Positions 1 through 64,000 of a stretch of DNA of 64,000 bases are shown piece by piece. Source of the DNA: Kiritimatiellia bacterium (GTDB taxonomy: Bacteria > Verrucomicrobiota > Kiritimatiellia > JAAZAB01); the NCBI GenBank assembly GCA_040767085.1, contig JAXGPF010000006.1, positions 1 to 64,000 of the forward strand, read 5' to 3'. Under the pieces are notes generated by a model. The model saw only the letters and a list, made by a program, of their open reading frames with translations. It was not told where the DNA came from and ran no database searches. The position numbers were made by a program, and so were the translations under genes. How positions within the stretch are numbered: position 1 is the first letter of the stretch; the number at the start of each line of letters is the position of its first letter.

Positions 1-501
1 GCCGGCCCGACTGCCGATGACGACGAATGGACCTTCCAATTGCAGGCCCGACTGCCGTTGTTTGAAGGCGGGCGGCAGGTGTTTTCCGTCAAACGCGCGC
101 GGGCGCAACTCGAGCAGTTGCGCCGGACGCGGCAACGCGCCGACCAGCTGACGGAGCGCAACATCCGCGCCGCGCTTTACGGCATTTTCAGTTCCTATCC
201 CAACATGCATTTGCAGCGGACCGCCGCGGATTATTCCCGGCGCAACCTGGAAGTGATCCGCGAAAAGTACGGCCGCGGCACCGTCTCCATCCTCGACCTG
301 CTGGACGCGCAAAACCAGTCCTTCACCGCCACCCAGAATGCCGCGCTGGCGGTTTACAGCTTCCTGCGGGACATCTACACCCTGCAGCGGACAATTTCCT
401 GGTTTGAATTCAACCACAGCGAAGCGGAAAAAGACGCCTGGGTGCGCCAGTTCGCCGCCTTCCGCGGGAACGTTTCCCGCGCCCCGGCCGGCCGCCGCTG
501 A
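1..501 (+). CDS. TolC-family outer membrane efflux protein, C-terminal fragment (5' end outside window)
   Basis: Frame 1 is open from base 1. LPLFEGG and KYGRGTVSILDLLDAQ are typical OEP/TolC motifs, and the ORF lies upstream of the MFP and RND genes. Confidence 0.85.
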   Translation, partial: AGPTADDDEWTFQLQARLPLFEGGRQVFSVKRARAQLEQLRRTRQRADQLTERNIRAALYGIFSSYPNMHLQRTAADYSRRNLEVIREKYGRGTVSILDLLDAQNQSFTATQNAALAVYSFLRDIYTLQRTISWFEFNHSEAEKDAWVRQFAAFRGNVSRAPAGRR

Positions 502-504
502 TCG

Positions 505-640
505 CTGTTCGGTGTTCCTGGTTGCAGAGGTTGAATCAGGTTCAACGGTTGTTTGAGGTTGGCATGGGCTCGGTCTTAGCGACGGCAGATTGTGGCCAGC
601 AACCTTAACACCCTAACACCTTAAACCTTAAAACCTTAAA
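505..640 (-). repeat. Dispersed intergenic element A, copy 1 (core GTTGAA-N5-TTCAAC at 530-546, AACCTTA-like tandem tract at 601-640)
   Basis: The reverse complement CCAACCTCAAACAACCGTTGAACCTGATTCAACCTCTGCAACC matches the copies at about 9456, 34294 and 42062. Confidence 0.9.
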
Positions 641-658
641 ATAAAAGGGAAAGAAAAT

Positions 659-1747
659 ATGCGTCCAAAATCAAACCTTATCGTTGCCGCCCTGCGCTGC
701 CTGTGGCCGGCCCTCCTGGCGGCGGCGCCGGGTTGCGCCCGCAAAGCCGAACCTCCGCCGCCGGTCATCCGGCCGGTGGTGACCATGACCGTGCCGGCCG
801 CCGGCCAGGCCGCCCAACGCGCGTTTTCCGGCGCCGCCCGCGCCGCCTTACAGACGCCGTTAAGTTTCCGGGTCGGCGGCGAAATCATCCAGTTGCCCGC
901 GCGGCGCGGCCAATCGGTCAAGGCCGGCGCATTGATCGCGCGGCTGGATTCGCGCGATTACGAACTGCAGGCCAAACAGAGCGAGGCGCAGCTGGCGCAG
1001 GCCGCCGCCCAACTCGAGCAGGCCCAGGCGCAATACCAACGGGCGCGCCAGCTTTACGAAACCAGGAACATCAGCAAAAGCGAACTGGATGCCAACGAGG
1101 CGGCGTTTAAATCGGCCCAAGCCCAGCAGGAATTAACCCGGCAAGCCCTCGCCCTCGCGCAACAGCAACTGGAATACTGCGAATTGCGCGCCCCGGTGGA
1201 CGGCGCGCTGGCCGCCGTACCGGTTGAACTTCACCAGACCGTCGCCGCCGGGCAGACGGTGGCCAACATCAGTGCCGGCGACTTGATCGAAATCGAAGTG
1301 GGCATCCCCGAAATCCTGATCGGCCAGATCGCCGCCGGGCAGCCCGCCGAAGTCGTTTTCGAGGCCATCCCCGGCATCCGGTTCGCCGGGCAGGCGGCTG
1401 AAATCGGCATTGAAATCGGCGCCGGGGGCGCCTACCCCGTCAAAGTGCGCTTGCATCAGCCCGATCCCCGCATCCGGGCGGGCATGCTGGGCGAGGCTTT
1501 TTTCGATTTTCCCACCGGGGGCACCCTCCGCATTCCGCCGGCCGCCGTCGTGCCGGCGCCGGACGGCGGGCGGCATGTCTGGATTTACAACGAGACGGAC
1601 CGCACGGTCCGCCGCCGCGCCGTCCGGATCGGCGACCTGTCTTCGGACGGCCTGGCCGTGCTGGACGGGCTGCGGCCTGGCGAGCGCATCGTGATCCGCG
1701 GCGTCAACCGCATGGAAGAAGGCATGCGGGTAAAATTAATGGAATGA
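659..1747 (+). CDS. RND efflux periplasmic adaptor (membrane fusion protein), probable lipoprotein
   Basis: LSFRVGGEI, GQSVKAGALIARLD, a coiled hairpin, LRAPVDG and GLRPGERIV motifs; the signal ends in APGC. Confidence 0.92.
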   Translation: MRPKSNLIVAALRCLWPALLAAAPGCARKAEPPPPVIRPVVTMTVPAAGQAAQRAFSGAARAALQTPLSFRVGGEIIQLPARRGQSVKAGALIARLDSRDYELQAKQSEAQLAQAAAQLEQAQAQYQRARQLYETRNISKSELDANEAAFKSAQAQQELTRQALALAQQQLEYCELRAPVDGALAAVPVELHQTVAAGQTVANISAGDLIEIEVGIPEILIGQIAAGQPAEVVFEAIPGIRFAGQAAEIGIEIGAGGAYPVKVRLHQPDPRIRAGMLGEAFFDFPTGGTLRIPPAAVVPAPDGGRHVWIYNETDRTVRRRAVRIGDLSSDGLAVLDGLRPGERIVIRGVNRMEEGMRVKLME

Positions 1748-1751
1748 CGCC

Positions 1752-4700
1752 ATGAATATCGCCAGCTGGTTCATCAAAAACAACCGCACGGCCGCCGTGG
1801 CGCTGCTGCTGATCGCCCTGGCCGGGATGCATGCGTTCCTCACCATTTCGCGCCTGGAAGACCCGGAATTCACCATCCGCGTCGCCGTGGTCTGCGCCTG
1901 GCTGCCCGGCGCCTCGCCCCAGAAGGTCGAGGAACTGATCACCGACCCCATCGAGAAGAAAATCCAGGAGATGCCGGAAGTGGACCACATCACTTCGCAA
2001 TCCCTGAACGGCATGTCGCTGGTGATGGTGGAAATTCTGCCGAAATACTACGATATGCAGCCGATCTGGACCAAGCTGCGCGACAAGATTGACGATATCC
2101 GCCCCAGCCTGCCGGCCGGCGTGCAGGGGCCGGTCGTCAACGACGAGTTCGGCGATGTCTTCCCCGTTGTGATCGCCGTCACCGGCGACGGATTCAGCTA
2201 CCGCGAAATCAAGGATTACGCCGAGCAGGCGCGCGACCGGCTGCTGCGCCTGGATGCCGTGGCCAAAGTCCAGGTTTACGGCACGCAGGCGGAGCGTATT
2301 TTCATCGAATTTTCCAACGCACGCCTGGCGGAACTGGGGCTGACTCCAGCGCAGTTGGCCGATATTTTAAAGGCGCAAAACGTGCTCCAGCCGGGCGGTG
2401 TCGCCCTGGTGGACGGCGAACGCGTGACCATTGAAGCCACCGGCGAATTCCAGACTGTCCGGCAGATCGGCCAGGTCTCCCTGCACGCGCCCGGCCGCGC
2501 GGAAGCAGTGTGCCTGCGCGACATCGCCGACATCCGCCGGGGATTCGTGGACCCGCCGACCACCCTGACGCGTTTCAACGGCGCGCCCTGCCTGATGCTG
2601 GCCGTCAGCATGACCGCGGGCATGAAAGTGACCGACATGGGCCGGGCCGTGCAGTCGGCCATCGCGCAAATCCAGGCGGCCCAGCCGCATGGCGTGGATT
2701 ACCACACCTTCCTCTACCAGCCGAAATACGTGGACCGCGCCATCGGCGAATTGATGGGCAACCTGCGGGAAGCTTTTCTTTACGTGGTGCTGGTGATGCT
2801 GGTGTTCGCCGGGCTCCGCCTGGGGCTGATCGCCGGGCTGCTGGTGCCCATGGCCATGCTGATGTGCATCGCCCTGATGCCGCATTTCGGCATCAAGCTG
2901 CAGAGCGTTTCCATCGCCTCGCTGATCATCGCCCTCGGCATGCTGGTGGACAACGGCATTGTGACCAGCGAAAACATCCTCGTGCGCCTGTCCAACGGCG
3001 AGGAAAGGCTGGCGGCGTGCGCCGGCGCCGTCCGCGAACTCTGGCTGCCGCTCCTGACCTCCTCCCTGACCACCATTGTCGCCTTCCTGCCCATTGCCAT
3101 CGCCGACTCGGATGTCGGGGAATTCTGCCGCTCCATCTTCCAGGTGGTGGCCCTGACGCTGCTCTGCTCGTGGCTGCTTTCCATCACCATGATCCCCATG
3201 CTCTGTTATTATTTCCTGCAGCCCAAGCGCCGGATCCAGCGGTTTGACGGCCGGTTTTACCGCCAGTACCGCGCGCTGCTGCTGTGGTGTCTGCGCCGCC
3301 GGGCCATCCTGCTGGGGGCAACCGGCGCGTGCCTGGCGCTCGCGCTCTGGGCATTCCGCTTCGTGCCCGCCATGTTTTTTCCGCCCAGCGAGCGCGAAAT
3401 GGCGCTGGTGGATTTCTGGATGCCGTACGGCACGGACATCCGCGCCACCCGCGCCCGCGTGGAGAAGCTGGAAAAATTCCTGCTGGACGACACCAACGTG
3501 GTCAGCGTCGGCTCGTTCATCGGCGAGGGCGGTCCGCGCTGGATGCTCAGCCTGAACATCGAGCAGGAAAATCCCAACTACGCCAACCTGATCGTCACCG
3601 CCCGCGACCAGGAGGCCGTGGACCCCCTGATCGTCCGCGTGCAGAATTTCCTGGACGCCGCCGTGCCCGAGTGCCGCCATACGGTCAAGAAACTCGAAAC
3701 CGGTCCGCCGGTCGGCGCGCCCGTGAAAATCCGGGTTGCCGGCGCCGACCTGGATGTCATTTACCGGCTGCGCGATAAAATCGCGCAGACAATCGCCGCG
3801 GTGCCCGGCGTGGTCAATATCCGCGACGACTGGGGCGAATGGAACAAAAAAATGGAGATCGCGGTGAACCAGGAACAGGCCAAGCAGGCCGGTTTCAGCA
3901 GTTACGATATCGCCGCCTCGCTGCAGGCCCAGATTTCCGGCCTGACCGCCACGGACCTGCGCGAAGGCCGCGAGCTGATTCCCATCGAAATCCGCGCCCA
4001 GGGCGCTTACCGCGAAGACCTGGGCCGCATCGAAGACATGCGCATCTATTCCTACCAGAATTCCAGTTCGGCGCCGCTGCTGCAAATGGCCCGCGCCCGT
4101 TTCACCTGGGAACCGAGCAACATCCGCCGGCGCGACAAACTCCGCACCATGGAAATCCAGACCGACGTCTCCGGCCGGTTCGCTTCGGAAGTCCTGGCCG
4201 ACATCATGCCGCGCGTCCGCGCCCTGGCGGAGGCCCCCGGCTGGCCGGCTGGCTACAGCCTGGAGTTCGGCGGCGAGAATGCCGAAAGCGAGAAGGCGCA
4301 AAATTCGATCATGGCCGGCCTGCCCCTGGCCGTCGCCCTGCTGGCGCTGATCCTGATCTACCAGTTCAACTCCCTGCGCCGGCCGCTGATCATCATGCTG
4401 ACGGTGCCGCCGATGCTGGTGGGCGTCGTCTTCGGCCTGTTACTCACCAAAACTCCCTTCGGTTTCATGGCCTTCCTGGGACTGATCAGCCTGATGGGCG
4501 TGATCGTCAACAACGCCATCATGATGATCGACCGGATGGACATCGAACGCGCCGCCGGGCAGTCCTGGCAGGACGCCATCGTCGTTTCCGCCCAGCGCCG
4601 CCTGCGGCCAATCCTGATGACCGCCATCACCACCATCATCGGGCTTCTGCCGCTGGCGCTCAAGGGCGGCGCCTTGTGGCGGCCGATGGCCAACACCATC

Positions 4701-4832
4701 ATGTTCGGCCTGGGCTTCGCCACACTGCTGACGCTCCTGCTCTGCCCGGTCTTCTGCGCGCTCTTATTCCGCGCCGATTTCCGCGGCTACCGCTGGGACC
4801 CCGCCGCCCTGGACCGCAGCCAGGGCGAATGA
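1752..4832 (+). CDS. RND efflux transporter permease (AcrB/AcrD/AcrF family)
   Basis: 1026 aa with EDPEF, PGASPQKVEELIT, IALGMLVDNGIV, GVIVNNAI and RLRPILMT motifs. Confidence 0.95.
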   Translation: MNIASWFIKNNRTAAVALLLIALAGMHAFLTISRLEDPEFTIRVAVVCAWLPGASPQKVEELITDPIEKKIQEMPEVDHITSQSLNGMSLVMVEILPKYYDMQPIWTKLRDKIDDIRPSLPAGVQGPVVNDEFGDVFPVVIAVTGDGFSYREIKDYAEQARDRLLRLDAVAKVQVYGTQAERIFIEFSNARLAELGLTPAQLADILKAQNVLQPGGVALVDGERVTIEATGEFQTVRQIGQVSLHAPGRAEAVCLRDIADIRRGFVDPPTTLTRFNGAPCLMLAVSMTAGMKVTDMGRAVQSAIAQIQAAQPHGVDYHTFLYQPKYVDRAIGELMGNLREAFLYVVLVMLVFAGLRLGLIAGLLVPMAMLMCIALMPHFGIKLQSVSIASLIIALGMLVDNGIVTSENILVRLSNGEERLAACAGAVRELWLPLLTSSLTTIVAFLPIAIADSDVGEFCRSIFQVVALTLLCSWLLSITMIPMLCYYFLQPKRRIQRFDGRFYRQYRALLLWCLRRRAILLGATGACLALALWAFRFVPAMFFPPSEREMALVDFWMPYGTDIRATRARVEKLEKFLLDDTNVVSVGSFIGEGGPRWMLSLNIEQENPNYANLIVTARDQEAVDPLIVRVQNFLDAAVPECRHTVKKLETGPPVGAPVKIRVAGADLDVIYRLRDKIAQTIAAVPGVVNIRDDWGEWNKKMEIAVNQEQAKQAGFSSYDIAASLQAQISGLTATDLREGRELIPIEIRAQGAYREDLGRIEDMRIYSYQNSSSAPLLQMARARFTWEPSNIRRRDKLRTMEIQTDVSGRFASEVLADIMPRVRALAEAPGWPAGYSLEFGGENAESEKAQNSIMAGLPLAVALLALILIYQFNSLRRPLIIMLTVPPMLVGVVFGLLLTKTPFGFMAFLGLISLMGVIVNNAIMMIDRMDIERAAGQSWQDAIVVSAQRRLRPILMTAITTIIGLLPLALKGGALWRPMANTIMFGLGFATLLTLLLCPVFCALLFRADFRGYRWDPAALDRSQGE

Positions 4833-4860
4833 CGCCGCTGTCAGGATTCAGGATGCGGTG

Positions 4861-4882
4861 TTTCAAAACGTTAGTATTGAAA
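4861..4882. repeat. 22-bp palindrome family B, copy 1 (TTTCAAAAC-GTTA-GTATTGAAA)
   Basis: Matches the copies at 21706, 47922 and 48054. Confidence 0.7.
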
Positions 4883-4892
4883 GCTTAAACGC

Positions 4893-4921
4893 TTGTCTTT
4901 GCGGTTTCAAGCTGCTATATG
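4893..4921 (+). promoter_or_regulatory. Putative sigma70-type promoter for the STAS gene operon
   Basis: TTGTCT, 17 bp spacer, TATATG with an extended -10 TG; about 50 bp upstream of the ATG at 4970. Confidence 0.4.
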
Positions 4922-4969
4922 TAACCAAACCTCCGCCAACCGAAACCAACACCAACCACGGACGGCCCG

Positions 4970-5281
4970 ATGGAAATTCAATACAATGCTGACAGCGAAA
5001 CGCTGACCGCCCGCCTGCAGGGCCGCCTGGATACCCTGGCCTGCCGGGAGTTGACGGAGGCCCTGGACCGGCAATGGGCGGACGGCGCGGCCGCGGGCGA
5101 ACGCTTGCGCGCGGTTTTCGACCTGGCCGGCGTGGATTTCGTTTTCTCGGCTTTTTTCCGCGTCTGCATGAGCACGGCCCGGCGCCTGGCGCCCGGCCAT
5201 TTCGCGATCGTCAACGCCAGCCAGGAAGTCAAACGGGCTTTTCACCTGGTGGAACTGGATTATTTTTTTCAAGTCAATTAG
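4970..5281 (+). CDS. STAS-domain protein (anti-sigma factor antagonist-like)
   Basis: LQGRLD, VFDLAGVDFVFSAFFRV and VKRAFHLVEL match the SpoIIAA/RsbV STAS pattern. Confidence 0.85.
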   Translation: MEIQYNADSETLTARLQGRLDTLACRELTEALDRQWADGAAAGERLRAVFDLAGVDFVFSAFFRVCMSTARRLAPGHFAIVNASQEVKRAFHLVELDYFFQVN

Positions 5282-5293
5282 GAGGAGCTGCTG

Positions 5294-8245
5294 ATGCGCT
5301 GTTCATCATTCAAGCCCGGATTGCTGGCGTTGGGATTGGCCGCGGCGGCCGCGGCCGGATTGGCCGAACCGGTCAAGGTGGCGGTATTTAAAACCGGGTT
5401 CGGCGCCCAGGCCGTGCTGGAGGCGCTGAAAAAAGACGCCGGCATGCAGCCTGTGCTGCTCCAAAAAATCACGGCCGATGCTTTGCTGCAGTACGACGCG
5501 CTCTATATCGGCAGCACCAGCCTGGAGCAGCCGGAACAAATCAAAAGCGTCAAAATCTTCGTCAATTGCGGCGGCGGTTTGATCCTGAACCACGCCGCCT
5601 GCGGCCGCTACCGGCCGGAGACGCTTTTCCCGGCCATCGCCCGGAAAGTCCTGGACCGGCGCGATGACAGCATCCTGCGGGTGAAGGATGCGGACCACCC
5701 CCTGGCCGCCGGCCTGCCGGCGGAATTCGAACACGCCTTCAACGATCACCTCTTCCTGGAGCCCGGCCCGGCGGGAACCGCGGTGTTAGCCGACCGGGAA
5801 GGCGCGGACGTGGCCGTGGCCGGCACGGCTGGCGCGGGCCGGGTGGTCTTCAACGGCGCGCTGCCGGGTTATTGGTACGATCCGACGGATTACAAGCAAG
5901 CTGAGAAGCCCCCGGAAGGGGCGGAGTTGCAATGGATTTTGAACGCCGTCAATTGGGCGGCGGGCGCGCCCCGTTTAACCGGATTGCCGGCCGGGGAACT
6001 GGCCGCCCGGCGCCGTCAGGCGGAAGCCGATATCCAATACGCCGAACTCGCCGCCCACCTGCCCAATACCGACTGGTTCGGCAATGAAATGCTCCTCGGC
6101 AGTTACCTGGCCCTGCCGCCGGTGACCGAAATCGGCGGCCGGTTTTTCATCACTTACGACGACATGTGCTGGCAGCGTGTGCGCGGCGATTTAACTGAAC
6201 CCGGCCTGCGGGAATTTTTCCTGAACCGGCTGCGCCTGGACGTGCAGCAACTCAAATGGCTGGGGATCACCGATATCATTTACTGGGTGGACATGTCCTG
6301 CGAGCGCGTGTGGCACGAAACGGCGGTGCCGGATTCCGAACAGATGCGGCCGGGATTGGACGCGCTGGCGGAACTGATCAAGACCGCCACGCCCGCGGGC
6401 ATCAACGTGTGGGCCGCCTGGCATTCCTGCTCGCGCTCCAAGGCCTTCGCGGAAAAATACTGCGCGCGCGACGACACCGGCGCATTTTACCTGTACGGCG
6501 GCAACAATTACGTGGAAGACCTGCTGAACCCGGCCACGCTCAACCGCAACAAGCTGATGCTCGACGAATACGCGGACAAGTACGCGCCGTTGGGCAATTT
6601 CAAGGGCCTGTTCACCTTTGACGAGTTATGGTTCAATTACGTTGATTTTCACCAGGATGACTTGCCGGCGATGGACCGCTTCTGCCGGGAACGGTTCGGC
6701 GAGGGCTTGCCCGATGATTTTGCCGCCAAGCTGACCCAACGCACCCGCTGGAAGGCCTCCGATCCCTGGCGCCGGCGTTATATCCTTTTCAAGCAGCAAG
6801 TCATGACCGACTTTTTCCGGGAACTGGTGGCGCATGCCCACCAGCGCGGATTGCAGATGGGCGTCACCACGATTTACCTGCCCGGGAAATGGTATTTCGG
6901 CATGGATAACGCCGCGCTTTCGCGCCTGGGGGCGGATTACATTATCGGCGCCGCGAAGGGCTATCCCGCCAGCATGCAGTGGACGCATATTTACAATACC
7001 TGGGGGCATTATACTACCGCCAACCTGCTGGGCGGACCGGGCGGATTGATGTTCACCTTCAATCATCTCTGGCGGCTGATCACGTACGGCAACGATCCGC
7101 ATTACGCCCGCGAGTTCGCCCGCCATGTTTACGCCATGCGCCTGTTCGCCGATTCCCAGCCGCTGGCGCGCGTGGCGTTCCTCGAAAATCATCAGGCGCT
7201 GGAAATGCTGGCGCCGGACCCGATCCCCCCGTGGAACCGCCTGGAGGTCTTGTGCCAGACGGCGCAGCGCCGGCAGCATGTCCGGCGGATTTACAGCCAG
7301 GCGGCCGAATTGTTCCAGGATTACCGCGTGCTGGTGGCCGAGCCCTACGCCGTCCGGGGCCTGCCGGCGGAAGCCCTGGCGGGGTTGCGGAGCTTCATTG
7401 AAAACGGCGGCGTCGTGGTCGCGCTGGATGCCGACTGGAGCAGCGCCCGGGCGGACATGGCAGAGGAAAAGAACTGCACCGCGGAGATGGCCGGCATAGT
7501 GTACGGCGCGGCGGCGCCGCCGGCGGCGGCCGCTTTCGAGTGGCAAGGGCAGACCATTGCGCTCGCGCCCGAAACGCCCCGGCGGCTTGCCCAGGCCGAC
7601 ACGGGCGCGGCCGTGCTGGCTGCGTTCAGCGATGGCACCCCGGCGGTGACCGCAAAAACCATCGGCAAGGGCAAAGTGGTGGCGCTGCATTTCGACGCGG
7701 GCGCGGAACTGTCCAAACCCATGGGCAATGCCGCCCTGGCCGCGGCCTTCACCGCCTGCCTGGACGAATACGCCCAGCCGCCGGTCTCCATCAGCGGGGA
7801 AGGCGTCGAGTTGCGGTCGGCCCTGCGGAAGGGGAACTGGCTGGCGGTGGCGCTGTTTCCCGAGCGGCCGCCGGCAGCGGCGGTGCTGCAGGTGGATGTG
7901 GCGGCCCTGGGCATCGAAAAAAAGGCGTTCCGGCTGCTGATGCTGGGTAAGCAGATGGAAATTTCCCGGCCGGGCGACTTCTGGGGCAATTCCGGCTTCT
8001 GGACGCCGGAAGATTTGAAAAAAGGTTTCACGGTCAGCCTGCCGGAAGATCACCGGCGCTTTCTCCCGCTGCCGGATAAGTTCGACCTGTCGGACTTCAC
8101 CGGCAAGCGCGGCCAGACGGCAGCCGCGTATGTTGACAAGGTCACCCGCGACTGGTGGGACAGCGAGAAACGCGGCAAGCGCAAACGCGATTATGCCCAT
8201 GAACTCGTGGTGATTGCCCCGGCCGATGAACCGGCCATGCCATAA
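5294..8245 (+). CDS. Secreted multidomain putative glycoside hydrolase (ThuA/GATase-like N-domain, GHL10/GH42-like TIM barrel, trimerisation-like domain)
   Basis: Signal peptide; GGAG-rich RBS; DHPLAAGLP...GAGRVVF; DALAELIKTATPAGINVWAAW; LRSFIENGGVVV...GTPAVTAKTIGKGKVV. Confidence 0.6.
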   Translation: MRCSSFKPGLLALGLAAAAAAGLAEPVKVAVFKTGFGAQAVLEALKKDAGMQPVLLQKITADALLQYDALYIGSTSLEQPEQIKSVKIFVNCGGGLILNHAACGRYRPETLFPAIARKVLDRRDDSILRVKDADHPLAAGLPAEFEHAFNDHLFLEPGPAGTAVLADREGADVAVAGTAGAGRVVFNGALPGYWYDPTDYKQAEKPPEGAELQWILNAVNWAAGAPRLTGLPAGELAARRRQAEADIQYAELAAHLPNTDWFGNEMLLGSYLALPPVTEIGGRFFITYDDMCWQRVRGDLTEPGLREFFLNRLRLDVQQLKWLGITDIIYWVDMSCERVWHETAVPDSEQMRPGLDALAELIKTATPAGINVWAAWHSCSRSKAFAEKYCARDDTGAFYLYGGNNYVEDLLNPATLNRNKLMLDEYADKYAPLGNFKGLFTFDELWFNYVDFHQDDLPAMDRFCRERFGEGLPDDFAAKLTQRTRWKASDPWRRRYILFKQQVMTDFFRELVAHAHQRGLQMGVTTIYLPGKWYFGMDNAALSRLGADYIIGAAKGYPASMQWTHIYNTWGHYTTANLLGGPGGLMFTFNHLWRLITYGNDPHYAREFARHVYAMRLFADSQPLARVAFLENHQALEMLAPDPIPPWNRLEVLCQTAQRRQHVRRIYSQAAELFQDYRVLVAEPYAVRGLPAEALAGLRSFIENGGVVVALDADWSSARADMAEEKNCTAEMAGIVYGAAAPPAAAAFEWQGQTIALAPETPRRLAQADTGAAVLAAFSDGTPAVTAKTIGKGKVVALHFDAGAELSKPMGNAALAAAFTACLDEYAQPPVSISGEGVELRSALRKGNWLAVALFPERPPAAAVLQVDVAALGIEKKAFRLLMLGKQMEISRPGDFWGNSGFWTPEDLKKGFTVSLPEDHRRFLPLPDKFDLSDFTGKRGQTAAAYVDKVTRDWWDSEKRGKRKRDYAHELVVIAPADEPAMP

Positions 8246-8434
8246 CCCTGACCGTTGCTCCGGGATGGAAAACAGCAGGGTGCGCCGCCTTTTCCAAAAC
8301 GACCCCGCCCCGGGCAGCGCTCCGGGTGGCGGGATCGGCGATTGACATACCCCCCGCCGTTTGACAGGCTATGCCGCAGTTTGCGGGCGGCGGCATTTGC
8401 GGCGGCCCGCCGTGATCATACTGGAGGAACCACG

Positions 8435-9385
8435 ATGAAGGAATTCGAATTCGCCCCCGCTCCCTGGCTGCCGTCCCGCGATCCCGCCATGCTGGAAAGG
8501 GTGCGCAACATCCCGCGCGAACGGATGGAATACACCAACGAGCATGGTTATTCCGTCAAAATCGTGCTGGACCCCACGCTGCTGTTCGTCATGGACGTCT
8601 TCCACCGGATCAGCGAAAGCGACCGCCGGGACCAGCCGTTGACCATGATTTTCCCCAACCAGTGGCCGCACGCTTACACCAGCATCGCCGAGATGCTTAA
8701 CCGGTACAACGTCAATTGCCGGAACGTGCATGCCTTCGCCATGGACGAGTGGGCCGATGAAAACGGGCGCGTTGCGCCGCTGACTTACGGCGCAGGCCTG
8801 GGTTACTCCTTCCGCAATCATTTCTACGCGCAAATCCGGCCGGACCTGCGTCCCGACATTGAACATTGGCATGTCTTCACCGATGCAAACGTCAACGATT
8901 ACTCCAAAATCATCGAAGACGCGGGCGGCGGCGGCGCGGACGTGATGTACACCGCCACCGGCTGGCCCGGGCACACGGCATTCATCGATCCCGGCACGAG
9001 CGAATTTGCCGCCGGCTCCCTGGAGGAATTTCTCAAACTCGGTTCCCGGATCGTCACCACGACGCCGCTGACTGTCTGCGAAAACTCGCTCTTCGCGCCG
9101 ATGGGCAATTCCGGCGATGTCTGGGCCGTGCCTTACCGGGCCGCCACCATCGGCCCGCGCGACATCGTCAACGCTCGTTACCGGTTCGAGATGCACAACA
9201 TCACCTTCCCCGGCAGCACCGCCACGTGGCAGCGGATGATCTCGCGGATCGAATTGTACGGCCCGATTTCGATGGAATGCCCCGCCTCGATCATGCGGCT
9301 GGGGCCCGGCATCTGCTACGTCAGCGAGGCGATCGCCAAGCCGTTCGGCAGCTGGAAATGCGGCATTGCCAACCAGGACATGTGA
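8435..9385 (+). CDS. Divergent glucosamine-6-phosphate isomerase/deaminase (NagB)-like protein
   Basis: RBS GGAGG at 8423. HAFAMDEWAD, YSKIIEDAGGGGADV, GWPGHTAFIDP and AATIGPRDI resemble NagB motifs. Confidence 0.7.
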   Translation: MKEFEFAPAPWLPSRDPAMLERVRNIPRERMEYTNEHGYSVKIVLDPTLLFVMDVFHRISESDRRDQPLTMIFPNQWPHAYTSIAEMLNRYNVNCRNVHAFAMDEWADENGRVAPLTYGAGLGYSFRNHFYAQIRPDLRPDIEHWHVFTDANVNDYSKIIEDAGGGGADVMYTATGWPGHTAFIDPGTSEFAAGSLEEFLKLGSRIVTTTPLTVCENSLFAPMGNSGDVWAVPYRAATIGPRDIVNARYRFEMHNITFPGSTATWQRMISRIELYGPISMECPASIMRLGPGICYVSEAIAKPFGSWKCGIANQDM

Positions 9386-9400
9386 GAGGATTGCATAACC

Positions 9401-9513
9401 CGGGTTTTGAAGGCTTTAAGGTGTTGGGTTTTAAGGTATTACGCCTGAACCAATTCCAGCCTCAAACAACCGTTGAACCAGATTCAACCTCTGGCAACCC
9501 GAACACGGAACAC
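9401..9513 (+). repeat. Dispersed intergenic element A, copy 2
   Basis: TTTAAGG-like tract, then CCAGCCTCAAACAACCGTTGAACCAGATTCAACCTCTGGCAACCC, then GAACACGGAACAC. Confidence 0.9.
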
Positions 9514-9561
9514 ATTGAAAGCGGCGCGTGCGCATCAGTCTGAAGCCGGCCCCGGCGGGAG

Positions 9562-11205
9562 CTAGTCCAACTGGATGCCGTATACGCTTTCCTTGTCCGG
9601 GCTGAGCGACCGGGGCAAGCCGGTGACCTTCCGCAGCCGCTCGAAAAGGTCCGCGATTTTTCCGCCGCTGTCAGCCGCCAGGGCCAGGATGTTTTTCTGG
9701 GCAGCCGCCAGGGGGCCGATCCGTTCCTGCAGGGTCATGTCGACGGCGCAGTTCATGGCCGACAACGGCTGCGCCAGTTCCTGGACAATTTCGGCGACGA
9801 GTTCCAGCGTGCGGGCTTGCTGCTCCGCCGACAGGCGCCGCCAGCTGGCATCCGGCGCATCCAAACCGCCGGCCGTTTTTACCACCGCGCTTTCCAGGTC
9901 GTGAATTTTCCCGGCCGCCTGGTCGGCGGCGCGCTGCACCCCCTGCTGGACCTGCGCGATGGCCTGCTGCGCGGCGGGGGTATCGCCTTTTTCCGAGGAC
10001 ATCAGGCGGTCGAGTTTATCCAGCAAGGCGCCCAGGGCCGCCAGGCCGGCATAGGCTTCCGACGCGCCAGGCGCGTTGCCGCCCGCCCCGCTGCGGACCG
10101 CCAGTTCTTTCCAGCCTTCGGGAGTCATGCCGTTCGCCAGCATGCTGGATTTCAGGCCGGCGAGTTTATCGGGCGGCAGGGAACGCATGTAAGCCGCCAG
10201 ACGGGCGCCATCCGCCTCCAAGGCGTTCCGCCGTTGGGCGTAGTTCTGCGCAACCGCCTCCGCCGTCAAATCCTCGATCATTGACCCGACCGCATCGGCC
10301 ACGGCTTGCGGAGCCCTGCGGTCGCCGCCGGCCTTTTGCCGGAGCCGTTCCAGGATATCCTTCTCCAGCAGCATCATGGTCTGCTTGATCGCGGCGGGAT
10401 TGCGCGACTTGGCCGGCTGCTTGTTCAGTCCGTCGAACGTGCGGCGCAGGCAGCCGACGACGATATCCGCCAATGACTCGCCCTGGGCCGCCAGCGGGTC
10501 GCGCTGCCGGACTGCCGCCGCTTCCATGATCATCCGGCCCAACTGGTTGATATCCGCCGCGGTGTTCTGAAGCGCCTGCGCCGTCTCCTCGGAAAGCGCG
10601 CCGATGTCTCCCTTCAGAAAGGCCAGAATCTGCTGAACGCCGGCGGCCGGCGCCGGCGGTTCGGCGCTGTCGTCAATGGTCAATTCGAAGGCGCCATCCG
10701 CGCCGCGCTTGATGGCGCCGTCGGACAGGGCTTTTTTTTTGACCACCACTTCGCTCTCCTGCACCCGGGTGTACCGGCTGCTTTCCGGCTGGATGTGCCC
10801 GGACTTGTCGCCGAAAACCGTCGCGTCGGGCCCCTGGCCGAAGGCCAGGTTGCGCGCCAACTTGAACAATTCCTCCTCGGCGATACCCGGCGTCAGGCTG
10901 AACCCGGTGATTTCCAGTTTCTGCAGTTTACGGCGGACGAGGGCGATGAACGAAGTCTCGTTTTCCACCGCCAGGTTGTCCGCGAAAAGCTGGTCGTCCT
11001 GCAAGGCAAACCGGATTGGTTTCCGGGCCTTCAAAGCCGCGCTCAGGGAGGCATAGGCCTGCGCCAGGTATTGCCGGGTGATTTTGTGCTGGCCGCCATA
11101 CAGGCTGGTCGCATTGACCAACTGGCCCAGGGCATTGAGAAAATTCAGCGCCGGCCCGCCCGCCGGGGCGGCGCCCTCATCGGAATATTTTGCGTCAGCC
11201 GGCAT
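9562..11205 (-). CDS. Hypothetical helical signalling protein with a C-terminal degenerate HisKA-like segment
   Basis: Long ORF with plausible composition. The N-terminus (SLYGGQHKIT) resembles the N-domains of HD-GYP/HEAT proteins; the C-terminus has VAEIVQELAQPLSAM. Start uncertain (11205 or 11232). Confidence 0.65.
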   Translation of the reverse strand: MPADAKYSDEGAAPAGGPALNFLNALGQLVNATSLYGGQHKITRQYLAQAYASLSAALKARKPIRFALQDDQLFADNLAVENETSFIALVRRKLQKLEITGFSLTPGIAEEELFKLARNLAFGQGPDATVFGDKSGHIQPESSRYTRVQESEVVVKKKALSDGAIKRGADGAFELTIDDSAEPPAPAAGVQQILAFLKGDIGALSEETAQALQNTAADINQLGRMIMEAAAVRQRDPLAAQGESLADIVVGCLRRTFDGLNKQPAKSRNPAAIKQTMMLLEKDILERLRQKAGGDRRAPQAVADAVGSMIEDLTAEAVAQNYAQRRNALEADGARLAAYMRSLPPDKLAGLKSSMLANGMTPEGWKELAVRSGAGGNAPGASEAYAGLAALGALLDKLDRLMSSEKGDTPAAQQAIAQVQQGVQRAADQAAGKIHDLESAVVKTAGGLDAPDASWRRLSAEQQARTLELVAEIVQELAQPLSAMNCAVDMTLQERIGPLAAAQKNILALAADSGGKIADLFERLRKVTGLPRSLSPDKESVYGIQLD

Positions 11206-11382
11206 AATCCCCCCCGCGCCCTTTCCCTGCAACAGCCTACCTGCAACGCGAGCATTATGGCAACTGGCGCCGGGCTTGGCAAGCCGATAATCGCGCCAAA
11301 ATCATTACTGGCTATTCGCCGGCGTAAGACACGGGGGGGAACCATTTTTGCGGCGCGAAAAAATCACGCAGCCGGCAGGCAT

Positions 11383-11994
11383 TCATCTGGGCGCCGGCTG
11401 CAGGACCCCGCCGCCCAAACGGTTGCGCAGGTCGCTGACCAGCGCGGCATCGCCGAAGCCCGCGCCGTTGCTGTCCCGCCGGCGGGGGTTGGTGTGCCAC
11501 AGGAAGATTTCTTCGTAATCGGAAAGCCCGTCTCCGTCGGCGTCCGGCGCGGGCATCAGGGTCACCTTGAGCCGCCCGCGGGCGCCCGGGGACAGCGCGG
11601 CGTTGCCGCGCAGGAAAACATGCCCGGAACGTTCCACCTGGATATTGGCTTGCTCGCCGGCTGCATACACCCGGTTGGTCTGCCCGCTGAGGCGCAGCAG
11701 CAGGCTGTTGGCGGGCGCGTTGACGCCGAAATTGTCCTGCATGCGATCCGGGTCGCCCCCCGGACCGTACTCGCCGAAATCATCCCTCCACGTGCCTTCC
11801 GCCAGGCAGTGCAACACCTCGCCCTGGCGCACGGCAATGCCGCTGTTTTGCCATGGCTGGCCGGCGCTGACAAAGACGACGTATTCCACCGGGCGGTTTT
11901 CACGCACAACGCGGGGAGCGGCGCAGCCGCTCAGCAGCGCCGCGCTGCATAGCAGCGCCGCGCCGGCCGCAGGCAAATATTGGACCATGCTCAT
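11383..11994 (-). CDS. Lipoprotein with a LecA/PA-IL-like beta-sandwich and a C-terminal TSP3-like Ca-binding repeat
   Basis: Lipobox LLSGC; WQNSGIAVRQGEVL...AEGTW; DADGDGLSDYEE...TNPRRRDSNGAGFGD. Confidence 0.65.
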   Translation of the reverse strand: MSMVQYLPAAGAALLCSAALLSGCAAPRVVRENRPVEYVVFVSAGQPWQNSGIAVRQGEVLHCLAEGTWRDDFGEYGPGGDPDRMQDNFGVNAPANSLLLRLSGQTNRVYAAGEQANIQVERSGHVFLRGNAALSPGARGRLKVTLMPAPDADGDGLSDYEEIFLWHTNPRRRDSNGAGFGDAALVSDLRNRLGGGVLQPAPR

Positions 11995-11998
11995 CCCG

Positions 11999-13075
11999 TC
12001 ATCCGTTCTTGTGCGCGAATTCGCCCATGAATTCGGCCAGGGCCCGCGCCCCGGCCAGCGGCATGGCATTATAAACCGAAGCCCGCACGCCGCCCACCGA
12101 CCGGTGCCCCTTGAGGCCGGCCATGCCCTGCCGGGCGGCTTCCTTGACGAATTGCTCTTCCAACGCCTCGGTCGGCAGGCGGAAGGTGATGTTCATGTCC
12201 GACCGGCATTCCGGCGCGGCGGTGCCGCGGTAGAATTCCGCGGCGTCAATGGCGTTGTAAATGGCATCCGCTTTTTCCCGGTTGCGACGGTAGACCGTCT
12301 CCAGGCCCTGCTGCAGCAGCCAGCGCGAGACCAGCATCATCAGGTAGATGCTGAAGGTGGGCGGAGTGTTGTAAAGCGAATTCTCTTCGATATGGGTCCG
12401 GTAACTCAGCATGACCGGCAGGTTGGCCGGGGCGCGTTCGGCCAGGTCCTTGCGGATCGCCACCAGGGCAATGCCGGAGGGGCCGAGGTTTTTCTGGGCG
12501 CCGGCGTAAACCGCGCCGAATTGCCGGATATCGAACGGCCGGGACAGAATATCGGACGACATGTCCGCCACCAGGGGCGCCTCGGTCCGCGGGAAGGTCT
12601 TCCACTGGGTGCCGGCGATGGTTTCGTTGGAAGTCAGGTGCACGTAAGCCGCACCGGGCGTCAGTTTCAATTCCGCCGCCGCCGGCAGGCGGGCCGGCCG
12701 GGCCTTGGCGGTATCGGCGGCCACGCTGACCTGGCCGACCCGCTGCGCCTCCTTGATCGCCTTCGCGGCCCAGGAGCCGGAATTGATGTAATCGGCGGTC
12801 TGGCCGGCGGCCAGCAGGTTCAGGGGCAGCATGGCAAACTGCATGCTCGCGCCGCCGGGCAAAAACAGCACGGCGTAATCATCCGGGCAGTTCAGCAGTT
12901 TGCGGTAGTTGGCCACGGCTTCGTCATGGACGGCGGCGTAGGCCTTGGCACGATGGCTGCTTTCGATCAACGACATGCCCGTGCCCTGGAAATCCAGGAG
13001 TTCGCGTCCGGCTTCCGCCAGGACTTCCTCGGGCAGGATGGCGGGACCGGCGTTAAAATTGAAGATGCGCGTCAT
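11999..13075 (-). CDS. serC: Phosphoserine aminotransferase
   Basis: FNFNAGPAILP, ESSHR, NETIAG, ADMSSD, YAGAQKNLGPSG, NTPP and GHRSVGGVRASVYNAMP motifs. Confidence 0.97.
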   Translation of the reverse strand: MTRIFNFNAGPAILPEEVLAEAGRELLDFQGTGMSLIESSHRAKAYAAVHDEAVANYRKLLNCPDDYAVLFLPGGASMQFAMLPLNLLAAGQTADYINSGSWAAKAIKEAQRVGQVSVAADTAKARPARLPAAAELKLTPGAAYVHLTSNETIAGTQWKTFPRTEAPLVADMSSDILSRPFDIRQFGAVYAGAQKNLGPSGIALVAIRKDLAERAPANLPVMLSYRTHIEENSLYNTPPTFSIYLMMLVSRWLLQQGLETVYRRNREKADAIYNAIDAAEFYRGTAAPECRSDMNITFRLPTEALEEQFVKEAARQGMAGLKGHRSVGGVRASVYNAMPLAGARALAEFMGEFAHKNG

Positions 13076-13257
13076 TATTTATTCCTCCATGAAGCAGGCG
13101 TTGGCCCGGTTGGCATTGGTTGGCAGATGCTATTGATTTCGCGGTGAAAACACAAGATGAAACTCCGCGCTGAAATTTCTGGACAATTTGCGGCGGCAAT
13201 GCCATGATAAAGATGAGCAACTTGGTGTGTTCGCTTGCGAAAGGTAGGCGCCCGGCC

Positions 13258-13533
13258 ATGGCTTTCAAAGTCGCCGTGAATAAAATATATTGCAAGGGCT
13301 GCGGACTTTGCATCGAAGTCTGCCCCCGCAAGCTGTTGAGCCTGGCCCAGGACTACAACCAGCAAGGCCAGCCGGTGGCGAAGTTCGACCAGGACGGCGT
13401 CTGCATCGGCTGCCGGCAATGCGCCCTGATCTGTCCGGATGCCGCCATAGAAATAGAGCAAATTGAAAAAAAGACATCCCAGCAGAAAAAACGCCGCGGC
13501 GGAAAAAGAGCTGCGGCTGATGACCGGCAATGA
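13258..13533 (+). CDS. 2x[4Fe-4S] ferredoxin, delta subunit of 2-oxoacid:ferredoxin oxidoreductase
   Basis: CKGCGLCIEVCP and CIGCRQCALICP. Confidence 0.9.
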   Translation: MAFKVAVNKIYCKGCGLCIEVCPRKLLSLAQDYNQQGQPVAKFDQDGVCIGCRQCALICPDAAIEIEQIEKKTSQQKKRRGGKRAAADDRQ

Positions 13534-14560
13534 AGCCGTGGGTGAAGGCGCGATCCGCGCCGGGTGCCAGTGTTATTTCGGCTACCCCATCACCCCGCAG
13601 AATGAATTGGCGGCCTACATGTCGGCGCAGATGCCGGCCCGCGGCCGCGTCTTCCTCCAGTCCGAAAGCGAACTGGCGGCCATCAGCATGGTCTACGGCG
13701 CGGCGGCGGCGGGCGTGCGGACCATGACCACCTCTTCCTCGCCGGGCATCAGCCTGATGCAGGAAGGTTTGTCATACATGGCGGGTGCGCGGTTGCCGGC
13801 GGTGGTAGTGAACGTCGAGCGGGGCGGCCCGGGCCTGGGCAGCATTGACCCGTCCCAAGCCGATTATTTCCAGGCCGTCAAGGGCGGCGGCCACGGGGAT
13901 TACCACCTGATCGTGCTGGCCCCCGCCTCGGTGCAGGAAATGCACGACTTGACCATCGAGGCGTTTCAACTGGCTGACCGTTACCGACTGCCGGTGATGG
14001 TGCTGGCCGACGGGCGCATCGGCCAGATGATGGAACCGATCCGGCTGCATGCCGGCCCGCCGCCGAAGGCGCCCGACAAGCACTGGGCGCTGACCGGCGC
14101 CCGCAACCGGCCGCCGAACTGCATCCGCTCGCTGTTCGTAAAGGAAGGCGAACTGGAAAACCACAATTACCTGCTGCAGGCCGCCTATGAAAAAGTCCGG
14201 CAGCGCGAATGCCGGGCGGCGGAAACCGGCGCGGCCGATTGCCAGACCCTGCTGGTGGCCTGGGGCACCTGCGCCCGCCTGGCGCGCGGCGTCGCGGCCC
14301 GCGCCCGCGCCGCCGGCGGCAAGATCGGCGTCTTCCGCCCCATCACCCTGTGGCCATTCCCGGAAAAACAGCTGCTCGCCCTGGCCGGCCGGGTCAAGAA
14401 CATCCTGGTGGTGGAAATGAATTGCGGCCAGATGCTGGAAGACGTGCAGCGCATCGTCGGCCAGCGCGCGCCGGTGTATTTCAAGGGATACCCCGGCGGG
14501 AAAGTGCCGACGGAAACGGAAATCTTCGACGCGGCCATGGCGGTGCATACCGGCAAATGA
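13463..14560 (+). CDS. vorB: 2-oxoacid:ferredoxin oxidoreductase alpha subunit (VorB-like)
   Basis: GNEA, FGYPITPQNE, ESELAA, TSSSPGISL, RGGPGLG and GGGHGDY. Start is TTG 13463 or ATG 13520. Confidence 0.88.
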   Translation: MKKRHPSRKNAAAEKELRLMTGNEAVGEGAIRAGCQCYFGYPITPQNELAAYMSAQMPARGRVFLQSESELAAISMVYGAAAAGVRTMTTSSSPGISLMQEGLSYMAGARLPAVVVNVERGGPGLGSIDPSQADYFQAVKGGGHGDYHLIVLAPASVQEMHDLTIEAFQLADRYRLPVMVLADGRIGQMMEPIRLHAGPPPKAPDKHWALTGARNRPPNCIRSLFVKEGELENHNYLLQAAYEKVRQRECRAAETGAADCQTLLVAWGTCARLARGVAARARAAGGKIGVFRPITLWPFPEKQLLALAGRVKNILVVEMNCGQMLEDVQRIVGQRAPVYFKGYPGGKVPTETEIFDAAMAVHTGK

Positions 14561-15339
14561 AAGCTACCAAACCAACGCATTCCTCCCGCAAGATGATCTA
14601 CCGGCGGCCGGACGCCCTGACCGCCAAGCCGATGCATTACTGCGCCGGCTGCGGCCACAGTTTCGTGCATAAGGCGCTGGCGCAGGTGCTGGACGACCTG
14701 GGCATCCGCGAACGCACCATCGGCATCGCGCCGGTGGGCTGCGCCGTCTTCGCCTACTTTTATCTCCGTTGCGACATCTCCGAGGCGGCGCATGGCCGCG
14801 CCGCCGCCGTCGCCACGGGCATCAAGCGTTCCCTGCCGGACCGCATCGTGTTTTCCTACCAGGGCGACGGCGACCTGGCCGCCATCGGCCTGGCCGAAAC
14901 CGTGCATGCCGCCAACCGCGGCGAAAATATCACTGTCATCTTCGTCAACAACACCGTCTACGGCATGACGGGAGGGCAGATGGCCCCCACCACCCTGCCC
15001 GGCCAGACCACGGCCACCAGCCCCTGCGGCCGCCAGACCGACACCATGGGCTACCATCTCCGCATGTGCGAATTGTTGAACACGCTGGACGCTCCGTATT
15101 ACATTGAGCGGGTGGCGCTGGACGGCGTCCGCGGCGTGCAGCGCATGGAGCAGGCGCTTGCCACCGCGTTCACGGCGCAAATCCAGGGCAAGGGTTACAG
15201 TTTCGTCGAAGTCCTTTCGCCCTGCCCCACCTATTTCCGCCGGTCCGCCGCCGATTCGCTGCGCTTCGTCGGGGAGCAGATGCGCGCCGCCTTCCCCGTG
15301 CGCGTTTTCCGCAAAGAAGGGATCGTGCAAAATGCTTGA
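14557..15339 (+). CDS. 2-oxoacid:ferredoxin oxidoreductase beta (ThDP-binding) subunit
   Basis: HYCAGCGH, PVGCAV, HGRA, YQGDGDLAAIG and NNTVYGMTGGQMAPTT; ATGA overlap with the alpha-subunit stop. Confidence 0.92.
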   Translation: MKATKPTHSSRKMIYRRPDALTAKPMHYCAGCGHSFVHKALAQVLDDLGIRERTIGIAPVGCAVFAYFYLRCDISEAAHGRAAAVATGIKRSLPDRIVFSYQGDGDLAAIGLAETVHAANRGENITVIFVNNTVYGMTGGQMAPTTLPGQTTATSPCGRQTDTMGYHLRMCELLNTLDAPYYIERVALDGVRGVQRMEQALATAFTAQIQGKGYSFVEVLSPCPTYFRRSAADSLRFVGEQMRAAFPVRVFRKEGIVQNA

Positions 15340-15853
15340 ACGCGTCATTATCGCCGGCGCCGGCGGCCAGGGCGTGATCCTGCTGGGCAAGCTGATTGCC
15401 CGCATGGCCGTGGGCAAGGTGCCGCATGTGACCTTTTTCCCGGCCTACGGCGCCGAAGTCCGCGGCGGCACCGCGCATTGCGAAGTCATCCTCTCGTCCC
15501 GCGAAATCGCTTCGCCCTGCGCCGAGCAGGCGGATATCCTCATCCTGATGAACCAGCATGGCGCCCAGGAAATGGTTCACCGGCTGGCGCCGGGCGGCCT
15601 GGCCCTGGTCAACAGCTCCCTGTGCCGCGTCGCCGTCCGGCCGGGCCAGACCCTCGCCGACCTGCCCGCCAGCAACCTGGCCGATCAGGCCGGCAGCCCG
15701 CGCTCCGCCAACCTGGTGATGCTGGGGGCGCTGCTGCGCCGCAAATCATGGTTCACCGACAGGGAAGTCGAACAAGCTATCCGCGACAGTTTCGCCGGCG
15801 CGGTGCTGGACGTCAACCTGCGGGCGCTGCAGGCGGGTCTGGCGCACGCATGA
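15332..15853 (+). CDS. 2-oxoacid:ferredoxin oxidoreductase gamma subunit
   Basis: IIAGAGGQGV, PAYGAEVRGGTA and ANLVMLGA. Confidence 0.92.
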   Translation: MLERVIIAGAGGQGVILLGKLIARMAVGKVPHVTFFPAYGAEVRGGTAHCEVILSSREIASPCAEQADILILMNQHGAQEMVHRLAPGGLALVNSSLCRVAVRPGQTLADLPASNLADQAGSPRSANLVMLGALLRRKSWFTDREVEQAIRDSFAGAVLDVNLRALQAGLAHA

Positions 15854-15943
15854 ATGCGCGCGGCCGGACGGCGCATTGGCCAGCCGGCGGCATCCGCCCC
15901 CGGCCCAACGACACCTGAAGATTAAACCGTCTGCATCCCCATC

Positions 15944-16636
15944 ATGCGCTGGATATATTCTCTGCTGGGCATCCTGCTGCTGCCGGCGGCGGCCATCTGC
16001 TCCCGCACCTGCTGGGTTCTGCTGCGGACCTGGTGGGCCGCGCCGGAAGGATCGCGCTCAATTCTGGCGCTGGCGGCCGGCACGCTGTTCTGGCTGGCCG
16101 CGCTGGCGCTGCTGCCGGCGCCGGCGCGGGCTTATGTCCTGGCCCATGAAATCACCCATGCCCTGTGGGGAACGGCCATGGGCGCCCGCTTCTGCGGCAT
16201 GCGCGTCTCCCGCGCGGGCGGCTACGTCAAACTCTCGGAACATAATTGCCTGGTGGCCCTGGCGCCATATTTCTTCCCGTTTTACACGGCGCTGATCCTG
16301 CTGGCCTGGTGGATTTGCTCCTGGTTCGCCGGTCCGGCGGCCGGACGCTGGCTCTGGCTGGCCGCCCTGGGCGCCAGCCTGGGCTTTCATTGCACTTTCA
16401 CCCTGCAGGCGCTGGTCCGCCGCCAGGCTGACTTGCAGGCATACGGCCGGCTTTTTCCCTATATCCTGATTTATTCCGGTAATGTCTTCGGCCTGGCCCT
16501 GCTGGCCGCCCTGCTGGCCGGCGCGCCTTTGTCCGCCTGGACCGGACAATTGGCCCGGGACGCCCAATCCGTCTGGTCCACCCTGGGTCAAGCCGCCGGC
16601 TGGTCATGGCAATCCCTGCAGTCCTTATTCCCTTAA
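15944..16636 (+). CDS. Membrane zinc metalloprotease-like protein (M50/M50B-like)
   Basis: HEITH (HExxH) within hydrophobic helices, followed by GGYV and LAPYFFP. Confidence 0.7.
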   Translation: MRWIYSLLGILLLPAAAICSRTCWVLLRTWWAAPEGSRSILALAAGTLFWLAALALLPAPARAYVLAHEITHALWGTAMGARFCGMRVSRAGGYVKLSEHNCLVALAPYFFPFYTALILLAWWICSWFAGPAAGRWLWLAALGASLGFHCTFTLQALVRRQADLQAYGRLFPYILIYSGNVFGLALLAALLAGAPLSAWTGQLARDAQSVWSTLGQAAGWSWQSLQSLFP

Positions 16637-16697
16637 TTTTGCACAAATCTTGGTGTTGAAATGATTTAAAGCAATCATAGAGCGTGCAAAATTAAGA
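16631..16697. mobile_element. MITE-like element C, copy 1
   Basis: Terminal inverted repeats CCTTAATTTTGCAC / GTGCAAAATTAAGA, an AT-rich interior and flanks TATTC / TATTA. Confidence 0.6.
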
Positions 16698-16777
16698 TAT
16701 TACCCAACCGCCCGGCCGGCGGCGCACAATAAAAGCCGCCGTCCGACGTTAATCTCTACAGGGGAGCAAAGCAAGGC

Positions 16778-17347
16778 ATGACCGGCGCCGGACCACCGAC
16801 AGATTTCCAGTTGATCCAGCGCTACCGCCGCGGCGACCTGCGGGCGATGGAGGAACTCGTGGAACGGTACCAGCAAAAACTGTTCGGCTACGTCTTCAAT
16901 GCGACCCGCCACCGCCAGGAAACGGAGGAAATTTACCAGGATACCTGGCTGCGGGTGGTGAAAAACATGGCGCGCTACCATGACCGCTGTTTTTCGGCCT
17001 GGCTGTTCCGCATCGCCCGCAACCTGATCATTGACCGACGGCGCGGCCGGCGCGAACTGGCCAGCCTTGACCGCGAAAATGCCGCCGGCGGCGTCCTGCG
17101 GGACGCCCTGCCGGATGCCGCCCCGGCGCCGGACGCCCGCACGGCGGAGCGGGACTTGCGCGGCCAGCTGGACGCCGCCGTCGAGCAGTTGCCGGACGAT
17201 CAGCGCGAAGTGTTTCGGTTGCGCATGGACGGCGGCCTCTCGTTCAAGGAAATCGCCGCCGTCCAGGGAGTTTCCATCAACACCGCCCTGGCGCGGATGC
17301 AATACGCGCTGGTAAAATTAAGGAGCGCCGTAAAACGCGACGGGTAA
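16778..17347 (+). CDS. ECF RNA polymerase sigma factor
   Basis: EEIYQDTWL, FSAWLFRIARNLIIDRRR and LPDDQREVF...GLSFKEIA...SINT. Confidence 0.93.
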   Translation: MTGAGPPTDFQLIQRYRRGDLRAMEELVERYQQKLFGYVFNATRHRQETEEIYQDTWLRVVKNMARYHDRCFSAWLFRIARNLIIDRRRGRRELASLDRENAAGGVLRDALPDAAPAPDARTAERDLRGQLDAAVEQLPDDQREVFRLRMDGGLSFKEIAAVQGVSINTALARMQYALVKLRSAVKRDG

Positions 17348-17351
17348 TCCC

Positions 17352-17867
17352 ATGCAATGTCAAACCTGGCAGAAATGGATTTTGCTGGAAGCCAGCGGCG
17401 AGTTGGCCGGCTGGCGCCGGCGGCGGCTGGCACGCCATCTCCAGGCGTGCGAAGCCTGCCGCGTTTTTCAGCGCCATCTGGCTGAAATCAGCCGGCTTCA
17501 TCAGCCGGCGGCCGCGCAGCCCGCGCCGGCTACCGCCAATGCCGTCCGCGCCTTGATCCGCGCGCATATGAGCCCGGCCGCATCCGCGCCGGCATGGGCT
17601 GCCTGGGGCCATCCGCGCCGCCGGCTGCCGGCGGCCGCGGCCCTGGCGCTGTTGCTGGCTGGTATCGGCTGGTTGTGGACGGCCATCCGGCCCGCCCCGC
17701 CGGCGCCCCTGCTCGCCGCCCGATCGGCGGCGGCCGAACAGCCCGACCAGGCGCTGGACCTGCTGCTGACGGACAACGTGGTGGAAATCCGGCGCGCAGC
17801 GGAGTTAAACGGGTCCGCCACGCCGCTGGAAATGGAAATGATGCTGCTGGAGGGCTTGCTGATCTGA
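17352..17867 (+). CDS. Anti-sigma factor, zf-HC2 (ZAS) type with one TM helix
   Basis: HLQACEAC (HxxxCxxC) and one TM segment; directly downstream of the ECF sigma. Confidence 0.8.
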   Translation: MQCQTWQKWILLEASGELAGWRRRRLARHLQACEACRVFQRHLAEISRLHQPAAAQPAPATANAVRALIRAHMSPAASAPAWAAWGHPRRRLPAAAALALLLAGIGWLWTAIRPAPPAPLLAARSAAAEQPDQALDLLLTDNVVEIRRAAELNGSATPLEMEMMLLEGLLI

Positions 17868-17872
17868 TCCGG

Positions 17873-18232
17873 CTAAACCTCCACCCGCGGCATGGCCGCC
17901 CATAACTCTTCCAGGTTGTAATACCCGCGGGTTTCCCGGTTGAAGATGTGCAGCACCACGTCCAGGTAATCGACGACGATCCAGCCGCTGTCCGGCGTGC
18001 CGGACTTGCGGTGGCAGGCCGCCCCGCGCGCCTTCATGGCCATCCGCACGGCATTGTGCAGCGCCTTGATATGCGGGGTGGAAAGAGCGGAGACCAGCAG
18101 GTAATAATCCGCCACGCCTGACAGGCTGCGCACATCGAAGGCCATGATATCGCGCCCTTGCTTTTCGCGGAGGGCTTCCGCCATCCAACCGAGCAGGATC
18201 CGGGACGCCGGTGTGGTTTCTTCAGTTTTCAT
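17873..18232 (-). CDS. rsfS: Ribosome silencing factor
   Basis: EKQGRDI...ADYYLLVS...WIVVDYLDVVLHIF...RGYYNLEELW. Confidence 0.95.
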   Translation of the reverse strand: MKTEETTPASRILLGWMAEALREKQGRDIMAFDVRSLSGVADYYLLVSALSTPHIKALHNAVRMAMKARGAACHRKSGTPDSGWIVVDYLDVVLHIFNRETRGYYNLEELWAAMPRVEV

Positions 18233-18848
18233 TGTAATACAAGCGATGCTCCATGATGTACATTTCCACGGCCGGCGGCGTCAGGTAGGCTATCCGCAAT
18301 CCTTCCGCCACCCGGTAGCGGATGTCGGAAGATGAAATATCCACCTGGTGGCCGGTGGCCAGGTTGGCCAGCAGTTTCTCCGGCCAGGGCGCGGGCAGTT
18401 GCAGCCGGCCCGCCAGGTCCGGGGTAATCGCGAATCCCGGCCGGGTCAGCGTGATGAAAGAGCACAGTTCCAGCAATTCGCCGATGGCTTTCCAGGTGTG
18501 CAGTTCCAGCAGGGTATCGGCGCCGATGATGAAATAAAGGGCGGCGGCGGGATAGCGGCGCGCCAGTTCCCGCATGGTGTCGATGGAATAGCTCGTGCCG
18601 CCGCGGCGGACTTCCAGGTCGCAGACTTCAAAAAGCAGGCTGCCTTCCAGCGCCGCCTCCAGCATGGCCACCCGGTGCGCTGTGGACGCCAGCTGGCGCG
18701 CCGTTTTGTGCGGCGGGCAGTCGCAGGGCAAAAACAGCACGCGCGACAAATCGAAAGCGTCGGCGGCGTCCTGCGCGGCAATCAGATGGCCCAGATGCAC
18801 CGGGTTGAACGTGCCGCCGAAGACGCCCAGACGCTGTTTGTTATTCAT
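18222..18848 (-). CDS. nadD: Nicotinate-nucleotide adenylyltransferase
   Basis: GGTFNPVHLGH, PPHK, SYSIDT, FIIGAD and ISSSDIR. Confidence 0.96.
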   Translation of the reverse strand: MNNKQRLGVFGGTFNPVHLGHLIAAQDAADAFDLSRVLFLPCDCPPHKTARQLASTAHRVAMLEAALEGSLLFEVCDLEVRRGGTSYSIDTMRELARRYPAAALYFIIGADTLLELHTWKAIGELLELCSFITLTRPGFAITPDLAGRLQLPAPWPEKLLANLATGHQVDISSSDIRYRVAEGLRIAYLTPPAVEMYIMEHRLYYNEN

Positions 18849-19449
18849 GGTTCATCCGCTCCTTGAAGTAGGCTTGCAAATGCGCCGTCAACGGGTGTTC
18901 CGCCCCGCCCCGCCGGCCGCCCGGCTCGAACCGGTAGTCTTCCATTTCCGCCAGCGCGCGGTCCACCGGCCAGCGCTGAACCAGCACCCGGTAAACCGCC
19001 ACGACGGCGCCGGTGCGGTGCGTGCCGCGCGCGCAGGTGACCAGCGCCGGCAGATTGCGCCGGTCGCGCAGCAATGCCAGCGCCTGGTCGTACTGCGCGA
19101 ACTCACCCCGGCCGTCGCCGGGCATGATCAACGCCGCCACCCGGACATCGTGCCGCCGGCAGACTTCCCTTTCCCGCGCCATATCCGCGAGGGATAACTC
19201 CGGGATATTGGTCTTGATGATGGTCTTGATTTTATGGCGTTTAATCAATTTTTCAAGCTGGGTTGGGGGCAACTGGCCGCAGCGGTAAATCAACCCGGGC
19301 TCGACCGTCCCAAAGTTGTCCCATGCCGCGCAGCCGCGCGCGGCCGCCCATAACGCGGCCGCCGCCGGCAACGCCAGCCATACCAATCGCCAGATCCGCC
19401 GGCGCCCGGCCGCCGGCCGGCGCGGCGCGTCGGCGCGGCCGTCAGGCAT
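18841..19449 (-). CDS. Membrane-anchored dual-specificity/tyrosine phosphatase-family protein
   Basis: NFGTVEPGLIYRCGQ, CX5R loop CARGTHR and an N-terminal TM helix. Start uncertain (19449 or 19497). Confidence 0.8.
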   Translation of the reverse strand: MPDGRADAPRRPAAGRRRIWRLVWLALPAAAALWAAARGCAAWDNFGTVEPGLIYRCGQLPPTQLEKLIKRHKIKTIIKTNIPELSLADMAREREVCRRHDVRVAALIMPGDGRGEFAQYDQALALLRDRRNLPALVTCARGTHRTGAVVAVYRVLVQRWPVDRALAEMEDYRFEPGGRRGGAEHPLTAHLQAYFKERMNHE

Positions 19450-20197
19450 CGGCGTCTGAGATGCCGGCTGCTCCGGCGTGTTTATTTTTTCCGGCATACC
19501 ATTCCACCTGGCGGGCAATGCCCATCAAAATCCGCACATCGTCGTCTGTAAGGCGCCCGCGGGTGAAAATCCGCCGCACCCCCTGCATCATGTGGGCCGC
19601 CTTGGCCGGCTCCATGAACCCGATTTTCAACAGCATCCGTTCCCACAATGCGAACATGCGCTCTTTTTTGGCGGACACGGCCTCCAGCGATTTTTCCGGC
19701 GGCAGCTCAAACCCGCCGGCCGCCATGAACAATTCGTAGGCGCAGATCATCACCGCGTGCGAAAGATTCAGTGAAACGTACGCCGGCGAAGATGGAATCC
19801 GCATTAACCGCGTGCAAACCGCAATTTCTTCATTGCTCAAACCGTTGTCTTCCGGCCCGAACACCAGGGCTACTTTCCCGGCGCGGGCCGCCGCCAGGAT
19901 TTCCGGCGCCCAGGCCCGCGGCGTCCGGCAATGCTGCCGGTACAGGCCTTCCCGGGCGGTGGCGCCCACCACCAGGGTGCAATCCGCCACGGCGGCGGAC
20001 AAATCCGGCGCCTGCCGGCAGGCGGCCAGGATATCCTGCGCGCCGCACGCCATCTGGCGCGCCTGCGGCGGATCGCTGATCGCGGCGCCCGCGAGCACGA
20101 GGTCGGACAGACCCATGTTGGCCATTACCCGGCAGACCGCGCCGATATTGCCGCTGTAAATCGGCCGGACGAGAACTATGCGCACCGCGTTTAACAT
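19442..20197 (-). CDS. trmJ: TrmJ/LasT-family SPOUT tRNA methyltransferase
   Basis: IVLVRP...GNIGAVCRVMANMG, VFGPEDNGLSNEE and YVSLNLSHAV. Confidence 0.88.
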   Translation of the reverse strand: MLNAVRIVLVRPIYSGNIGAVCRVMANMGLSDLVLAGAAISDPPQARQMACGAQDILAACRQAPDLSAAVADCTLVVGATAREGLYRQHCRTPRAWAPEILAAARAGKVALVFGPEDNGLSNEEIAVCTRLMRIPSSPAYVSLNLSHAVMICAYELFMAAGGFELPPEKSLEAVSAKKERMFALWERMLLKIGFMEPAKAAHMMQGVRRIFTRGRLTDDDVRILMGIARQVEWYAGKNKHAGAAGISDADA

Positions 20198-20246
20198 TGC
20201 CGGATAACCTTGACTATTGCCCGTTACCCAGAATACTATAAGAAGC

Positions 20247-21623
20247 ATGCCCGCCATAAAGCAAGAAGAAAGATCGCAACCCCCATGGTTTGTCGTCAAG
20301 GCAGTGGGGCTGGCTATCCTGCTGGGCACGTTGCTCCTGATGCTGCCGTGGGCTGTCCGCTCCGCGGCGCCGCCCGACCCTTTGACCGCCGTCTTCACGG
20401 CCACCAGCGCCGTTTGCGTGACCGGCCACTCCGCCGTCTGCGTCCCGGAATATTACACCTTTTTCGGCCAGGTGGTCCTGCTGCTTCTGATCCAGGCCGG
20501 CGGGTTGGGCTTCATGCTGCTGGGCACGCTGCTGCTCAGCCTGGCCGGCCGCCACATGAGCATGCAGAGCGAAATGGCGGTGATGGACGTGTTGTGCCTG
20601 GAAGAAGCCCGGCACCTGAAGGACCTGCTGCGCCGGTCCATCCAGTTCACACTGTGGCTGGAGGGGTGCGGGGCGGCCCTGCTGGCCTGGCGGTTTTACG
20701 CGGCCTACGGCCAGCCGTTGCCCCGCGCGATTTTTAACGGCATCTTCCACTCCGTCAGCGCCTACTGCAACGCTGGATTCTCGCTCTTCCCCGATAGCTT
20801 GACGGCTTTCCGCCGCGATCCCGCCATCCTCACGGTTATCGGCGCCCTGGTCATCGCCGGCGGGCTGGGTTTTATCGTGTTGTACGACATCAGCCGTTAC
20901 CGGTTCTGGCGGCGCAACCTGCTGGAGCGCGGCCATCTCATGCTCCACACCAAAGTCGTCCTGCTGGCCGCCGCAGCGCTGTTGCTGACCGGCAGCCTGG
21001 TTTTCGGGACGCTGGAATGGCGGCACACGCTGGCGGAACTGCCCTGGCCGGCCAAGGTCATGGATGCCTTATTCCACTCGGTCACGGCGCGCACCGCCGG
21101 CTTCAACATCCTGGAAATGGGGGAACTCCGGCCCGCCACCCGCTTCTTGAATCTGATATTAATGTATATCGGCGGGGCGCCCGGCTCGACCGCCGGTGGA
21201 ATCAAGACCACCACCGCCGCCGTGCTGCTGGCCACCACCATTGCCATGATCCGCGGCCGGCGCGAGACCACCATGCTGAACCGCACCCTCTCACCCCGCA
21301 ACACGGCGGGCGCCCTGGCGATTTTCATTCTCAGCACCCTGCTCCTGACGGGCCTGTACGGGCTCCTGCTCATGAGCGAACACGGCCGCCTGCAAGCCGG
21401 CGTGTTTTCCACGGACTTTTTGATGTTTGACGCCGTCTCGGCCTTCGGCACGGTGGGGCTTTCCACCGGCATCATCCCGCAACTGTCCCGCCTGGGGCTG
21501 GCCTTGATGGCGGCCTGCATGTTTGTCGGCCGCGTCGGCCCGCTGACGATTTTCATGCTGGTGGGCGCCAAAAGCCCGCGCCACCTGGTGCGCCATCCCA
21601 ATGAAGACGTGCTGGTAGGTTAA
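20247..21623 (+). CDS. Trk/Ktr potassium uptake membrane subunit (KtrB/TrkH)
   Basis: FTATSAVCVTG, SAYCNAGF, TARTAGFN, GSTAGGIKTTT and SAFGTVGLSTG. Confidence 0.93.
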   Translation: MPAIKQEERSQPPWFVVKAVGLAILLGTLLLMLPWAVRSAAPPDPLTAVFTATSAVCVTGHSAVCVPEYYTFFGQVVLLLLIQAGGLGFMLLGTLLLSLAGRHMSMQSEMAVMDVLCLEEARHLKDLLRRSIQFTLWLEGCGAALLAWRFYAAYGQPLPRAIFNGIFHSVSAYCNAGFSLFPDSLTAFRRDPAILTVIGALVIAGGLGFIVLYDISRYRFWRRNLLERGHLMLHTKVVLLAAAALLLTGSLVFGTLEWRHTLAELPWPAKVMDALFHSVTARTAGFNILEMGELRPATRFLNLILMYIGGAPGSTAGGIKTTTAAVLLATTIAMIRGRRETTMLNRTLSPRNTAGALAIFILSTLLLTGLYGLLLMSEHGRLQAGVFSTDFLMFDAVSAFGTVGLSTGIIPQLSRLGLALMAACMFVGRVGPLTIFMLVGAKSPRHLVRHPNEDVLVG

Positions 21624-21705
21624 ACTGCCATCCCTGCACAGGGCGTATTTTGGGCTTGATTATGGCGGCTTCTCCGGCCATGATATCATTCTGAATTTTA
21701 AATTA

Positions 21706-21727
21706 TTTCAAAACGCTTGTTTTGAAA
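21706..21727. repeat. 22-bp palindrome family B, copy 2 (TTTCAAAAC-GCTT-GTTTTGAAA)
   Basis: Perfect 9-bp arms; lies downstream of a possible extended -10 (TGaTATCAT at 21681-21689). Confidence 0.8.
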
Positions 21728-21739
21728 TTGGATCAAGTC

Positions 21740-22462
21740 ATGGCAATATCCGGCGGGCGGCGGGTGGCCGCCGGACAGCAGGGGCGCAACTTGAAAAGAA
21801 TCGGCATTGTCGGCGGCGGGCGGTTCGGCGCCAGCCTGGCGGAGGCCCTGGCGGAGCGGGGCGTGGAAGTAATGCTGCTCGACCGCGACCGCGAAGTGGT
21901 GGATGACCTGGCCGGCGTCGTGGCCAAGGCCATGGAAGGCGACGCCACCGAAGAAGGGGCGCTGGAGGCGGCGGGCTTCCAGGATTGCGACATCGCGGTC
22001 GTCGCCGTCGGGTCCGACCTGGAAAGCAGCATCCTCGCCACGCTCAGCCTCAAGGAAATGAAAATCCCCTGCGTCGTGGCCAAGGCCTCGGGGGAACTGC
22101 ACGGCAAGGTGCTGAAGCGCGTCGGCGCCGACCGCATTATTTACCCCGACCGGGACATGGCCACGCGCCTGGCCCGCACGCTGGTTTCACCATCGGTGCT
22201 GGATTACATGGAGGTGTCCGCCGGCGCCAGCGTGCTGGAGATCAGCGCGCCGTTGAGTTTTATCGGCAAAACCATCGCCGAGTCCAATATCCGCCGTGAT
22301 TTCGGCGTCACCATCCTGGTGCTGCGGCGGGCCAAACAGCCGGACGGCGGCCAGGAAACCATCATCATCCCCGACCCCACCGACCTGATCGAGTTGGGGG
22401 ACACGCTGGCGGTTTTCGGCGCCGATGCAAAACTGCGCAAACTCGAACAGGAACTGGCTTAG
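21740..22462 (+). CDS. Trk/Ktr potassium uptake RCK subunit (KtrA/TrkA)
   Basis: IGIVGGGRFG Rossmann motif, GDAT, VVAKA...HGKVLKRVGAD..IYPD and a TrkA_C domain. The start could be TTG 21791. Confidence 0.92.
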   Translation: MAISGGRRVAAGQQGRNLKRIGIVGGGRFGASLAEALAERGVEVMLLDRDREVVDDLAGVVAKAMEGDATEEGALEAAGFQDCDIAVVAVGSDLESSILATLSLKEMKIPCVVAKASGELHGKVLKRVGADRIIYPDRDMATRLARTLVSPSVLDYMEVSAGASVLEISAPLSFIGKTIAESNIRRDFGVTILVLRRAKQPDGGQETIIIPDPTDLIELGDTLAVFGADAKLRKLEQELA

Positions 22463-22472
22463 GGGGCATACC

Positions 22473-22865
22473 ATGAACATCAACCGCGTCCTGCAATCCT
22501 GCCCGTTCGCGGCGCGCGCCGCCGCCGCCATTTTTACCGCCGCCGGCCTGGCGGCCATGACCGCCGGCTGCGAGGATGATTCTTTCCCCCACACCCCGCC
22601 TGACGGCCAGGGCAGCCTGATCGTGGATAACCGCACCGGCGACCGCCTGGAAGTGTTCATCAACGGTGTCGAATCCACCCGGGTGGATAACTACGACTAC
22701 GAGGCCTACGACCGGGAGCCCGGGGTCTGCCGGGTGGTCCTGCAGGAACGCCACGGCAGCCGCAGTTACCGCGAGGACGTGGACATCCTGGAAGGGCGGC
22801 TGACCGTCATGCGCGTGCGTTGGTTCGACAGTTACAGCTACGAAGTGGACATTTATTTCGACTGA
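22473..22865 (+). CDS. Small hypothetical lipoprotein (PEGA-like beta-sandwich)
   Basis: Lipobox MTAGC; GSLIVDN...LEVFING; GGGGG RBS. Confidence 0.7.
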   Translation: MNINRVLQSCPFAARAAAAIFTAAGLAAMTAGCEDDSFPHTPPDGQGSLIVDNRTGDRLEVFINGVESTRVDNYDYEAYDREPGVCRVVLQERHGSRSYREDVDILEGRLTVMRVRWFDSYSYEVDIYFD

Positions 22866-22882
22866 ACCGGCCGGCCCGGGCG

Positions 22883-23758
22883 TTACTTGATGGTGTAGCG
22901 CGTGGTTTTCACCAGGACGCTCCACAAGTCTTCCGCCGTTTCCGCGGCCAGCAGTTTTTCGCGCGCATCCTTCTTGAAAAAGGTCTGGGTCAAGCCCGAC
23001 AGGAGGCGCAGGTAGAACACGCTGGCGGCGGTGGGAATGACGATGAAGAAGATGATATGCGTCAGCCCGCGCCCGGTCATGTCGAAGCGCACGCCCTTGC
23101 GGTTGATCCCCAGCGCCAGGGTCAGGCCGCCGCCTTCCACGCCGCGCACATGCGGGAAAGCCAGCCCATGCTCCACGGCCGTGTTGATGATGGCTTCGCG
23201 TTCGAGGGCAGCCGTAATCAGCTTGGCGCCATTGTCCACGAAGCCTTCCGACTCCATGCGCATGGCCATTTCCTCGATCACCTTGTCGCGCCCCGTGGAC
23301 TGCAATTCCGGCAGCATCAGCGATTGCGAAGTGAAGCGGGCGATGCCTGTGCGCCGCGGCATGGAGCGGCCGCCGGCTTTCTTGCTGATGCGCCGCGAAC
23401 GGGCCTCGGGGTAATAGAGAATGCGGGCGCAATTGGGGCATTGAAACAGCTTTTCGCCAGCGCGCACGGCGTAAATCAGGCTGACTGGCAGCGAGAGGCC
23501 GCAGCCCGAACAGACATTATTGGAAATCGGCACGATCGCCAGCACGTCGCGCTTTTCGATTTTCTGAAAGAGTTGCTGGGTTTCTTCCGGCAGTGAGTCA
23601 CGCAGGGCGTTGATGGAACTATCCAACTGGGAAGTGTACTTGTCGGACATGGATGCTTCCTGCTCGGAACGCACGAGAATGAGTTCCTGCAATTGCACCA
23701 ACTGGTTGATCAACGGGTGATTATTGCCGTTGTGCGCGGGCTTCTCTGGATTGGTCAC
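22883..23758 (-). CDS. C4 zinc-ribbon (DUF164-like) domain fused to a PTS EIIA (Fru/Mtl/Ntr-type) domain
   Basis: CSGCGLSLP...QCPNCARILY, then ALEREAIINTAVEHGLAFPHVR; GTG start. Confidence 0.85.
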   Translation of the reverse strand: MTNPEKPAHNGNNHPLINQLVQLQELILVRSEQEASMSDKYTSQLDSSINALRDSLPEETQQLFQKIEKRDVLAIVPISNNVCSGCGLSLPVSLIYAVRAGEKLFQCPNCARILYYPEARSRRISKKAGGRSMPRRTGIARFTSQSLMLPELQSTGRDKVIEEMAMRMESEGFVDNGAKLITAALEREAIINTAVEHGLAFPHVRGVEGGGLTLALGINRKGVRFDMTGRGLTHIIFFIVIPTAASVFYLRLLSGLTQTFFKKDAREKLLAAETAEDLWSVLVKTTRYTIK

Positions 23759-23783
23759 AAAGCTACCTCGAACTTGTTGAATG

Positions 23784-23859
23784 TGGTGGCGACGCGGGGA
23801 TTCGAACCCCGGACCTAAGGCTTATGAGTCCTCCGCTCTACCAACTGAGCTACATCGCC
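23784..23859 (-). tRNA. tRNA with CAT anticodon (probably elongator Met; Ile2 not excluded)
   Basis: GGCGATGTAGCTCAGTTGGTAGAGCGGAGGACTCATAAGCCTTAGGTCCGGGGTTCGAATCCCCGCGTCGCCACCA folds as a cloverleaf with encoded CCA. G1-C72 is paired, so it is not the initiator. Confidence 0.93.
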
Positions 23860-23984
23860 ATGAATGCCGGCAAGATACGCCAGCGCGCGGCGGAAATACC
23901 GGCCAAACCCGCGCAAGCCGGATGGCCCGGCTGGTTTTTCGGACGGCAGATGCGGCGCGCGCAAAGCATCAACGCGGCAATCGG

Positions 23985-24061
23985 TGGCGGGAGAGACGGG
24001 ACTCGAACCCGCAACAACCAGATCGACAGTCTGGGACTCTAACCAATTGAGCTACTCCCCC
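23985..24061 (-). tRNA. tRNA-Asp (GTC)
   Basis: GGGGGAGTAGCTCAATTGGTTAGAGTCCCAGACTGTCGATCTGGTTGTTGCGGGTTCGAGTCCCGTCTCTCCCGCCA; G73 discriminator and encoded CCA. Confidence 0.95.
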
Positions 24062-24300
24062 CCGGATTAATGCAGAGCAGTGTAGGCCGGGCAGCGCGGA
24101 ATTGCAAGCAAAAAAACTCCGGGGGGGCGGCTGGACACGGCTTCCGGCCGGACCGCCGGCCCTGCCGCCGGGTGCATGCGGCATTTTATCCAACGCCAAA
24201 TCCGGAAAATAGCTACGCCAATGCGGGCGGAAGGCTCGCCTCAGGTTCGCCCTCCAACCGGCATGCAGGCATGGTGTTGGCCGCCCGGCATGGCGCGCGG

Positions 24301-25965
24301 TCACCTGATCCGGAACATCGCGCCCATGCCGACGTGTTCATAACAGCCAATGTCCACCAGGCCGGTGAACCGGTCCAGGCGCGGGCGCCCATCGAGGTCC
24401 AGCGCGCCGTCCATCCAGGTCTGATACAAACCGGCATTGACGCAGCGGGACTCCCCGGTCAAGCGATACCCGGCATCCAATTTGGGGTCATCCGCAAACG
24501 AATCCGTCACCGTAAAGGATGCTGCACCCGGCACCGGCGCAATGCAGGAATTCTCGACCACCCGGCTGCCGGCACTACTCCAATAAATATTGCTGTAGCC
24601 GGCCGGATTGGTGTTGCCGTAGATGATGCAATTGCGAAAGGTGGTCAGGTTGCCGATCGCCGATGACAGGTAAACTCCGCCGGCGCTGCTGGAGCCCGGC
24701 GCGACGTGATTGGCCGTAATGGTGCAGTTTTCAAAGGTAGCGGTGCCGCGGTACACACATATGCCGGCGGCATTGCTCGGCGCAAAATTCTCCGCCACCA
24801 GGCAATTGCGCAATACCGCGCCGGCCTGGTCCCAGATCGTTACCCCGGCGCCACTGCTTAAAACCTCGGTATTGCCGGTGATCCGGCAATTCTCCACCGT
24901 GCCGGAGCCGTAAAAAAACACCCCGGCGCCATGGTAAAAATCATTACCACCAGGAGAACCTTCTCCCGCCCGATTGCAGCAGATCGTGCACCGCCGCACG
25001 ATGCCTCCGTTATTAACCATGTTCACGCCGCCGCCAACGCCATAGGCATTGTTATTGCTGATAACGCAATCTTCCACCACGGCATTGGTTATGTACACGC
25101 CCCCGCCGCCGCGACTGGATGAACGTTGGAAATAGGTATTGGTATTGCCGGCAATCAGGCAATCGCGGGCCACGGAATTATTCTCAAGCGCCACCCCGCC
25201 GCCAAAGATTGTTGTGCGGTTCCGGAGAATATCCGTCGCGATGACGGCGGAATTGCCGCCGGAGGCCCTGATGCCGCCGCCTAGGCTGGTTCCCAGGTTG
25301 CCTTCCACCACGCAATGCAACGCCGTGCCGGAGCTGATATGGATGCCGCCGCCGGTTGTGGACTTGTTGTTACTGACAACGCAATCAATTGCCAGGCTGT
25401 AGTTCTGCAGATGGATGCCGCCGCCATAATCGGTTGACTCATTGGCCGCAACGAGGCACCCGGTGACCGTGCTTTGATCCGCGTAAACCCCGCCGGCAAA
25501 GCCGCTGGACTGATTCCCGATCACCAGGCAATCATCCAGGACGGCGCCGCCGGCAAGACGCACCCCGCCGCCGTTGTTGGAATAGCCGTTGCTGATAGTG
25601 AGCCCGCGCAACACGGCCTCGGCATGATCCAGCCAGAAGCAGCGGTTGGTGGTGTTGGGATAATTGCCATCCACGGTCGTGCCGGCGCGGTCAAGGGCGC
25701 CGTTGTTCCAACTGCGCACCGTCATGGCATCTTCGATTAAAACCGCGCTGGTCAGCCGGTATTCGCCGTTAGTGATCCAGACATTCGTCCAGCCCTGGGC
25801 CGCCGCGGCATTGACGGCGGTCTGGATATTGGTGGCGGCGTTGGTCCAGGAATCGTGCGGATAGGCTGGCGTGACGCCGGCGGTGCCCGGCGGCACGACA
25901 TGGCATACCTGCGCGCCGGTCCAGCCGGCCAGCAAAACGACCGTCAGCATGAACGCATACTTCAT
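24301..25965 (-). CDS. Secreted right-handed parallel beta-helix repeat protein with a choice-of-anchor Q-like C-domain
   Basis: Signal peptide; SWTNAATNIQTAV; many GGG(V/I)...C.(V/I)..N repeats; DYRL-like SRCVNAG...DLDGRPR...VDIGCYE. Confidence 0.85.
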   Translation of the reverse strand: MKYAFMLTVVLLAGWTGAQVCHVVPPGTAGVTPAYPHDSWTNAATNIQTAVNAAAAQGWTNVWITNGEYRLTSAVLIEDAMTVRSWNNGALDRAGTTVDGNYPNTTNRCFWLDHAEAVLRGLTISNGYSNNGGGVRLAGGAVLDDCLVIGNQSSGFAGGVYADQSTVTGCLVAANESTDYGGGIHLQNYSLAIDCVVSNNKSTTGGGIHISSGTALHCVVEGNLGTSLGGGIRASGGNSAVIATDILRNRTTIFGGGVALENNSVARDCLIAGNTNTYFQRSSSRGGGGVYITNAVVEDCVISNNNAYGVGGGVNMVNNGGIVRRCTICCNRAGEGSPGGNDFYHGAGVFFYGSGTVENCRITGNTEVLSSGAGVTIWDQAGAVLRNCLVAENFAPSNAAGICVYRGTATFENCTITANHVAPGSSSAGGVYLSSAIGNLTTFRNCIIYGNTNPAGYSNIYWSSAGSRVVENSCIAPVPGAASFTVTDSFADDPKLDAGYRLTGESRCVNAGLYQTWMDGALDLDGRPRLDRFTGLVDIGCYEHVGMGAMFRIR

Positions 25966-26237
25966 GATTTTGGTTCCCCCCTGGGTTGTCGAGTATTGAG
26001 AACTTACGGCAAGGCAGCCTTGACAGATTGGGTATCCCCAACTTCAGATTAATAAAACTAGTATAATCGCGTCAATATTTCAATGACTTTTTCCGGCGTA
26101 TTTTTTGCTTTGCCCGCCCGAGCGGCAGTGGTATGTTGTCAGGAATTTAACGGCGCGGCATTGTTTTCGGAACGTTTGCAGGCACACGCTGAATCCGCGC
26201 GGCGTATTCTTCGGCGCAGTATAAGCCAGGGAGCATT

Positions 26238-27323
26238 ATGAGCAATCGCATCGGTTGGGGAATCATCGGGTATGGAGTCATCGGGCCGCATCACGCCAAG
26301 GCTGTCGCCAACGCCCCGGAAGCGGAATTGCTGGCCGTCTGCGACATTGATCCGCGCCGCGAGCAGGTTTTGCGCGCGCATGGTTACAAGGCCCGCTTCT
26401 ATACCAGCCACCGGGAGATGCTGCGCCGGGAGCCCGGCATTCAGGCGGTCAGCGTCTGCACGCCCTCCGGGCTGCACCACCAGGGCGCGATTGACGCCGC
26501 CCGCGCCGGCCGGCATGTGCTCAGCGAAAAGCCGCTGGACATCACCCTGGCCAACATGGACCGGATGATCGAAGCCTGCGACCGGGCCGGCGTCAAGCTG
26601 GGCTGTATTTTTCAGAAACGCACCGACACCGACAGCATCCTTGCCAAGCAGGCGCTGCGGCGGGGCCTGCTGGGCAAGCTGGTGCTGGGCGACTGCCACC
26701 AGAAATACTACCGCTCCCCCGCCTATTTCCGCTCGGCCGGCTGGCGCGGCACCTGGAAACTCGACGGCGGCGGCGCACTGATGAATCAAGCCGTGCATGG
26801 GATTGACCTGCTGCTCTGGCTGATGGGCGAAGTTGACCGCGTCTTCACTTACACCGACCGGCTGGTGCGGAAGATCGAAGTCGAGGACACCTCCGTTTCC
26901 GTCATCCGGTTCAAAAACGGCGCGCTGGGCAATATCATCGGCACCACCTCCGTGGTGCCGGGCATGGGCTGCAAAACCATGATCCACGGCGAACGCGGCT
27001 CGATTATCCTGGGGGATGGCCCGCTCAAATGCTGGACCGCCCGCCTGGTCAAGGGCAAGCACGAGCCGCAGCCTGTCAACCTCGCGGAAAAATTCCACCG
27101 CCGGAAAACCGGGGGAGACGCCTACGGCAAACTGGCCAGCGACCACACCGCGCTGTCGTCCGACGGCCATACGCTGCAAGTCCGGGATTTGTGCCGGGCT
27201 ATCCGCCGGAATACCGAACCTATGGTGCCGGGCCCGGAAGCGCGCCGGGCCGTGGAACTGATCCTGGCCATTTACCGCTCGTGGAAAACCCGCCGGGAAG
27301 TGCAACTGCCGCTGCGGGGGTAG
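26238..27323 (+). CDS. Gfo/Idh/MocA-family oxidoreductase
   Basis: GIIGYGVIG, VCTPSGLH, HVLSEKP, WRGTWKLDGGGALMNQAVHGID and VED. Confidence 0.93.
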   Translation: MSNRIGWGIIGYGVIGPHHAKAVANAPEAELLAVCDIDPRREQVLRAHGYKARFYTSHREMLRREPGIQAVSVCTPSGLHHQGAIDAARAGRHVLSEKPLDITLANMDRMIEACDRAGVKLGCIFQKRTDTDSILAKQALRRGLLGKLVLGDCHQKYYRSPAYFRSAGWRGTWKLDGGGALMNQAVHGIDLLLWLMGEVDRVFTYTDRLVRKIEVEDTSVSVIRFKNGALGNIIGTTSVVPGMGCKTMIHGERGSIILGDGPLKCWTARLVKGKHEPQPVNLAEKFHRRKTGGDAYGKLASDHTALSSDGHTLQVRDLCRAIRRNTEPMVPGPEARRAVELILAIYRSWKTRREVQLPLRG

Positions 27324-27353
27324 GATGCCTGCCCAGGGCTGCGTCATTCTTGG

Positions 27354-27423
27354 CGGCTCGCCCGGAGGTCTCGCCCTACCCGGGGAATCTGCTGAAGGTA
27401 GGGCGACGTCTCCGACGGAGCCG
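27354..27423. repeat. GTAG-type REP-like doublet between convergent genes
   Basis: CGGCTCGCCCGGAGGTCTCGCCCTACC and GGTAGGGCGACGTCTCCGACGGAGCCG; both units recur at 53944-54047. Confidence 0.85.
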
Positions 27424-27501
27424 TTCCGCGGCAGTCCGGATCACGGAATAACCCCTGCACCGCGCAGCATGATCACCCGCGGCATGGCGCAAGGCGAACG
27501 G

Positions 27502-30500
27502 TTACTCGAACATCGCCTCGTAATCCGCGCCGCCGAAACAGCCTTCAATTTCCGGAGCGTATCCCTGCGTGGACAACAAGACCCGCCAGACGCCGTCGGC
27601 CGCGGAATTATACACCGCGGGATCGGCCCGGCCGTCCCCATCGTAATCGCCCGGCACCGGCACAAAATCCGGACCGCCCAGAACGAGCGCGGCGGAAACA
27701 TCCCAGGCGCCGTCATGGGAAAGCCGCGCCAGCCATTGCCCGCCGGCGGGCTGGTAAAGCGCCAGGTCCGCCAGGCCGTCCCCGTCGTAATCCGCCGGCA
27801 CGGCCTGCGCGTCCGGCACGCCGGAAAGCAAGGTCACGGGCTGATAATCCATGCCGGATAGCCGGCCCGCCCAGGCGCCGATGCCAGCGGAATACGACAC
27901 CGGGTCCGCCAGGCCGTCCCCGTCGTAGTCCGCCGGCACGGGCGCAAAGCCCGGTCCGCCGGCATAGGTGAACTTCTGGCGGTAATCCTCGGATGACAGG
28001 AACCCCGTCCAATATCCATCCGCTTCGCGGTACACCGCCGGATCGCTGCGGCCATCGCCATCGTAATCCGCCGGCGCCGGACGGAATCCCGGACCGGCCA
28101 CCGGCGCGGCGGCCGCCGCGCCGGTGCTGGAGAACCGCACATAGTATATGCCCCGGTCGGCGTCATACAGGCCCAGATCCAGGCGGCCATCGCCATCGTA
28201 ATCGCCGGGGGCGGGATAATACAAACCCGGGCCGGCGGCGCCGGGCTCCCAATGCAGTTCCGCAAACCGGTCGCCGGTGGTCAGGCAGGCAAACAAGCTC
28301 CGGTCGGCGCTCAGCACCGCCAAATCCGACTTGCCGTCGCCGTCGTAATCCGTCAAGCCGCGTCCTCTCGAACTGGCCCCCGCCGTACGGATGCGCGCGG
28401 TTCCGGCGGCATCGGCGGTATCATTCAGCGGATTGGGATCGCGCCGGGCGGCCAGGTGCCGGACATGCACGCGCACATTCAACGGACTCTGCCGCGGCAG
28501 GTCGCCCCGCGCGACGATGCCGCGCCGGGCGCCGGCGTCAAGCGCCACCAGCTCCTCCGCGCCGGGCGCCAGCGTGAAATTCCGGCGCGCGCCTCCCAGC
28601 CACAGCAGCCCGCCGCCGGCCGTGCCCATGTAGAAATCCATGGCCACCGCCGCGCTGGCCAGGGCATCCGGCCCGTGATTCGCCAGCCGGAACGCTACCG
28701 TGCCGGCGGCGGCTTCGGGCATGAGATTTACCGGTAAAAACACCAGGTCGCTTACCCCTAAATCCGACACTCCCTGCATGGCGCCGGGATTCAACCGGGC
28801 ATAGCCCATGCCGGCCGGGCTGAAGCGGCTGATTTTCGCCGGGGCCATGGCCCGCACCCAGTAGTAATAGGGAACGTTGGGCGCCACAGCCAGATCGTCG
28901 TACGACAAGGATGTATTTGCGAGATTGCCGCATGCTGCTGCAGCGGCGCCCGGCTTCGCCTGGCTACGTCCGGCTTTGACGGACTTCGCTGAAGCTACGC
29001 CGGACGCTGCCAGTGCTTGTTCCGCGCAGTCTGACGAAGAGGGATGCGGCGCCGGCACTTCCGCCAGCCGGATTGACCGGGCCGGTTCATTGGCCGTGTG
29101 GCGCCGGACTTCGTAACTCGCGGCGCCGGCAACCCCCCCCCAGGATACCCGCACGAAATTCGTATAGATCCCCGCCGTCGCCGACACTCCCGGCGGCGGC
29201 GGCAACTCATCCGTCACCTGCAAGTAAATCCCCGTGAACACCAGCGTACCGCCCGCCGCCAGCGCCGCCGCTTGCGGCAATGGCGGCGCATAACCGGCCA
29301 GGGCATTCCAGGCTATCCGATAGCCGCCCGGCGGCGCCGGGCTGGCCGCCAGGGGACCGGTGCCCGACCGGGGACCGATATACGCCGCCGGCGCCTGGGG
29401 CAAGGTCCACGATCCCCCGGCCGGCGCCACGGACACCGCCAGCCGCCCGGCGGAGGGGCCATACTGCGTCACCCGCACCATCTGCGTGGCCGTGGCGGGA
29501 TGCCAGGCGGCATTGCCGGGCTGCGCCGCGATGACGGCGACCAAACCGGTGCCGGTGAAAGAAAGAATATTGCCGCCCGTGATCCGGCCTGGGGGCGTTG
29601 CGGCAAAAGAAACCGGGAGCCCGGAGGAAGCCGACGCCGCCAGCGCCACGGAGTCCGTCACGGCCTGGTGGGACGCCGCCGTGAAAGACACCGTCTGTGC
29701 GCGCTTGTCGCCCGTGCCCGCGAGGTAAACGACATACAACGGATTCGAAGAATTATTGGCGATGCCGAAAGCCGCCGGATAAATCCCCGGGCTCACTGGC
29801 GCGAATACCGCCACGAAATTCGACACGCCGCCGGGCGGCACCACCGCCGGCGCCGACACGACCTTGAATGCCGCCGCGCCGGCGCCATGCACGCCGATGC
29901 CGCTGATCGTCAAATCCTGGTTGCCGGCATTGGTGATCGCCAGGCGATTCGTGCGGGCATAACCCCAGGGGATGGCGCCGAAATCCGTGCCTTTATCCGC
30001 CGCGGCCGGGGCGGCATGCGCAATCGCCGCGCCGTTGGTCCCCAGGCACAGCATGTCCGCGCCCAGATACACAAAAGCGTTGGTGCGGACAGTTTCGCCG
30101 TAACTGGCGGAATAAACGCGGACATCACCCCGGCCTGGCGGGCCGGCGCCGGCAATCGCCACAACCTGCGTGCCGCCATCAATCCGGACGACCGCGGCGG
30201 CCATCCCGCAGATCAAGATATTGGTGACATCGGCGCCATCGGATAGATTGGTGCCGGAAATGACAACTTCGTACTCCCCGGCGATAGGCCCGGCGGTCGG
30301 CGCCACGCCGATATAATCCGTCATGACCGTCCGATACACATTGGTGGAGACGCCGGCGGTCAAGCCGCCAATGGAGTACAACCGGTTGCTGAGCGCGGCG
30401 CCGCCGACGCCGAAGCGCAGGGAAGGCAACCCGGGCGCCGCATGCCAATTCGTGCCGTCATACCGGTAAACATTGGTCTGGCCGACGCCGCTTTCCCCGC

Positions 30501-31503
30501 CGAAGACATACAGGCCGTCGTCCAGGACCGCGGAAGCCGCGTAGCCCATGATTGCCGGCAGCCCCGGCACTTCCGTCCATGAGGCGCCGTCATATTGATA
30601 GACATTCGTCGTCTCGCTGCCGCCGATGGCGTACAAGGCGCCATCCCAGACATTGGCGGTCAGGCAGCCGCGCGGCGCCGGCAGGCCGGCCACCTGGCTC
30701 CAGGCGGCGCCGTTATACCGGTAAACATTGGTCTGCGCGGCGCCGGCGGCATTGCGTCCGCCAATGTAATACAAGGCGCCATCCCAGGCCGCGGCGGCGC
30801 CGGCGCCGCGCGCCGCCGGCAGGCCGGCCACCTGGCTCCAGGCGGCGCCATCAAAGCGGCAAACATTCGTCAAGCTGCCGGACCCGGCAAAACCGCCCAA
30901 GGTATATAGCGCGTTGCTGTAGGATGCCGCCGCCAGGGTATAGGCGGGCGCGGGCAACGCCGGCGCCGGCGTCCAATTGGTTCCTCCGTCAAGCCGGAAG
31001 ACATTGGTATATAGCGGCGGGGAATAAGTCGCATTCATGCCGCCCACGGCGTAAACCGCACCGCTGCAGACGCCGGCCGCCAGGAACTGCGCGCCCAGGG
31101 GCAGCCCGGCGATTTCTTCCCACCCGACGATCGGCGTCCCGGGGCCGCCGATCATGCCCGGCGGATTGTAGGTGTAAGCGCCCGCCAGCAGGATTGTGCC
31201 GCCGGCGGGAAACTGGATCAGCACATCCGCCGGGCCGGGCGCGCGGGCGGCCGGCAGCCGGATTGCGATCCAATCCGCGCCGGCGTTTAAGAGCGCCGCC
31301 GGCGCGCCGGCCACCAGCACGTTGGTGGCCCCGCTAAACGCGCCGTTGGTGATGACCGCCTGGTTGCCGCCGGCGAAGGGACCCCGGTCCGGCATTACCA
31401 GCGCCTGGGCCCGGCCGGACCCCGCCCCCGCCGCCAGCCAGCCGGCTGCCGCCAGTGCCAGGACGCTGACTTCTATCCGCTGGGCATGATGCATAGCGTT
31501 CAT
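27502..31503 (-). CDS. Large secreted protein: IPT/TIG + Kelch beta-propeller + IPT/TIG + choice-of-anchor D (ASH) + FN3-like + C-terminal FG-GAP repeats
   Basis: Signal peptide; about six LY.IGG...TNVYRYDG..W..V.GLP repeats; GTDFG...ITNAGNQDLTI; repeated PADYDGDG..D.AVY motifs. Confidence 0.88.
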   Translation of the reverse strand: MNAMHHAQRIEVSVLALAAAGWLAAGAGSGRAQALVMPDRGPFAGGNQAVITNGAFSGATNVLVAGAPAALLNAGADWIAIRLPAARAPGPADVLIQFPAGGTILLAGAYTYNPPGMIGGPGTPIVGWEEIAGLPLGAQFLAAGVCSGAVYAVGGMNATYSPPLYTNVFRLDGGTNWTPAPALPAPAYTLAAASYSNALYTLGGFAGSGSLTNVCRFDGAAWSQVAGLPAARGAGAAAAWDGALYYIGGRNAAGAAQTNVYRYNGAAWSQVAGLPAPRGCLTANVWDGALYAIGGSETTNVYQYDGASWTEVPGLPAIMGYAASAVLDDGLYVFGGESGVGQTNVYRYDGTNWHAAPGLPSLRFGVGGAALSNRLYSIGGLTAGVSTNVYRTVMTDYIGVAPTAGPIAGEYEVVISGTNLSDGADVTNILICGMAAAVVRIDGGTQVVAIAGAGPPGRGDVRVYSASYGETVRTNAFVYLGADMLCLGTNGAAIAHAAPAAADKGTDFGAIPWGYARTNRLAITNAGNQDLTISGIGVHGAGAAAFKVVSAPAVVPPGGVSNFVAVFAPVSPGIYPAAFGIANNSSNPLYVVYLAGTGDKRAQTVSFTAASHQAVTDSVALAASASSGLPVSFAATPPGRITGGNILSFTGTGLVAVIAAQPGNAAWHPATATQMVRVTQYGPSAGRLAVSVAPAGGSWTLPQAPAAYIGPRSGTGPLAASPAPPGGYRIAWNALAGYAPPLPQAAALAAGGTLVFTGIYLQVTDELPPPPGVSATAGIYTNFVRVSWGGVAGAASYEVRRHTANEPARSIRLAEVPAPHPSSSDCAEQALAASGVASAKSVKAGRSQAKPGAAAAACGNLANTSLSYDDLAVAPNVPYYYWVRAMAPAKISRFSPAGMGYARLNPGAMQGVSDLGVSDLVFLPVNLMPEAAAGTVAFRLANHGPDALASAAVAMDFYMGTAGGGLLWLGGARRNFTLAPGAEELVALDAGARRGIVARGDLPRQSPLNVRVHVRHLAARRDPNPLNDTADAAGTARIRTAGASSRGRGLTDYDGDGKSDLAVLSADRSLFACLTTGDRFAELHWEPGAAGPGLYYPAPGDYDGDGRLDLGLYDADRGIYYVRFSSTGAAAAAPVAGPGFRPAPADYDGDGRSDPAVYREADGYWTGFLSSEDYRQKFTYAGGPGFAPVPADYDGDGLADPVSYSAGIGAWAGRLSGMDYQPVTLLSGVPDAQAVPADYDGDGLADLALYQPAGGQWLARLSHDGAWDVSAALVLGGPDFVPVPGDYDGDGRADPAVYNSAADGVWRVLLSTQGYAPEIEGCFGGADYEAMFE
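28925..29045. repeat. In-frame cluster of repeat-derived mini-elements inside the Kelch/FG-GAP gene (boundaries approximate)
   Basis: CCCGGCTTCGCCTGGCTACG and CTTCGCTGAAGCTACGCCGGAC resemble 55101-55131. CTTGTTCCGCGCAGTCTGACGAAGAGGG resembles the reverse complement of about 42989-43018. Confidence 0.6.
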
Positions 31504-31525
31504 CGGCCTTTAACAACCGCGACAT

Positions 31526-32785
31526 TCAAGGCGGTGCGGACATTTCAAGCAGGCGCAGGCGCAGGATATTCAAGGCCGCCTTGGCCGCGCGGTCCCGCAC
31601 GGCCGCGCGGTCTCCCCCCAGCATCCGGCGCTCGGCGCGGACAACCACCCCGGTCCCGGCGCGCTCGGCCAAGGCGATCCAGACCGTGCCAGCCGGCTTG
31701 TCAGGCGCGCCGCCGCCGGGACCGGCAATGCCGGTAACGGCCAGGGCAAAATCCGCCCCGGCGCGTTGGACGGCCCCCTCCGCCATGCAGCGCGCCGCGG
31801 CTTCACTGACCGCGCCGGCGCGCTGCAGCAAGGCCGGCGGCACGTCCAGTTGGCTGGACTTGAGGGCATTGTCATACACCACCCAGCCGCCCAGGTAAAA
31901 ATCGCTCGCCCAGGGGGCATCGGTCAGCATTTTGCCCAGCAGTCCGCCGGTGCAGCTTTCCGCGGTGGCCAGGCGGCGCCGGCACTGACGCAGGAGTGCG
32001 CCGACCTGCTCCGCCAGGGAAACGGAGCCATCGCCGAAAACCGCCGCGCCCAGGCATTGGCGCGCTTCCCGCACGGTCCGGTCCAGCGCCGCGCGGGCCG
32101 CCGCGGCATCCGGGAAGTCGGCGCGCACGCGCACGCTGACAATGCCGTTTCCCACCGTCGTGCCCACCAGGGGATTGCGGTCGCGGCGCATCAGGCCGCC
32201 GAGCATCTCCGCCACCAGCGACTCTCCCACGCCGAAGGTATCCAGTTGCGCGGTCAAAATCACCCGGCCGGCCTGCGCGCGCAGGCGCGGCGCAAGGTGT
32301 AAGTGGAACATCGCCCGCATCTCGGACGGCACGCCGGGGACCACGTAAATTTCGGCCTGGCCCAGCCGCGCATGGATACCGGGCGCCGTGCCGGCGGGAT
32401 TCTCCAGGGACTCCGCGCCGCGCGGGAGCATGGCTTGCGCGAGATTGCCCGCCGGCATATCCCAGCCGCGGGCGCGGAAGAATTGTTCAAGTTTTGCCAG
32501 GGCGGGCGGATGGATTTCCAAAGGCGCGCCCAGTACATCCGCGAGCGCGTCCCGGGTCAGGTCGTCGGGCGTCGGCCCCAGCCCGCCGGTGGCGATGATC
32601 AATTCCGCCGCGTCCGCCGCGCCCCGCAGGGCGGCGGCAATGGCGGCGCGGTCATCCGGCACGGTCTGGCGCCAGGCCGTCATGACGCCGCATTCCGCGA
32701 GGCGGGCGCCCAGCCACCCGGCGTTGGTATCGGCCACCTGGCCGAGGATCAATTCATCGCCGATGGAAAGAATAATCGTACGCAT
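31526..32785 (-). CDS. cinA: Competence/damage-inducible protein CinA (MoCF-like domain plus PncC NMN deamidase domain)
   Basis: IGDELILGQVADTN, TGGLGPTPDDLTRD, PGVPSEM, ATAESCTGG, GAVSE and TGIAGP. Confidence 0.95.
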   Translation of the reverse strand: MRTIILSIGDELILGQVADTNAGWLGARLAECGVMTAWRQTVPDDRAAIAAALRGAADAAELIIATGGLGPTPDDLTRDALADVLGAPLEIHPPALAKLEQFFRARGWDMPAGNLAQAMLPRGAESLENPAGTAPGIHARLGQAEIYVVPGVPSEMRAMFHLHLAPRLRAQAGRVILTAQLDTFGVGESLVAEMLGGLMRRDRNPLVGTTVGNGIVSVRVRADFPDAAAARAALDRTVREARQCLGAAVFGDGSVSLAEQVGALLRQCRRRLATAESCTGGLLGKMLTDAPWASDFYLGGWVVYDNALKSSQLDVPPALLQRAGAVSEAAARCMAEGAVQRAGADFALAVTGIAGPGGGAPDKPAGTVWIALAERAGTGVVVRAERRMLGGDRAAVRDRAAKAALNILRLRLLEMSAPP

Positions 32786-34209
32786 TACCGGAGCTCCAAC
32801 ACGCGCCAGGCCGTCCAGTCCATCGGCAAATCGTCCACGAAGGTGCGGGCGCATACCAGCGCCCGTTCGGGATGGCCGGCCGCCGCCAGCGGGATGGACA
32901 CGATCAGCCGGGGCGGGCGGCGCTCCACGGTCACGGTCCCGCGCGCCACCGGCTGAGCGCCATCCAGGCATTCCCAACGGGTGGCGCCGATGCGCACATG
33001 CAGTTTCGGCATGCGCGCGAAGGGAGTATCGGCGCGGTACCCGCAGCAGAACACCGCGGCCTGGGAGACGCCGGCCAGCGGCCGGCGGCAATCCACCGTC
33101 AACTGCAAAACTCCGTTGGTCACCGCGGCGGAACATTTTTCGATGCCCACAAATTCATCGCTCCCGCCGCCGGCCAGCGGGAGGGGCGCTTCATCCGCCT
33201 CCGCATCGGCGTCCAGGATGGCCGGGGCGGATGCCGCCAGGCGCACCGGCGGCAAGTCGCCGAACAACTCGGTGCTGCGCGCGAACGTATCGAGGAATTT
33301 CGCGCTGTAGGCATACTGGGAAGCATGCGCCTGGAGGGCGCGCCGCTTGCCGTCCGCCAGGCCGGCCGGCAGGTAAAAGGCAGTCCAGGCCGCGGCGGGG
33401 AGCAAATCCGGCGGCGGCAGCATGGGCGCGTCCGGATGGTAACCGCGTGGCAGCGGCCATTTTTTGAAATGCACCAGGTAGGGCAGCAGCCGGGGCTGGA
33501 CTTCTTCCCGCAGGTTCCACAGCGCCACGCGGGTGAAGGCATAGAGTGCGCGATGGTCGGGGTTGAAATCCGCGGGATGGGCCGTGAGCAGCAGCGTCGG
33601 CCGGAATTCGCGCACCAGCGTTTCCAGGTCCCGCAGGATTTCATCGCCGCGGTACGCGGCGCCGGGACGGAAAGCGTCGGCATAACTTACCGCCCGCACG
33701 CGGGTCAGCATGCTGCGGAAAGGCAGGGCGTCGCCCCAGTGGCGTTCCCAGATATCCAGCGTGCCGAAATCGGGATACCCCAGGAACACCAGGTGCTCCG
33801 GCGTCAATCCCAGCGCCGCGGCGGCATGCTGGGCCTCGCCGTGGCGCACTTCGCCCATGCGCCGCACGTCCGAGGGCGCCACCACCGGCCGTTTGCGGTA
33901 CAGCATGAACGACAATTCGTTGTTGTCGCCGTAAGTCAAAAAAACCACCCGGACCGGCAGCTTGCGCGCCAGCGCCTCCTGCAGCAGGCCGCCCGCGGAC
34001 AAGGCTTCATCGTCCGGGTGCGGCGCCAGCACCATGATGCGGTCGGCATCCTGCAAGGCCAGGGGCGCCGGCGCGAAGGCGTCGGGCGGCTCCGCCGCGG
34101 CCGGCGCCGGACCGGACGGCAGCCGGCAACCGGCGAGGGCCAGGCAGCAAACGGCCAGCCCGACCCAGGCGTGGCGCAGGCCGGCAAACGACTTTTGATT
34201 TAATTGCAT
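32785..34209 (-). CDS. PIG-L/LmbE-family deacetylase, lipoprotein
   Basis: Lipobox LAGC; APHPDDE, LTYGD, FLGYPD and NPDH. Confidence 0.88.
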   Translation of the reverse strand: MQLNQKSFAGLRHAWVGLAVCCLALAGCRLPSGPAPAAAEPPDAFAPAPLALQDADRIMVLAPHPDDEALSAGGLLQEALARKLPVRVVFLTYGDNNELSFMLYRKRPVVAPSDVRRMGEVRHGEAQHAAAALGLTPEHLVFLGYPDFGTLDIWERHWGDALPFRSMLTRVRAVSYADAFRPGAAYRGDEILRDLETLVREFRPTLLLTAHPADFNPDHRALYAFTRVALWNLREEVQPRLLPYLVHFKKWPLPRGYHPDAPMLPPPDLLPAAAWTAFYLPAGLADGKRRALQAHASQYAYSAKFLDTFARSTELFGDLPPVRLAASAPAILDADAEADEAPLPLAGGGSDEFVGIEKCSAAVTNGVLQLTVDCRRPLAGVSQAAVFCCGYRADTPFARMPKLHVRIGATRWECLDGAQPVARGTVTVERRPPRLIVSIPLAAAGHPERALVCARTFVDDLPMDWTAWRVLELR

Positions 34210-34241
34210 GATCTTCCTGTATGAAAGTTACAAGGCGGCCT

Positions 34242-34352
34242 GCGGCCACAGTCCGGCAGCCGCCGGACTGCCGTCGCAAAGACCGAGCCAATACCAACCT
34301 CAAACAACCGTTGAACCTGATTCAACCTCTGGCAACCCTGAATCCCAAACAC
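34242..34352 (+). repeat. Dispersed intergenic element A, copy 3
   Basis: GGCCACA...CTGCCGTCGCAAAGACCGAGCCAATACCAACCTCAAACAACCGTTGAACCTGATTCAACCTCTGGCAACCC aligns with the reverse complement of 520-600. Confidence 0.9.
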
Positions 34353-34355
34353 TTG

Positions 34356-34994
34356 TCATAACCAGCGCGCCATTCCGACGGAATACAGCAAGGTCCGCTC
34401 ATCGCGCCACAGCCATGGGCAACGGCCGAGTTCCCGAAAGCCCGCCCGCGCAAAAAATGCCAGGGCGCCGGCGTTGTCCGCCCGCACCCAGGCGTGCAGA
34501 CCGGGCGCGCCGGCGGCGCGCGCCTGTTCCATAAACGCCGTCAGCAAGCGGCCTCCCACCCCGCAACCGCGCGCTGCGGCGTCGAGATTGATATGCAACT
34601 GGGCCGGGTAAGCCCGCAAATCCACCACGGCTGCCCGCCGCGGGCCGGCCAGCAACCGCCGGTTATGCCATGCCAGCCGCCACAGCGGCCGGCGCCACAA
34701 CAGGCCGGCAGCCACAGCCCGGCCGAAGACCGCCGGCCAAATCCGGCGCGCCATGACCTGCTGCGCCCGGCGAGTGTCCAGCATGCCGGCCAGGTAACCG
34801 GCCGCCCGGCCGTCCCGCTCCGCTATCCACAAGCTCTGCGGTTCGCAATCGGTATGGTAGCGGATCAGCAGGTCGGCCAGCAATTCCCGCGCGCCGTCGA
34901 ATAATGCCAGCGGCCGGCCGGCATCCGCCGTTTCGCAGCTAATCCGGCGCACCGCCGCGCGGTCAGCCGGTTCATAATGACGGATTGCAATCAT
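34356..34994 (-). CDS. GNAT-family N-acetyltransferase
   Basis: IRHYEPAD, YPAQLHINLDAAARGCGVG and NAGALAFFARAGF. Confidence 0.88.
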   Translation of the reverse strand: MIAIRHYEPADRAAVRRISCETADAGRPLALFDGARELLADLLIRYHTDCEPQSLWIAERDGRAAGYLAGMLDTRRAQQVMARRIWPAVFGRAVAAGLLWRRPLWRLAWHNRRLLAGPRRAAVVDLRAYPAQLHINLDAAARGCGVGGRLLTAFMEQARAAGAPGLHAWVRADNAGALAFFARAGFRELGRCPWLWRDERTLLYSVGMARWL

Positions 34995-35162
34995 GCGGCG
35001 GCGGCAGCGGCAAATCATGCCGCCTTGCAGCATGCTGACCGCCGATTCCTAGCATGATTCTAACAATCCGGCCCGACGTGTCAACGAATTTACATTTACA
35101 ATAAAACGCGGCGGGCGGCGTTATATTGATTGAAGTGTTTTATACTGGGGGGGTATCGGAAC

Positions 35163-35669
35163 ATGCAAAACTCATGCGGCAAGCGGCAAATCCTGACGGG
35201 CCTACTGGCCGGCGCGTTGGCAGCAACGCTGTGGGCGGGGGGCAACGGCGGGACCGCGGCCCGCCAGGCCGACCGGACGCGGCTCGAACATCTGGCGCAG
35301 GAACTGGAACTGACTCCGGCCCAGACTGGCGCCCTGCAGCGGCATTTGCAGGACAAGTGCGCCAAGTTCACCGAACTCTACAAAGCGCGGGCCAGCCTGA
35401 AAGCCGAACTGGACAACCTCTTCGCCGCGGCCGAGCCGGATGCGCAGGCCATTGCGGCAGCCGGGGACCGGCTGGCCGGCATTAACGCAGAAATCACCCG
35501 GCAGCAGGTCCAGGCCCGCCTGGCTGTACGCGGCATGCTGACGCCGGATCAACAGGCGCGCTGGCGGCGCATGCGCCAGCGGATGCTGCAACGCCAGGCC
35601 GGGAAAAACCGGCCAGGGCGCCAGGCGCCAAACTCCGGCGGCGGCCATCATGAGACGCCGGCGGAATGA
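35163..35669 (+). CDS. Spy/CpxP-family periplasmic protein (LTxxQ motifs)
   Basis: Signal peptide; ELELTPAQ and MLTPDQQ. Confidence 0.8.
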   Translation: MQNSCGKRQILTGLLAGALAATLWAGGNGGTAARQADRTRLEHLAQELELTPAQTGALQRHLQDKCAKFTELYKARASLKAELDNLFAAAEPDAQAIAAAGDRLAGINAEITRQQVQARLAVRGMLTPDQQARWRRMRQRMLQRQAGKNRPGRQAPNSGGGHHETPAE

Positions 35670-35714
35670 TCCGCTGGCGGGACGCGCCAGGCGCCTTGCC
35701 GCTGCACGCCCGGC

Positions 35715-36782
35715 TCAAGGGGTCCAGAGATACATGATGCGCGGCTGCCGTTGTCCCAAGGCCGCCGGGAGGCGGATGGCCGGCGCCGGATAAGACAGGC
35801 GGGCCAGAAACCGGGCCAGCCCGCGCGGCTGCTCATAGCGCACAACCCGGACCTCCTCGGCGCCCAGCAACTCCCGCGCCTTGGCCAGGGCGTCGCCCCA
35901 ATATCCGACCTGGTCAATCATACCGCCGGCGGCGGCCTGGCGGGCGGAAAAGACCCGGCCGTCGGTCAACTGGTCCAGTGCCGCCGGCGCAACCTGCAAA
36001 CGCTTTTGCACAACGTTGACGAAACGACCATGCATTTCGTCCAGGATATCCTGAAAGATGGCCAGGTGTTCCGGCTGCACCGGCCGGAAAGGGTTCAACA
36101 AATCCTTGTTGTCGCCCGCCGTGATGGTGACGTCGCGAACGCCGATTTTATCGCTCAATTCCTTCCAGTTCAAGGTCTGCATGATCACCCCGATCGAGCC
36201 GACGATGGCGGTCGGCTCGGCGACAATCCAATCCGAAGCCATGGCGATGTAATAACCGCCGGAAGCGGCCAGGTCGCGCACATGCACCACCACCCGGCGG
36301 CCATCATCCGAGGCGCGGAAATCCTGCAAGGCCTGGTAAATTTCGTCCGTAGGCGTCATCACCCCGCCGGGTGAATCCAATTCCAGGAGGATGGCCCGCA
36401 CGGCGCGATCCTGCCGGGCGGCGCGAATTTGCTGCAGCAATTGCTCGACGGGATCCAGTCCGGCGTCCCAGATCCCGCCGTCGGCATCCCGGGAGATGAT
36501 GCCCGTCAGCGCCAGGCGCACCGCTTTCACGTCGCCATCGCCGTAAGACCAGATTTCCTCGAAATCGGGAAATTCATCCGCCGCGCGGCTGGATCCGTCG
36601 GACCGGCCGGCGAACAGCGGGCCCGACGACAGCGCCAGGTTGGCAATCGCGCTGAGAAGCAGCAAAACCGCCAACACCATGGTGACGATCCAGCAACCGG
36701 ACCGCGGCGCCGGGCGCGGGCGTTCGGCTGGCAGCGGTGGCGGCATGGTAGCTGGGGCAGACGTTGGGCTTTCCGTGGACAT
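35715..36782 (-). CDS. sppA: Signal peptide peptidase (S49, short form)
   Basis: LDSPGG, AASGGYYIA, VGSIGV and DGRVFSARQA; N-terminal TM helix. Confidence 0.92.
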   Translation of the reverse strand: MSTESPTSAPATMPPPLPAERPRPAPRSGCWIVTMVLAVLLLLSAIANLALSSGPLFAGRSDGSSRAADEFPDFEEIWSYGDGDVKAVRLALTGIISRDADGGIWDAGLDPVEQLLQQIRAARQDRAVRAILLELDSPGGVMTPTDEIYQALQDFRASDDGRRVVVHVRDLAASGGYYIAMASDWIVAEPTAIVGSIGVIMQTLNWKELSDKIGVRDVTITAGDNKDLLNPFRPVQPEHLAIFQDILDEMHGRFVNVVQKRLQVAPAALDQLTDGRVFSARQAAAGGMIDQVGYWGDALAKARELLGAEEVRVVRYEQPRGLARFLARLSYPAPAIRLPAALGQRQPRIMYLWTP

Positions 36783-36934
36783 GGCTGACTTATACCCCAT
36801 CGGCCGGGCCGCGCCAAGAACAAAAAACTGGATTTTTTGCTGGCGCGCCGCTATGATGTTCCGCATTCGGCGATTTTCCCACGGCCGCGCCCGGGGCGCC
36901 GTATCGTATGGATTTTGCGCGGCGACAGGCTTCG

Positions 36935-36974
36935 CCTGAATTTTGACCAAAACCGCCCACCGTGCAAAATCGGA
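36935..36974. mobile_element. Degenerate, internally deleted MITE-like element C, copy 3
   Basis: CCTGAATTTTGACC ... GTGCAAAATCGGA. Confidence 0.4.
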
Positions 36975-36996
36975 CATAATCGAAAGAACGCCGCAA

Positions 36997-38319
36997 ATGC
37001 AAAAGTGTTCCCGCGAGGATCAATTCCACCCCGCCAGCGCGCTCGATTTCCTGTCGATCCCGCAATTGCGCAACCTCCAATTACACCGGCTGCGCGCGAT
37101 CGTGGAGCGGGCATACGCCAACGTGCCGCTGTTCCGGCAGCGCATGCTGGAACGCAAACTGCCGCCCGACGACCTGCGTTCGCTGACGGACATCGCGCAT
37201 TTGCCGTTCACGGTCAAAGCCGATTTGCGGGATAACTATCCCTTCGGGCTGTTTGCCAGCCCGATGGAGGAAATTGTCCGGCTGCACGCCTCCAGCGGCA
37301 CTACGGGCAAGCCGATCGTCGTGGCCTACACGCGCGCGGACCTGGAAGTCTGGAGCAGCGTCATGCTGCGCTCCTTCGCGGCCTGCGGCCTGCATGCCGG
37401 CGACGTGATTCAAAACGCCTACGGCTACGGTCTGTTCACCGGCGGGCTGGGCGCGCATTACGGCGCCGAGGCCCTGGGCGCCACCGTCATTCCCATCTCC
37501 GGCGGCAACACCGACCGCCAGATCATGGTGCTGAAGGACTTCGGCGTCACGGCCATCTGCTGCACACCGAGCTATTTCCTGCACCTGGCGGAACGCGCGG
37601 AGGAACAGGGCGTCAACCTGCGCGACTTGCCGCTCCGGGCGGGCGTCTTCGGGGCCGAGCCCTGGACCGAGGCCATGCGCAACCGCATCGAGGCCATGAC
37701 CGGCATCCGCGCCTACGATATCTACGGCCTCTCGGAAATCATCGGCCCCGGCATAGGCATCGAATGCAAGGAACATAACGGCCTGCACATTTTCGAGGAC
37801 CATTTTTACCCCGAGATTGTGGATCCGGAGAACGGCATGGCGCTGCCCGACGGCCAGGAAGGCGAACTGGTGTTGACCACCCTGAGCAAGCAGGCCATGC
37901 CCATGATCCGCTACCGCACGCGCGACATCACCACCCTCGTCACCGAATCCTGCCCCTGCGGCCGCACCATTCGCCGCATCCGCCGCATCTCGCGCCGCAG
38001 CGACGACATGTTCATCATCCGCGGCGTCAACGTTTTCCCATCGCAGGTGGAGACCGCGCTGCTGACGCTGGAGGGCACCCTGCCGCATTACCAGATCGTC
38101 CTGACGCGGGAAAAAGGGCTGGACCGGATGGAGGTCCAGGTGGAGGTCACGCCGGAAATTTTCAGCGACCGCATCGGCGCGATGGAGAACCTGCGCCGCA
38201 AGCTGGTCAAGGCGCTGGAGCAGGTCTTGAACATCCGGGTGGAAGTGCGCCTGGCGGAACCGCACACCATCCCCCGCAGCGAGGGCAAGGCCCGGCGCGT
38301 GCTGGACCGCCGCGAATAA
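36997..38319 (+). CDS. paaK: Phenylacetate-CoA ligase-like protein (paralog 1)
   Basis: RLHASSGTTGKP, YGYGLFTGGLG, GAEPW, YGLSEIIGPG, RYRTRDIT and DDMFIIRGVNVFPSQ. Confidence 0.9.
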   Translation: MQKCSREDQFHPASALDFLSIPQLRNLQLHRLRAIVERAYANVPLFRQRMLERKLPPDDLRSLTDIAHLPFTVKADLRDNYPFGLFASPMEEIVRLHASSGTTGKPIVVAYTRADLEVWSSVMLRSFAACGLHAGDVIQNAYGYGLFTGGLGAHYGAEALGATVIPISGGNTDRQIMVLKDFGVTAICCTPSYFLHLAERAEEQGVNLRDLPLRAGVFGAEPWTEAMRNRIEAMTGIRAYDIYGLSEIIGPGIGIECKEHNGLHIFEDHFYPEIVDPENGMALPDGQEGELVLTTLSKQAMPMIRYRTRDITTLVTESCPCGRTIRRIRRISRRSDDMFIIRGVNVFPSQVETALLTLEGTLPHYQIVLTREKGLDRMEVQVEVTPEIFSDRIGAMENLRRKLVKALEQVLNIRVEVRLAEPHTIPRSEGKARRVLDRRE

Positions 38320-38394
38320 AGCCAGCCGGGGCGGTCCGCGGCGGCGCGGGCCGGCGCCGGAAGGGAACAGGTCAAACCAACGCAGGGAGGCAAC

Positions 38395-38835
38395 ATGAAA
38401 ATCAAGCAACTATCGGTCTTTCTGGAAAACAAGCCCGGCCAGCTTTCCATTCCGTGCCAGGCGCTGGCCGCCGCCGGGGTCAACATCATCACCATGTCGC
38501 TGGCCGACACCCAGCAATTCGGCATCCTGCGCCTGGTGGTTGGCGAGTGGGAACGCGCGCGCGACCTGCTGGAGCAGGCCGGGTGCGTGGTGAAAGTGAC
38601 CGAAGTGATGGCGTTGGAAGTGCCGGACCGGCCGGGCGGGCTGGCGGAGGTGGTGGCGGTGCTCGACCGCGCCCGCATCAATATTGAATACATGTACGCC
38701 TTCGCCTTCGGACGGGGCAACAAGGCGGTGATCGTGTTCCGCTTTGAAGATGTGGATGCCGCCCTGGAAGCCTTGCGGAAGGAGGGGGTGGGCATCCTGG
38801 ATTCCGCCGCCCTAGCCCAGCTGTCCGCCCACTGA
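38395..38835 (+). CDS. Tandem ACT-domain protein
   Basis: KQLSVFLENKPG, ADTQQFGILRL and DRPGGLA...NIEYMYAF; RBS GGAGG. Confidence 0.92.
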   Translation: MKIKQLSVFLENKPGQLSIPCQALAAAGVNIITMSLADTQQFGILRLVVGEWERARDLLEQAGCVVKVTEVMALEVPDRPGGLAEVVAVLDRARINIEYMYAFAFGRGNKAVIVFRFEDVDAALEALRKEGVGILDSAALAQLSAH

Positions 38836-38848
38836 AAAGAACCTTACT

Positions 38849-40189
38849 ATGCCTGCCGCCAAGGATCAGCCGTTTGAAAATCGTCTGTGGTCCATGGACG
38901 AAGCCATGCCCCGCACCCGGCTGCGGGAGCTGCAGTTGCACCGCCTGCGCGAGTGCGTCGCGCGCGCCGCCCAGGTGCCGTTTTACCGCGCTGCCCTGGC
39001 CGCCGCGGGGGTAAGCCCCGGCGACATCCGTTCGCTGGATGATGCGCGCCGCCTGCCCTTCACCACCAAGGAAGACCTGCGCCGCACTTATCCCTTCGGC
39101 CTCCTGGCCGTGCCGCGTTCCAAACTGGCGCGCCTGCACGGTTCGTCCGGCACAACCGGCAAGCCCACCATCGTCGCCTATACCGCCGAGGATCTCGACA
39201 ACTGGTCCAATCTCTGCGCCCGGTTCCTGGTAGCCGGCGGGTTGCGCCCGGAACACCTGGTGCATATTGCCTTCGGCTACGGCTTGTTTACCGGCGGCTT
39301 CGGCCTGCACTACGGCGTGGAAAAAGTCGGCGCCGCCGTGCTGCCCGTCTCGGCCGGCAACACGCAGCGCCAGGTGATGCTGCTGGCGGACTTGCAGGCG
39401 GACGTCCTGATCTGCACGCCCAGTTACGCCTTGAACATCGCCGAAGTCGCCGTCCAGGAAGGGCTGGACCCCCGGGCGCTGCGCCTGAGCTTCGGCCATT
39501 TCGGCGGCGAACCCTGGACGGAAGACATGCGTTGCCGGATCGAACTGGAACTCGGCTTGCTGGCTTTCAACAATTACGGCTTGAGCGAGGTCCTGGGCCC
39601 GGGCGTCAGCGGGGAATGTTACCGGCGCGACGGCATGCACATCCAGGAAGACCATTTCCTGGTGGAATGCCTGGATCCCGAGACCCTGGAGCCGGCGCCC
39701 CGCGGCGCGCCGGGCGAACTGGTCATCACCTCGCTGACCAAGCAGGCCATGCCATTGCTGCGCTACCGCACGCGCGACATCACCATCCTGAACGACGAAC
39801 CCTGCGCCTGCGGCCGCACCGGCGCGCGCATGGGCCGGATCATCGGCCGGTCGGACGACATGCTGATCATCCGGGGCGTCAACGTTTTTCCCTCGCAGAT
39901 CGAAGAAGCCCTGCTGCGGGTGGACGGCACCGCGCCGCATTACCTGATCGAAGTGGACCGGCCGGGCAACCTGGACGAAATCACCGTGCGGGTGGAAATG
40001 CGGCCGGAGAAGTTCACCGACAGTTTCGCGGCCCTGGAAAAGCTGCGCCGGGACATTGTCCATGAAATTTACGCCATCACCAGCATTCACGCCAACGTGG
40101 AACTGGTCAAGCCGCAAACCCTGGAACGTTCGCCCGGCAAGGCCCGCCGGGTGCACGACCGGCGCCGGGAGCCCGGGCGCAGCGGTTAA
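38849..40189 (+). CDS. paaK: Phenylacetate-CoA ligase-like protein (paralog 2)
   Basis: RLHGSSGTTGKP, FGYGLFTGGFG, GGEPW, YGLSEVLGPG and RYRTRDIT. Confidence 0.88.
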   Translation: MPAAKDQPFENRLWSMDEAMPRTRLRELQLHRLRECVARAAQVPFYRAALAAAGVSPGDIRSLDDARRLPFTTKEDLRRTYPFGLLAVPRSKLARLHGSSGTTGKPTIVAYTAEDLDNWSNLCARFLVAGGLRPEHLVHIAFGYGLFTGGFGLHYGVEKVGAAVLPVSAGNTQRQVMLLADLQADVLICTPSYALNIAEVAVQEGLDPRALRLSFGHFGGEPWTEDMRCRIELELGLLAFNNYGLSEVLGPGVSGECYRRDGMHIQEDHFLVECLDPETLEPAPRGAPGELVITSLTKQAMPLLRYRTRDITILNDEPCACGRTGARMGRIIGRSDDMLIIRGVNVFPSQIEEALLRVDGTAPHYLIEVDRPGNLDEITVRVEMRPEKFTDSFAALEKLRRDIVHEIYAITSIHANVELVKPQTLERSPGKARRVHDRRREPGRSG

Positions 40190-40264
40190 ATCCGCCGGCG
40201 TCCGGAACGCCGCGGAGCAGCGGGAATCTGAAACACGGGAAACGTACGCCGGGAGCAACCAGCC

Positions 40265-42013
40265 ATGCCGCTCAAACCCACTCAAAACTCCGACGCCTAT
40301 GATTTGCAGCGCAAATCCTCGGCCATCACCCTCTCGGACATGGAAGTGTTCGTCTTCCCCGAGCTGATTTACAGCCTGCTGCTGGCCAATCTCATGTCGC
40401 CCCGCATCTGGCGCTGGCGCGATGACCCGTGGTTTAAAGGCCTGGCGCGCCTGAAACCCGGACGCCGCCTGCAGCGCCTGAAGCAGTTCATCATGGATCA
40501 TTACATCTTCAACCTCGATTTGAACACGTGGGGGCTGACCACCAAGGCCCGCGAAATGGCGCGGTTCAGCGATTTCCTGGATCCCGACGCCCTGCGCCAG
40601 TCCAACGCCCTCTTCGGTTACGAGGGTGACAAGTATTATTTCGACATTGACATCCGCTCCCACTTCGGGCTGGACCAGTATGACGGCGATGTCATCCCCT
40701 ACTGGAAGACGGAAACGGTGGAAGCCATGGACGCCTTCCGCCACCGGCCCGGTTACCAATCCGGCGCCGGCGAGTGCGTTTCCCTGGCCGTGCTGTACGC
40801 CGCCGCCATGTTTATCGTCTGCCGCGTGCCGCTGGAGAATATTTTTCTGATGGCCACCCCGCTGCATTCCCAGAACTTCGTGGACCTGGACGACGGCATC
40901 CTGACCAACAACCGCCGCCTGGTGACCAAGACCATGTGGTGCAACGGCACCGCGCTTTCCGCCCAGGCCCGCCGCGCCCTGGAACACGAGCGGGTGACGG
41001 TCGTGGCCCACGCCACCGGCTATATCCACACCCTGTTCTCCGCCGCCACGATCGACCCCGCCGCTTACACGCGTTTTTCCAACCGCCTGCGCGATTTCCT
41101 GCGCACGGAGCTGAATGTGGAAATCCTCGGCAATTTCCTGCGGCACAGCCGGGAATTCCAGCCTTGCTTCCAGTTGCGCTGGCCGTTGCACGGCCGGGAC
41201 CATTACATCTCCCTCGACCGGGCCTTCGCGTACGAACAGGATTCTCCGGCGCGCTTGACCGACGCCACCCGCAGCCGCCTGCTGGCGGAGGTGGACCTGG
41301 AGGAATTCCAGCCCCAGCCGCTGCCCAACCGTATCGTGCTCAACGATCTAGAGGATTTCGTGCGTTCCCGCCGCTTCGACTTCACCCGCCCGGCCGACCT
41401 GGAAGATTTGCGGCAACGCTTTGCGTCGGATTGCCTGAAAGCCGCCGTCGCCATTGAAAACCTCGTCAAATTCTGCCATGTCACCCCGCGCCTGCCCGAC
41501 CTGGCCGCCAAGCAGTGCGCGCCGACCCTGCCGCCGCTCGCACTGCATCCGGACATGCACCGCGAAGAATTGCTGGCGCGCCTGCAGTCGCTCCGCGCCA
41601 GCCATCCCGCCGTGGACCTGGCCTTCCATGCCTACCGCGATTTGAACGCGGCGGATGACCGCCCGTTTCTGCTGGCGGCGCTGGAACGCAATCCGGTGGT
41701 CCTGGCCGCCACGCAAGACATGACGGACGCGGCGCTGGCCGCGCAGATTGCCGCCCTGCCGGATGAATCAATTTACGACGAACCAGGCCGGCTGGCGCAG
41801 CCGGATGAAGTCTGGAATTTCAGCCGGGGCGACGGGGCGGAAAAGGCCATCCTGCTGGCCAACTGCCTGCGCGCCCGTCATCCCGGCGCGCCGCTGACGC
41901 TGCGGCTGGAGGGCAGCGCCGTCCGGTTGGACTGCGGCGGACAAACCTGGGAGTTTGCCACGTCCAAGCAACTGACACCACGGCAATGGGATCTGGGCAA
42001 TCCCGCGGGGTAA
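40265..42013 (+). CDS. Conserved-looking hypothetical protein, possibly transglutaminase-like cysteine protease fold
   Basis: 582-aa ORF with typical codon usage; GAGECVSLAVLYAAA...PLHSQNFVD and a C-terminal RGDGAEKAILLA. Confidence 0.6.
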   Translation: MPLKPTQNSDAYDLQRKSSAITLSDMEVFVFPELIYSLLLANLMSPRIWRWRDDPWFKGLARLKPGRRLQRLKQFIMDHYIFNLDLNTWGLTTKAREMARFSDFLDPDALRQSNALFGYEGDKYYFDIDIRSHFGLDQYDGDVIPYWKTETVEAMDAFRHRPGYQSGAGECVSLAVLYAAAMFIVCRVPLENIFLMATPLHSQNFVDLDDGILTNNRRLVTKTMWCNGTALSAQARRALEHERVTVVAHATGYIHTLFSAATIDPAAYTRFSNRLRDFLRTELNVEILGNFLRHSREFQPCFQLRWPLHGRDHYISLDRAFAYEQDSPARLTDATRSRLLAEVDLEEFQPQPLPNRIVLNDLEDFVRSRRFDFTRPADLEDLRQRFASDCLKAAVAIENLVKFCHVTPRLPDLAAKQCAPTLPPLALHPDMHREELLARLQSLRASHPAVDLAFHAYRDLNAADDRPFLLAALERNPVVLAATQDMTDAALAAQIAALPDESIYDEPGRLAQPDEVWNFSRGDGAEKAILLANCLRARHPGAPLTLRLEGSAVRLDCGGQTWEFATSKQLTPRQWDLGNPAG

Positions 42014-42021
42014 ATGCGGGG

Positions 42022-42120
42022 GAAAGTTTTAAAGTGTTAAGGTTTTATGACCGAATCGATGCCAACCGCAAACAACCGTTGCACCTCATTCAACCTCTGG
42101 CAACCCTGAACGCTGAACAC
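42022..42120 (+). repeat. Dispersed intergenic element A, copy 4 (more diverged)
   Basis: TTTAAAGTGTTAAGGTTTT tract, then CCAACCGCAAACAACCGTTGCACCTCATTCAACCTCTGGCAACCCTGAACGCTGAACAC. Confidence 0.85.
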
Positions 42121-42127
42121 TCTCCGA

Positions 42128-42937
42128 ATGAAAACCAGCGCCATCATTACCGTTTACAACCGGCCGCGCATGCTCGACGCCTGCCTCAAGGCGCTGGCCG
42201 CCAGCCGGGTTGCGGTGGACGAGGCCGTCGTGTCCGACGACGGTTCCACGCCGGAAAACGCCGCCAGCATGCGGGCCGGCTTTGCCGGTTTGCCTTTCCC
42301 GGTGCGCTACGTCTGGCAGCCCGACCAGGGCTACCGCCTGGCGGCGGCGCGCAACAATGCCATCCGCCATGCCGCCGGCGATTACCTGCTGCTGCTCGAC
42401 TGCGATATCCTGCTGCTGCCGGATACCGTTGAACAGCACTTGCGGGCGGCGCGGCCCGGGCGGTTCCTGGCCGCCAACCGCGCCTGGGTCAGCGAGGCTG
42501 ACACGGAAGCTTACCTGCGGAGCGCCGGCGATGCCGCGGCGCTGGCCGCCCTCTGGGAACGCGCCGACCGCCGGCACCTGGCGCGCTGCCACCGCCAGTT
42601 CCAGCGGAATGCCTGGCTGCGCCGTTGCGGATTGGCCCGGCGCAACAAGCCGAAAATTCTGGGCTGCCACTTTTCGCTTTTCCGGGCCGATGCCGAGCGC
42701 ATCAACGGCTTCGACGAAAATTATGAAGGCTGGGGCCTGGAAGACGACGACTTCGCCGTCCGGCTGCACCTGGCCGGGGTGCGCGGCCGGTCGCTGATCA
42801 TGCGGGCGCGCGCCCTGCACCTCTGGCATCCGGCGGTCGCATCCTGCCCCCCCGCCCTGGCCGACAGTCCGAACTACGCCTACTACCACCGGCAACAGGT
42901 GGAAATGTTCTGCCGCCGGGGCCTGCAGCCGCAATAA
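42128..42937 (+). CDS. Glycosyltransferase family 2 with a Glyco_transf_7C-like C-terminus
   Basis: IITVYNRP, VSDDGS, ARNNAI, LDCDI and NGFDENYEGWGLEDDD. Confidence 0.92.
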   Translation: MKTSAIITVYNRPRMLDACLKALAASRVAVDEAVVSDDGSTPENAASMRAGFAGLPFPVRYVWQPDQGYRLAAARNNAIRHAAGDYLLLLDCDILLLPDTVEQHLRAARPGRFLAANRAWVSEADTEAYLRSAGDAAALAALWERADRRHLARCHRQFQRNAWLRRCGLARRNKPKILGCHFSLFRADAERINGFDENYEGWGLEDDDFAVRLHLAGVRGRSLIMRARALHLWHPAVASCPPALADSPNYAYYHRQQVEMFCRRGLQPQ

Positions 42938-42984
42938 TCTTCACGTTCACGAGTCCGCTAAGCAAGGCAACGGATTGCGCCACG

Positions 42985-43173
42985 CCCCCCCCACTTCGTC
43001 GGACTACACAGGGCAAACAGCGGGTGTGCCGCGCCGAAGCCTGGGTCCCTTGGCCGCTTCTGATCCGATGGTAGGGCGGCCAGTCCCTTGGCCGCTTCTG
43101 ATCCGATGGTAGGGCGGCCAGTCCCTTGGCCGCTTCTGATCCGGAACGGCGCGCTCGGAGATCGCGCCCTACC
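42985..43173. repeat. REP-like cluster including a 38-bp tandem repeat (about 2.6 copies, 43045-43143)
   Basis: Unit GTCCCTTGGCCGCTTCTGATCCGATGGTAGGGCGGCCA, closed by CGGCGCGCTCGGAGATCGCGCCCTACC; between convergent genes. Confidence 0.88.
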
Positions 43174-43292
43174 TCCGGAATCCGGATGCGCCACGCAGTG
43201 GCGCCGCTACATCCAGATTACTGTAGTGGCCGAACTGCTTGCCCGGCGTAGCTGCAGCGAAGCCGGGCGTTCGGCGTCTTTCCGGGAATCGG

Positions 43293-44252
43293 TCAGGCTG
43301 CTGCATGCCGCCCCGGACGCCACCGCATCCAGGCCCGGCACAGCCAGACTGCGGCAGCCGCCAGCAGCAGCCGCGGCCAGACGATCCAGGCGGCCGGCAC
43401 GCCAATTGCCGCGAAAAGCAGGGTGTCTTCCAGCAGCGAATGCGAGATGGCTGCATGGCAGTTAAACAGGCGCAAATCCGCGCGGGAGACATCCCCGGCG
43501 CGCACGTGTTCCAGCATGACGGCCGCGCCGAAGGCCAAACCCATGCAATTTGCCACCAGCCACAGGAAGGCCGTGGAGCGCGGCAAGCCCAGGACGGCCA
43601 AAACCGGACTCAGCCAGCGCGCCAGCCGGTGCAGCCAGCCGAATTCCGCAAGCCAGCGCTGCATAACCATCAACCCGGCTACGATCAGCGTTATTTTCAA
43701 AGCCAGCCAAACCATGCTTTCCCCCCAAACCCGCAGCATGGCGGCCAGGCCGGCTGCGGCCGCCGGCGCGGCCGCGGCGGAAGTCAGGAGCCGCGCATCC
43801 GCCGGCATGACGGCATTCAAAAGCATCCCTCCCGCCAGGGCAGCCAGCAGGCGCAATCCCAGCATCAGCGCGCCGGATGCGCCGGCTCGCTGCTGGACGG
43901 CCGATTCCACCGGCAGGTTATGGGCAATCAGGCAGATCAACGCCAGGATGGCGGCCTCCCGCACGGTCAGGGACAGGGTCTGCATGACGGCGATGGCGGA
44001 ATAAATGTTCAGGCTGGCCGAAGTCAACACCACCAGGGCGGCCTCGCCCGGCAGGCCCGCCAGCCGCATCAGCGGCTGGAGCCAGCCGGCGATGCGCGGC
44101 AGCACGCCGGCATAATCCAGCAGCGTCACCGCCAGCGACAGCGGGACCATCAAGACCAGCAGCCAGCCCGCCGTCCGCATCGCCGGCGGCAGCGCCGCCC
44201 GCGCGCTGGACATCAGCCGCCGCCAGAAAATGGCATCAAAAATGATGGGCAT
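43293..44252 (-). CDS. Nucleoside-recognition (Gate) domain membrane protein
   Basis: WLQPLMRLAGLPGEAA, LIAHNLPVES, LSPVLAVLGLP, GLAFGAAV and SHSLLEDTLLF. Confidence 0.85.
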   Translation of the reverse strand: MPIIFDAIFWRRLMSSARAALPPAMRTAGWLLVLMVPLSLAVTLLDYAGVLPRIAGWLQPLMRLAGLPGEAALVVLTSASLNIYSAIAVMQTLSLTVREAAILALICLIAHNLPVESAVQQRAGASGALMLGLRLLAALAGGMLLNAVMPADARLLTSAAAAPAAAAGLAAMLRVWGESMVWLALKITLIVAGLMVMQRWLAEFGWLHRLARWLSPVLAVLGLPRSTAFLWLVANCMGLAFGAAVMLEHVRAGDVSRADLRLFNCHAAISHSLLEDTLLFAAIGVPAAWIVWPRLLLAAAAVWLCRAWMRWRPGRHAAA

Positions 44253-44259
44253 AAACCAG

Positions 44260-45429
44260 TCATCCGTATTGATTGCCGTCCGGCGATTGCGCCAGGCGGC
44301 GCCGCAGGCGGGCCGCGCCAGCGGCGTCCCCGCGCCGGTCATGCAGCAGCGCCAGGTGTTCCAGGGCCGCGCGGTTTTGGGGCTCGATGTAAAGCGTCCG
44401 CGCGAACGCTTGTTCAGCTTCCGGCAGGCGGTCTCCGGCCGACAGGATCATCCCTTCCAGCAAATGCGCCGCCGCGCATAACGGCTGCGCCGCCCGCGCT
44501 GCCGCGCAGATAGCCGCCGCGTCGGCCAGGCGGCCGGCATCGGCCAGGCGCCGGGCTTCCGCCAGGTCCGGCGGGGCGGCGGGCGCCGCGGGCGGTGGCG
44601 CGGCCAGCGGCGCGAGCGTGGGCGCCGCGGCCGGCCGGCGCGGCACAGCGCCGGCAGTTTTGGCGGGGCGGATGGCGGGGGCGCCGGCGGCGCGGCGCCA
44701 TTGGTAAGCGAAAGCGCCGCGATATGGCGCCGGCTCGAACCATTGGTCGAACAGCGGCAGCATTTCCGCATGGCCGACGAACAGCAAACCATCCGGCGCC
44801 AGCCGGCGGATCAAATGTTCCGCCACGCGCCGCCGCGCGGCGGGATGCTGATAGATCAGCAAATTCCGGCAGAACACCGCCTGGTACGGCCCAACGGCAT
44901 CCGCGCAGTCATCCAAATCCAGGATATTCGCCCGGAGCAACCGCGCGCAATTTTTAACCCGCGGGACAACCGCCCAGCGGCCGGCGCCGGCTGGCGTGAA
45001 AAAGGCCCGCGCCCCGGCAGGCGTCTCGCGCAGGGCGCGTTCGGGATAAATCCCGGTCCGCGCGGTTTCCAGCAGCCGGGCGCTGAGGTCCACGGCATCC
45101 ACCCGCAAGTCCGCGGCCTGGCAGCCGGCCGCCAGCAAGGCCATCACAATCGAATACGGCTCCTCGCCGCTGGCGCAGGGCGCGCTTAAAATGCGGATGG
45201 GGCGCGGCAGCCAGGCGGCGCAGGCCTGCTGAGCGAGGAACTCGAACGGCGCGGTATCCCGGAAAAACCAGGTTTCCGGCACCACCAACGCCTCGGCCAG
45301 AGACTGCAGGTCCGGCGCGGCGGCGGCGGCCGGCCGATTCCGGATGGCCGACTGCAGGGCTTCCGTTCCCAGGTTGCGCAAATCCCAACCGAAGGTGTCC
45401 GCCAGCAGTTGCTCCACACCACGCATCAT
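44260..45429 (-). CDS. CheR-type methyltransferase with C-terminal TPR (WspC-like)
   Basis: VVPETWFFRD, ILSAPCASGEEPYSI, FCRNLLIY and GLLFVGHAE, then ARRLADAG...LYIEP TPR. Confidence 0.9.
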   Translation of the reverse strand: MMRGVEQLLADTFGWDLRNLGTEALQSAIRNRPAAAAAPDLQSLAEALVVPETWFFRDTAPFEFLAQQACAAWLPRPIRILSAPCASGEEPYSIVMALLAAGCQAADLRVDAVDLSARLLETARTGIYPERALRETPAGARAFFTPAGAGRWAVVPRVKNCARLLRANILDLDDCADAVGPYQAVFCRNLLIYQHPAARRRVAEHLIRRLAPDGLLFVGHAEMLPLFDQWFEPAPYRGAFAYQWRRAAGAPAIRPAKTAGAVPRRPAAAPTLAPLAAPPPAAPAAPPDLAEARRLADAGRLADAAAICAAARAAQPLCAAAHLLEGMILSAGDRLPEAEQAFARTLYIEPQNRAALEHLALLHDRRGDAAGAARLRRRLAQSPDGNQYG

Positions 45430-45866
45430 GCTCCAAACAAGGCCGGCAGGTGTTCCGGCGCAAGTAATTTTTCGGTTTTCACCATCTGCACCATGCCCAG
45501 TTCCCGGCAGACCAGGCCGTCCAGGTAAGGCGCGGCCGCCACCCCGGCCGGTTGCGCCGACTCCGGCGCCAGGCGCAAGGACTCCACCCGTTCCGCCAGC
45601 AGGCCCACCAGCCGGGACGGCGGCGACGGCGGGGGGCAGGCCAGCAGGATGATGCGGGTGCTCAACCGGATGGCGCCGGCCGCCGCGCCGATCAGCCTGG
45701 AGAAATCAATTACCGGCGCCGGGCAGCCGTGATAATTCAGGAGCCCGGCAATCCAGGGAGGCGCGCCGGGACAGGGCCGCAGCGCGGCGCAGGGCACGAT
45801 GGCGCGCGCCCGGCTGGCTTCCAGGGCATAATGGCTGCCGGCGGCTTGAAAGACCAGGCAAAGCAT
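45426..45866 (-). CDS. CheW-like adaptor (WspB-like)
   Basis: YALE...IVP...PGAPPWIAGLLNYHG..PVIDF...STRII...GLLAERV; RBS AGGAG. Confidence 0.88.
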   Translation of the reverse strand: MLCLVFQAAGSHYALEASRARAIVPCAALRPCPGAPPWIAGLLNYHGCPAPVIDFSRLIGAAAGAIRLSTRIILLACPPPSPPSRLVGLLAERVESLRLAPESAQPAGVAAAPYLDGLVCRELGMVQMVKTEKLLAPEHLPALFGA

Positions 45867-45872
45867 GTCACT

Positions 45873-45949
45873 CCTGAATTTTGCACGAATATTGACCGTC
45901 ACCCTTGCCGCCTTGCCCCGCGCCAAACTTGCACGGTGCAAAATTCAGG
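45873..45949. mobile_element. MITE-like element C, copy 2
   Basis: Perfect 14-bp TIRs CCTGAATTTTGCAC / GTGCAAAATTCAGG; flanks TCACT / TCACA. Confidence 0.7.
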
Positions 45950-47908
45950 TCACACCTTGAATTGCGCCACTTCCGTCTGCAGGTTACGGGCAGCTTCGCG
46001 CAACTGGGCGGTGGCGGCATTGAACTGGCGCAACGATTCCGTGATCCGGCCGGCGCCGCCGCTGAGCTGACTCAAGGCCTGGCTGATCTGGCGCGTGCCC
46101 TGCGATTGGGTCTGCATGCCGTCGTGCACCGTGTCAAACTGGGGCGCCAGTTCCTTGATCCGGGCAATAATGCCGCCCAATTGCCGGCCGATATTCTCCA
46201 CCTGCTGCGCATCCTGGCCGACTTCGCCGGTGAATTTGTCCATTTCCATGACGCCGGCGGAAACCGCCGACTGCATATCGCGGACCATTTGTTCGATGTC
46301 CAGGGCCGCCACGGCGGTTTGATCGGCAAGGCGGTGGATTTCACGGGCCACCACCGCAAACCCCAGACCGTACTCGCCGGCTTTTTCGGCCTCAATCGAA
46401 GCGTTCAACGAAAGCAGGTTGGTCTGGTCGGCCACCTTGGTAATGGCGGTCACCACGCCGCCGATGTTGCCGGTTTTCTCGTTGATGGCGGCCAGCCGGG
46501 CGGAAATTTCCGACGACGCCGCGACCAGCCGGCGCATGGAAGCATCCATTTCCGTCAAGCCGGTGCGGCCGGCGTCGGCGGTTTGCTCGGCGCCATCGGC
46601 CACGTCGCGGACTTTCTGCATGGTGTGCGACAATTCCTGCGCCGCGGCGGAGATTTCCTTGACAGCGCCCACCACCTGGGTGGTGGATGACTCGAACTCC
46701 GCAATCACCGTTTCCTGCTGGCGCGTGGTCGCCGCCATCTCCGTGGCCGTGGAAACCAGCTGGACGCAGGAGCGGTGCACCTGGCCGACCAGCGCAAACA
46801 GGGCGTCGGTCATGCGGCCGACCGCGTCAAACAGGATGCCGGTCTCATCGCGGCGCGGCTTGCCCCGGCCGCGGAATTCCGCCAGCGCACGCCGGGCTTC
46901 GGTGAGGTTGCCCTGGGCGATCAGTTCCGTCACGCGCACGATGCCGATGATCGGCCGGGTAATCGCGCCGGAAAGCATTAACAGCAAAATCGCCGTCAGC
47001 ATCAGCACCGCGGCGCCGACCGCCAGGTTGACGTTGCGCATGCGATGCGTGGCGCGCATGACTTCGTCCGCCAGGGCCCGGACGACCGCCACCCACCCGA
47101 AAGTCCCATCCGTGCGGAACACGGCCACCACCTCGCTGCCCTGGTAAAAATAGCGCATCCGGCCGTTGTCCTGCTCCATGATGGTCTGGCCGAAAGCGTA
47201 CTCCGACAGGTTGGTCTGAAGCACCAGCGCGGCATCGGGATGGGAAAAAATCATGCCGGCCCGGTCGGCCAGGTAGGCATAGCCCGAGTCGCCGATTTTC
47301 ACTGGCGCCACGAATTTCCGGGTCAGGAATTTCAAATCCAGGGCGCCCAGCAGCACGCCGGCCGGCGCGCCGTCCGCCAATACCGGCGCGGCCACCACCA
47401 GCACCGGGTTGCCGGAAACCATGCTTTTGATCACATCCGAAACTACCACCTGGCCCTGCATGGCCAGTTTGAAATAATCGCGGTGGGCAATATTGACATC
47501 GGCATTCCCGGCCGGCGCGCAGCCCAGGGGGTTGCCCTGACTGTCCGCAAGCATCACCAGCTCGTAAAAAGGGGCATCGCGCCGCACGGCGGCCAGGGCT
47601 TCCTCCGCCGGCGCTGCGGCGCCGGCGGATAAATTGGTGGCCGGGGCGCTGGCCGCCGCGGCGGCCGCGGCCGTCAAAGACGGATCACGGCTCCAGTGGG
47701 TAATTTCACGCCGCCGCTCGACCATCCACGATTCCACGCTCTTGATGGTAAAGTCGGCGACCTGGGTCATGTGATCCCAGGCGGCGGTCTCCATCGCCTC
47801 GCGCGAAATGCGGTAGGTCATGGCGGTCGAGACGCCGAGAGCCAGGGCGAAGAGCAGCAGTGTCGGCAAAACGATCTGCAAGCGTAAGCTGCGGCCGTGT
47901 ATTTTCAT
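45950..47908 (-). CDS. Methyl-accepting chemotaxis protein with dCache sensor and HAMP domain (WspA-like signalling domain)
   Basis: Two TM helices; RDYFK, KIGDSGYAYL and SHPD; VADQTNLLSLNASIEAEKAGEYGLGFAVVAREIHRLADQT. Confidence 0.93.
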   Translation of the reverse strand: MKIHGRSLRLQIVLPTLLLFALALGVSTAMTYRISREAMETAAWDHMTQVADFTIKSVESWMVERRREITHWSRDPSLTAAAAAAASAPATNLSAGAAAPAEEALAAVRRDAPFYELVMLADSQGNPLGCAPAGNADVNIAHRDYFKLAMQGQVVVSDVIKSMVSGNPVLVVAAPVLADGAPAGVLLGALDLKFLTRKFVAPVKIGDSGYAYLADRAGMIFSHPDAALVLQTNLSEYAFGQTIMEQDNGRMRYFYQGSEVVAVFRTDGTFGWVAVVRALADEVMRATHRMRNVNLAVGAAVLMLTAILLLMLSGAITRPIIGIVRVTELIAQGNLTEARRALAEFRGRGKPRRDETGILFDAVGRMTDALFALVGQVHRSCVQLVSTATEMAATTRQQETVIAEFESSTTQVVGAVKEISAAAQELSHTMQKVRDVADGAEQTADAGRTGLTEMDASMRRLVAASSEISARLAAINEKTGNIGGVVTAITKVADQTNLLSLNASIEAEKAGEYGLGFAVVAREIHRLADQTAVAALDIEQMVRDMQSAVSAGVMEMDKFTGEVGQDAQQVENIGRQLGGIIARIKELAPQFDTVHDGMQTQSQGTRQISQALSQLSGGAGRITESLRQFNAATAQLREAARNLQTEVAQFKV

Positions 47909-47921
47909 ATAAACAAGCCAA

Positions 47922-48075
47922 TTTCAAAACTGACGTTTTGAAAGAATTCAGAATACAGGAGTCAGAATTCAGAACAAACACAAAACGTTGATGACAAATA
48001 TGTTGGTTAATATTTCCGATTCTGACTACTGAATTCTGACTACTGAATTCTGCTTTCAAAAGCTGACTTTTGCAA
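47922..48075. repeat. Symmetric composite: palindrome B copy 3 (47922-47943), inverted heptamer arrays, palindrome B copy 4 (48054-48075)
   Basis: TTTCAAAAC-TGAC-GTTTTGAAA; GAATTCAGAATACAGGAGTCAGAATTCAGAA versus TTCTGACTACTGAATTCTGACTACTGAATTCTG; TTTCAAAAG-CTGA-CTTTTGCAA. Confidence 0.8.
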
Positions 48076-48087
48076 GCGACTAAACCA

Positions 48088-49500
48088 TCAACCCGGCTTG
48101 ATCGCCGGCAGGCTGGCGGCGGCAATCGCCTGGCCCACCCGCCGGCTGGCTTCATCCGGCACGGCCAGGTTGACGGACCCGGCCAGCTCGGGAAATTCCG
48201 TCCGCAGCACGCGCAGCGCCTGTTCCCGGACGATTTCGCCGCCGGGTCCGGAAGTGACGCGGCCCAGCATCAACACATGCTCCAAATCATAAAATTCCGC
48301 GTAGTGCGCCAGGGTATAACCGAGCCAGACGCCGATGGTTTCGTAAATCCGGCGGGCGCGCGGGTCGTCCGCGCGCATCAAGGCCTGGACATCCTGCAAA
48401 CGTTCCGGCAGCGTCCGGCGCTGGTCCAGCGCAATGCTCGCCGGAGCGGCGAGGCGGTCTACGGCCACCTGCGAAAAATACTGCGCGCCCACCCCGCGGT
48501 CGCCCGACCACTCGTCAGCCGGCGCGCGGGGATTGTAATCCACCGGCGCAAATGCCAACTCATCCAGCCAGCCGGGCAGGTTGCCGGCGCCGTCCACATA
48601 ACCGGCCGCCAGGCTGGAGCCCATGGCAATGCCCAGGATGCGATTGACGCCCAGCGACATGGACCCGGCCAGAGCGGTTACTTCGCCGTCGTTGATGACT
48701 TCGAAGGGGATGTTGCCCCAAGCCCGGCGCAGTTCGCCGAACAAGCCCCGGACCCGGCTTTCAAACAAATCCCGGGGCACGCCCCGGAACAAAGAGGCAA
48801 TCCGCACGCTGTTATTGACATAAATCCCGGCGGCGGATCCGCCAATGGCGTCCACGCGCGGCAAATGCCCGGCCGCCTTGCGCAAGGCGGCCATGATTTC
48901 ATCGAAATGATATTGCGGGTCCGCCTGGTTTTTGGGATCCCAGACCACTTCCTCGCTGAAAACCGGACGCCCATCCATGACGGCGGCGACTTTGCGGTCG
49001 CTGGCGCCCAGGTCAAATCCGATGCGGCAGCCTTCCAGATGCCGGCCCAGGGGTTGGCTTTGCAGGCTATCCGGCGGCAGACTGGCATATTCGCATGTTT
49101 CCACGGTAAAAGGACGTTCGTAAACATCCGCCATCAAAGCGGCGTCAAACCGCCGCGGACCGTCCAGCGCGTAGGCGCGCCGCAGGGCTGCGCCGATGGA
49201 GGGCGGACCGGCAATCACCACCCGCCAGCCGCCCCGCTGCCAGAGCAGGAATTTCAAAATCCGCTCGGCCAGAGGCAGATTGGCCGCCGCGCGGGGATGG
49301 TCTTCCGGCAAGATGCGCGTATGGAAACTGGACCGGACGCCATCGGCAGATTCCACGGCAATTGCCAGCGGCGCGCCGCCACCGGCTTCTTCCACCGCCT
49401 GCCGCATGCGCCGATGCGCGAGGCAGGGCGGCCGGAAATGCACATCCAACGGCGGCGTCACCGCCGGTTGATCCAAAAGCCATTGCATTGACTGATCCAT
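48088..49500 (-). CDS. ROK-family sugar kinase/regulator-like protein with an N-terminal extension
   Basis: IGFDLGASDRK, INDGEVTALAG, GIAMGSSLAAGY and VLMLGRV. Confidence 0.8.
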   Translation of the reverse strand: MDQSMQWLLDQPAVTPPLDVHFRPPCLAHRRMRQAVEEAGGGAPLAIAVESADGVRSSFHTRILPEDHPRAAANLPLAERILKFLLWQRGGWRVVIAGPPSIGAALRRAYALDGPRRFDAALMADVYERPFTVETCEYASLPPDSLQSQPLGRHLEGCRIGFDLGASDRKVAAVMDGRPVFSEEVVWDPKNQADPQYHFDEIMAALRKAAGHLPRVDAIGGSAAGIYVNNSVRIASLFRGVPRDLFESRVRGLFGELRRAWGNIPFEVINDGEVTALAGSMSLGVNRILGIAMGSSLAAGYVDGAGNLPGWLDELAFAPVDYNPRAPADEWSGDRGVGAQYFSQVAVDRLAAPASIALDQRRTLPERLQDVQALMRADDPRARRIYETIGVWLGYTLAHYAEFYDLEHVLMLGRVTSGPGGEIVREQALRVLRTEFPELAGSVNLAVPDEASRRVGQAIAAASLPAIKPG

Positions 49501-49737
49501 GATACCGCAACTCCCGATCGTTTTACAGTCCGTATCACCCGCGCCGGCCGGGCCGGCCATGCTTGGGTATATGCTCCCTGAAACCAGGCTAAAAGTCAAT
49601 CCTGAATATCGCTTGCAAGCCGCCGTTTAAATCCTTACACTTGTTTGTTCACGGTTCAGGTTGAGTATTGTGTCGGGGGGTTGTGTTCGGTGTTCGGTGT
49701 TAGGGTTCAACCGTAACGGTAAAAAGGAGTTTTGGCT

Positions 49738-50157
49738 ATGCAAGCGGATTGTGTATTCTGTAAAATTGTCCAGGGGATCTTGCCCTCCACGCGCATTTTT
49801 GAAGACCGGCTGAGCCTGGTGTTCCTTGATATCGCCCCGATTATCAAGGGGCACGCCCTGGTAATCCCCAAGGAACATTACGATCCCATCACTGCGGTGC
49901 CGGAATCCTTGCTGCAGCACCTGATTATCGTGGCGCGCCGGGTAGCCGCCGCCCAGGTTGCCGGACTGCAGGCCGACGGCGTGAATATCATGCAGGCCAA
50001 TGGCGCGGCGGCCGGGCAAGTGGTGCCGCACATGCATTTCCATATTATTCCGCGCTTCAGCCATGACGGGCATCACTGGAACTGGAAAACGACGCCATAC
50101 GCCAATCCGGAAGAAATGCAAACACTGGCGGCCAGGCTGCGAAAAGGCTTGATTTAA
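49738..50157 (+). CDS. HIT-family nucleotide hydrolase
   Basis: DCVFCKI, GHALVIPKEH and GQVVPHMHFHIIPR; RBS AGGAG. Confidence 0.95.
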   Translation: MQADCVFCKIVQGILPSTRIFEDRLSLVFLDIAPIIKGHALVIPKEHYDPITAVPESLLQHLIIVARRVAAAQVAGLQADGVNIMQANGAAAGQVVPHMHFHIIPRFSHDGHHWNWKTTPYANPEEMQTLAARLRKGLI

Positions 50158-50184
50158 ACGGCTTTATGGGTAAAATGTTGCGCC

Positions 50185-50595
50185 ATGAAAAAGAACAATG
50201 CGGTTGAAGCGCTCAACCAGATTTTGCAGGAAGACCCACGCTACTCGGCGGAAGCGTATCATTTCCTGCGGGAGTCGCTGGATTTTACGACCAAACTCCT
50301 GAATAAACCCAAGGCGGGAGCATCCCGGCACGTATCCGGAAAAGAGTTGCTGGAAGGCATCCGCCGTTACGCCCTGCAGGAGTACGGCGCCATGTCCAAA
50401 ACAGTGTTAAACACCTGGGGCATATTCCGTTGCGAGGATTTCTGGTACATAACATCCAACTTGATCAAAAAAGGCATCCTGGGCTGCACTCCGGAAGACT
50501 CCATTCACGATTTTGAGAATGGATATGATTTTCAGGAGGCATTCCGCGTCCCGTTCGAGCCGGATAAAGCCGCGCGCCGGCCGTGCAAGAGTTGA
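50185..50595 (+). CDS. Minf_1886-like protein (PVC-associated, unknown function)
   Basis: DPRYSAEAYHFLRESLDFT...RHVSGKELLEGIR..ALQEYG...WGI..CEDF...DSIHDF. Confidence 0.8.
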   Translation: MKKNNAVEALNQILQEDPRYSAEAYHFLRESLDFTTKLLNKPKAGASRHVSGKELLEGIRRYALQEYGAMSKTVLNTWGIFRCEDFWYITSNLIKKGILGCTPEDSIHDFENGYDFQEAFRVPFEPDKAARRPCKS

Positions 50596-50796
50596 CCGCG
50601 TATGGCCAAAAGCATAGGACCATCTTCCACTCCGGATGTTACATTGATAGCCTGCCCATCGTCTCCGGCAGCCTTTTACAACATGCAAGCTTGCGCTTGT
50701 AGCTTGCACGGCCACATCGGAGGGCGGCAAGCTTTAGACCTGCCCCTGCCAGGCAACGCGCGGCAGGCAGGCGGCGGCCGGGCGGCCGCCTTGATT

Positions 50797-53451
50797 GTGA
50801 ACGCAAACCGCTTAGTTTGGAGTTTGATCATGTTATGTTCTTCCCTGGCCTTCGCCGCCGCGCCGGATGTCAGCCCCGCCGCTGACGGCGCTTTCCCGCA
50901 TAACCTGCGATCCGGCCTGTCCCGGCTGGTGCTGGATAACGGCATGAAAGTCATTCTGCGGGCGGAACGCACGGCGCCCGTCGTTTCCGTCCAATTCTGG
51001 GTCGGCACCGGTTCAGCGCACGAACAGGAACTACTGGGCGCCGGGCTTTCCCATTTGATTGAGCACATGATCTTCAAGGGCACTCCCACCCGCGGGCCGG
51101 CGGAAATTTCCCGCGCCATCAGCGATGTCGGCGGCCTGATCAACGCCTATACTTCGGTGGATCGGACGGTGTTTTTCGTGGATTTGCCGGCCGCCAACTG
51201 GCAGACGGGATTTGAAATCCTGGCCGACGCCCTGCGCCATGCTGCCTTCCCGGAGGATGAATGGCGGCGGGAAAAGGAAGTCATTCTCCGGGAAATGGCC
51301 ATGTGCCGCGATAACCCCGACAATGAAATCTCGCGCCTGCTGCTCGAAACCGCCTACCGCGTGCATCCCTACCGCGTGCCGATAATCGGATACGAAGACA
51401 TCTTCCGGCGTCTGACCAGGGAAGATTTGCTGAACTTCTTTCAACGCCATTACACCCCGGACAACATGATCCTGGCGATTGCCGGGGATATTGACGTCGC
51501 GGCCGCTGCCGAAACGGTCAAGGCGGCTTTTAAAGATTTTACCCGTCGCCCGCGCGCCCCGCTGGTTTTACCGGCCGAGCCGGCTCAACTCAGTCCGCGC
51601 AGCGAGCGGCGCACCGGCCCGCACCAGGTCGGTCGCCTGGAGCAATCCTGGCACACCGTTTCCCTGGAACACCCGGATGCCCCGGCCCTGGACATGCTGG
51701 CCATCGTTACCAGCGGCGGCCGGAGCGCCCGGCTGGTCAGCCGGGTGGTCGAGCGCGACAAGCTGGCGCATCGCATCGATACCTGGTCGTTTAACCCGGC
51801 GGAACCCGGCCTGTTCGGCATCAGCGCCGTTTTCGACCCGGCGCAGGAAACCGCATTATGCGCGGCCATTGAAGACGAAATCCGCGCCTGGCGCCAGGGC
51901 CCCTTCAGCCGTGAAGAGACGGAAAAGGCCCGGCGCATGGTCCTGAACCGGGTCATGCAGGAATGGCAGACAGCCCATGGCCAGGCGCGCAACCTGGCAT
52001 CCGGCGAATTCTACGCCGGCGATCCGCTTTTCATGGAACATTATTTACAGCGGCTGCATCAGGTGACGCCGGAAGATTTGAGCCGCGTGGCGCAAACCTA
52101 CCTGACTCATGCCGGCCGCACCAGCGCCTTCCTGCTGCCTCAGACCGCCGAAGCCGTTCCCGCGGAAATTCCGCCGGCCACGATCATGCCGGCCGTGCAA
52201 AAAAACGCCTTGAGCAGCGGCATGCCCCTGCTGACCATGGAAAACCGGCGCCTGCCGCTGGTCAACATCTGCGTGGCGCTCCAGGGCGGATTGCGGTATG
52301 AAACGCCGGAAAACAACGGCATTACCTGCATGATGGCCGAATTGCTGACCCGCGGCTCGATCGGCCGTTCCGCCAGCCAGATTGCCGAACTGGTGGACAG
52401 CCGCGGCGGCGCTTTCACGGCCTTCGCCGGGCAGAATAGTTTCGGTTTGCAGGCACAATGCCTGGCGGACGACGCGGAAATTTTCATGGAATTGCTGGCG
52501 GAAGGATTGCTGCGCCCGGTGTTCGAGGGAGCCGAAGTCGAAAAACGCCGCCAGATACAACTGGCGCTGATTGCCCAGCAATTGGAGTCGCCCCTGTTCC
52601 TGGCCCAGCAATCCCTGCGACAGATGCTCTTCCCGGGGCACCCCTACCGTTTCGCGCCGGAAGGCCAGCCGGAAACCGTCGCGCGCATTACGGCCGGCGA
52701 CCTGCGCGCGTATCATGCCCGCCTGGCGGTGTCCGGCAACGCGGTGCTGGCGGTGTTCGGCGATATTGATCCAGACCGCGCGGCGGCGCTGGCGGAGAAA
52801 TACCTGCGGGCCATCCCCCGGGGCCCCGGCCCGGCGGTGGAACGGGAGCCGCCGGCGGCGGAAATCAAGCTGCCGGAGGAGCGGGTGCAACTGGCCCCCA
52901 AGGAGCAAACCATCCTCATGCAGGGGTTCCCCGGCGTGACACTGCTCGATCCGCGGGTGGATGCGTTGAACCTGCTGCAAACCATCCTGAGCGGACTTTC
53001 CTCCGACCTGCTGATCAATATCCGCGACAAGGAAGGGCTGGCCTATTTCGCCGGCGCCATTCACCGGCCGGGCATCGAGCCGGGATTGTTCGCGGTGTAT
53101 GCCGGCATTCATCAAAATGCGCTGGAACGGGTGAAACAATTAATGGCGGAGGAGTTGACGCGTCTGGCCGGCGGCGGCATCCGGCCCGAGGAACTCGACC
53201 GGGCGCGCGCACAAATGCTTTCACGCCATCTGCACAACCTGCAACTTAACGGCGAACTGGCCCAGGAATGCTCCTTGAACGAACTGTACGGGCTGGGCTA
53301 TGATTTCAGTTTCCGTCTCGAGCAGCGTTTGCGGCAGATTACCGCGGCGGACCTGGCTGCGGCCGCGGGCCTCTTCGCGCCTGGGCGCATGGCCACCGCC
53401 GTGGTTGCGCCGGACAGCCAGGCCGGAGTGCCGGCCGCAGTGGGAGAATAA
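50797..53451 (+). CDS. M16 (pitrilysin/insulinase) zinc peptidase, fused two-module form
   Basis: GLSHLIEHMIFKGT (HxxEH), INAYTS, YTPDNM and IRDKEGLAY; signal-like N-terminus from GTG 50797 (start uncertain). Confidence 0.92.
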   Translation: MNANRLVWSLIMLCSSLAFAAAPDVSPAADGAFPHNLRSGLSRLVLDNGMKVILRAERTAPVVSVQFWVGTGSAHEQELLGAGLSHLIEHMIFKGTPTRGPAEISRAISDVGGLINAYTSVDRTVFFVDLPAANWQTGFEILADALRHAAFPEDEWRREKEVILREMAMCRDNPDNEISRLLLETAYRVHPYRVPIIGYEDIFRRLTREDLLNFFQRHYTPDNMILAIAGDIDVAAAAETVKAAFKDFTRRPRAPLVLPAEPAQLSPRSERRTGPHQVGRLEQSWHTVSLEHPDAPALDMLAIVTSGGRSARLVSRVVERDKLAHRIDTWSFNPAEPGLFGISAVFDPAQETALCAAIEDEIRAWRQGPFSREETEKARRMVLNRVMQEWQTAHGQARNLASGEFYAGDPLFMEHYLQRLHQVTPEDLSRVAQTYLTHAGRTSAFLLPQTAEAVPAEIPPATIMPAVQKNALSSGMPLLTMENRRLPLVNICVALQGGLRYETPENNGITCMMAELLTRGSIGRSASQIAELVDSRGGAFTAFAGQNSFGLQAQCLADDAEIFMELLAEGLLRPVFEGAEVEKRRQIQLALIAQQLESPLFLAQQSLRQMLFPGHPYRFAPEGQPETVARITAGDLRAYHARLAVSGNAVLAVFGDIDPDRAAALAEKYLRAIPRGPGPAVEREPPAAEIKLPEERVQLAPKEQTILMQGFPGVTLLDPRVDALNLLQTILSGLSSDLLINIRDKEGLAYFAGAIHRPGIEPGLFAVYAGIHQNALERVKQLMAEELTRLAGGGIRPEELDRARAQMLSRHLHNLQLNGELAQECSLNELYGLGYDFSFRLEQRLRQITAADLAAAAGLFAPGRMATAVVAPDSQAGVPAAVGE

Positions 53452-53468
53452 CAAAGGAGGGCTTGACC

Positions 53469-53924
53469 ATGACCGACAAAAAGCAGCCGGATCAGAACAA
53501 AATCCTGTTCGTCAACATGGTTTCCATGCTGACCATGTCAGCCATGCACCAGTTGGGCAAGATCATCAATCCGGCCACCGGCAAGGCGGAAACCAGCCTC
53601 GAAGGCGCGCAAGCCACCATTGACATGCTGGATATGCTGAGCGCCAAGACCCGCGGCAATCTCGACGAGGAAGAGGGCAAGATGCTGGCGGACACCCTGA
53701 CCATGTTGAAATTGAATTACGTGGAAACCAGCAAGATGGCGCCGGCGGACGGCCAAAAGACGCGGCAGCCGGATGGAGAAAAATCGTCTGCCGCCGCCAA
53801 ACAACCGGCGGATGCCGGCGCCCCAAAAACCGGCGCCGGCAGCGCGCCCGCCGGCACAGGCCAACCACAGTCCGAACCCAAGCCGCCGTCATCCGACGCC
53901 AAGTTCCACAAAAGTTACGGGTGA
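53469..53924 (+). CDS. DUF1844-like protein
   Basis: QLGKIINP...AQATIDMLDML..KTRGNL..EE...L..LKLNYV; RBS AGGAGG. Confidence 0.85.
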   Translation: MTDKKQPDQNKILFVNMVSMLTMSAMHQLGKIINPATGKAETSLEGAQATIDMLDMLSAKTRGNLDEEEGKMLADTLTMLKLNYVETSKMAPADGQKTRQPDGEKSSAAAKQPADAGAPKTGAGSAPAGTGQPQSEPKPPSSDAKFHKSYG

Positions 53925-53943
53925 TTTGAGCGTCCGATCCGAT

Positions 53944-54119
53944 GGTAGGGCGAGACCCCGCTCAAAGCGGGGTAAACCTCCGGCTTGTCCCGCTTGGCGC
54001 GGGAGCGAGCCGTCCGCCCGCGGCTCCGTCGGAGACGTCGCCCTACCCCAGGAAACGTCGCCCTACCCCAGGAAACGTCGCCCTACCCCAGGAGACGTCG
54101 CCCGTCCGGAGACGTCGCC
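53944..54119. repeat. REP-like cluster: interrupted REP, inverted partner and 20-bp tandem array (54031-54103)
   Basis: GGTAGGGCGAGAC...GCGAGCCG; CGGCTCCGTCGGAGACGTCGCCCTACC; GGA(G/A)ACGTCGCCCTACCCCA in about 3.6 copies; between convergent genes. Confidence 0.9.
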
Positions 54120-54149
54120 TTTTCATCCAGCACTCCGCACGATTGAATA

Positions 54150-55019
54150 TTAATCCGCCGCGACGGCGTTAATATCGGCCGAGAAACCGCCGGCCTCGAT
54201 GAAGGTAGCCTGCATCCGGCGGTTTACCATCTCGTTTTCTCCCGAATCGAAATCCCCCTGGAGGGTGCCGGCGATGGTGATCGCGTAGCCAGCCGAAGAA
54301 CCGCTGGCCGAAAACTGGGCGAATACCTGGGCGTCTTCCGGGATAACTACGCTGGGGTCAGATGCGTCATAGTTGCCGCCAGTGGTATTCATGTCGCCGA
54401 TATTCCCTTCATAAACCGCGCCATTGCTGTCCACCAGGCGCAGGGTATTGCCCGTATGATAGACGACGAAGGAATAAATCGCCTGGCCATGGTTGCCCTG
54501 GCCGGCGTCCTCCTGGGTGACGAGATACATGTAATTGGCCTTGATCGGCGTGCCCGCGGCGATCGGCGCGGGAAATTTCAGCGTCCAGACCCGGCTGGCG
54601 TAGTTGATGGTGCCGGAACTACCGTCAGCGGGCGAGACCGAGAGATTATAAGTGCCCAAGCCTGTATTCGCCGTGGCGTCAGTGAACCGGTAAGAACCGA
54701 CAATGATCGTCAAGGTGCCGGGAATCGGCACGCCATGAATGGTGCCGGAGAACTCCGTCGTCATGCCGTCGCCGGTCCCGATGACCTCATCGCGCGAACT
54801 GTTGGTAACGGAAATGGTACCCAGCATGTTCGTGCGGCCGAATTCGCGCACCAGCACCCTGCCGTCCGGGGCGCGATAATTGCCGCTGAAATTCGCCCAG
54901 TCATAACCGGTGCTCACCCAGGTATCCACTCCGCCGCCGCTGGTCCATTCGCAGCCGGTCATACCCAGAACCATCAATCCCATCCCCGCCAATCCCGCGA
55001 ACACTAACTTGCTCTTCAT
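54150..55019 (-). CDS. Hypothetical beta-rich lipoprotein
   Basis: Lipobox GMTGC after a hydrophobic stretch; contains IGTGDGMTTEFSGT...GTINY. Confidence 0.75.
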   Translation of the reverse strand: MKSKLVFAGLAGMGLMVLGMTGCEWTSGGGVDTWVSTGYDWANFSGNYRAPDGRVLVREFGRTNMLGTISVTNSSRDEVIGTGDGMTTEFSGTIHGVPIPGTLTIIVGSYRFTDATANTGLGTYNLSVSPADGSSGTINYASRVWTLKFPAPIAAGTPIKANYMYLVTQEDAGQGNHGQAIYSFVVYHTGNTLRLVDSNGAVYEGNIGDMNTTGGNYDASDPSVVIPEDAQVFAQFSASGSSAGYAITIAGTLQGDFDSGENEMVNRRMQATFIEAGGFSADINAVAAD

Positions 55020-55085
55020 TGATTTCCTCATTATTTTCCCCGGCATCTCTGCCTCGTTACATGTTGTTTATATTGTCAGGGCGAC

Positions 55086-55191
55086 ACGGCGGTCAAGGGA
55101 CCCAGGCTTTGCCAAGGCTACGCCGGGCAAGCTGACCGCCCTACCAAATTTTTCTACAATGCACGGCGGTCAAGGGACTGACCGCCCTACC
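55086..55191. repeat. Two direct REP-like units, the first carrying a 31-bp insertion
   Basis: CGGCGGTCAAGGGA[31 bp]CTGACCGCCCTACC followed by intact CGGCGGTCAAGGGACTGACCGCCCTACC; reverse complement of the 43070 unit. Confidence 0.85.
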
Positions 55192-55227
55192 TTTTTCCCG
55201 CAATGCAAGGCGTCGCCTTGCCTGAAC

Positions 55228-58200
55228 TTACCGTCTTCCCAGCACCGGCGTGGCGCCGGCAGGCCCGAACTCGCCGCTCATTTCCCGCCCATTCAACAAG
55301 ACGCTCCAGGCGCCGGTCGGCGGATAGTAATAGGCGGGATCCGTGCGGCCATCGCCATTGTAATCGCCGGGCACTGGGATGACGCCATACCAGCCGAACT
55401 GGCCTTCCACGGCAGGCTGCCCGTTCATGGGATAAACGCGCCACCAGCCGGTATTGGCGTTGAACACCGCCAGGTCGGTCCGGCCGTCCCCGTCGTAATC
55501 GCCCGGCACGGGGATTTCATGCGGTCCGCCCCACTGCAGGTTGGAGTTCTGCCCGAACCAGGTGCGGATGGACCAGACGCCCGAGGCCGGATCGTAAACT
55601 GCCAGGTCGGTCCGGCCGTCCCCGTCATAGTCGCCCGGCACGGGGATATGCGTCGGCCCGCCGTGGCTGACGCTCAGCAGTTGTTGATTGTTGTAAGGAT
55701 AGATATGCCAGGCGCCGGTAACGCGGTCATACAGCGCCAGTTCCGTGAACATGTCGCCGTCGTAGTCGCCCGGCACGGGGATCATGTTGGCCAGGCCGAA
55801 GGGCAGGTTGTAGTAATCCCCGCTCATGGTCCAGACCTGCCACAAACCGGAAGCCGCCTGGTACAGCGCCAGGTCGCTGCAACCGTCGCCATCGAAGTCG
55901 CCCGTCAGCGGCGTCATCGAGGCATCGCCAAACTGCCCCTGGTCAACCAGGCCAGCCATGGTATAGACATGCCAATCTCCGGCGGTTGGATCATACACCA
56001 CGGCGTCGGTGCGACCGTCACCATCAATGTCAGCCGGGCTGGCCGCCGGGCCATAGCAGGGAGGCCGGTAATACGGGAAGTCGGCGCGATCCAGGGGATC
56101 GGTGTTGTAACGCCGCAATTCCGCGCCATCCGAATAGCCGTCGCCATCGCTGTCCCAGACGGTGGGATTCAACACCGGGCCGCGGGCGCGCGGCTGGTAC
56201 CCGTAAACCAATCCGTTATAATGAACCTCGAAAGCGTCCGTCAGGCCGTCGTCGTCGGTGTCCAGCAGGCGCGGATTCAGCACGCCGCTGGAATACTGGT
56301 ATTCCTGGTAGTTGGTTTCGCCATCGCCGTCGAAGTCCGTGTCGCCGGTTTGATTCAGGCTGCCGAAATATTCCATTTCCCAGGCATCGGGCAGCATGTC
56401 GTTGTCCAGGTCATGGTCGCGCAGGACCAGTTTGCGCCCGGTCAACTGCATGGTGTTCACCAGCGCCAGCTGCCCGGGTTTATACATATTGTTGTTGTCC
56501 TGCACAAAGCCCTGGGTTTTCCAGGCGGCCCATTCGCCGGACGGCGTCCCGCCGAACGGCGCGGTGTCAATATAAGCCCGCACATAATACGCGCCCTCAG
56601 GCAAGCCCTTGATGGTGAAGGGAATGATCTTGTTGGGATCGGACGTGCGGGGAATGGCCTCGCGCACGCGCGCCTCCGGCATGCCGCTGAAGCCGATGTT
56701 GTCAAAGGCTTCCACCACGAGGCGGGTGGCAGTCGTCTTGCCGTAATAGTAAACTTTGCCGCTGATGGTGCGGGTGTAACTGCTGTTCAGATTGATCTCA
56801 AAGGTCTGGACGGACCCCAGGTCATCGCCGGACCACGGCCCCTGCCCGGCCGGGTTCCAGCCGGCCACGCGCCAGAAATAGGTCCCATTGCCCCATTCGG
56901 AGGCGTAAGCGTCGGGATAATCGCGGCAGATGCCGTCGCGGTCGCGCCCGGGCGCCGGGTAAAGCCGGTCTTCCACCATCGTCAACCGCCCATCGCTCTC
57001 CTTGCGCGCCACCTGCAGGTGGTACATGGTGGCGTTGGTGCCCATGGTCCACTCGAACTGGTTGCGGGCGGCGTACAGCGTGGCGCCGCGGGGCGCGACC
57101 GCGTAAGCCCGCTCCGGCAGGCTCCAATTGATGAAGAACGTGCCGTTTTGCGCGCCCGCCCACCAGCGGTAGGAGCCGGCCGGCATGCCATAGAAGCCGT
57201 AGCGCTGGCAATCCCATTCGTGGAAGAAATTGCGCGGGGCGCGGATATTAAGGTCGAAGTGGTTCGGCGACCCCGCGATGCTGGTGTGATTGATGATCAC
57301 ATGGGTCAGGAGGTTGGTGTCGGAAATATTGGTGGAGCCGGGCAGACTCCACTTAAAGCGGTGATAGCCCGGCAGATTCTCGTGCAGGTAAATGCGGAGA
57401 TCCCGCAAATCGGAAACACCCAGATGGTAAGGCTGGCCATGCGTCACGCCGAACGGTTCGCCCTCGTCCCATTGGTTATTGCCGTTGACATCCAGGATAC
57501 CCGCCAGGTACACCGGGCCTTCCTTGAAGCCGGAGAAACCGAACATGGGGTTCGCCGGATCAATATACGGATAAGATACGCTGATCTCATTGCCTTCCGC
57601 CGGCACTTCGTCGTTAGCCCAGGTCAGGAAAAATTCGCCGGTATTGTAATCCAGCCGGCCGGCGACGCCTTCGCCTGTGCCTTCGCCTTCATAGGTAAAG
57701 GCCTCAGGACCGGTAAAGGTAAACGTCGCGTAACTGTAATACACCATCTGTCCGTCCCACCAATACATGATGGCCGAGATTCTAACCGCCGTGCCGGCCC
57801 GCAAGGGCGCGTAAGGCAACCGGCCGTTATAGGACCGGGTGCCGTTGGCGTAACCGATCACTTCGGAGATGGTGTTGTCCAGTCCGATCTGGGAGGCTTG
57901 CTCGGGACCGTCCATGGAATCCACCTGGTAGCCCCAGACGCGGTAGGTGCCGGTTTTCTGGCCGGTATAAATGATCCGGCCGGTGACGCGCGGGCTGGGA
58001 CGGCTCCCGGAATTCGAGGGGTCGGTGCCGGCGATGAACTCGGCGTAATTGCTCCAGCCGTCATTGTCCTTGTCCAGATGCGAGTCATCCCGCTTGGGAT
58101 CGAGTCCGTACTCGGTTTCCCAGGTGTCGGGCATGCCGTCGCCATCGTCATACAGTTCGCCCCAGGTCAGGGCGTAGGGGTCGGTGGTGCTGCGGCTGTT

Positions 58201-61200
58201 GTAATCGCTCAAGCCGTCGCCGTCCGTATCCCAGTTCATCGGGTTGGTGCCGGCCATGTACTCGGCCCAGTTGGACAGGCCGTCGGCGTCCGGATCGCCC
58301 CAGCGCCCATTGACGCCGGTGGCGTCAAAAGGATCCAGCCCGTAGAGCAGTTCCCACCGATCCGGCAGTCCGTCACCGTCGGAATCAATCGTATCCGGAT
58401 CCTGGGGATCGATGGAACTCAACCAGGTGTCCGGCGGTTTCTTGCCCTGGGCCTTGCCGACCAGCCACATGCCGCGGCCCATGTCAATGCCATAGCCGCG
58501 ATGGGTGAAATTGTACGGATTCGCGTTATTGCGGAAATCCTCCGGAAGAGTGACCTCGCTGTAATTGGAGACGGAAATGCCGTAGCCATCAGGCTCAACG
58601 CCCGGCTGCGCCAGTGAAACCTGGTCAATAACGCGCGTATCCAGCGGCAGCATGCGCGGGATGCTCCTGACGCGGTCCTGGGCGATAACAATGTAATTGG
58701 GATAAATTTCCGAGAAATTCAGCCGGCCGTAACTCACATCCACCGGCAGCGGGGGCCGCCACGGCAACTCGGAAGGCGCGGTGCCTTCAATGGCCGGATC
58801 GGGCAGGCTGTTAAATGTATAGTAGGAGAACAGACTGTTGGCGCCATGCTGGTATGGATCATTGCCGTAAAGCACCAGGCCGACTTCCTCCTGGGTCAGG
58901 CGCCGCAGGCGCCTTTCCTGGATTTCCGCCGTGTTCAAGACCCGGTCCCAGACCCGCACTTCGTCAATATAGCCGCCGAAAAACTTGCTGCCGGCCATGG
59001 GGAAATGCCAGCCGCCTATAAGCTCCGAGCCGCCGACGGTCATGGTGCAATTGGCATGCCAAAGTCCGTAATCGCCCTCAATGCCCCGCGCCGGGATATC
59101 CGTCGTGCGATGCGTCGCCGCGGCACTGCCGTTGACGTAGAGTGTCAGCATGGTTCCATCGAACACCCCCGCCAGGTGAATCCACTCGTTGGTTTGCATC
59201 TGCCCCGCCAGATTCGCGGCGGACGCCCGCTGTTCGGCCCAGGAGCCCAGGCCGTGGAACAAGACATACGGCACGCCGTTGGACCCGATGCCCAACTGGA
59301 AATTGGCCAGCATGCTCAGCTGCGAGCCGCTCGGTCCCAGGATTTGATATTGCGAGGCTTTTTCGACGATGACCTGGTCATGGGGCGCCGTCAGGCGGGA
59401 AGGACGCACCCAGGCTTCCACGGTAAACTTCGTGAAGTCGCCGTAATGCGACCAGGCATACGAACGGCACCAGGAATTGGTGCCGTCCAGCCACAAAACG
59501 CGGTTGCGCAACGGGCTATTGGCATCCAGGGGGTCGGTACCGGCCACCCAATCGTTGGTGCGGAAACCGGTAACTTCCTGGTAATCCCCGATCAAATCGC
59601 CGTCCGTGTCATAACCTTCCGTCATGGCGGCAAACCGGAACGGGAACCAACTCGGCCCGCTCGAAAAACCGAACGCGCTCCAATTTTCCTTGTAGTTAAA
59701 ATACACAAACACGTATGGGTTCAATGCATTCGCGCTGGAATACGGGTCGGTCCGCCACAGGGGCGACGGACAGGTGTGCAACTGCGCCTGCCGGTAATAA
59801 GAATATTCCTGGAAACTCGACAAGCCGTCGCCATCCGGATCGTTCCCCGGGCACCCATGCCCGTGCGGACCAATTAAATTTCCCACCATCATGAGCTTAA
59901 CGTTCGCGTCGTCCGTCGCATGCATGGTGTTGAAATAATCCACCAATTCCATGAAATTCTGGAATGGCCCGGAGGAGGCGCTGCCGACTTGCTCGCCCGG
60001 GATGCCGGGCGCGCTGTCGGTTGCCCGCGTCAGCCCCAGATCGTAATGCACACCTTCCAGGTTGATATACAGCGGATTCAGGCAATGGAAGACATCCCAG
60101 AAATCATCCATGCCGTTGACATTGGAGTCCATGGGTGTAATAGAAGGTCTGCTGCTGAAGAAATGGCTAGGGCCGGCAAAAGTGGTATTGTAATTTTCGT
60201 AACCGCCCCAACGGCCGCTGTAACCCCAGCAGTTGGTGGCCGGGAACGCGGCGCGCAGCACGGCGACATCCTGGGTGACGCCGCTCAAGGCATTCGCATA
60301 CATGAACGAGGCGCAGGACAGGTAATGCGGCGGCAGGAAAACGTCCATGTTACGCGGACCAATCCCTGTATCCCACGGCATGGTGCGCCGCGAGATGAAT
60401 TTAACGGCCTGGTATGAGGCAAATAAATCCGGCGGCATCCAGCGGGGATTACAGAACTGCCATTCGGTAACGGTGCCCGTCCAGTATTCCTGCCAATTGA
60501 TCAAACCATCGCCGTCGGTGTCGGCGTTGGCGTCGTTGAAGCGCGGGTTGGCGCCGGCGAAAATCTCCCAGCCGTCGGGCAAACCGTCGCCGTCGGTGTC
60601 TGCCAGGGTCGGGCAGGTCAGGTGCGTCTGTTCCACCCCGTCCAGCACGCCATCCCAGTCGGTATCGCGCGGATGCGGGTCATTCGGCGCCGGCGCCAGG
60701 ATGACCCCGGGGTCGCTGGGCAAAAGCTTGGCGTCATACGCGCTGCCCTGCGCCAGCAGGTGGGCCCGATTGGCCCATTCCAGCAGGTTGCTGAGCCCGT
60801 CGCCGTCGGCATCGGCGCCGGCGTCTCCACTGTAATTCGGGTTCAATCCGACATACAATTCCCAGCCATCGGGTATATTATCGCTGTCCGAATCCTGGCG
60901 GGACGGGTCGGTGGCGGAAGGGCGGCCGGGGAACAGCCAATCGTCGTTGACCGCGATGACGCGGCCGGCGGCATCCCAGGAAAGCCGCCCGATATAGTCG
61001 CCGCCCAGGTATTCCTGGAAATTGTTGTAACGCGCGGTGAAATCGGGGCCGGGCCACCGGACAGCGCGGCTGGCGGTGCCGGCGGCGTTGGTCATGTTCA
61101 GCACCAGCTGGCCGGCGCCTTCCATCCAGGCCGTGAAGGGGCTGAACATCGAAACGCCGGGGTGCAGTTCAACCGGCGTGGATTTATATACCAGTTCGTT

Positions 61201-64000
61201 TTTGATGATCGGGTTGACAATCCAGACATCGGCCTCGGTAAAAGTCCCGTCGCCGTCCATATCCACCCAGATCGGATGGCCGGCGGCGTAGGGCGGCAAA
61301 CCGGCGTCCATGCCGTAGTACACATCTTCCGCGATCAAGTCGCCGGTCATGCCGTTGGACAAGGGCTCGGAGGCGAGCAGAACCTGATCGGTGAACAGGG
61401 TGAACACGCCGTCGCCATCCACGTCCATCCATGCGGTTTTGACCTGGGTGGCGATGGGCGTATTGCTCAAAACACCGGTGTAATAAACATCGTAAGGCAT
61501 CAAGGTGCCGGCCACCGGAGCGGTCAGACCGTTGGTCATCTGCAGCACGCCGTACAAATACGTTGTCCGGTTGGTCTCGCCGGTGCCGGGATCAATCGTC
61601 GTCACAGTGAAGTTCCTGCGCACGGCCTGGTAATCATTATCGGGGTTTTCGTAAGCATCGCTGTAATCCAGCGGGTTCAGCCCGAAATACTCTTCCCACC
61701 AGTCATCCATGCTGTCGCCATCCGTATCGGCATGCGTCGGGTCGGTGCCCAGCAGGTATTCCTGGATGTCCGTCAACTCGTCCCCGTCGGTATCCCAATT
61801 ACCGGCGTTGGCGAAGGTGGGCTTAAGCGTCACCCATCCCAGGTTGGCGCTGGCAGTCAAGCCGCGGGCGAACGCCTCCGCCGAACGCCAGTACCAGAAG
61901 TAATACTCCCAGCCATCGGTCATCTCGTCTTCATCGGTGTCTTCCATCCGTGGATCCGTGCCCGGATCGTCATTCGGCGTCCAGTAAGCGTCGAAAGTAG
62001 TCGCGGAAGTCCAATGCCCGCCATTGGTGGAAATAACTCCGTCGAAACCGCGGCATTCCAGCAGGTTATGAAAAGACGGTCCGCCGGCATAACCTGTTTT
62101 GTCGCTCACCCCCAGCGTTTGCGGAGTGAGCATGCGCGTGCGCCGCAACGGGTACCCGGGAATTGCGCCGGCGATACCATCATATGAAATCCAATAAACT
62201 CCACCGGCCATATCACCGTCCGGCGATTGCGAATCATCCCTGACGGAGACCAGTGCCGGCGTATTGGTCGCCGTGGAGGGAATCCAGTCCCCATCCGGGT
62301 TGCCATAAGCTCCATTAGCCGCGGCGCTGTCCTTGGGATTTAATCCCCATGCGACTTCCCATTGATCTGGCAAGCCGTCTCCATCCAGGTCGCCGGCATT
62401 GTCCCACGGATATTTTTCGCGGCTGAATAGAACTGTAACAATCCGGTCGCTGTCCATCGTCAAGGTGATGGGATTGAGTCGGGAAGGCGAACCATAACTG
62501 CCCAACTCGTTGTTCACCCAGGCCGTACCGCTCCAACGCCGGCCAGTCCATTCAAAGAAATAACTCTTATAGGCCACGCCATCTACCACGACATTGGACG
62601 GGATGGCTGCCAGGGTCACTTCCGTGTCGGAAGGATAATAAAACGATTCCGGATCGTTCGGGATAGGAGTGCCTTCCGGTGCCCGTTGGACAAAACCCGC
62701 GCCCACCAGCCAATTGGAATTGGTTTCGCCGGCCAGGATGACATGCACCGTGAGTTTTTTCGCGGTAAAAGCATAAGTGGCAATGAAATCCGTAATGACA
62801 CCCTCCGTTGTAGTGTGCGTCACAGGGTTAGGTGTCGGCGACCCATACAACGGACCTAAGCTGTTGAAGTAAACGCTATATTCGCCAACCGGCGCATTGG
62901 ATATAGTGGTCTCTCCGGTCCCGTTAAAAGGCCCGGTATAGTCCGAGGGATATTCCGTGATGGTCCAAGTGGCATTGGACAAAACATTGCCGTCGCCGTC
63001 CCGCGGCAGAATATGCAAATCGCCGTATTGCCGGGAGTAACCCCCGGTCACCTCCTGCGGACTGGCGCCGGACAGCACCACCGAAGTATTGGCCGGCTTG
63101 GTGTAACCCACCACATTAGAAAACACGATCGTAACCGTGCCCGTGGGCAGCGGATTCACAACAGTGGAAACCGGCGCACCGCTGCCGTCATGCAAGTGAG
63201 TGTACCGGGTCGCATAGGCGCTGGAATTGGTCAGCAGGGCCGACGGAGCAGAGAACGACCAGTAGGCTGTCGCCTCGGATACAATTCCCGTAGTGACTAC
63301 TGATAACGTGTTGGAATATTTATCGAAGTAAAAATTTGTTATAGTATACACCGGGTTTGCCATTAGCGTCTCATATGGCATCCCCCACGGGCCATTGCCC
63401 CAATACACATCTTGCCCGCGATAAATAAAAGTTCTGTTGACCGCGGTGTCGCCAAAATTATAACTGGCGCCAGACTGATACCAGTTAGCACCGTTATTGA
63501 AACTCCAATACCCCGCATTTATTACGTTACTACCGCCATCCTTTAAATAAATGTATGTAAGTTTTTGTCCACTATAGGTGTAATTACCTATGTAGTCGGT
63601 AGTAACACCGTTAGCATTGGATTTCGAGACTGCGCTGGGAGTCGAATATCCAGCGACCGAACCAAATGTCACTGTGTACGTGCCAACCGGGGCATTGACA
63701 ATAGTCCACTCGCCTGTTCCGGATGTCGAATTAGTATAATCAGTCGGATACTGGGTAATAGTCCATGGGGCATTCGTCAACGGATTGGCATATTCATCTT
63801 GCGGCAGTATATGAATGTCGCCATGTTGCCGGGTGTAAATACCGGTCACCGCCTGAGGATCAGCGCCTGTCACTATATAATTTATATTACTAGGCTTATC
63901 GTAGCCTGGCAGATTGGAAAACACGATCGTGACTGCCCCGGTAGGAAGGGGGGTTAAATCCGTCGGGACCGGCGCACCGTCACCGTAATGTATGTGCGTG
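55228..64000 (-). CDS. Giant surface/secreted protein (over 2,900 aa, 5' end outside window): PEGA/Ig-like repeats, many TSP3-like Ca-binding repeats, LamG domain, C-terminal FG-GAP repeats
   Basis: The frame stays open past 63924 to the window edge (THIHYGDGAPVPTDLTPLPTGAVTIV). Repeated D(T/S)DGDGLPD.WE...GL.P; LamG FTVEAWVRP...WIHLAG...GYIDEVRVW (about 58930-59500); PGDYDGDGRTDLAV repeats. Confidence 0.9.
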   Translation of the reverse strand, partial: THIHYGDGAPVPTDLTPLPTGAVTIVFSNLPGYDKPSNINYIVTGADPQAVTGIYTRQHGDIHILPQDEYANPLTNAPWTITQYPTDYTNSTSGTGEWTIVNAPVGTYTVTFGSVAGYSTPSAVSKSNANGVTTDYIGNYTYSGQKLTYIYLKDGGSNVINAGYWSFNNGANWYQSGASYNFGDTAVNRTFIYRGQDVYWGNGPWGMPYETLMANPVYTITNFYFDKYSNTLSVVTTGIVSEATAYWSFSAPSALLTNSSAYATRYTHLHDGSGAPVSTVVNPLPTGTVTIVFSNVVGYTKPANTSVVLSGASPQEVTGGYSRQYGDLHILPRDGDGNVLSNATWTITEYPSDYTGPFNGTGETTISNAPVGEYSVYFNSLGPLYGSPTPNPVTHTTTEGVITDFIATYAFTAKKLTVHVILAGETNSNWLVGAGFVQRAPEGTPIPNDPESFYYPSDTEVTLAAIPSNVVVDGVAYKSYFFEWTGRRWSGTAWVNNELGSYGSPSRLNPITLTMDSDRIVTVLFSREKYPWDNAGDLDGDGLPDQWEVAWGLNPKDSAAANGAYGNPDGDWIPSTATNTPALVSVRDDSQSPDGDMAGGVYWISYDGIAGAIPGYPLRRTRMLTPQTLGVSDKTGYAGGPSFHNLLECRGFDGVISTNGGHWTSATTFDAYWTPNDDPGTDPRMEDTDEDEMTDGWEYYFWYWRSAEAFARGLTASANLGWVTLKPTFANAGNWDTDGDELTDIQEYLLGTDPTHADTDGDSMDDWWEEYFGLNPLDYSDAYENPDNDYQAVRRNFTVTTIDPGTGETNRTTYLYGVLQMTNGLTAPVAGTLMPYDVYYTGVLSNTPIATQVKTAWMDVDGDGVFTLFTDQVLLASEPLSNGMTGDLIAEDVYYGMDAGLPPYAAGHPIWVDMDGDGTFTEADVWIVNPIIKNELVYKSTPVELHPGVSMFSPFTAWMEGAGQLVLNMTNAAGTASRAVRWPGPDFTARYNNFQEYLGGDYIGRLSWDAAGRVIAVNDDWLFPGRPSATDPSRQDSDSDNIPDGWELYVGLNPNYSGDAGADADGDGLSNLLEWANRAHLLAQGSAYDAKLLPSDPGVILAPAPNDPHPRDTDWDGVLDGVEQTHLTCPTLADTDGDGLPDGWEIFAGANPRFNDANADTDGDGLINWQEYWTGTVTEWQFCNPRWMPPDLFASYQAVKFISRRTMPWDTGIGPRNMDVFLPPHYLSCASFMYANALSGVTQDVAVLRAAFPATNCWGYSGRWGGYENYNTTFAGPSHFFSSRPSITPMDSNVNGMDDFWDVFHCLNPLYINLEGVHYDLGLTRATDSAPGIPGEQVGSASSGPFQNFMELVDYFNTMHATDDANVKLMMVGNLIGPHGHGCPGNDPDGDGLSSFQEYSYYRQAQLHTCPSPLWRTDPYSSANALNPYVFVYFNYKENWSAFGFSSGPSWFPFRFAAMTEGYDTDGDLIGDYQEVTGFRTNDWVAGTDPLDANSPLRNRVLWLDGTNSWCRSYAWSHYGDFTKFTVEAWVRPSRLTAPHDQVIVEKASQYQILGPSGSQLSMLANFQLGIGSNGVPYVLFHGLGSWAEQRASAANLAGQMQTNEWIHLAGVFDGTMLTLYVNGSAAATHRTTDIPARGIEGDYGLWHANCTMTVGGSELIGGWHFPMAGSKFFGGYIDEVRVWDRVLNTAEIQERRLRRLTQEEVGLVLYGNDPYQHGANSLFSYYTFNSLPDPAIEGTAPSELPWRPPLPVDVSYGRLNFSEIYPNYIVIAQDRVRSIPRMLPLDTRVIDQVSLAQPGVEPDGYGISVSNYSEVTLPEDFRNNANPYNFTHRGYGIDMGRGMWLVGKAQGKKPPDTWLSSIDPQDPDTIDSDGDGLPDRWELLYGLDPFDATGVNGRWGDPDADGLSNWAEYMAGTNPMNWDTDGDGLSDYNSRSTTDPYALTWGELYDDGDGMPDTWETEYGLDPKRDDSHLDKDNDGWSNYAEFIAGTDPSNSGSRPSPRVTGRIIYTGQKTGTYRVWGYQVDSMDGPEQASQIGLDNTISEVIGYANGTRSYNGRLPYAPLRAGTAVRISAIMYWWDGQMVYYSYATFTFTGPEAFTYEGEGTGEGVAGRLDYNTGEFFLTWANDEVPAEGNEISVSYPYIDPANPMFGFSGFKEGPVYLAGILDVNGNNQWDEGEPFGVTHGQPYHLGVSDLRDLRIYLHENLPGYHRFKWSLPGSTNISDTNLLTHVIINHTSIAGSPNHFDLNIRAPRNFFHEWDCQRYGFYGMPAGSYRWWAGAQNGTFFINWSLPERAYAVAPRGATLYAARNQFEWTMGTNATMYHLQVARKESDGRLTMVEDRLYPAPGRDRDGICRDYPDAYASEWGNGTYFWRVAGWNPAGQGPWSGDDLGSVQTFEINLNSSYTRTISGKVYYYGKTTATRLVVEAFDNIGFSGMPEARVREAIPRTSDPNKIIPFTIKGLPEGAYYVRAYIDTAPFGGTPSGEWAAWKTQGFVQDNNNMYKPGQLALVNTMQLTGRKLVLRDHDLDNDMLPDAWEMEYFGSLNQTGDTDFDGDGETNYQEYQYSSGVLNPRLLDTDDDGLTDAFEVHYNGLVYGYQPRARGPVLNPTVWDSDGDGYSDGAELRRYNTDPLDRADFPYYRPPCYGPAASPADIDGDGRTDAVVYDPTAGDWHVYTMAGLVDQGQFGDASMTPLTGDFDGDGCSDLALYQAASGLWQVWTMSGDYYNLPFGLANMIPVPGDYDGDMFTELALYDRVTGAWHIYPYNNQQLLSVSHGGPTHIPVPGDYDGDGRTDLAVYDPASGVWSIRTWFGQNSNLQWGGPHEIPVPGDYDGDGRTDLAVFNANTGWWRVYPMNGQPAVEGQFGWYGVIPVPGDYNGDGRTDPAYYYPPTGAWSVLLNGREMSGEFGPAGATPVLGRR

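Follow-up and report, generated by a model that had tools for sequence, protein, structure and literature searches.

The 69-bp feature at positions 53944–54012 of the window (the whole 64,000-nt stretch that was analysed) belongs to a real nested insertion family of tiny inserts, each made of a short tag and a hairpin. With a probability of roughly 0.5, we read it as the GTAG-headed long form of a REP-type repeat that bears two secondary mini-insertions, which would have arrived in a paired event and been copied passively since. In size, these mini-units appear to rank with the smallest known nested insertions. The genome (G000) is an uncultured Kiritimatiellae MAG from sludge, 4.08 Mb in size and 95% complete.

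On the plus strand, the feature reads GGTAGGGCGAGAC, 21 nt, CTCCGG, 21 nt and GCGAGCCG, and the reverse complement of 27354–27380, the short unit, reads GGTAGGGCGAGACCTCCGGGCGAGCCG (Table 1). A sequence-only reading of this DNA had claimed that the former is the latter plus two 21-nt segments, and this was confirmed both by the sequence and by contigs from three studies. Four placements of the two inserts were returned by an exhaustive script, every one of them 21 + 21; in a placement script, the 5′ arm (arm 1) slid over a 3-nt direct repeat, ACC, and the 3′ arm (arm 2) was fixed between GG and GC, with borders free of any repeat. The same reading had seen no clear target duplication, which is supported: arm 2 has none, and arm 1 shows just the 3-nt ACC repeat. 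A single contiguous insertion in place of two was rejected by reasoning from the sequence, because no prefix/suffix overlap permits it. Arm 1 forms an 8-bp hairpin; arm 2 folds with its flanks into a 13-bp stem, to which the 3′ GCGAGCCG of the unit contributes, and its sequence differs from the reverse complement of arm 1. The arm 2 of the window is a single-base variant, the commonest form being CTTGTCCCGCCTGGCGCGGGA, found by regular expression in 8 of 16 long-unit arms. Among the tag-to-tag intervals listed, 14 were CTCCGG, 5 CGCCGG and 1 CTCTGG.

Table 1. Coordinates of the long-form repeat, its parts and neighbours, and of the short reference unit in the window.
Feature	Position	Strand	Remark
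Long-form unit 'E', GTAG-headed, with both arms	53944..54012	+	One of 22 long copies in genome
Host-unit head GGTAGGGCGAGAC, includes GTAG tag	53944..53956	+	GGTAGGGCGA occurs 92 times in genome (4.08-Mb assembly)
Arm 1, 21 nt: GC hairpin, then tag GTAAAC (in reverse complement, GTTTAC + hairpin)	53957..53977	+	
CTCCGG, host-unit loop segment retained between arms	53978..53983	+	
Arm 2, 21 nt: tag CTTGT, then GC hairpin; common form with one base changed	53984..54004	+	
Host-unit tail GCGAGCCG	54005..54012	+	
8-nt spacer tccgcccg, separating two tail-to-tail units	54013..54020		Contigs bridge spacer
Partner short unit, 'C' type, GGTAGGGCGACGTCTCCGACGGAGCCG on minus strand; REPIN-like inverted doublet with long unit	54021..54047	−	
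20-bp tandem repeat of C-unit head, 3.7 copies	54031..54103		
Short-form unit 'B', intact reference copy	27354..27380	−	16 exact copies of the 27-mer in assembly; 20 by regular expression
Half MITE-type composite: end repeat, B (−), 16-nt spacer, C (+)	27334..27423		

The locus is intergenic, between convergent ORFs ending at 53924 (+) and 54150 (−), and the long unit (+) and the C unit (−) that meet there tail to tail, 8 nt apart, are unlike in type. Mosaic, BIME-like repeat clusters occur in the genome, and a short unit replaces the long one in the same doublet with a C unit at C4:49406, C25:82830 and C23:111444, as well as in relative G003. In this congener, the reported locus has a short unit joined to the C unit seen here, with the downstream flank shared as well, and supplies the empty orthologous site for the comparison of filled and empty sites that the sequence-only reading had proposed. 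Across genomes, REP units stay identical even where the flanks diverge by 15–18%. No end repeat was found adjoining 53944–54047, and the reported copy is not MITE-borne; in the half-composite around the reference copy, the end-repeat core lies at 27337–27349 and the C unit at 27397–27423 (+), and a second end repeat was not seen.

None of the outcomes that the sequence-only reading had named as fatal to its claim was observed. The 21-mers are multi-copy in the genome, with 12 exact copies of the first and 1 of the second in the assembly, and the long form is not dominant (22 copies by blastn-short, each in differing unique flanks, vs 20 short copies by regular expression). Independent assemblies support it: Logan contigs from runs of three studies carry the long form at the locus and cross both junctions. 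The left unique flank continues into arm 1 in X1 record 1 (53600–53973, 0 differences) and X5 record 18 (53741–53969); X4 record 14 (53968–54064) and X1 record 7 (53983–54064), with 0 differences each, start in arm 1 or arm 2 and continue across the unique spacer to the next unit. Run X1 is possibly the MAG's own source sample. No joint lacking the arms was present at the locus in Logan contigs, from which rare variants get dropped, and the long 69-mer gave no match at E ≤ 0.01 in four same-genus genomes, whose assemblies of 90–580 contigs are broken at these repeats.

Each arm consists of a short tag, TTTAC or CTTG(T), and an adjoining GC hairpin. The sequence-only reading had described the inserts in these terms (tags GTTTAC and CTTG), and they prove to belong to an over-represented family of 68 tagged hairpins in the genome, each with one tag and 39 of them lying outside long units. 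None of 239 CCCGC-N3-7-GCGGG hairpins was tagged on both sides, and the commonest 5-mers flanking these hairpins were CTTGT (32, ranked first) and TTTAC (18, second), with TTTAT fifth (11). A generic scan for a tag beside any 5-bp hairpin was discarded: control tags gave a background equal to that of the real tags, and the tag test is therefore limited to CCCGC hairpins.

Exact splits of a long form into a short form plus two arms were obtained in five REP frames with unrelated stems from three genomes, including the D unit of G000 against its long form (21 + 21), a frame in G016 (20 + 21) and two different stems in G011 (21 + 21 each). Wherever both forms are known (three frames), the inter-arm segment matches the short-form loop of that frame (CTCCGG; AGCC..; GGC). 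Four G011 copies carry a third 21-nt tagged hairpin within the loop of arm 2's hairpin; a hairpin+TAAA unit occurs in one vs two copies in another repeat family; and another long variant of the present family has hairpin-sized indels with unlike borders and interiors of 40, 42 and 66 nt. The placement of both arms at one base-pair step was rejected as a general rule, being true for the B/E and G011 frames and failing in the D frame, where the arms flank the 5′ strand of the inner stem only. The tags point inwards in REP frames; those beside the anticodon arm of the tRNA point outwards. The bases preceding inserts (GAGAC, CCGG, GAATG, CCCAA, GAACG) give no constant target word. The hosts are all hairpin-rich, comprising REP frames, other repeat frames and decayed tRNA-Gly copies, in agreement with the earlier suggestion that other palindromes are the targets.

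Three partial tRNA copies adjoin an intact tRNA-Gly(CCC) in G000, with 22–23-nt units at 26/27, 38/39 and 46/47, the last of these sites holding one to three units in tandem. The first tRNA past the same promoter is fully intact in G004 and, in G002, intact up to the contig end (into the T arm); these intact counterparts show that the tag-hairpin units are insertions and not remnants, a polarity drawn from one tRNA locus. G003 has the same unit at 38/39, yet three different tandem units at 46/47. At locus L144, ARAGORN called only the true tRNA-Gly. A tRNA-like cloverleaf for the long unit was set aside since stem and loop sizes misfit, as was a link between the units and a small GIY-YIG ORF of the tRNA cluster, which is single-copy, with one weak partial match.

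The sequence-only reading took the arms for two separate insertions, a view that the counts do not favour, since arms are never single in REP frames. None of the 42 units of G000 (long plus short) was half-filled, and none carried arm 1 only; no half-sized interior was seen among 27 strictly framed units of G000 or among 48 from fetched loci of two other genera. The one match to 'arm 2 only', at C26:129611, is a chance match in unrelated DNA. The absence of half-filled REP units points to a paired event rather than two independent hits, and we infer that both arms came in one step.

The carrier of most of the 22 long copies is a 116/158-bp MITE that has inverted ends and is bordered by a 9–10-bp target duplication. 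The carrier composites are head-to-head, 116–255 bp in length, with end repeats of ~16–18 nt (CA[GC]GGCTGCGTCATTCTC...), and among 43 end-repeat pairs the 9-bp duplication was perfect in 15 and had one mismatch in 14; these duplications suggest a DDE-type over an HUH enzyme for the spread of the carriers. Of 12 end-repeat pairs lying 330–4000 bp apart, the 6 inspected enclose ordinary genes or no transposase, and no autonomous IS bearing the MITE's ends emerged from them. The orthologous search of MITE-borne long units covered L104 and L107, of ten G000 loci fetched. At C22:483207, G002 is cleanly empty of the entire MITE; C22:261437 permits no comparison of long and short states, the element being missing from G002 while G003 holds another one, oppositely oriented. 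Identical MITE spacers carry either state, and all four pairings of state (long or short) with spacer haplotype exist among the MITE copies (10, 5, 4, 2), which implies repeated switching or recombination. A second genus also has the long form, carried by the same MITE family, and the presence of long units varies between close species.

Folded as DNA, the short 27-mer reaches −2.8 kcal/mol (z = +0.99 vs shuffles); just GGC/GCC and a 4-bp inner stem, one that covaries among unit types, can pair in it, with a GA/GA mismatch. Its description as a palindrome in the sequence-only reading is not upheld by this poor folding. The long form reaches −22.7 kcal/mol (z = −3.2 vs shuffles). Short units of G014 and G011 have 8-bp stems with 3–6-nt loops. 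Among 22 long forms from ~9 MAGs, the outer stem shows compensatory changes at 7 of 7 pairs, and the second hairpin shows such changes too; outer-stem cells were paired in 89.6% of cases; shuffling gave 77.7%, with 89.6% attained in 0 of 500 shuffles, and sliding the partners gave 38–51%. This covariation indicates that the arm pair always lies within some hairpin stem, mostly behind GTAG. The outer stem does not pair in the G000 long units. The same arm 1 hairpin stem is found in ~9 MAGs, and GTAAAC and CTTG are unpaired in every long form of these MAGs, for which the search pattern required both.

A cognate RAYT for the family was found in relatives alone. At the reported locus, G003 carries a RAYT that scores 87.1 bits with NCBIfam NF047646 (cut-off 80) and has GGTAGGGCG-headed REPs on its flanks; G001 carries a homologue, and the homologue in G014 is flanked on both sides by GTAGGGCCGGAC...GTCCGGCC. 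A search of the genome itself for a Y1/RAYT gene flanked by the motifs had been proposed; a RAYT gene flanked by the REPs was found in relatives G003, G001 and G014 and not in G000. In G000, the G003 and G001 RAYTs had no tblastn match, a further search gave 0 matches at E ≤ 1e-5, the best NF047646 score was 70.5 bits, under the cut-off of 80, a GTAGGG head lay within 400 bp of 0 of 8 PF01797 matches, and a tagged hairpin lay within 2 kb of 0 of 12 Y1-like ORFs. With no Y1/HUH gene of G000 within 2 kb of a tagged hairpin, the cognate RAYT in relatives only and most long copies borne by MITEs, the mobilisation in trans by an HUH enzyme that the sequence-only reading proposed enters our account as a step that we infer.

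Under the reading preferred here, 21-nt mini-units (a GC hairpin followed by GTAAAC, and CTTGT followed by a hairpin) face each other across the unit's small loop, and with both arms in place the weakly folding hairpin becomes a branched structure that folds strongly. The mini-units may land in DNA able to form hairpins, whether in REP units, in other palindromic repeats or in tRNA copies under decay. Within REP frames, gain or loss would be pairwise and in a single event, and the finished long unit would be copied passively, in G000 mostly within the 116/158-bp MITE. Placement may be due to an enzyme acting on single-stranded hairpins, possibly a Y1/HUH protein such as a RAYT or the genome's IS200-like proteins. 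At the reported locus, the long unit lies in an inverted REP doublet between convergent genes, beside the position of the relatives' RAYT gene.

A bolder interpretation, tentative and on balance doubtful, is that Kiritimatiellae harbour a class of mobile DNA of 21–23 nt, a GC hairpin plus a 4–5-nt tag (TTTAC/CTTG), that inserts without target duplication into the stems and loops of other hairpins (in REP units, palindromic repeats and tRNA genes). Into REP stems it would go as an opposed pair at a single stroke, in the manner of a two-site enzyme (for example, a Y1/HUH dimer) that takes the folded hairpin for its target. Several points weigh against the preferred reading: independent hits by two elements predict many half-filled units, and none was seen; most of the 22 long copies, being MITE-borne, need no new insertion; hairpin-sized indels with differing borders resemble replication slippage more; and arm geometry is non-uniform across frames. 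The long unit could also be a single ancient structured REP variant with immobile arms, spread by MITE or duplication copying and by gene conversion or recombination, with short forms produced by arm loss. Arms that always occur together (0 half forms), carriers that are MITEs with target duplications, a long form in another genus within the same MITE family, which makes it old, REP identity despite 15–18% flank divergence, which fits homogenisation, and mosaic BIME-like clusters, which fit shuffling, are all consistent with this, but we consider it unlikely because it leaves unexplained the tagged units within tRNA-Gly copies, the single units and tandem stacks in tRNA, and the extra 21-nt unit in four G011 copies. 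It would also need the same precise double loss repeatedly, given that the long-form centre matches the short-form loop across unrelated stems, and the homology available to gene conversion at the unit borders is just 13 and 8 nt.

Slippage or template switching among CCCGC/GCGGG hairpins, with no dedicated enzyme and with quasi-palindrome correction symmetrising the two sides, would make the units a by-product of replication, as the stacks of one to three units at one tRNA site (with different units there in G003), the hairpin+TAAA unit in one vs two copies, the differing-border indels in the other long variant and the 3-nt repeat at arm 1 suggest; the arms are also able to pair mutually, from a reading of the sequence. 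We regard this as improbable since the tags are conserved and on one side only, arm length is 21 nt in five frames, the borders of arm 2 lack a repeat, the hairpin stem of arm 1 is the same in ~9 MAGs, and simple template switching would make arm 2 the reverse complement of arm 1, which it is not. Selection of the branched form as an RNA or DNA structure, such as a protein-binding site or a transcript-end stabiliser, is very unlikely: the compensatory changes in outer stem and second hairpin that would speak for it are explained equally by insertion into different REP hairpins, and its consistency with unpaired GTAAAC/CTTG in every long form of ~9 MAGs (though the search pattern required both) and with a position between the 3′ ends of convergent ORFs is set against the lack of an Rfam family match, copies in mobile MITEs, mosaics and dead tRNA pieces, a presence that differs between close species and an outer stem that is unpaired in G000. 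A search of Rfam 15 with 53600–54400 (E ≤ 1) returned one chance match, at 16.7 bits, to a human lncRNA model, and promoter, attC-site and ribozyme readings were set aside on consideration of their consensus sequences. An assembly or chimera artefact of the metagenome bin is scarcely credible, even in a MAG and among repeats that often break or misjoin contigs, as the relatives' contig ends at these repeats show, because contigs from three studies, whose differing study codes argue against one source, cross both junctions without difference and the 22 copies sit in different unique flanks.

REP/REPIN–RAYT systems were reportedly the subject of work by Bertels and Rainey in 2011 (PMC3116915). 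REPs, BIMEs and REPINs with RAYT/TnpA-REP transposases are described in the parts drawn on here of Di Nocera et al. 2013 (PMC3733652) and Quentin et al. 2018 (PMC6006769); the former, in those parts, also reports REPs inside other palindromes and GTAG REPs in a Verrucomicrobia species. As defined in both papers, GTAG REPs have GTAG/GTGG 0–2 nt 5′ of a secondary structure, and PMC6006769 adds a basal stem of 7–20 fully paired nt with a 2–5-nt loop or a second stem past a small bulge. The present units resemble these in a GTAG head directly 5′ of a hairpin (GGTAG-GGCGA... in all G000 unit types, and GTAG immediately before the stem in G011 and G014 units as well), in high copy number (92 heads in 4.08 Mb, dozens of them extragenic, the reported locus lying between convergent genes), and in inverted doublets and mosaic clusters, with, in relatives, a RAYT flanked by same-headed REPs. 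Short units of G014 and G011 have the fully paired basal stem, whereas the G000 short unit lacks it; the definition as excerpted from PMC6006769 is of a simple or bulged hairpin, whereas the long form here is branched; and, unlike in REP/REPIN–RAYT systems, no RAYT exceeds the family cut-off in G000. The nesting described in the part of PMC3733652 used here is reversed, REP stems being the hosts of paired 21-nt tagged hairpins.

The carrier composites are MITE-like in their end repeats, 9–10-bp target duplications and clean empty site in a congener, but the arms are without inverted ends or target duplication and the reported copy lies outside any MITE. Elements of the IS200/IS605 family transpose as single strands by a Y1 HUH TnpA, have two different subterminal hairpins with cleavage words ~10–19 nt off, and insert 3′ of a fixed tetra- or pentanucleotide. 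Their gene-less derivatives share with the mini-units a hairpin with a short adjacent word, no target duplication, seamless gain and loss, and a preference for DNA turning single-stranded, but 21 nt fits one hairpin and a 4–5-nt tag, and there is no constant target word. IS1397, ISKpn1, IS621 and relatives are full IS, with their own transposase, that have REP hairpins as preferred landing sites; they share this target with the present inserts, which are 21–23 nt long and gene-less. Mitochondrial mobile GC clusters, double-hairpin elements and repetitive hairpin-forming elements (PMC4478555, PMC2800124 and PMC7218506, each in excerpt) are likewise very short, GC-rich and seemingly mobile, nest, form tandem arrays and invade structured genes, but, in the same excerpts, they are organellar and of unrelated sequence, their mechanism is unsettled, and we do not claim homology. 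In the literature, we found no RAYT paper with three-way-junction repeats, no paper on nested GTAG REPs of this kind and none on palindromic repeats of Kiritimatiellaeota.

REP/REPIN sequences are the commonest bacterial non-coding repeats, and the origin of new forms is poorly known; the same precise two-arm addition around the loop of five unrelated REP stems makes element-in-element nesting testable at the smallest scale. The case offers single-stranded substrates of ~20–70 nt, candidate enzymes in the RAYT of close relatives and the IS200-like proteins of G000, and natural empty and filled sites. Annotators should treat branched GC elements of this sort, and hairpin-interrupted 'tRNA-like' pieces, as repeat DNA rather than as novel RNA genes. 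Should an enzyme prove responsible, the case would widen what HUH or other recombinases are known to move; if none is involved, it would be a clear example of hairpin-driven mutation shaping repeats. Were a mobile class of 21–23 nt to prove true, its members would count as some of the tiniest transposable units yet described and would provide a route by which simple REPs become branched structures.

The long form on the plus strand of the window differs from the short GTAG-headed unit on the minus strand by two 21-nt arms and nothing else (see table). An exhaustive listing by script found four placements of two inserts that turn the short form into the long one, every one of them 21 + 21 nt; a 3-nt ACC repeat lets the 5′ insert slide, whereas the 3′ insert has a single position. 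The sequence and the placement script thus bear out the sequence-only reading that two 21-nt inserts interrupt the short unit and that their removal restores it. In arm 1 an 8-bp GC hairpin precedes TAAAC; in arm 2 CTTGT precedes a 6-bp hairpin, which in the best fold grows to a 13-bp stem with the unit's own 3′ end. The fold energy of the long form is -22.7 kcal/mol (z = -3.2). Since the short 27-mer alone (-2.8 kcal/mol, z = +0.99) folds no better than shuffled sequence, calling the short unit of this genome a palindrome was too generous. Three studies contributed runs whose Logan contigs span both insertion junctions with 0 differences; the long form at this locus is real, and an assembly artefact is ruled out.

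Coordinates and composition of the repeat units, the neighbouring repeats and the tRNA-Gly locus (bare numbers are window positions)
Feature	Location	Strand	Composition
Long form	53944-54012	+	GGTAGGGCGAGAC / 21 nt / CTCCGG / 21 nt / GCGAGCCG
Short form	27354-27380	-	identical to long form minus both 21-mers
Half MITE-type composite	27334-27423		one end repeat, B unit (-), 16-nt spacer, C unit (+); second end repeat absent
Tandem repeat	54031-54103		20-bp period, 3.7 copies, 96% matches; head of C-type unit + CCAGGAAAC
tRNA-Gly(CCC) locus L144	G000:C5:121300-122400	-	intact tRNA among three partial self-copies interrupted by tagged mini-hairpins
tRNA insert	tRNA positions 26/27		TTTAC+hairpin, 22 nt
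tRNA insert	tRNA positions 38/39		hairpin+ACAGG or ACAAG, 22-23 nt
tRNA insert	tRNA positions 46/47		1-3 tandem units: CTTG+hairpin, TTTAC+hairpin, CTTGT+hairpin

The source genome (G000; 4.08 Mb in 28 contigs, with the window on C25; ~61% GC, 95% complete) holds 92 occurrences of the head GGTAGGGCGA, and its units follow one grammar, in which a small stem-loop separates GTAG-GGCGA from GAGCCG. Among unit types the inner 3-4-bp stem varies with its pairing preserved (GACC/GGGC in 19 units, GGTC/GTACC in 18, CGTC/GACG in 12, CGCC/GGCG in 7, GGTC/GACC in 5, and others). Long copies number 22 by blastn-short, and short ones of the 27354-27380 type 20 by regex; regex searches of the same genome found no unit with arm 1 only, and the one match for arm 2 only was an unrelated chance match. 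The 21-mers are multi-copy rather than single, the common form of arm 2 occurring 8 times among 16 regex-caught arms, and the second 21-mer of the window is unique in the genome solely through one substitution in that copy. There is also a second long variant, an A-type unit with a 54-nt insert straight after the loop (for example C27:40049, C3:144051, C4:139542 and C22:175220), of which interiors of 66, 42 and 40 nt occur, with hairpin-sized deletions whose borders are unlike between copies. A repeat end, TGTC-GTAAACAAATGACTTGGCCGCATAATTAACAAATGATTTGTCCGC..., is present in ~35 copies across the genome (for example C2:23645 and, outside the window, C25:263804), each with a distinct upstream flank.

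The same double addition occurs in other genomes. When the genomes of 185,579 species were scanned for arm 1 with CTTG 3-9 nt behind it, 36 loci emerged in ~9 Kiritimatiellae/Verrucomicrobiota MAGs, where the arm pair always lies inside a stem of varying sequence (GTAG-CGCCGCAC/GTGCGGCG, GTAG-GGCGGGAC/GTCCCGCC, GGTAG-CGGAGGC/CCTCCG, CCCACGAC/GTCGTGGG and others), with GTAG on the opposite side of the stem in two cases. An alignment of 22 long units has compensatory changes at 7 of 7 outer-stem pairs; outer-stem cells are paired in 89.6%, against 77.7% after shuffling (reached by 0 of 500 shuffles) and 38-51% with slid partners, the first hairpin being uninformative in this analysis because the search pattern fixes it. 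Short forms of the same stems number 37 in one relative's MAG (G014) and 4 in another (G011). Exact short-plus-two-arms splits give 21 + 21 nt in each of two G011 frames and 20 + 21 nt in a third MAG (G016), and in 3 of the 3 frames with both forms known the segment left between the arms begins with the loop of the frame's short form. Framed units in the fetched G011 and G014 loci comprised 32 short, 16 long and 0 half-sized ones, in a sample biased by the picking of loci through long- and short-form searches. In REP frames, where no unit examined was a half form, the arms act as a single paired event. In four G011 copies (L058, L059, L066 and L072; G011 / record CAYQNY...) nesting reaches a third level: the second hairpin's loop holds a further tagged insert of 21 nt, made of TTTAC-CAAG plus a CCATG hairpin.

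Tagged hairpins extend beyond these units. G000 has 239 CCCGC-N3-7-GCGGG hairpins, most often flanked by the 5-mers CTTGT (32) and TTTAC (18), with TTTAT (11) fifth, the two words ranked between TTTAC and TTTAT deriving from the long unit's own frame. Hairpins with one tag number 68 (29 in long units, 39 elsewhere), and none is tagged on both sides. The pair hairpin-TAAAC / 3-7 nt / CTTG-hairpin occurs in further G000 frames, one such long form being a D-type short unit plus exactly 21 + 21 nt. At the tRNA-Gly(CCC) locus, the CTTGT+hairpin unit at 46/47 shares tag and stem with the window's arm 2. Behind the same promoter, the same-genus genome G004 has a fully intact first tRNA, and that of G002 is intact to the contig end, into the T arm; in G003 the orthologous fragment has the 38/39 unit in common with G000, but three different tandem units at 46/47. 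Because the tRNA sequence is ancestral, the tagged units are insertions, and turnover of their content followed the split of these species. This polarity, read by sequence comparison at one locus, gives the earlier idea of ultra-small hairpin elements landing in palindromes its strongest support. Between two tRNA fragments of the locus lies a 90-aa GIY-YIG-like ORF; both ORF and fragment recur in G003, where one of the duplications is missing.

The usual layout in G000 is head to head, with a minus-strand unit, a 21-nt spacer and a plus-strand short or long unit. Inverted repeats (core GGCTGCGTCATTC) mark both ends of the whole, and such composites are MITEs. On either side of the composite at C22:483190-483347 stands the 9-bp duplication CGATTTGCG, and G002 has a clean empty site; among 43 end-repeat pairs the 9-bp duplication is perfect in 15 and has one mismatch in 14. 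MITEs measure 116 bp with a short unit and 158 bp (116 + 42) with a long one, bigger mosaics being present too; no full-length IS with MITE ends was found in the 6 of 12 candidate intervals inspected. The reported copy lies outside any such MITE and between two convergent ORFs; an 8-nt spacer separates it from a C-type unit in tail-to-tail arrangement, and the identical doublet with a short unit replacing the long one occurs at three further G000 loci.

Our reading, at about even odds (roughly 0.5), is that the arms belong to a tag-plus-hairpin family and came in as secondary insertions where DNA can form hairpins. Of the small hairpin insertion family proposed from the sequence alone, insertion into hairpin-forming DNA is favoured by the tRNA polarity and the tag family, but independent single hits are not, since the arms in REP frames are paired. 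The 22 long copies need few events, most being copied inside the inverted-end, target-duplication MITE or lying in mosaics; long and short states nevertheless occur on all MITE spacer haplotypes (four combinations: 10, 5, 4 and 2), which calls for repeated switching or recombination. A static allele spread passively we consider rather unlikely. Slippage and template switching among similar hairpins during replication would account for tandem stacks and ragged indels but leave unexplained why the tags are conserved and one-sided and why the size is fixed at 21 nt, and such a by-product strikes us as improbable. To a functional RNA, or to an artefact of the kind ruled out for the window copy, we give little weight.

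The flanks of the window locus are present in 4 of 4 same-genus genomes at 76-85% identity. G003 has the same downstream flank and C unit, but joined to a short unit, and therefore has the empty site; it has one piece only of the 20-bp tandem repeat. In G003 and G001, hairpin repeats headed by GGTAGGGCG flank a small gene between the upstream gene and the doublet, and the G003 protein scores 87.1 bits against NCBIfam NF047646 (REP-associated tyrosine transposase, RAYT; cut-off 80). The RAYT cassette (G003:C110:9250-10230, L010; G001:C51, L012) is flanked by perfect REPINs with the head GGTAGGGCGGCCAG..., and G000 keeps the same left junction, GATCCGAT-GGTAGGGCG. From these junctions it looks as if G000 had lost the cassette through recombination between REP heads. 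At window positions 53681-53922, sequencing run X4 has a contig that aligns to the upstream gene with 15 differences before passing into G003-type-like sequence, so that sample contains a second species of the genus.

Of the family's 33 genomes, 23 have RAYT homologues, one in G014 being flanked on both sides by GTAGGGCCGGAC...GTCCGGCC; none was found in G000, where PF01797 gives 8 hits and NF047646 another 12 that are weaker, the latter all under the cut-off. No GTAGGG head lies within 400 bp of its Y1-like hits, and a Y1/RAYT HUH nuclease flanked by the motifs, as had been envisaged, did not emerge, none having a tagged hairpin within 2 kb. A truncated small RAYT-like ORF (G000:C15:15050-15560) keeps the HUH motif, with its tyrosine part missing and no REP flanks, and sits between ORFs whose translations suggest type I restriction-modification. 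The best RAYT-like ORF of the genome (G000:C27:99523-102936, L136; NF047646 70.5 bits, below cut-off) has its own 5′ region repeated three times in front of it, together with the upstream leader, and is bracketed by GGGTCGGACCGCGGCAA / TTGCCGAGGTCCGACCC repeats, a repeat system distinct from the GTAG-headed units. HUH/Y1 enzymes (IS608 TnpA, TnpA-REP) work as dimers, acting on a pair of single-stranded hairpins without creating a duplication, although we know of no substrate as small as a 21-nt unit. Given this mode of action and the presence of RAYTs alongside these REPs in relatives, such an enzyme would be the natural candidate mover of the arms, and mobilization in trans may apply; no enzyme can be named.

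The unit family seems to be of the REP/RAYT kind, G000 having apparently lost the enzyme and retained the repeats, and the closest known kind is GTAG-tagged REP/BIME/REPIN repeats with RAYTs. According to PMC3733652, GTAG REPs occur in the PVC group and REPs are found inside other palindromes; by the definition in PMC6006769, a REP is a simple or bulged hairpin. The literature searched, with subscription journals outside its coverage, yielded no description of branched REPs or paired 21-nt additions, and the mobile GC clusters and the double-hairpin elements of mitochondria offer a functional analogy only. The observation itself is confirmed and its first interpretation partly supported. The units are REP-type repeats carrying nested mini-units, and their empty and filled sites, both clear-cut, together with equally clear substrates make this reading testable.
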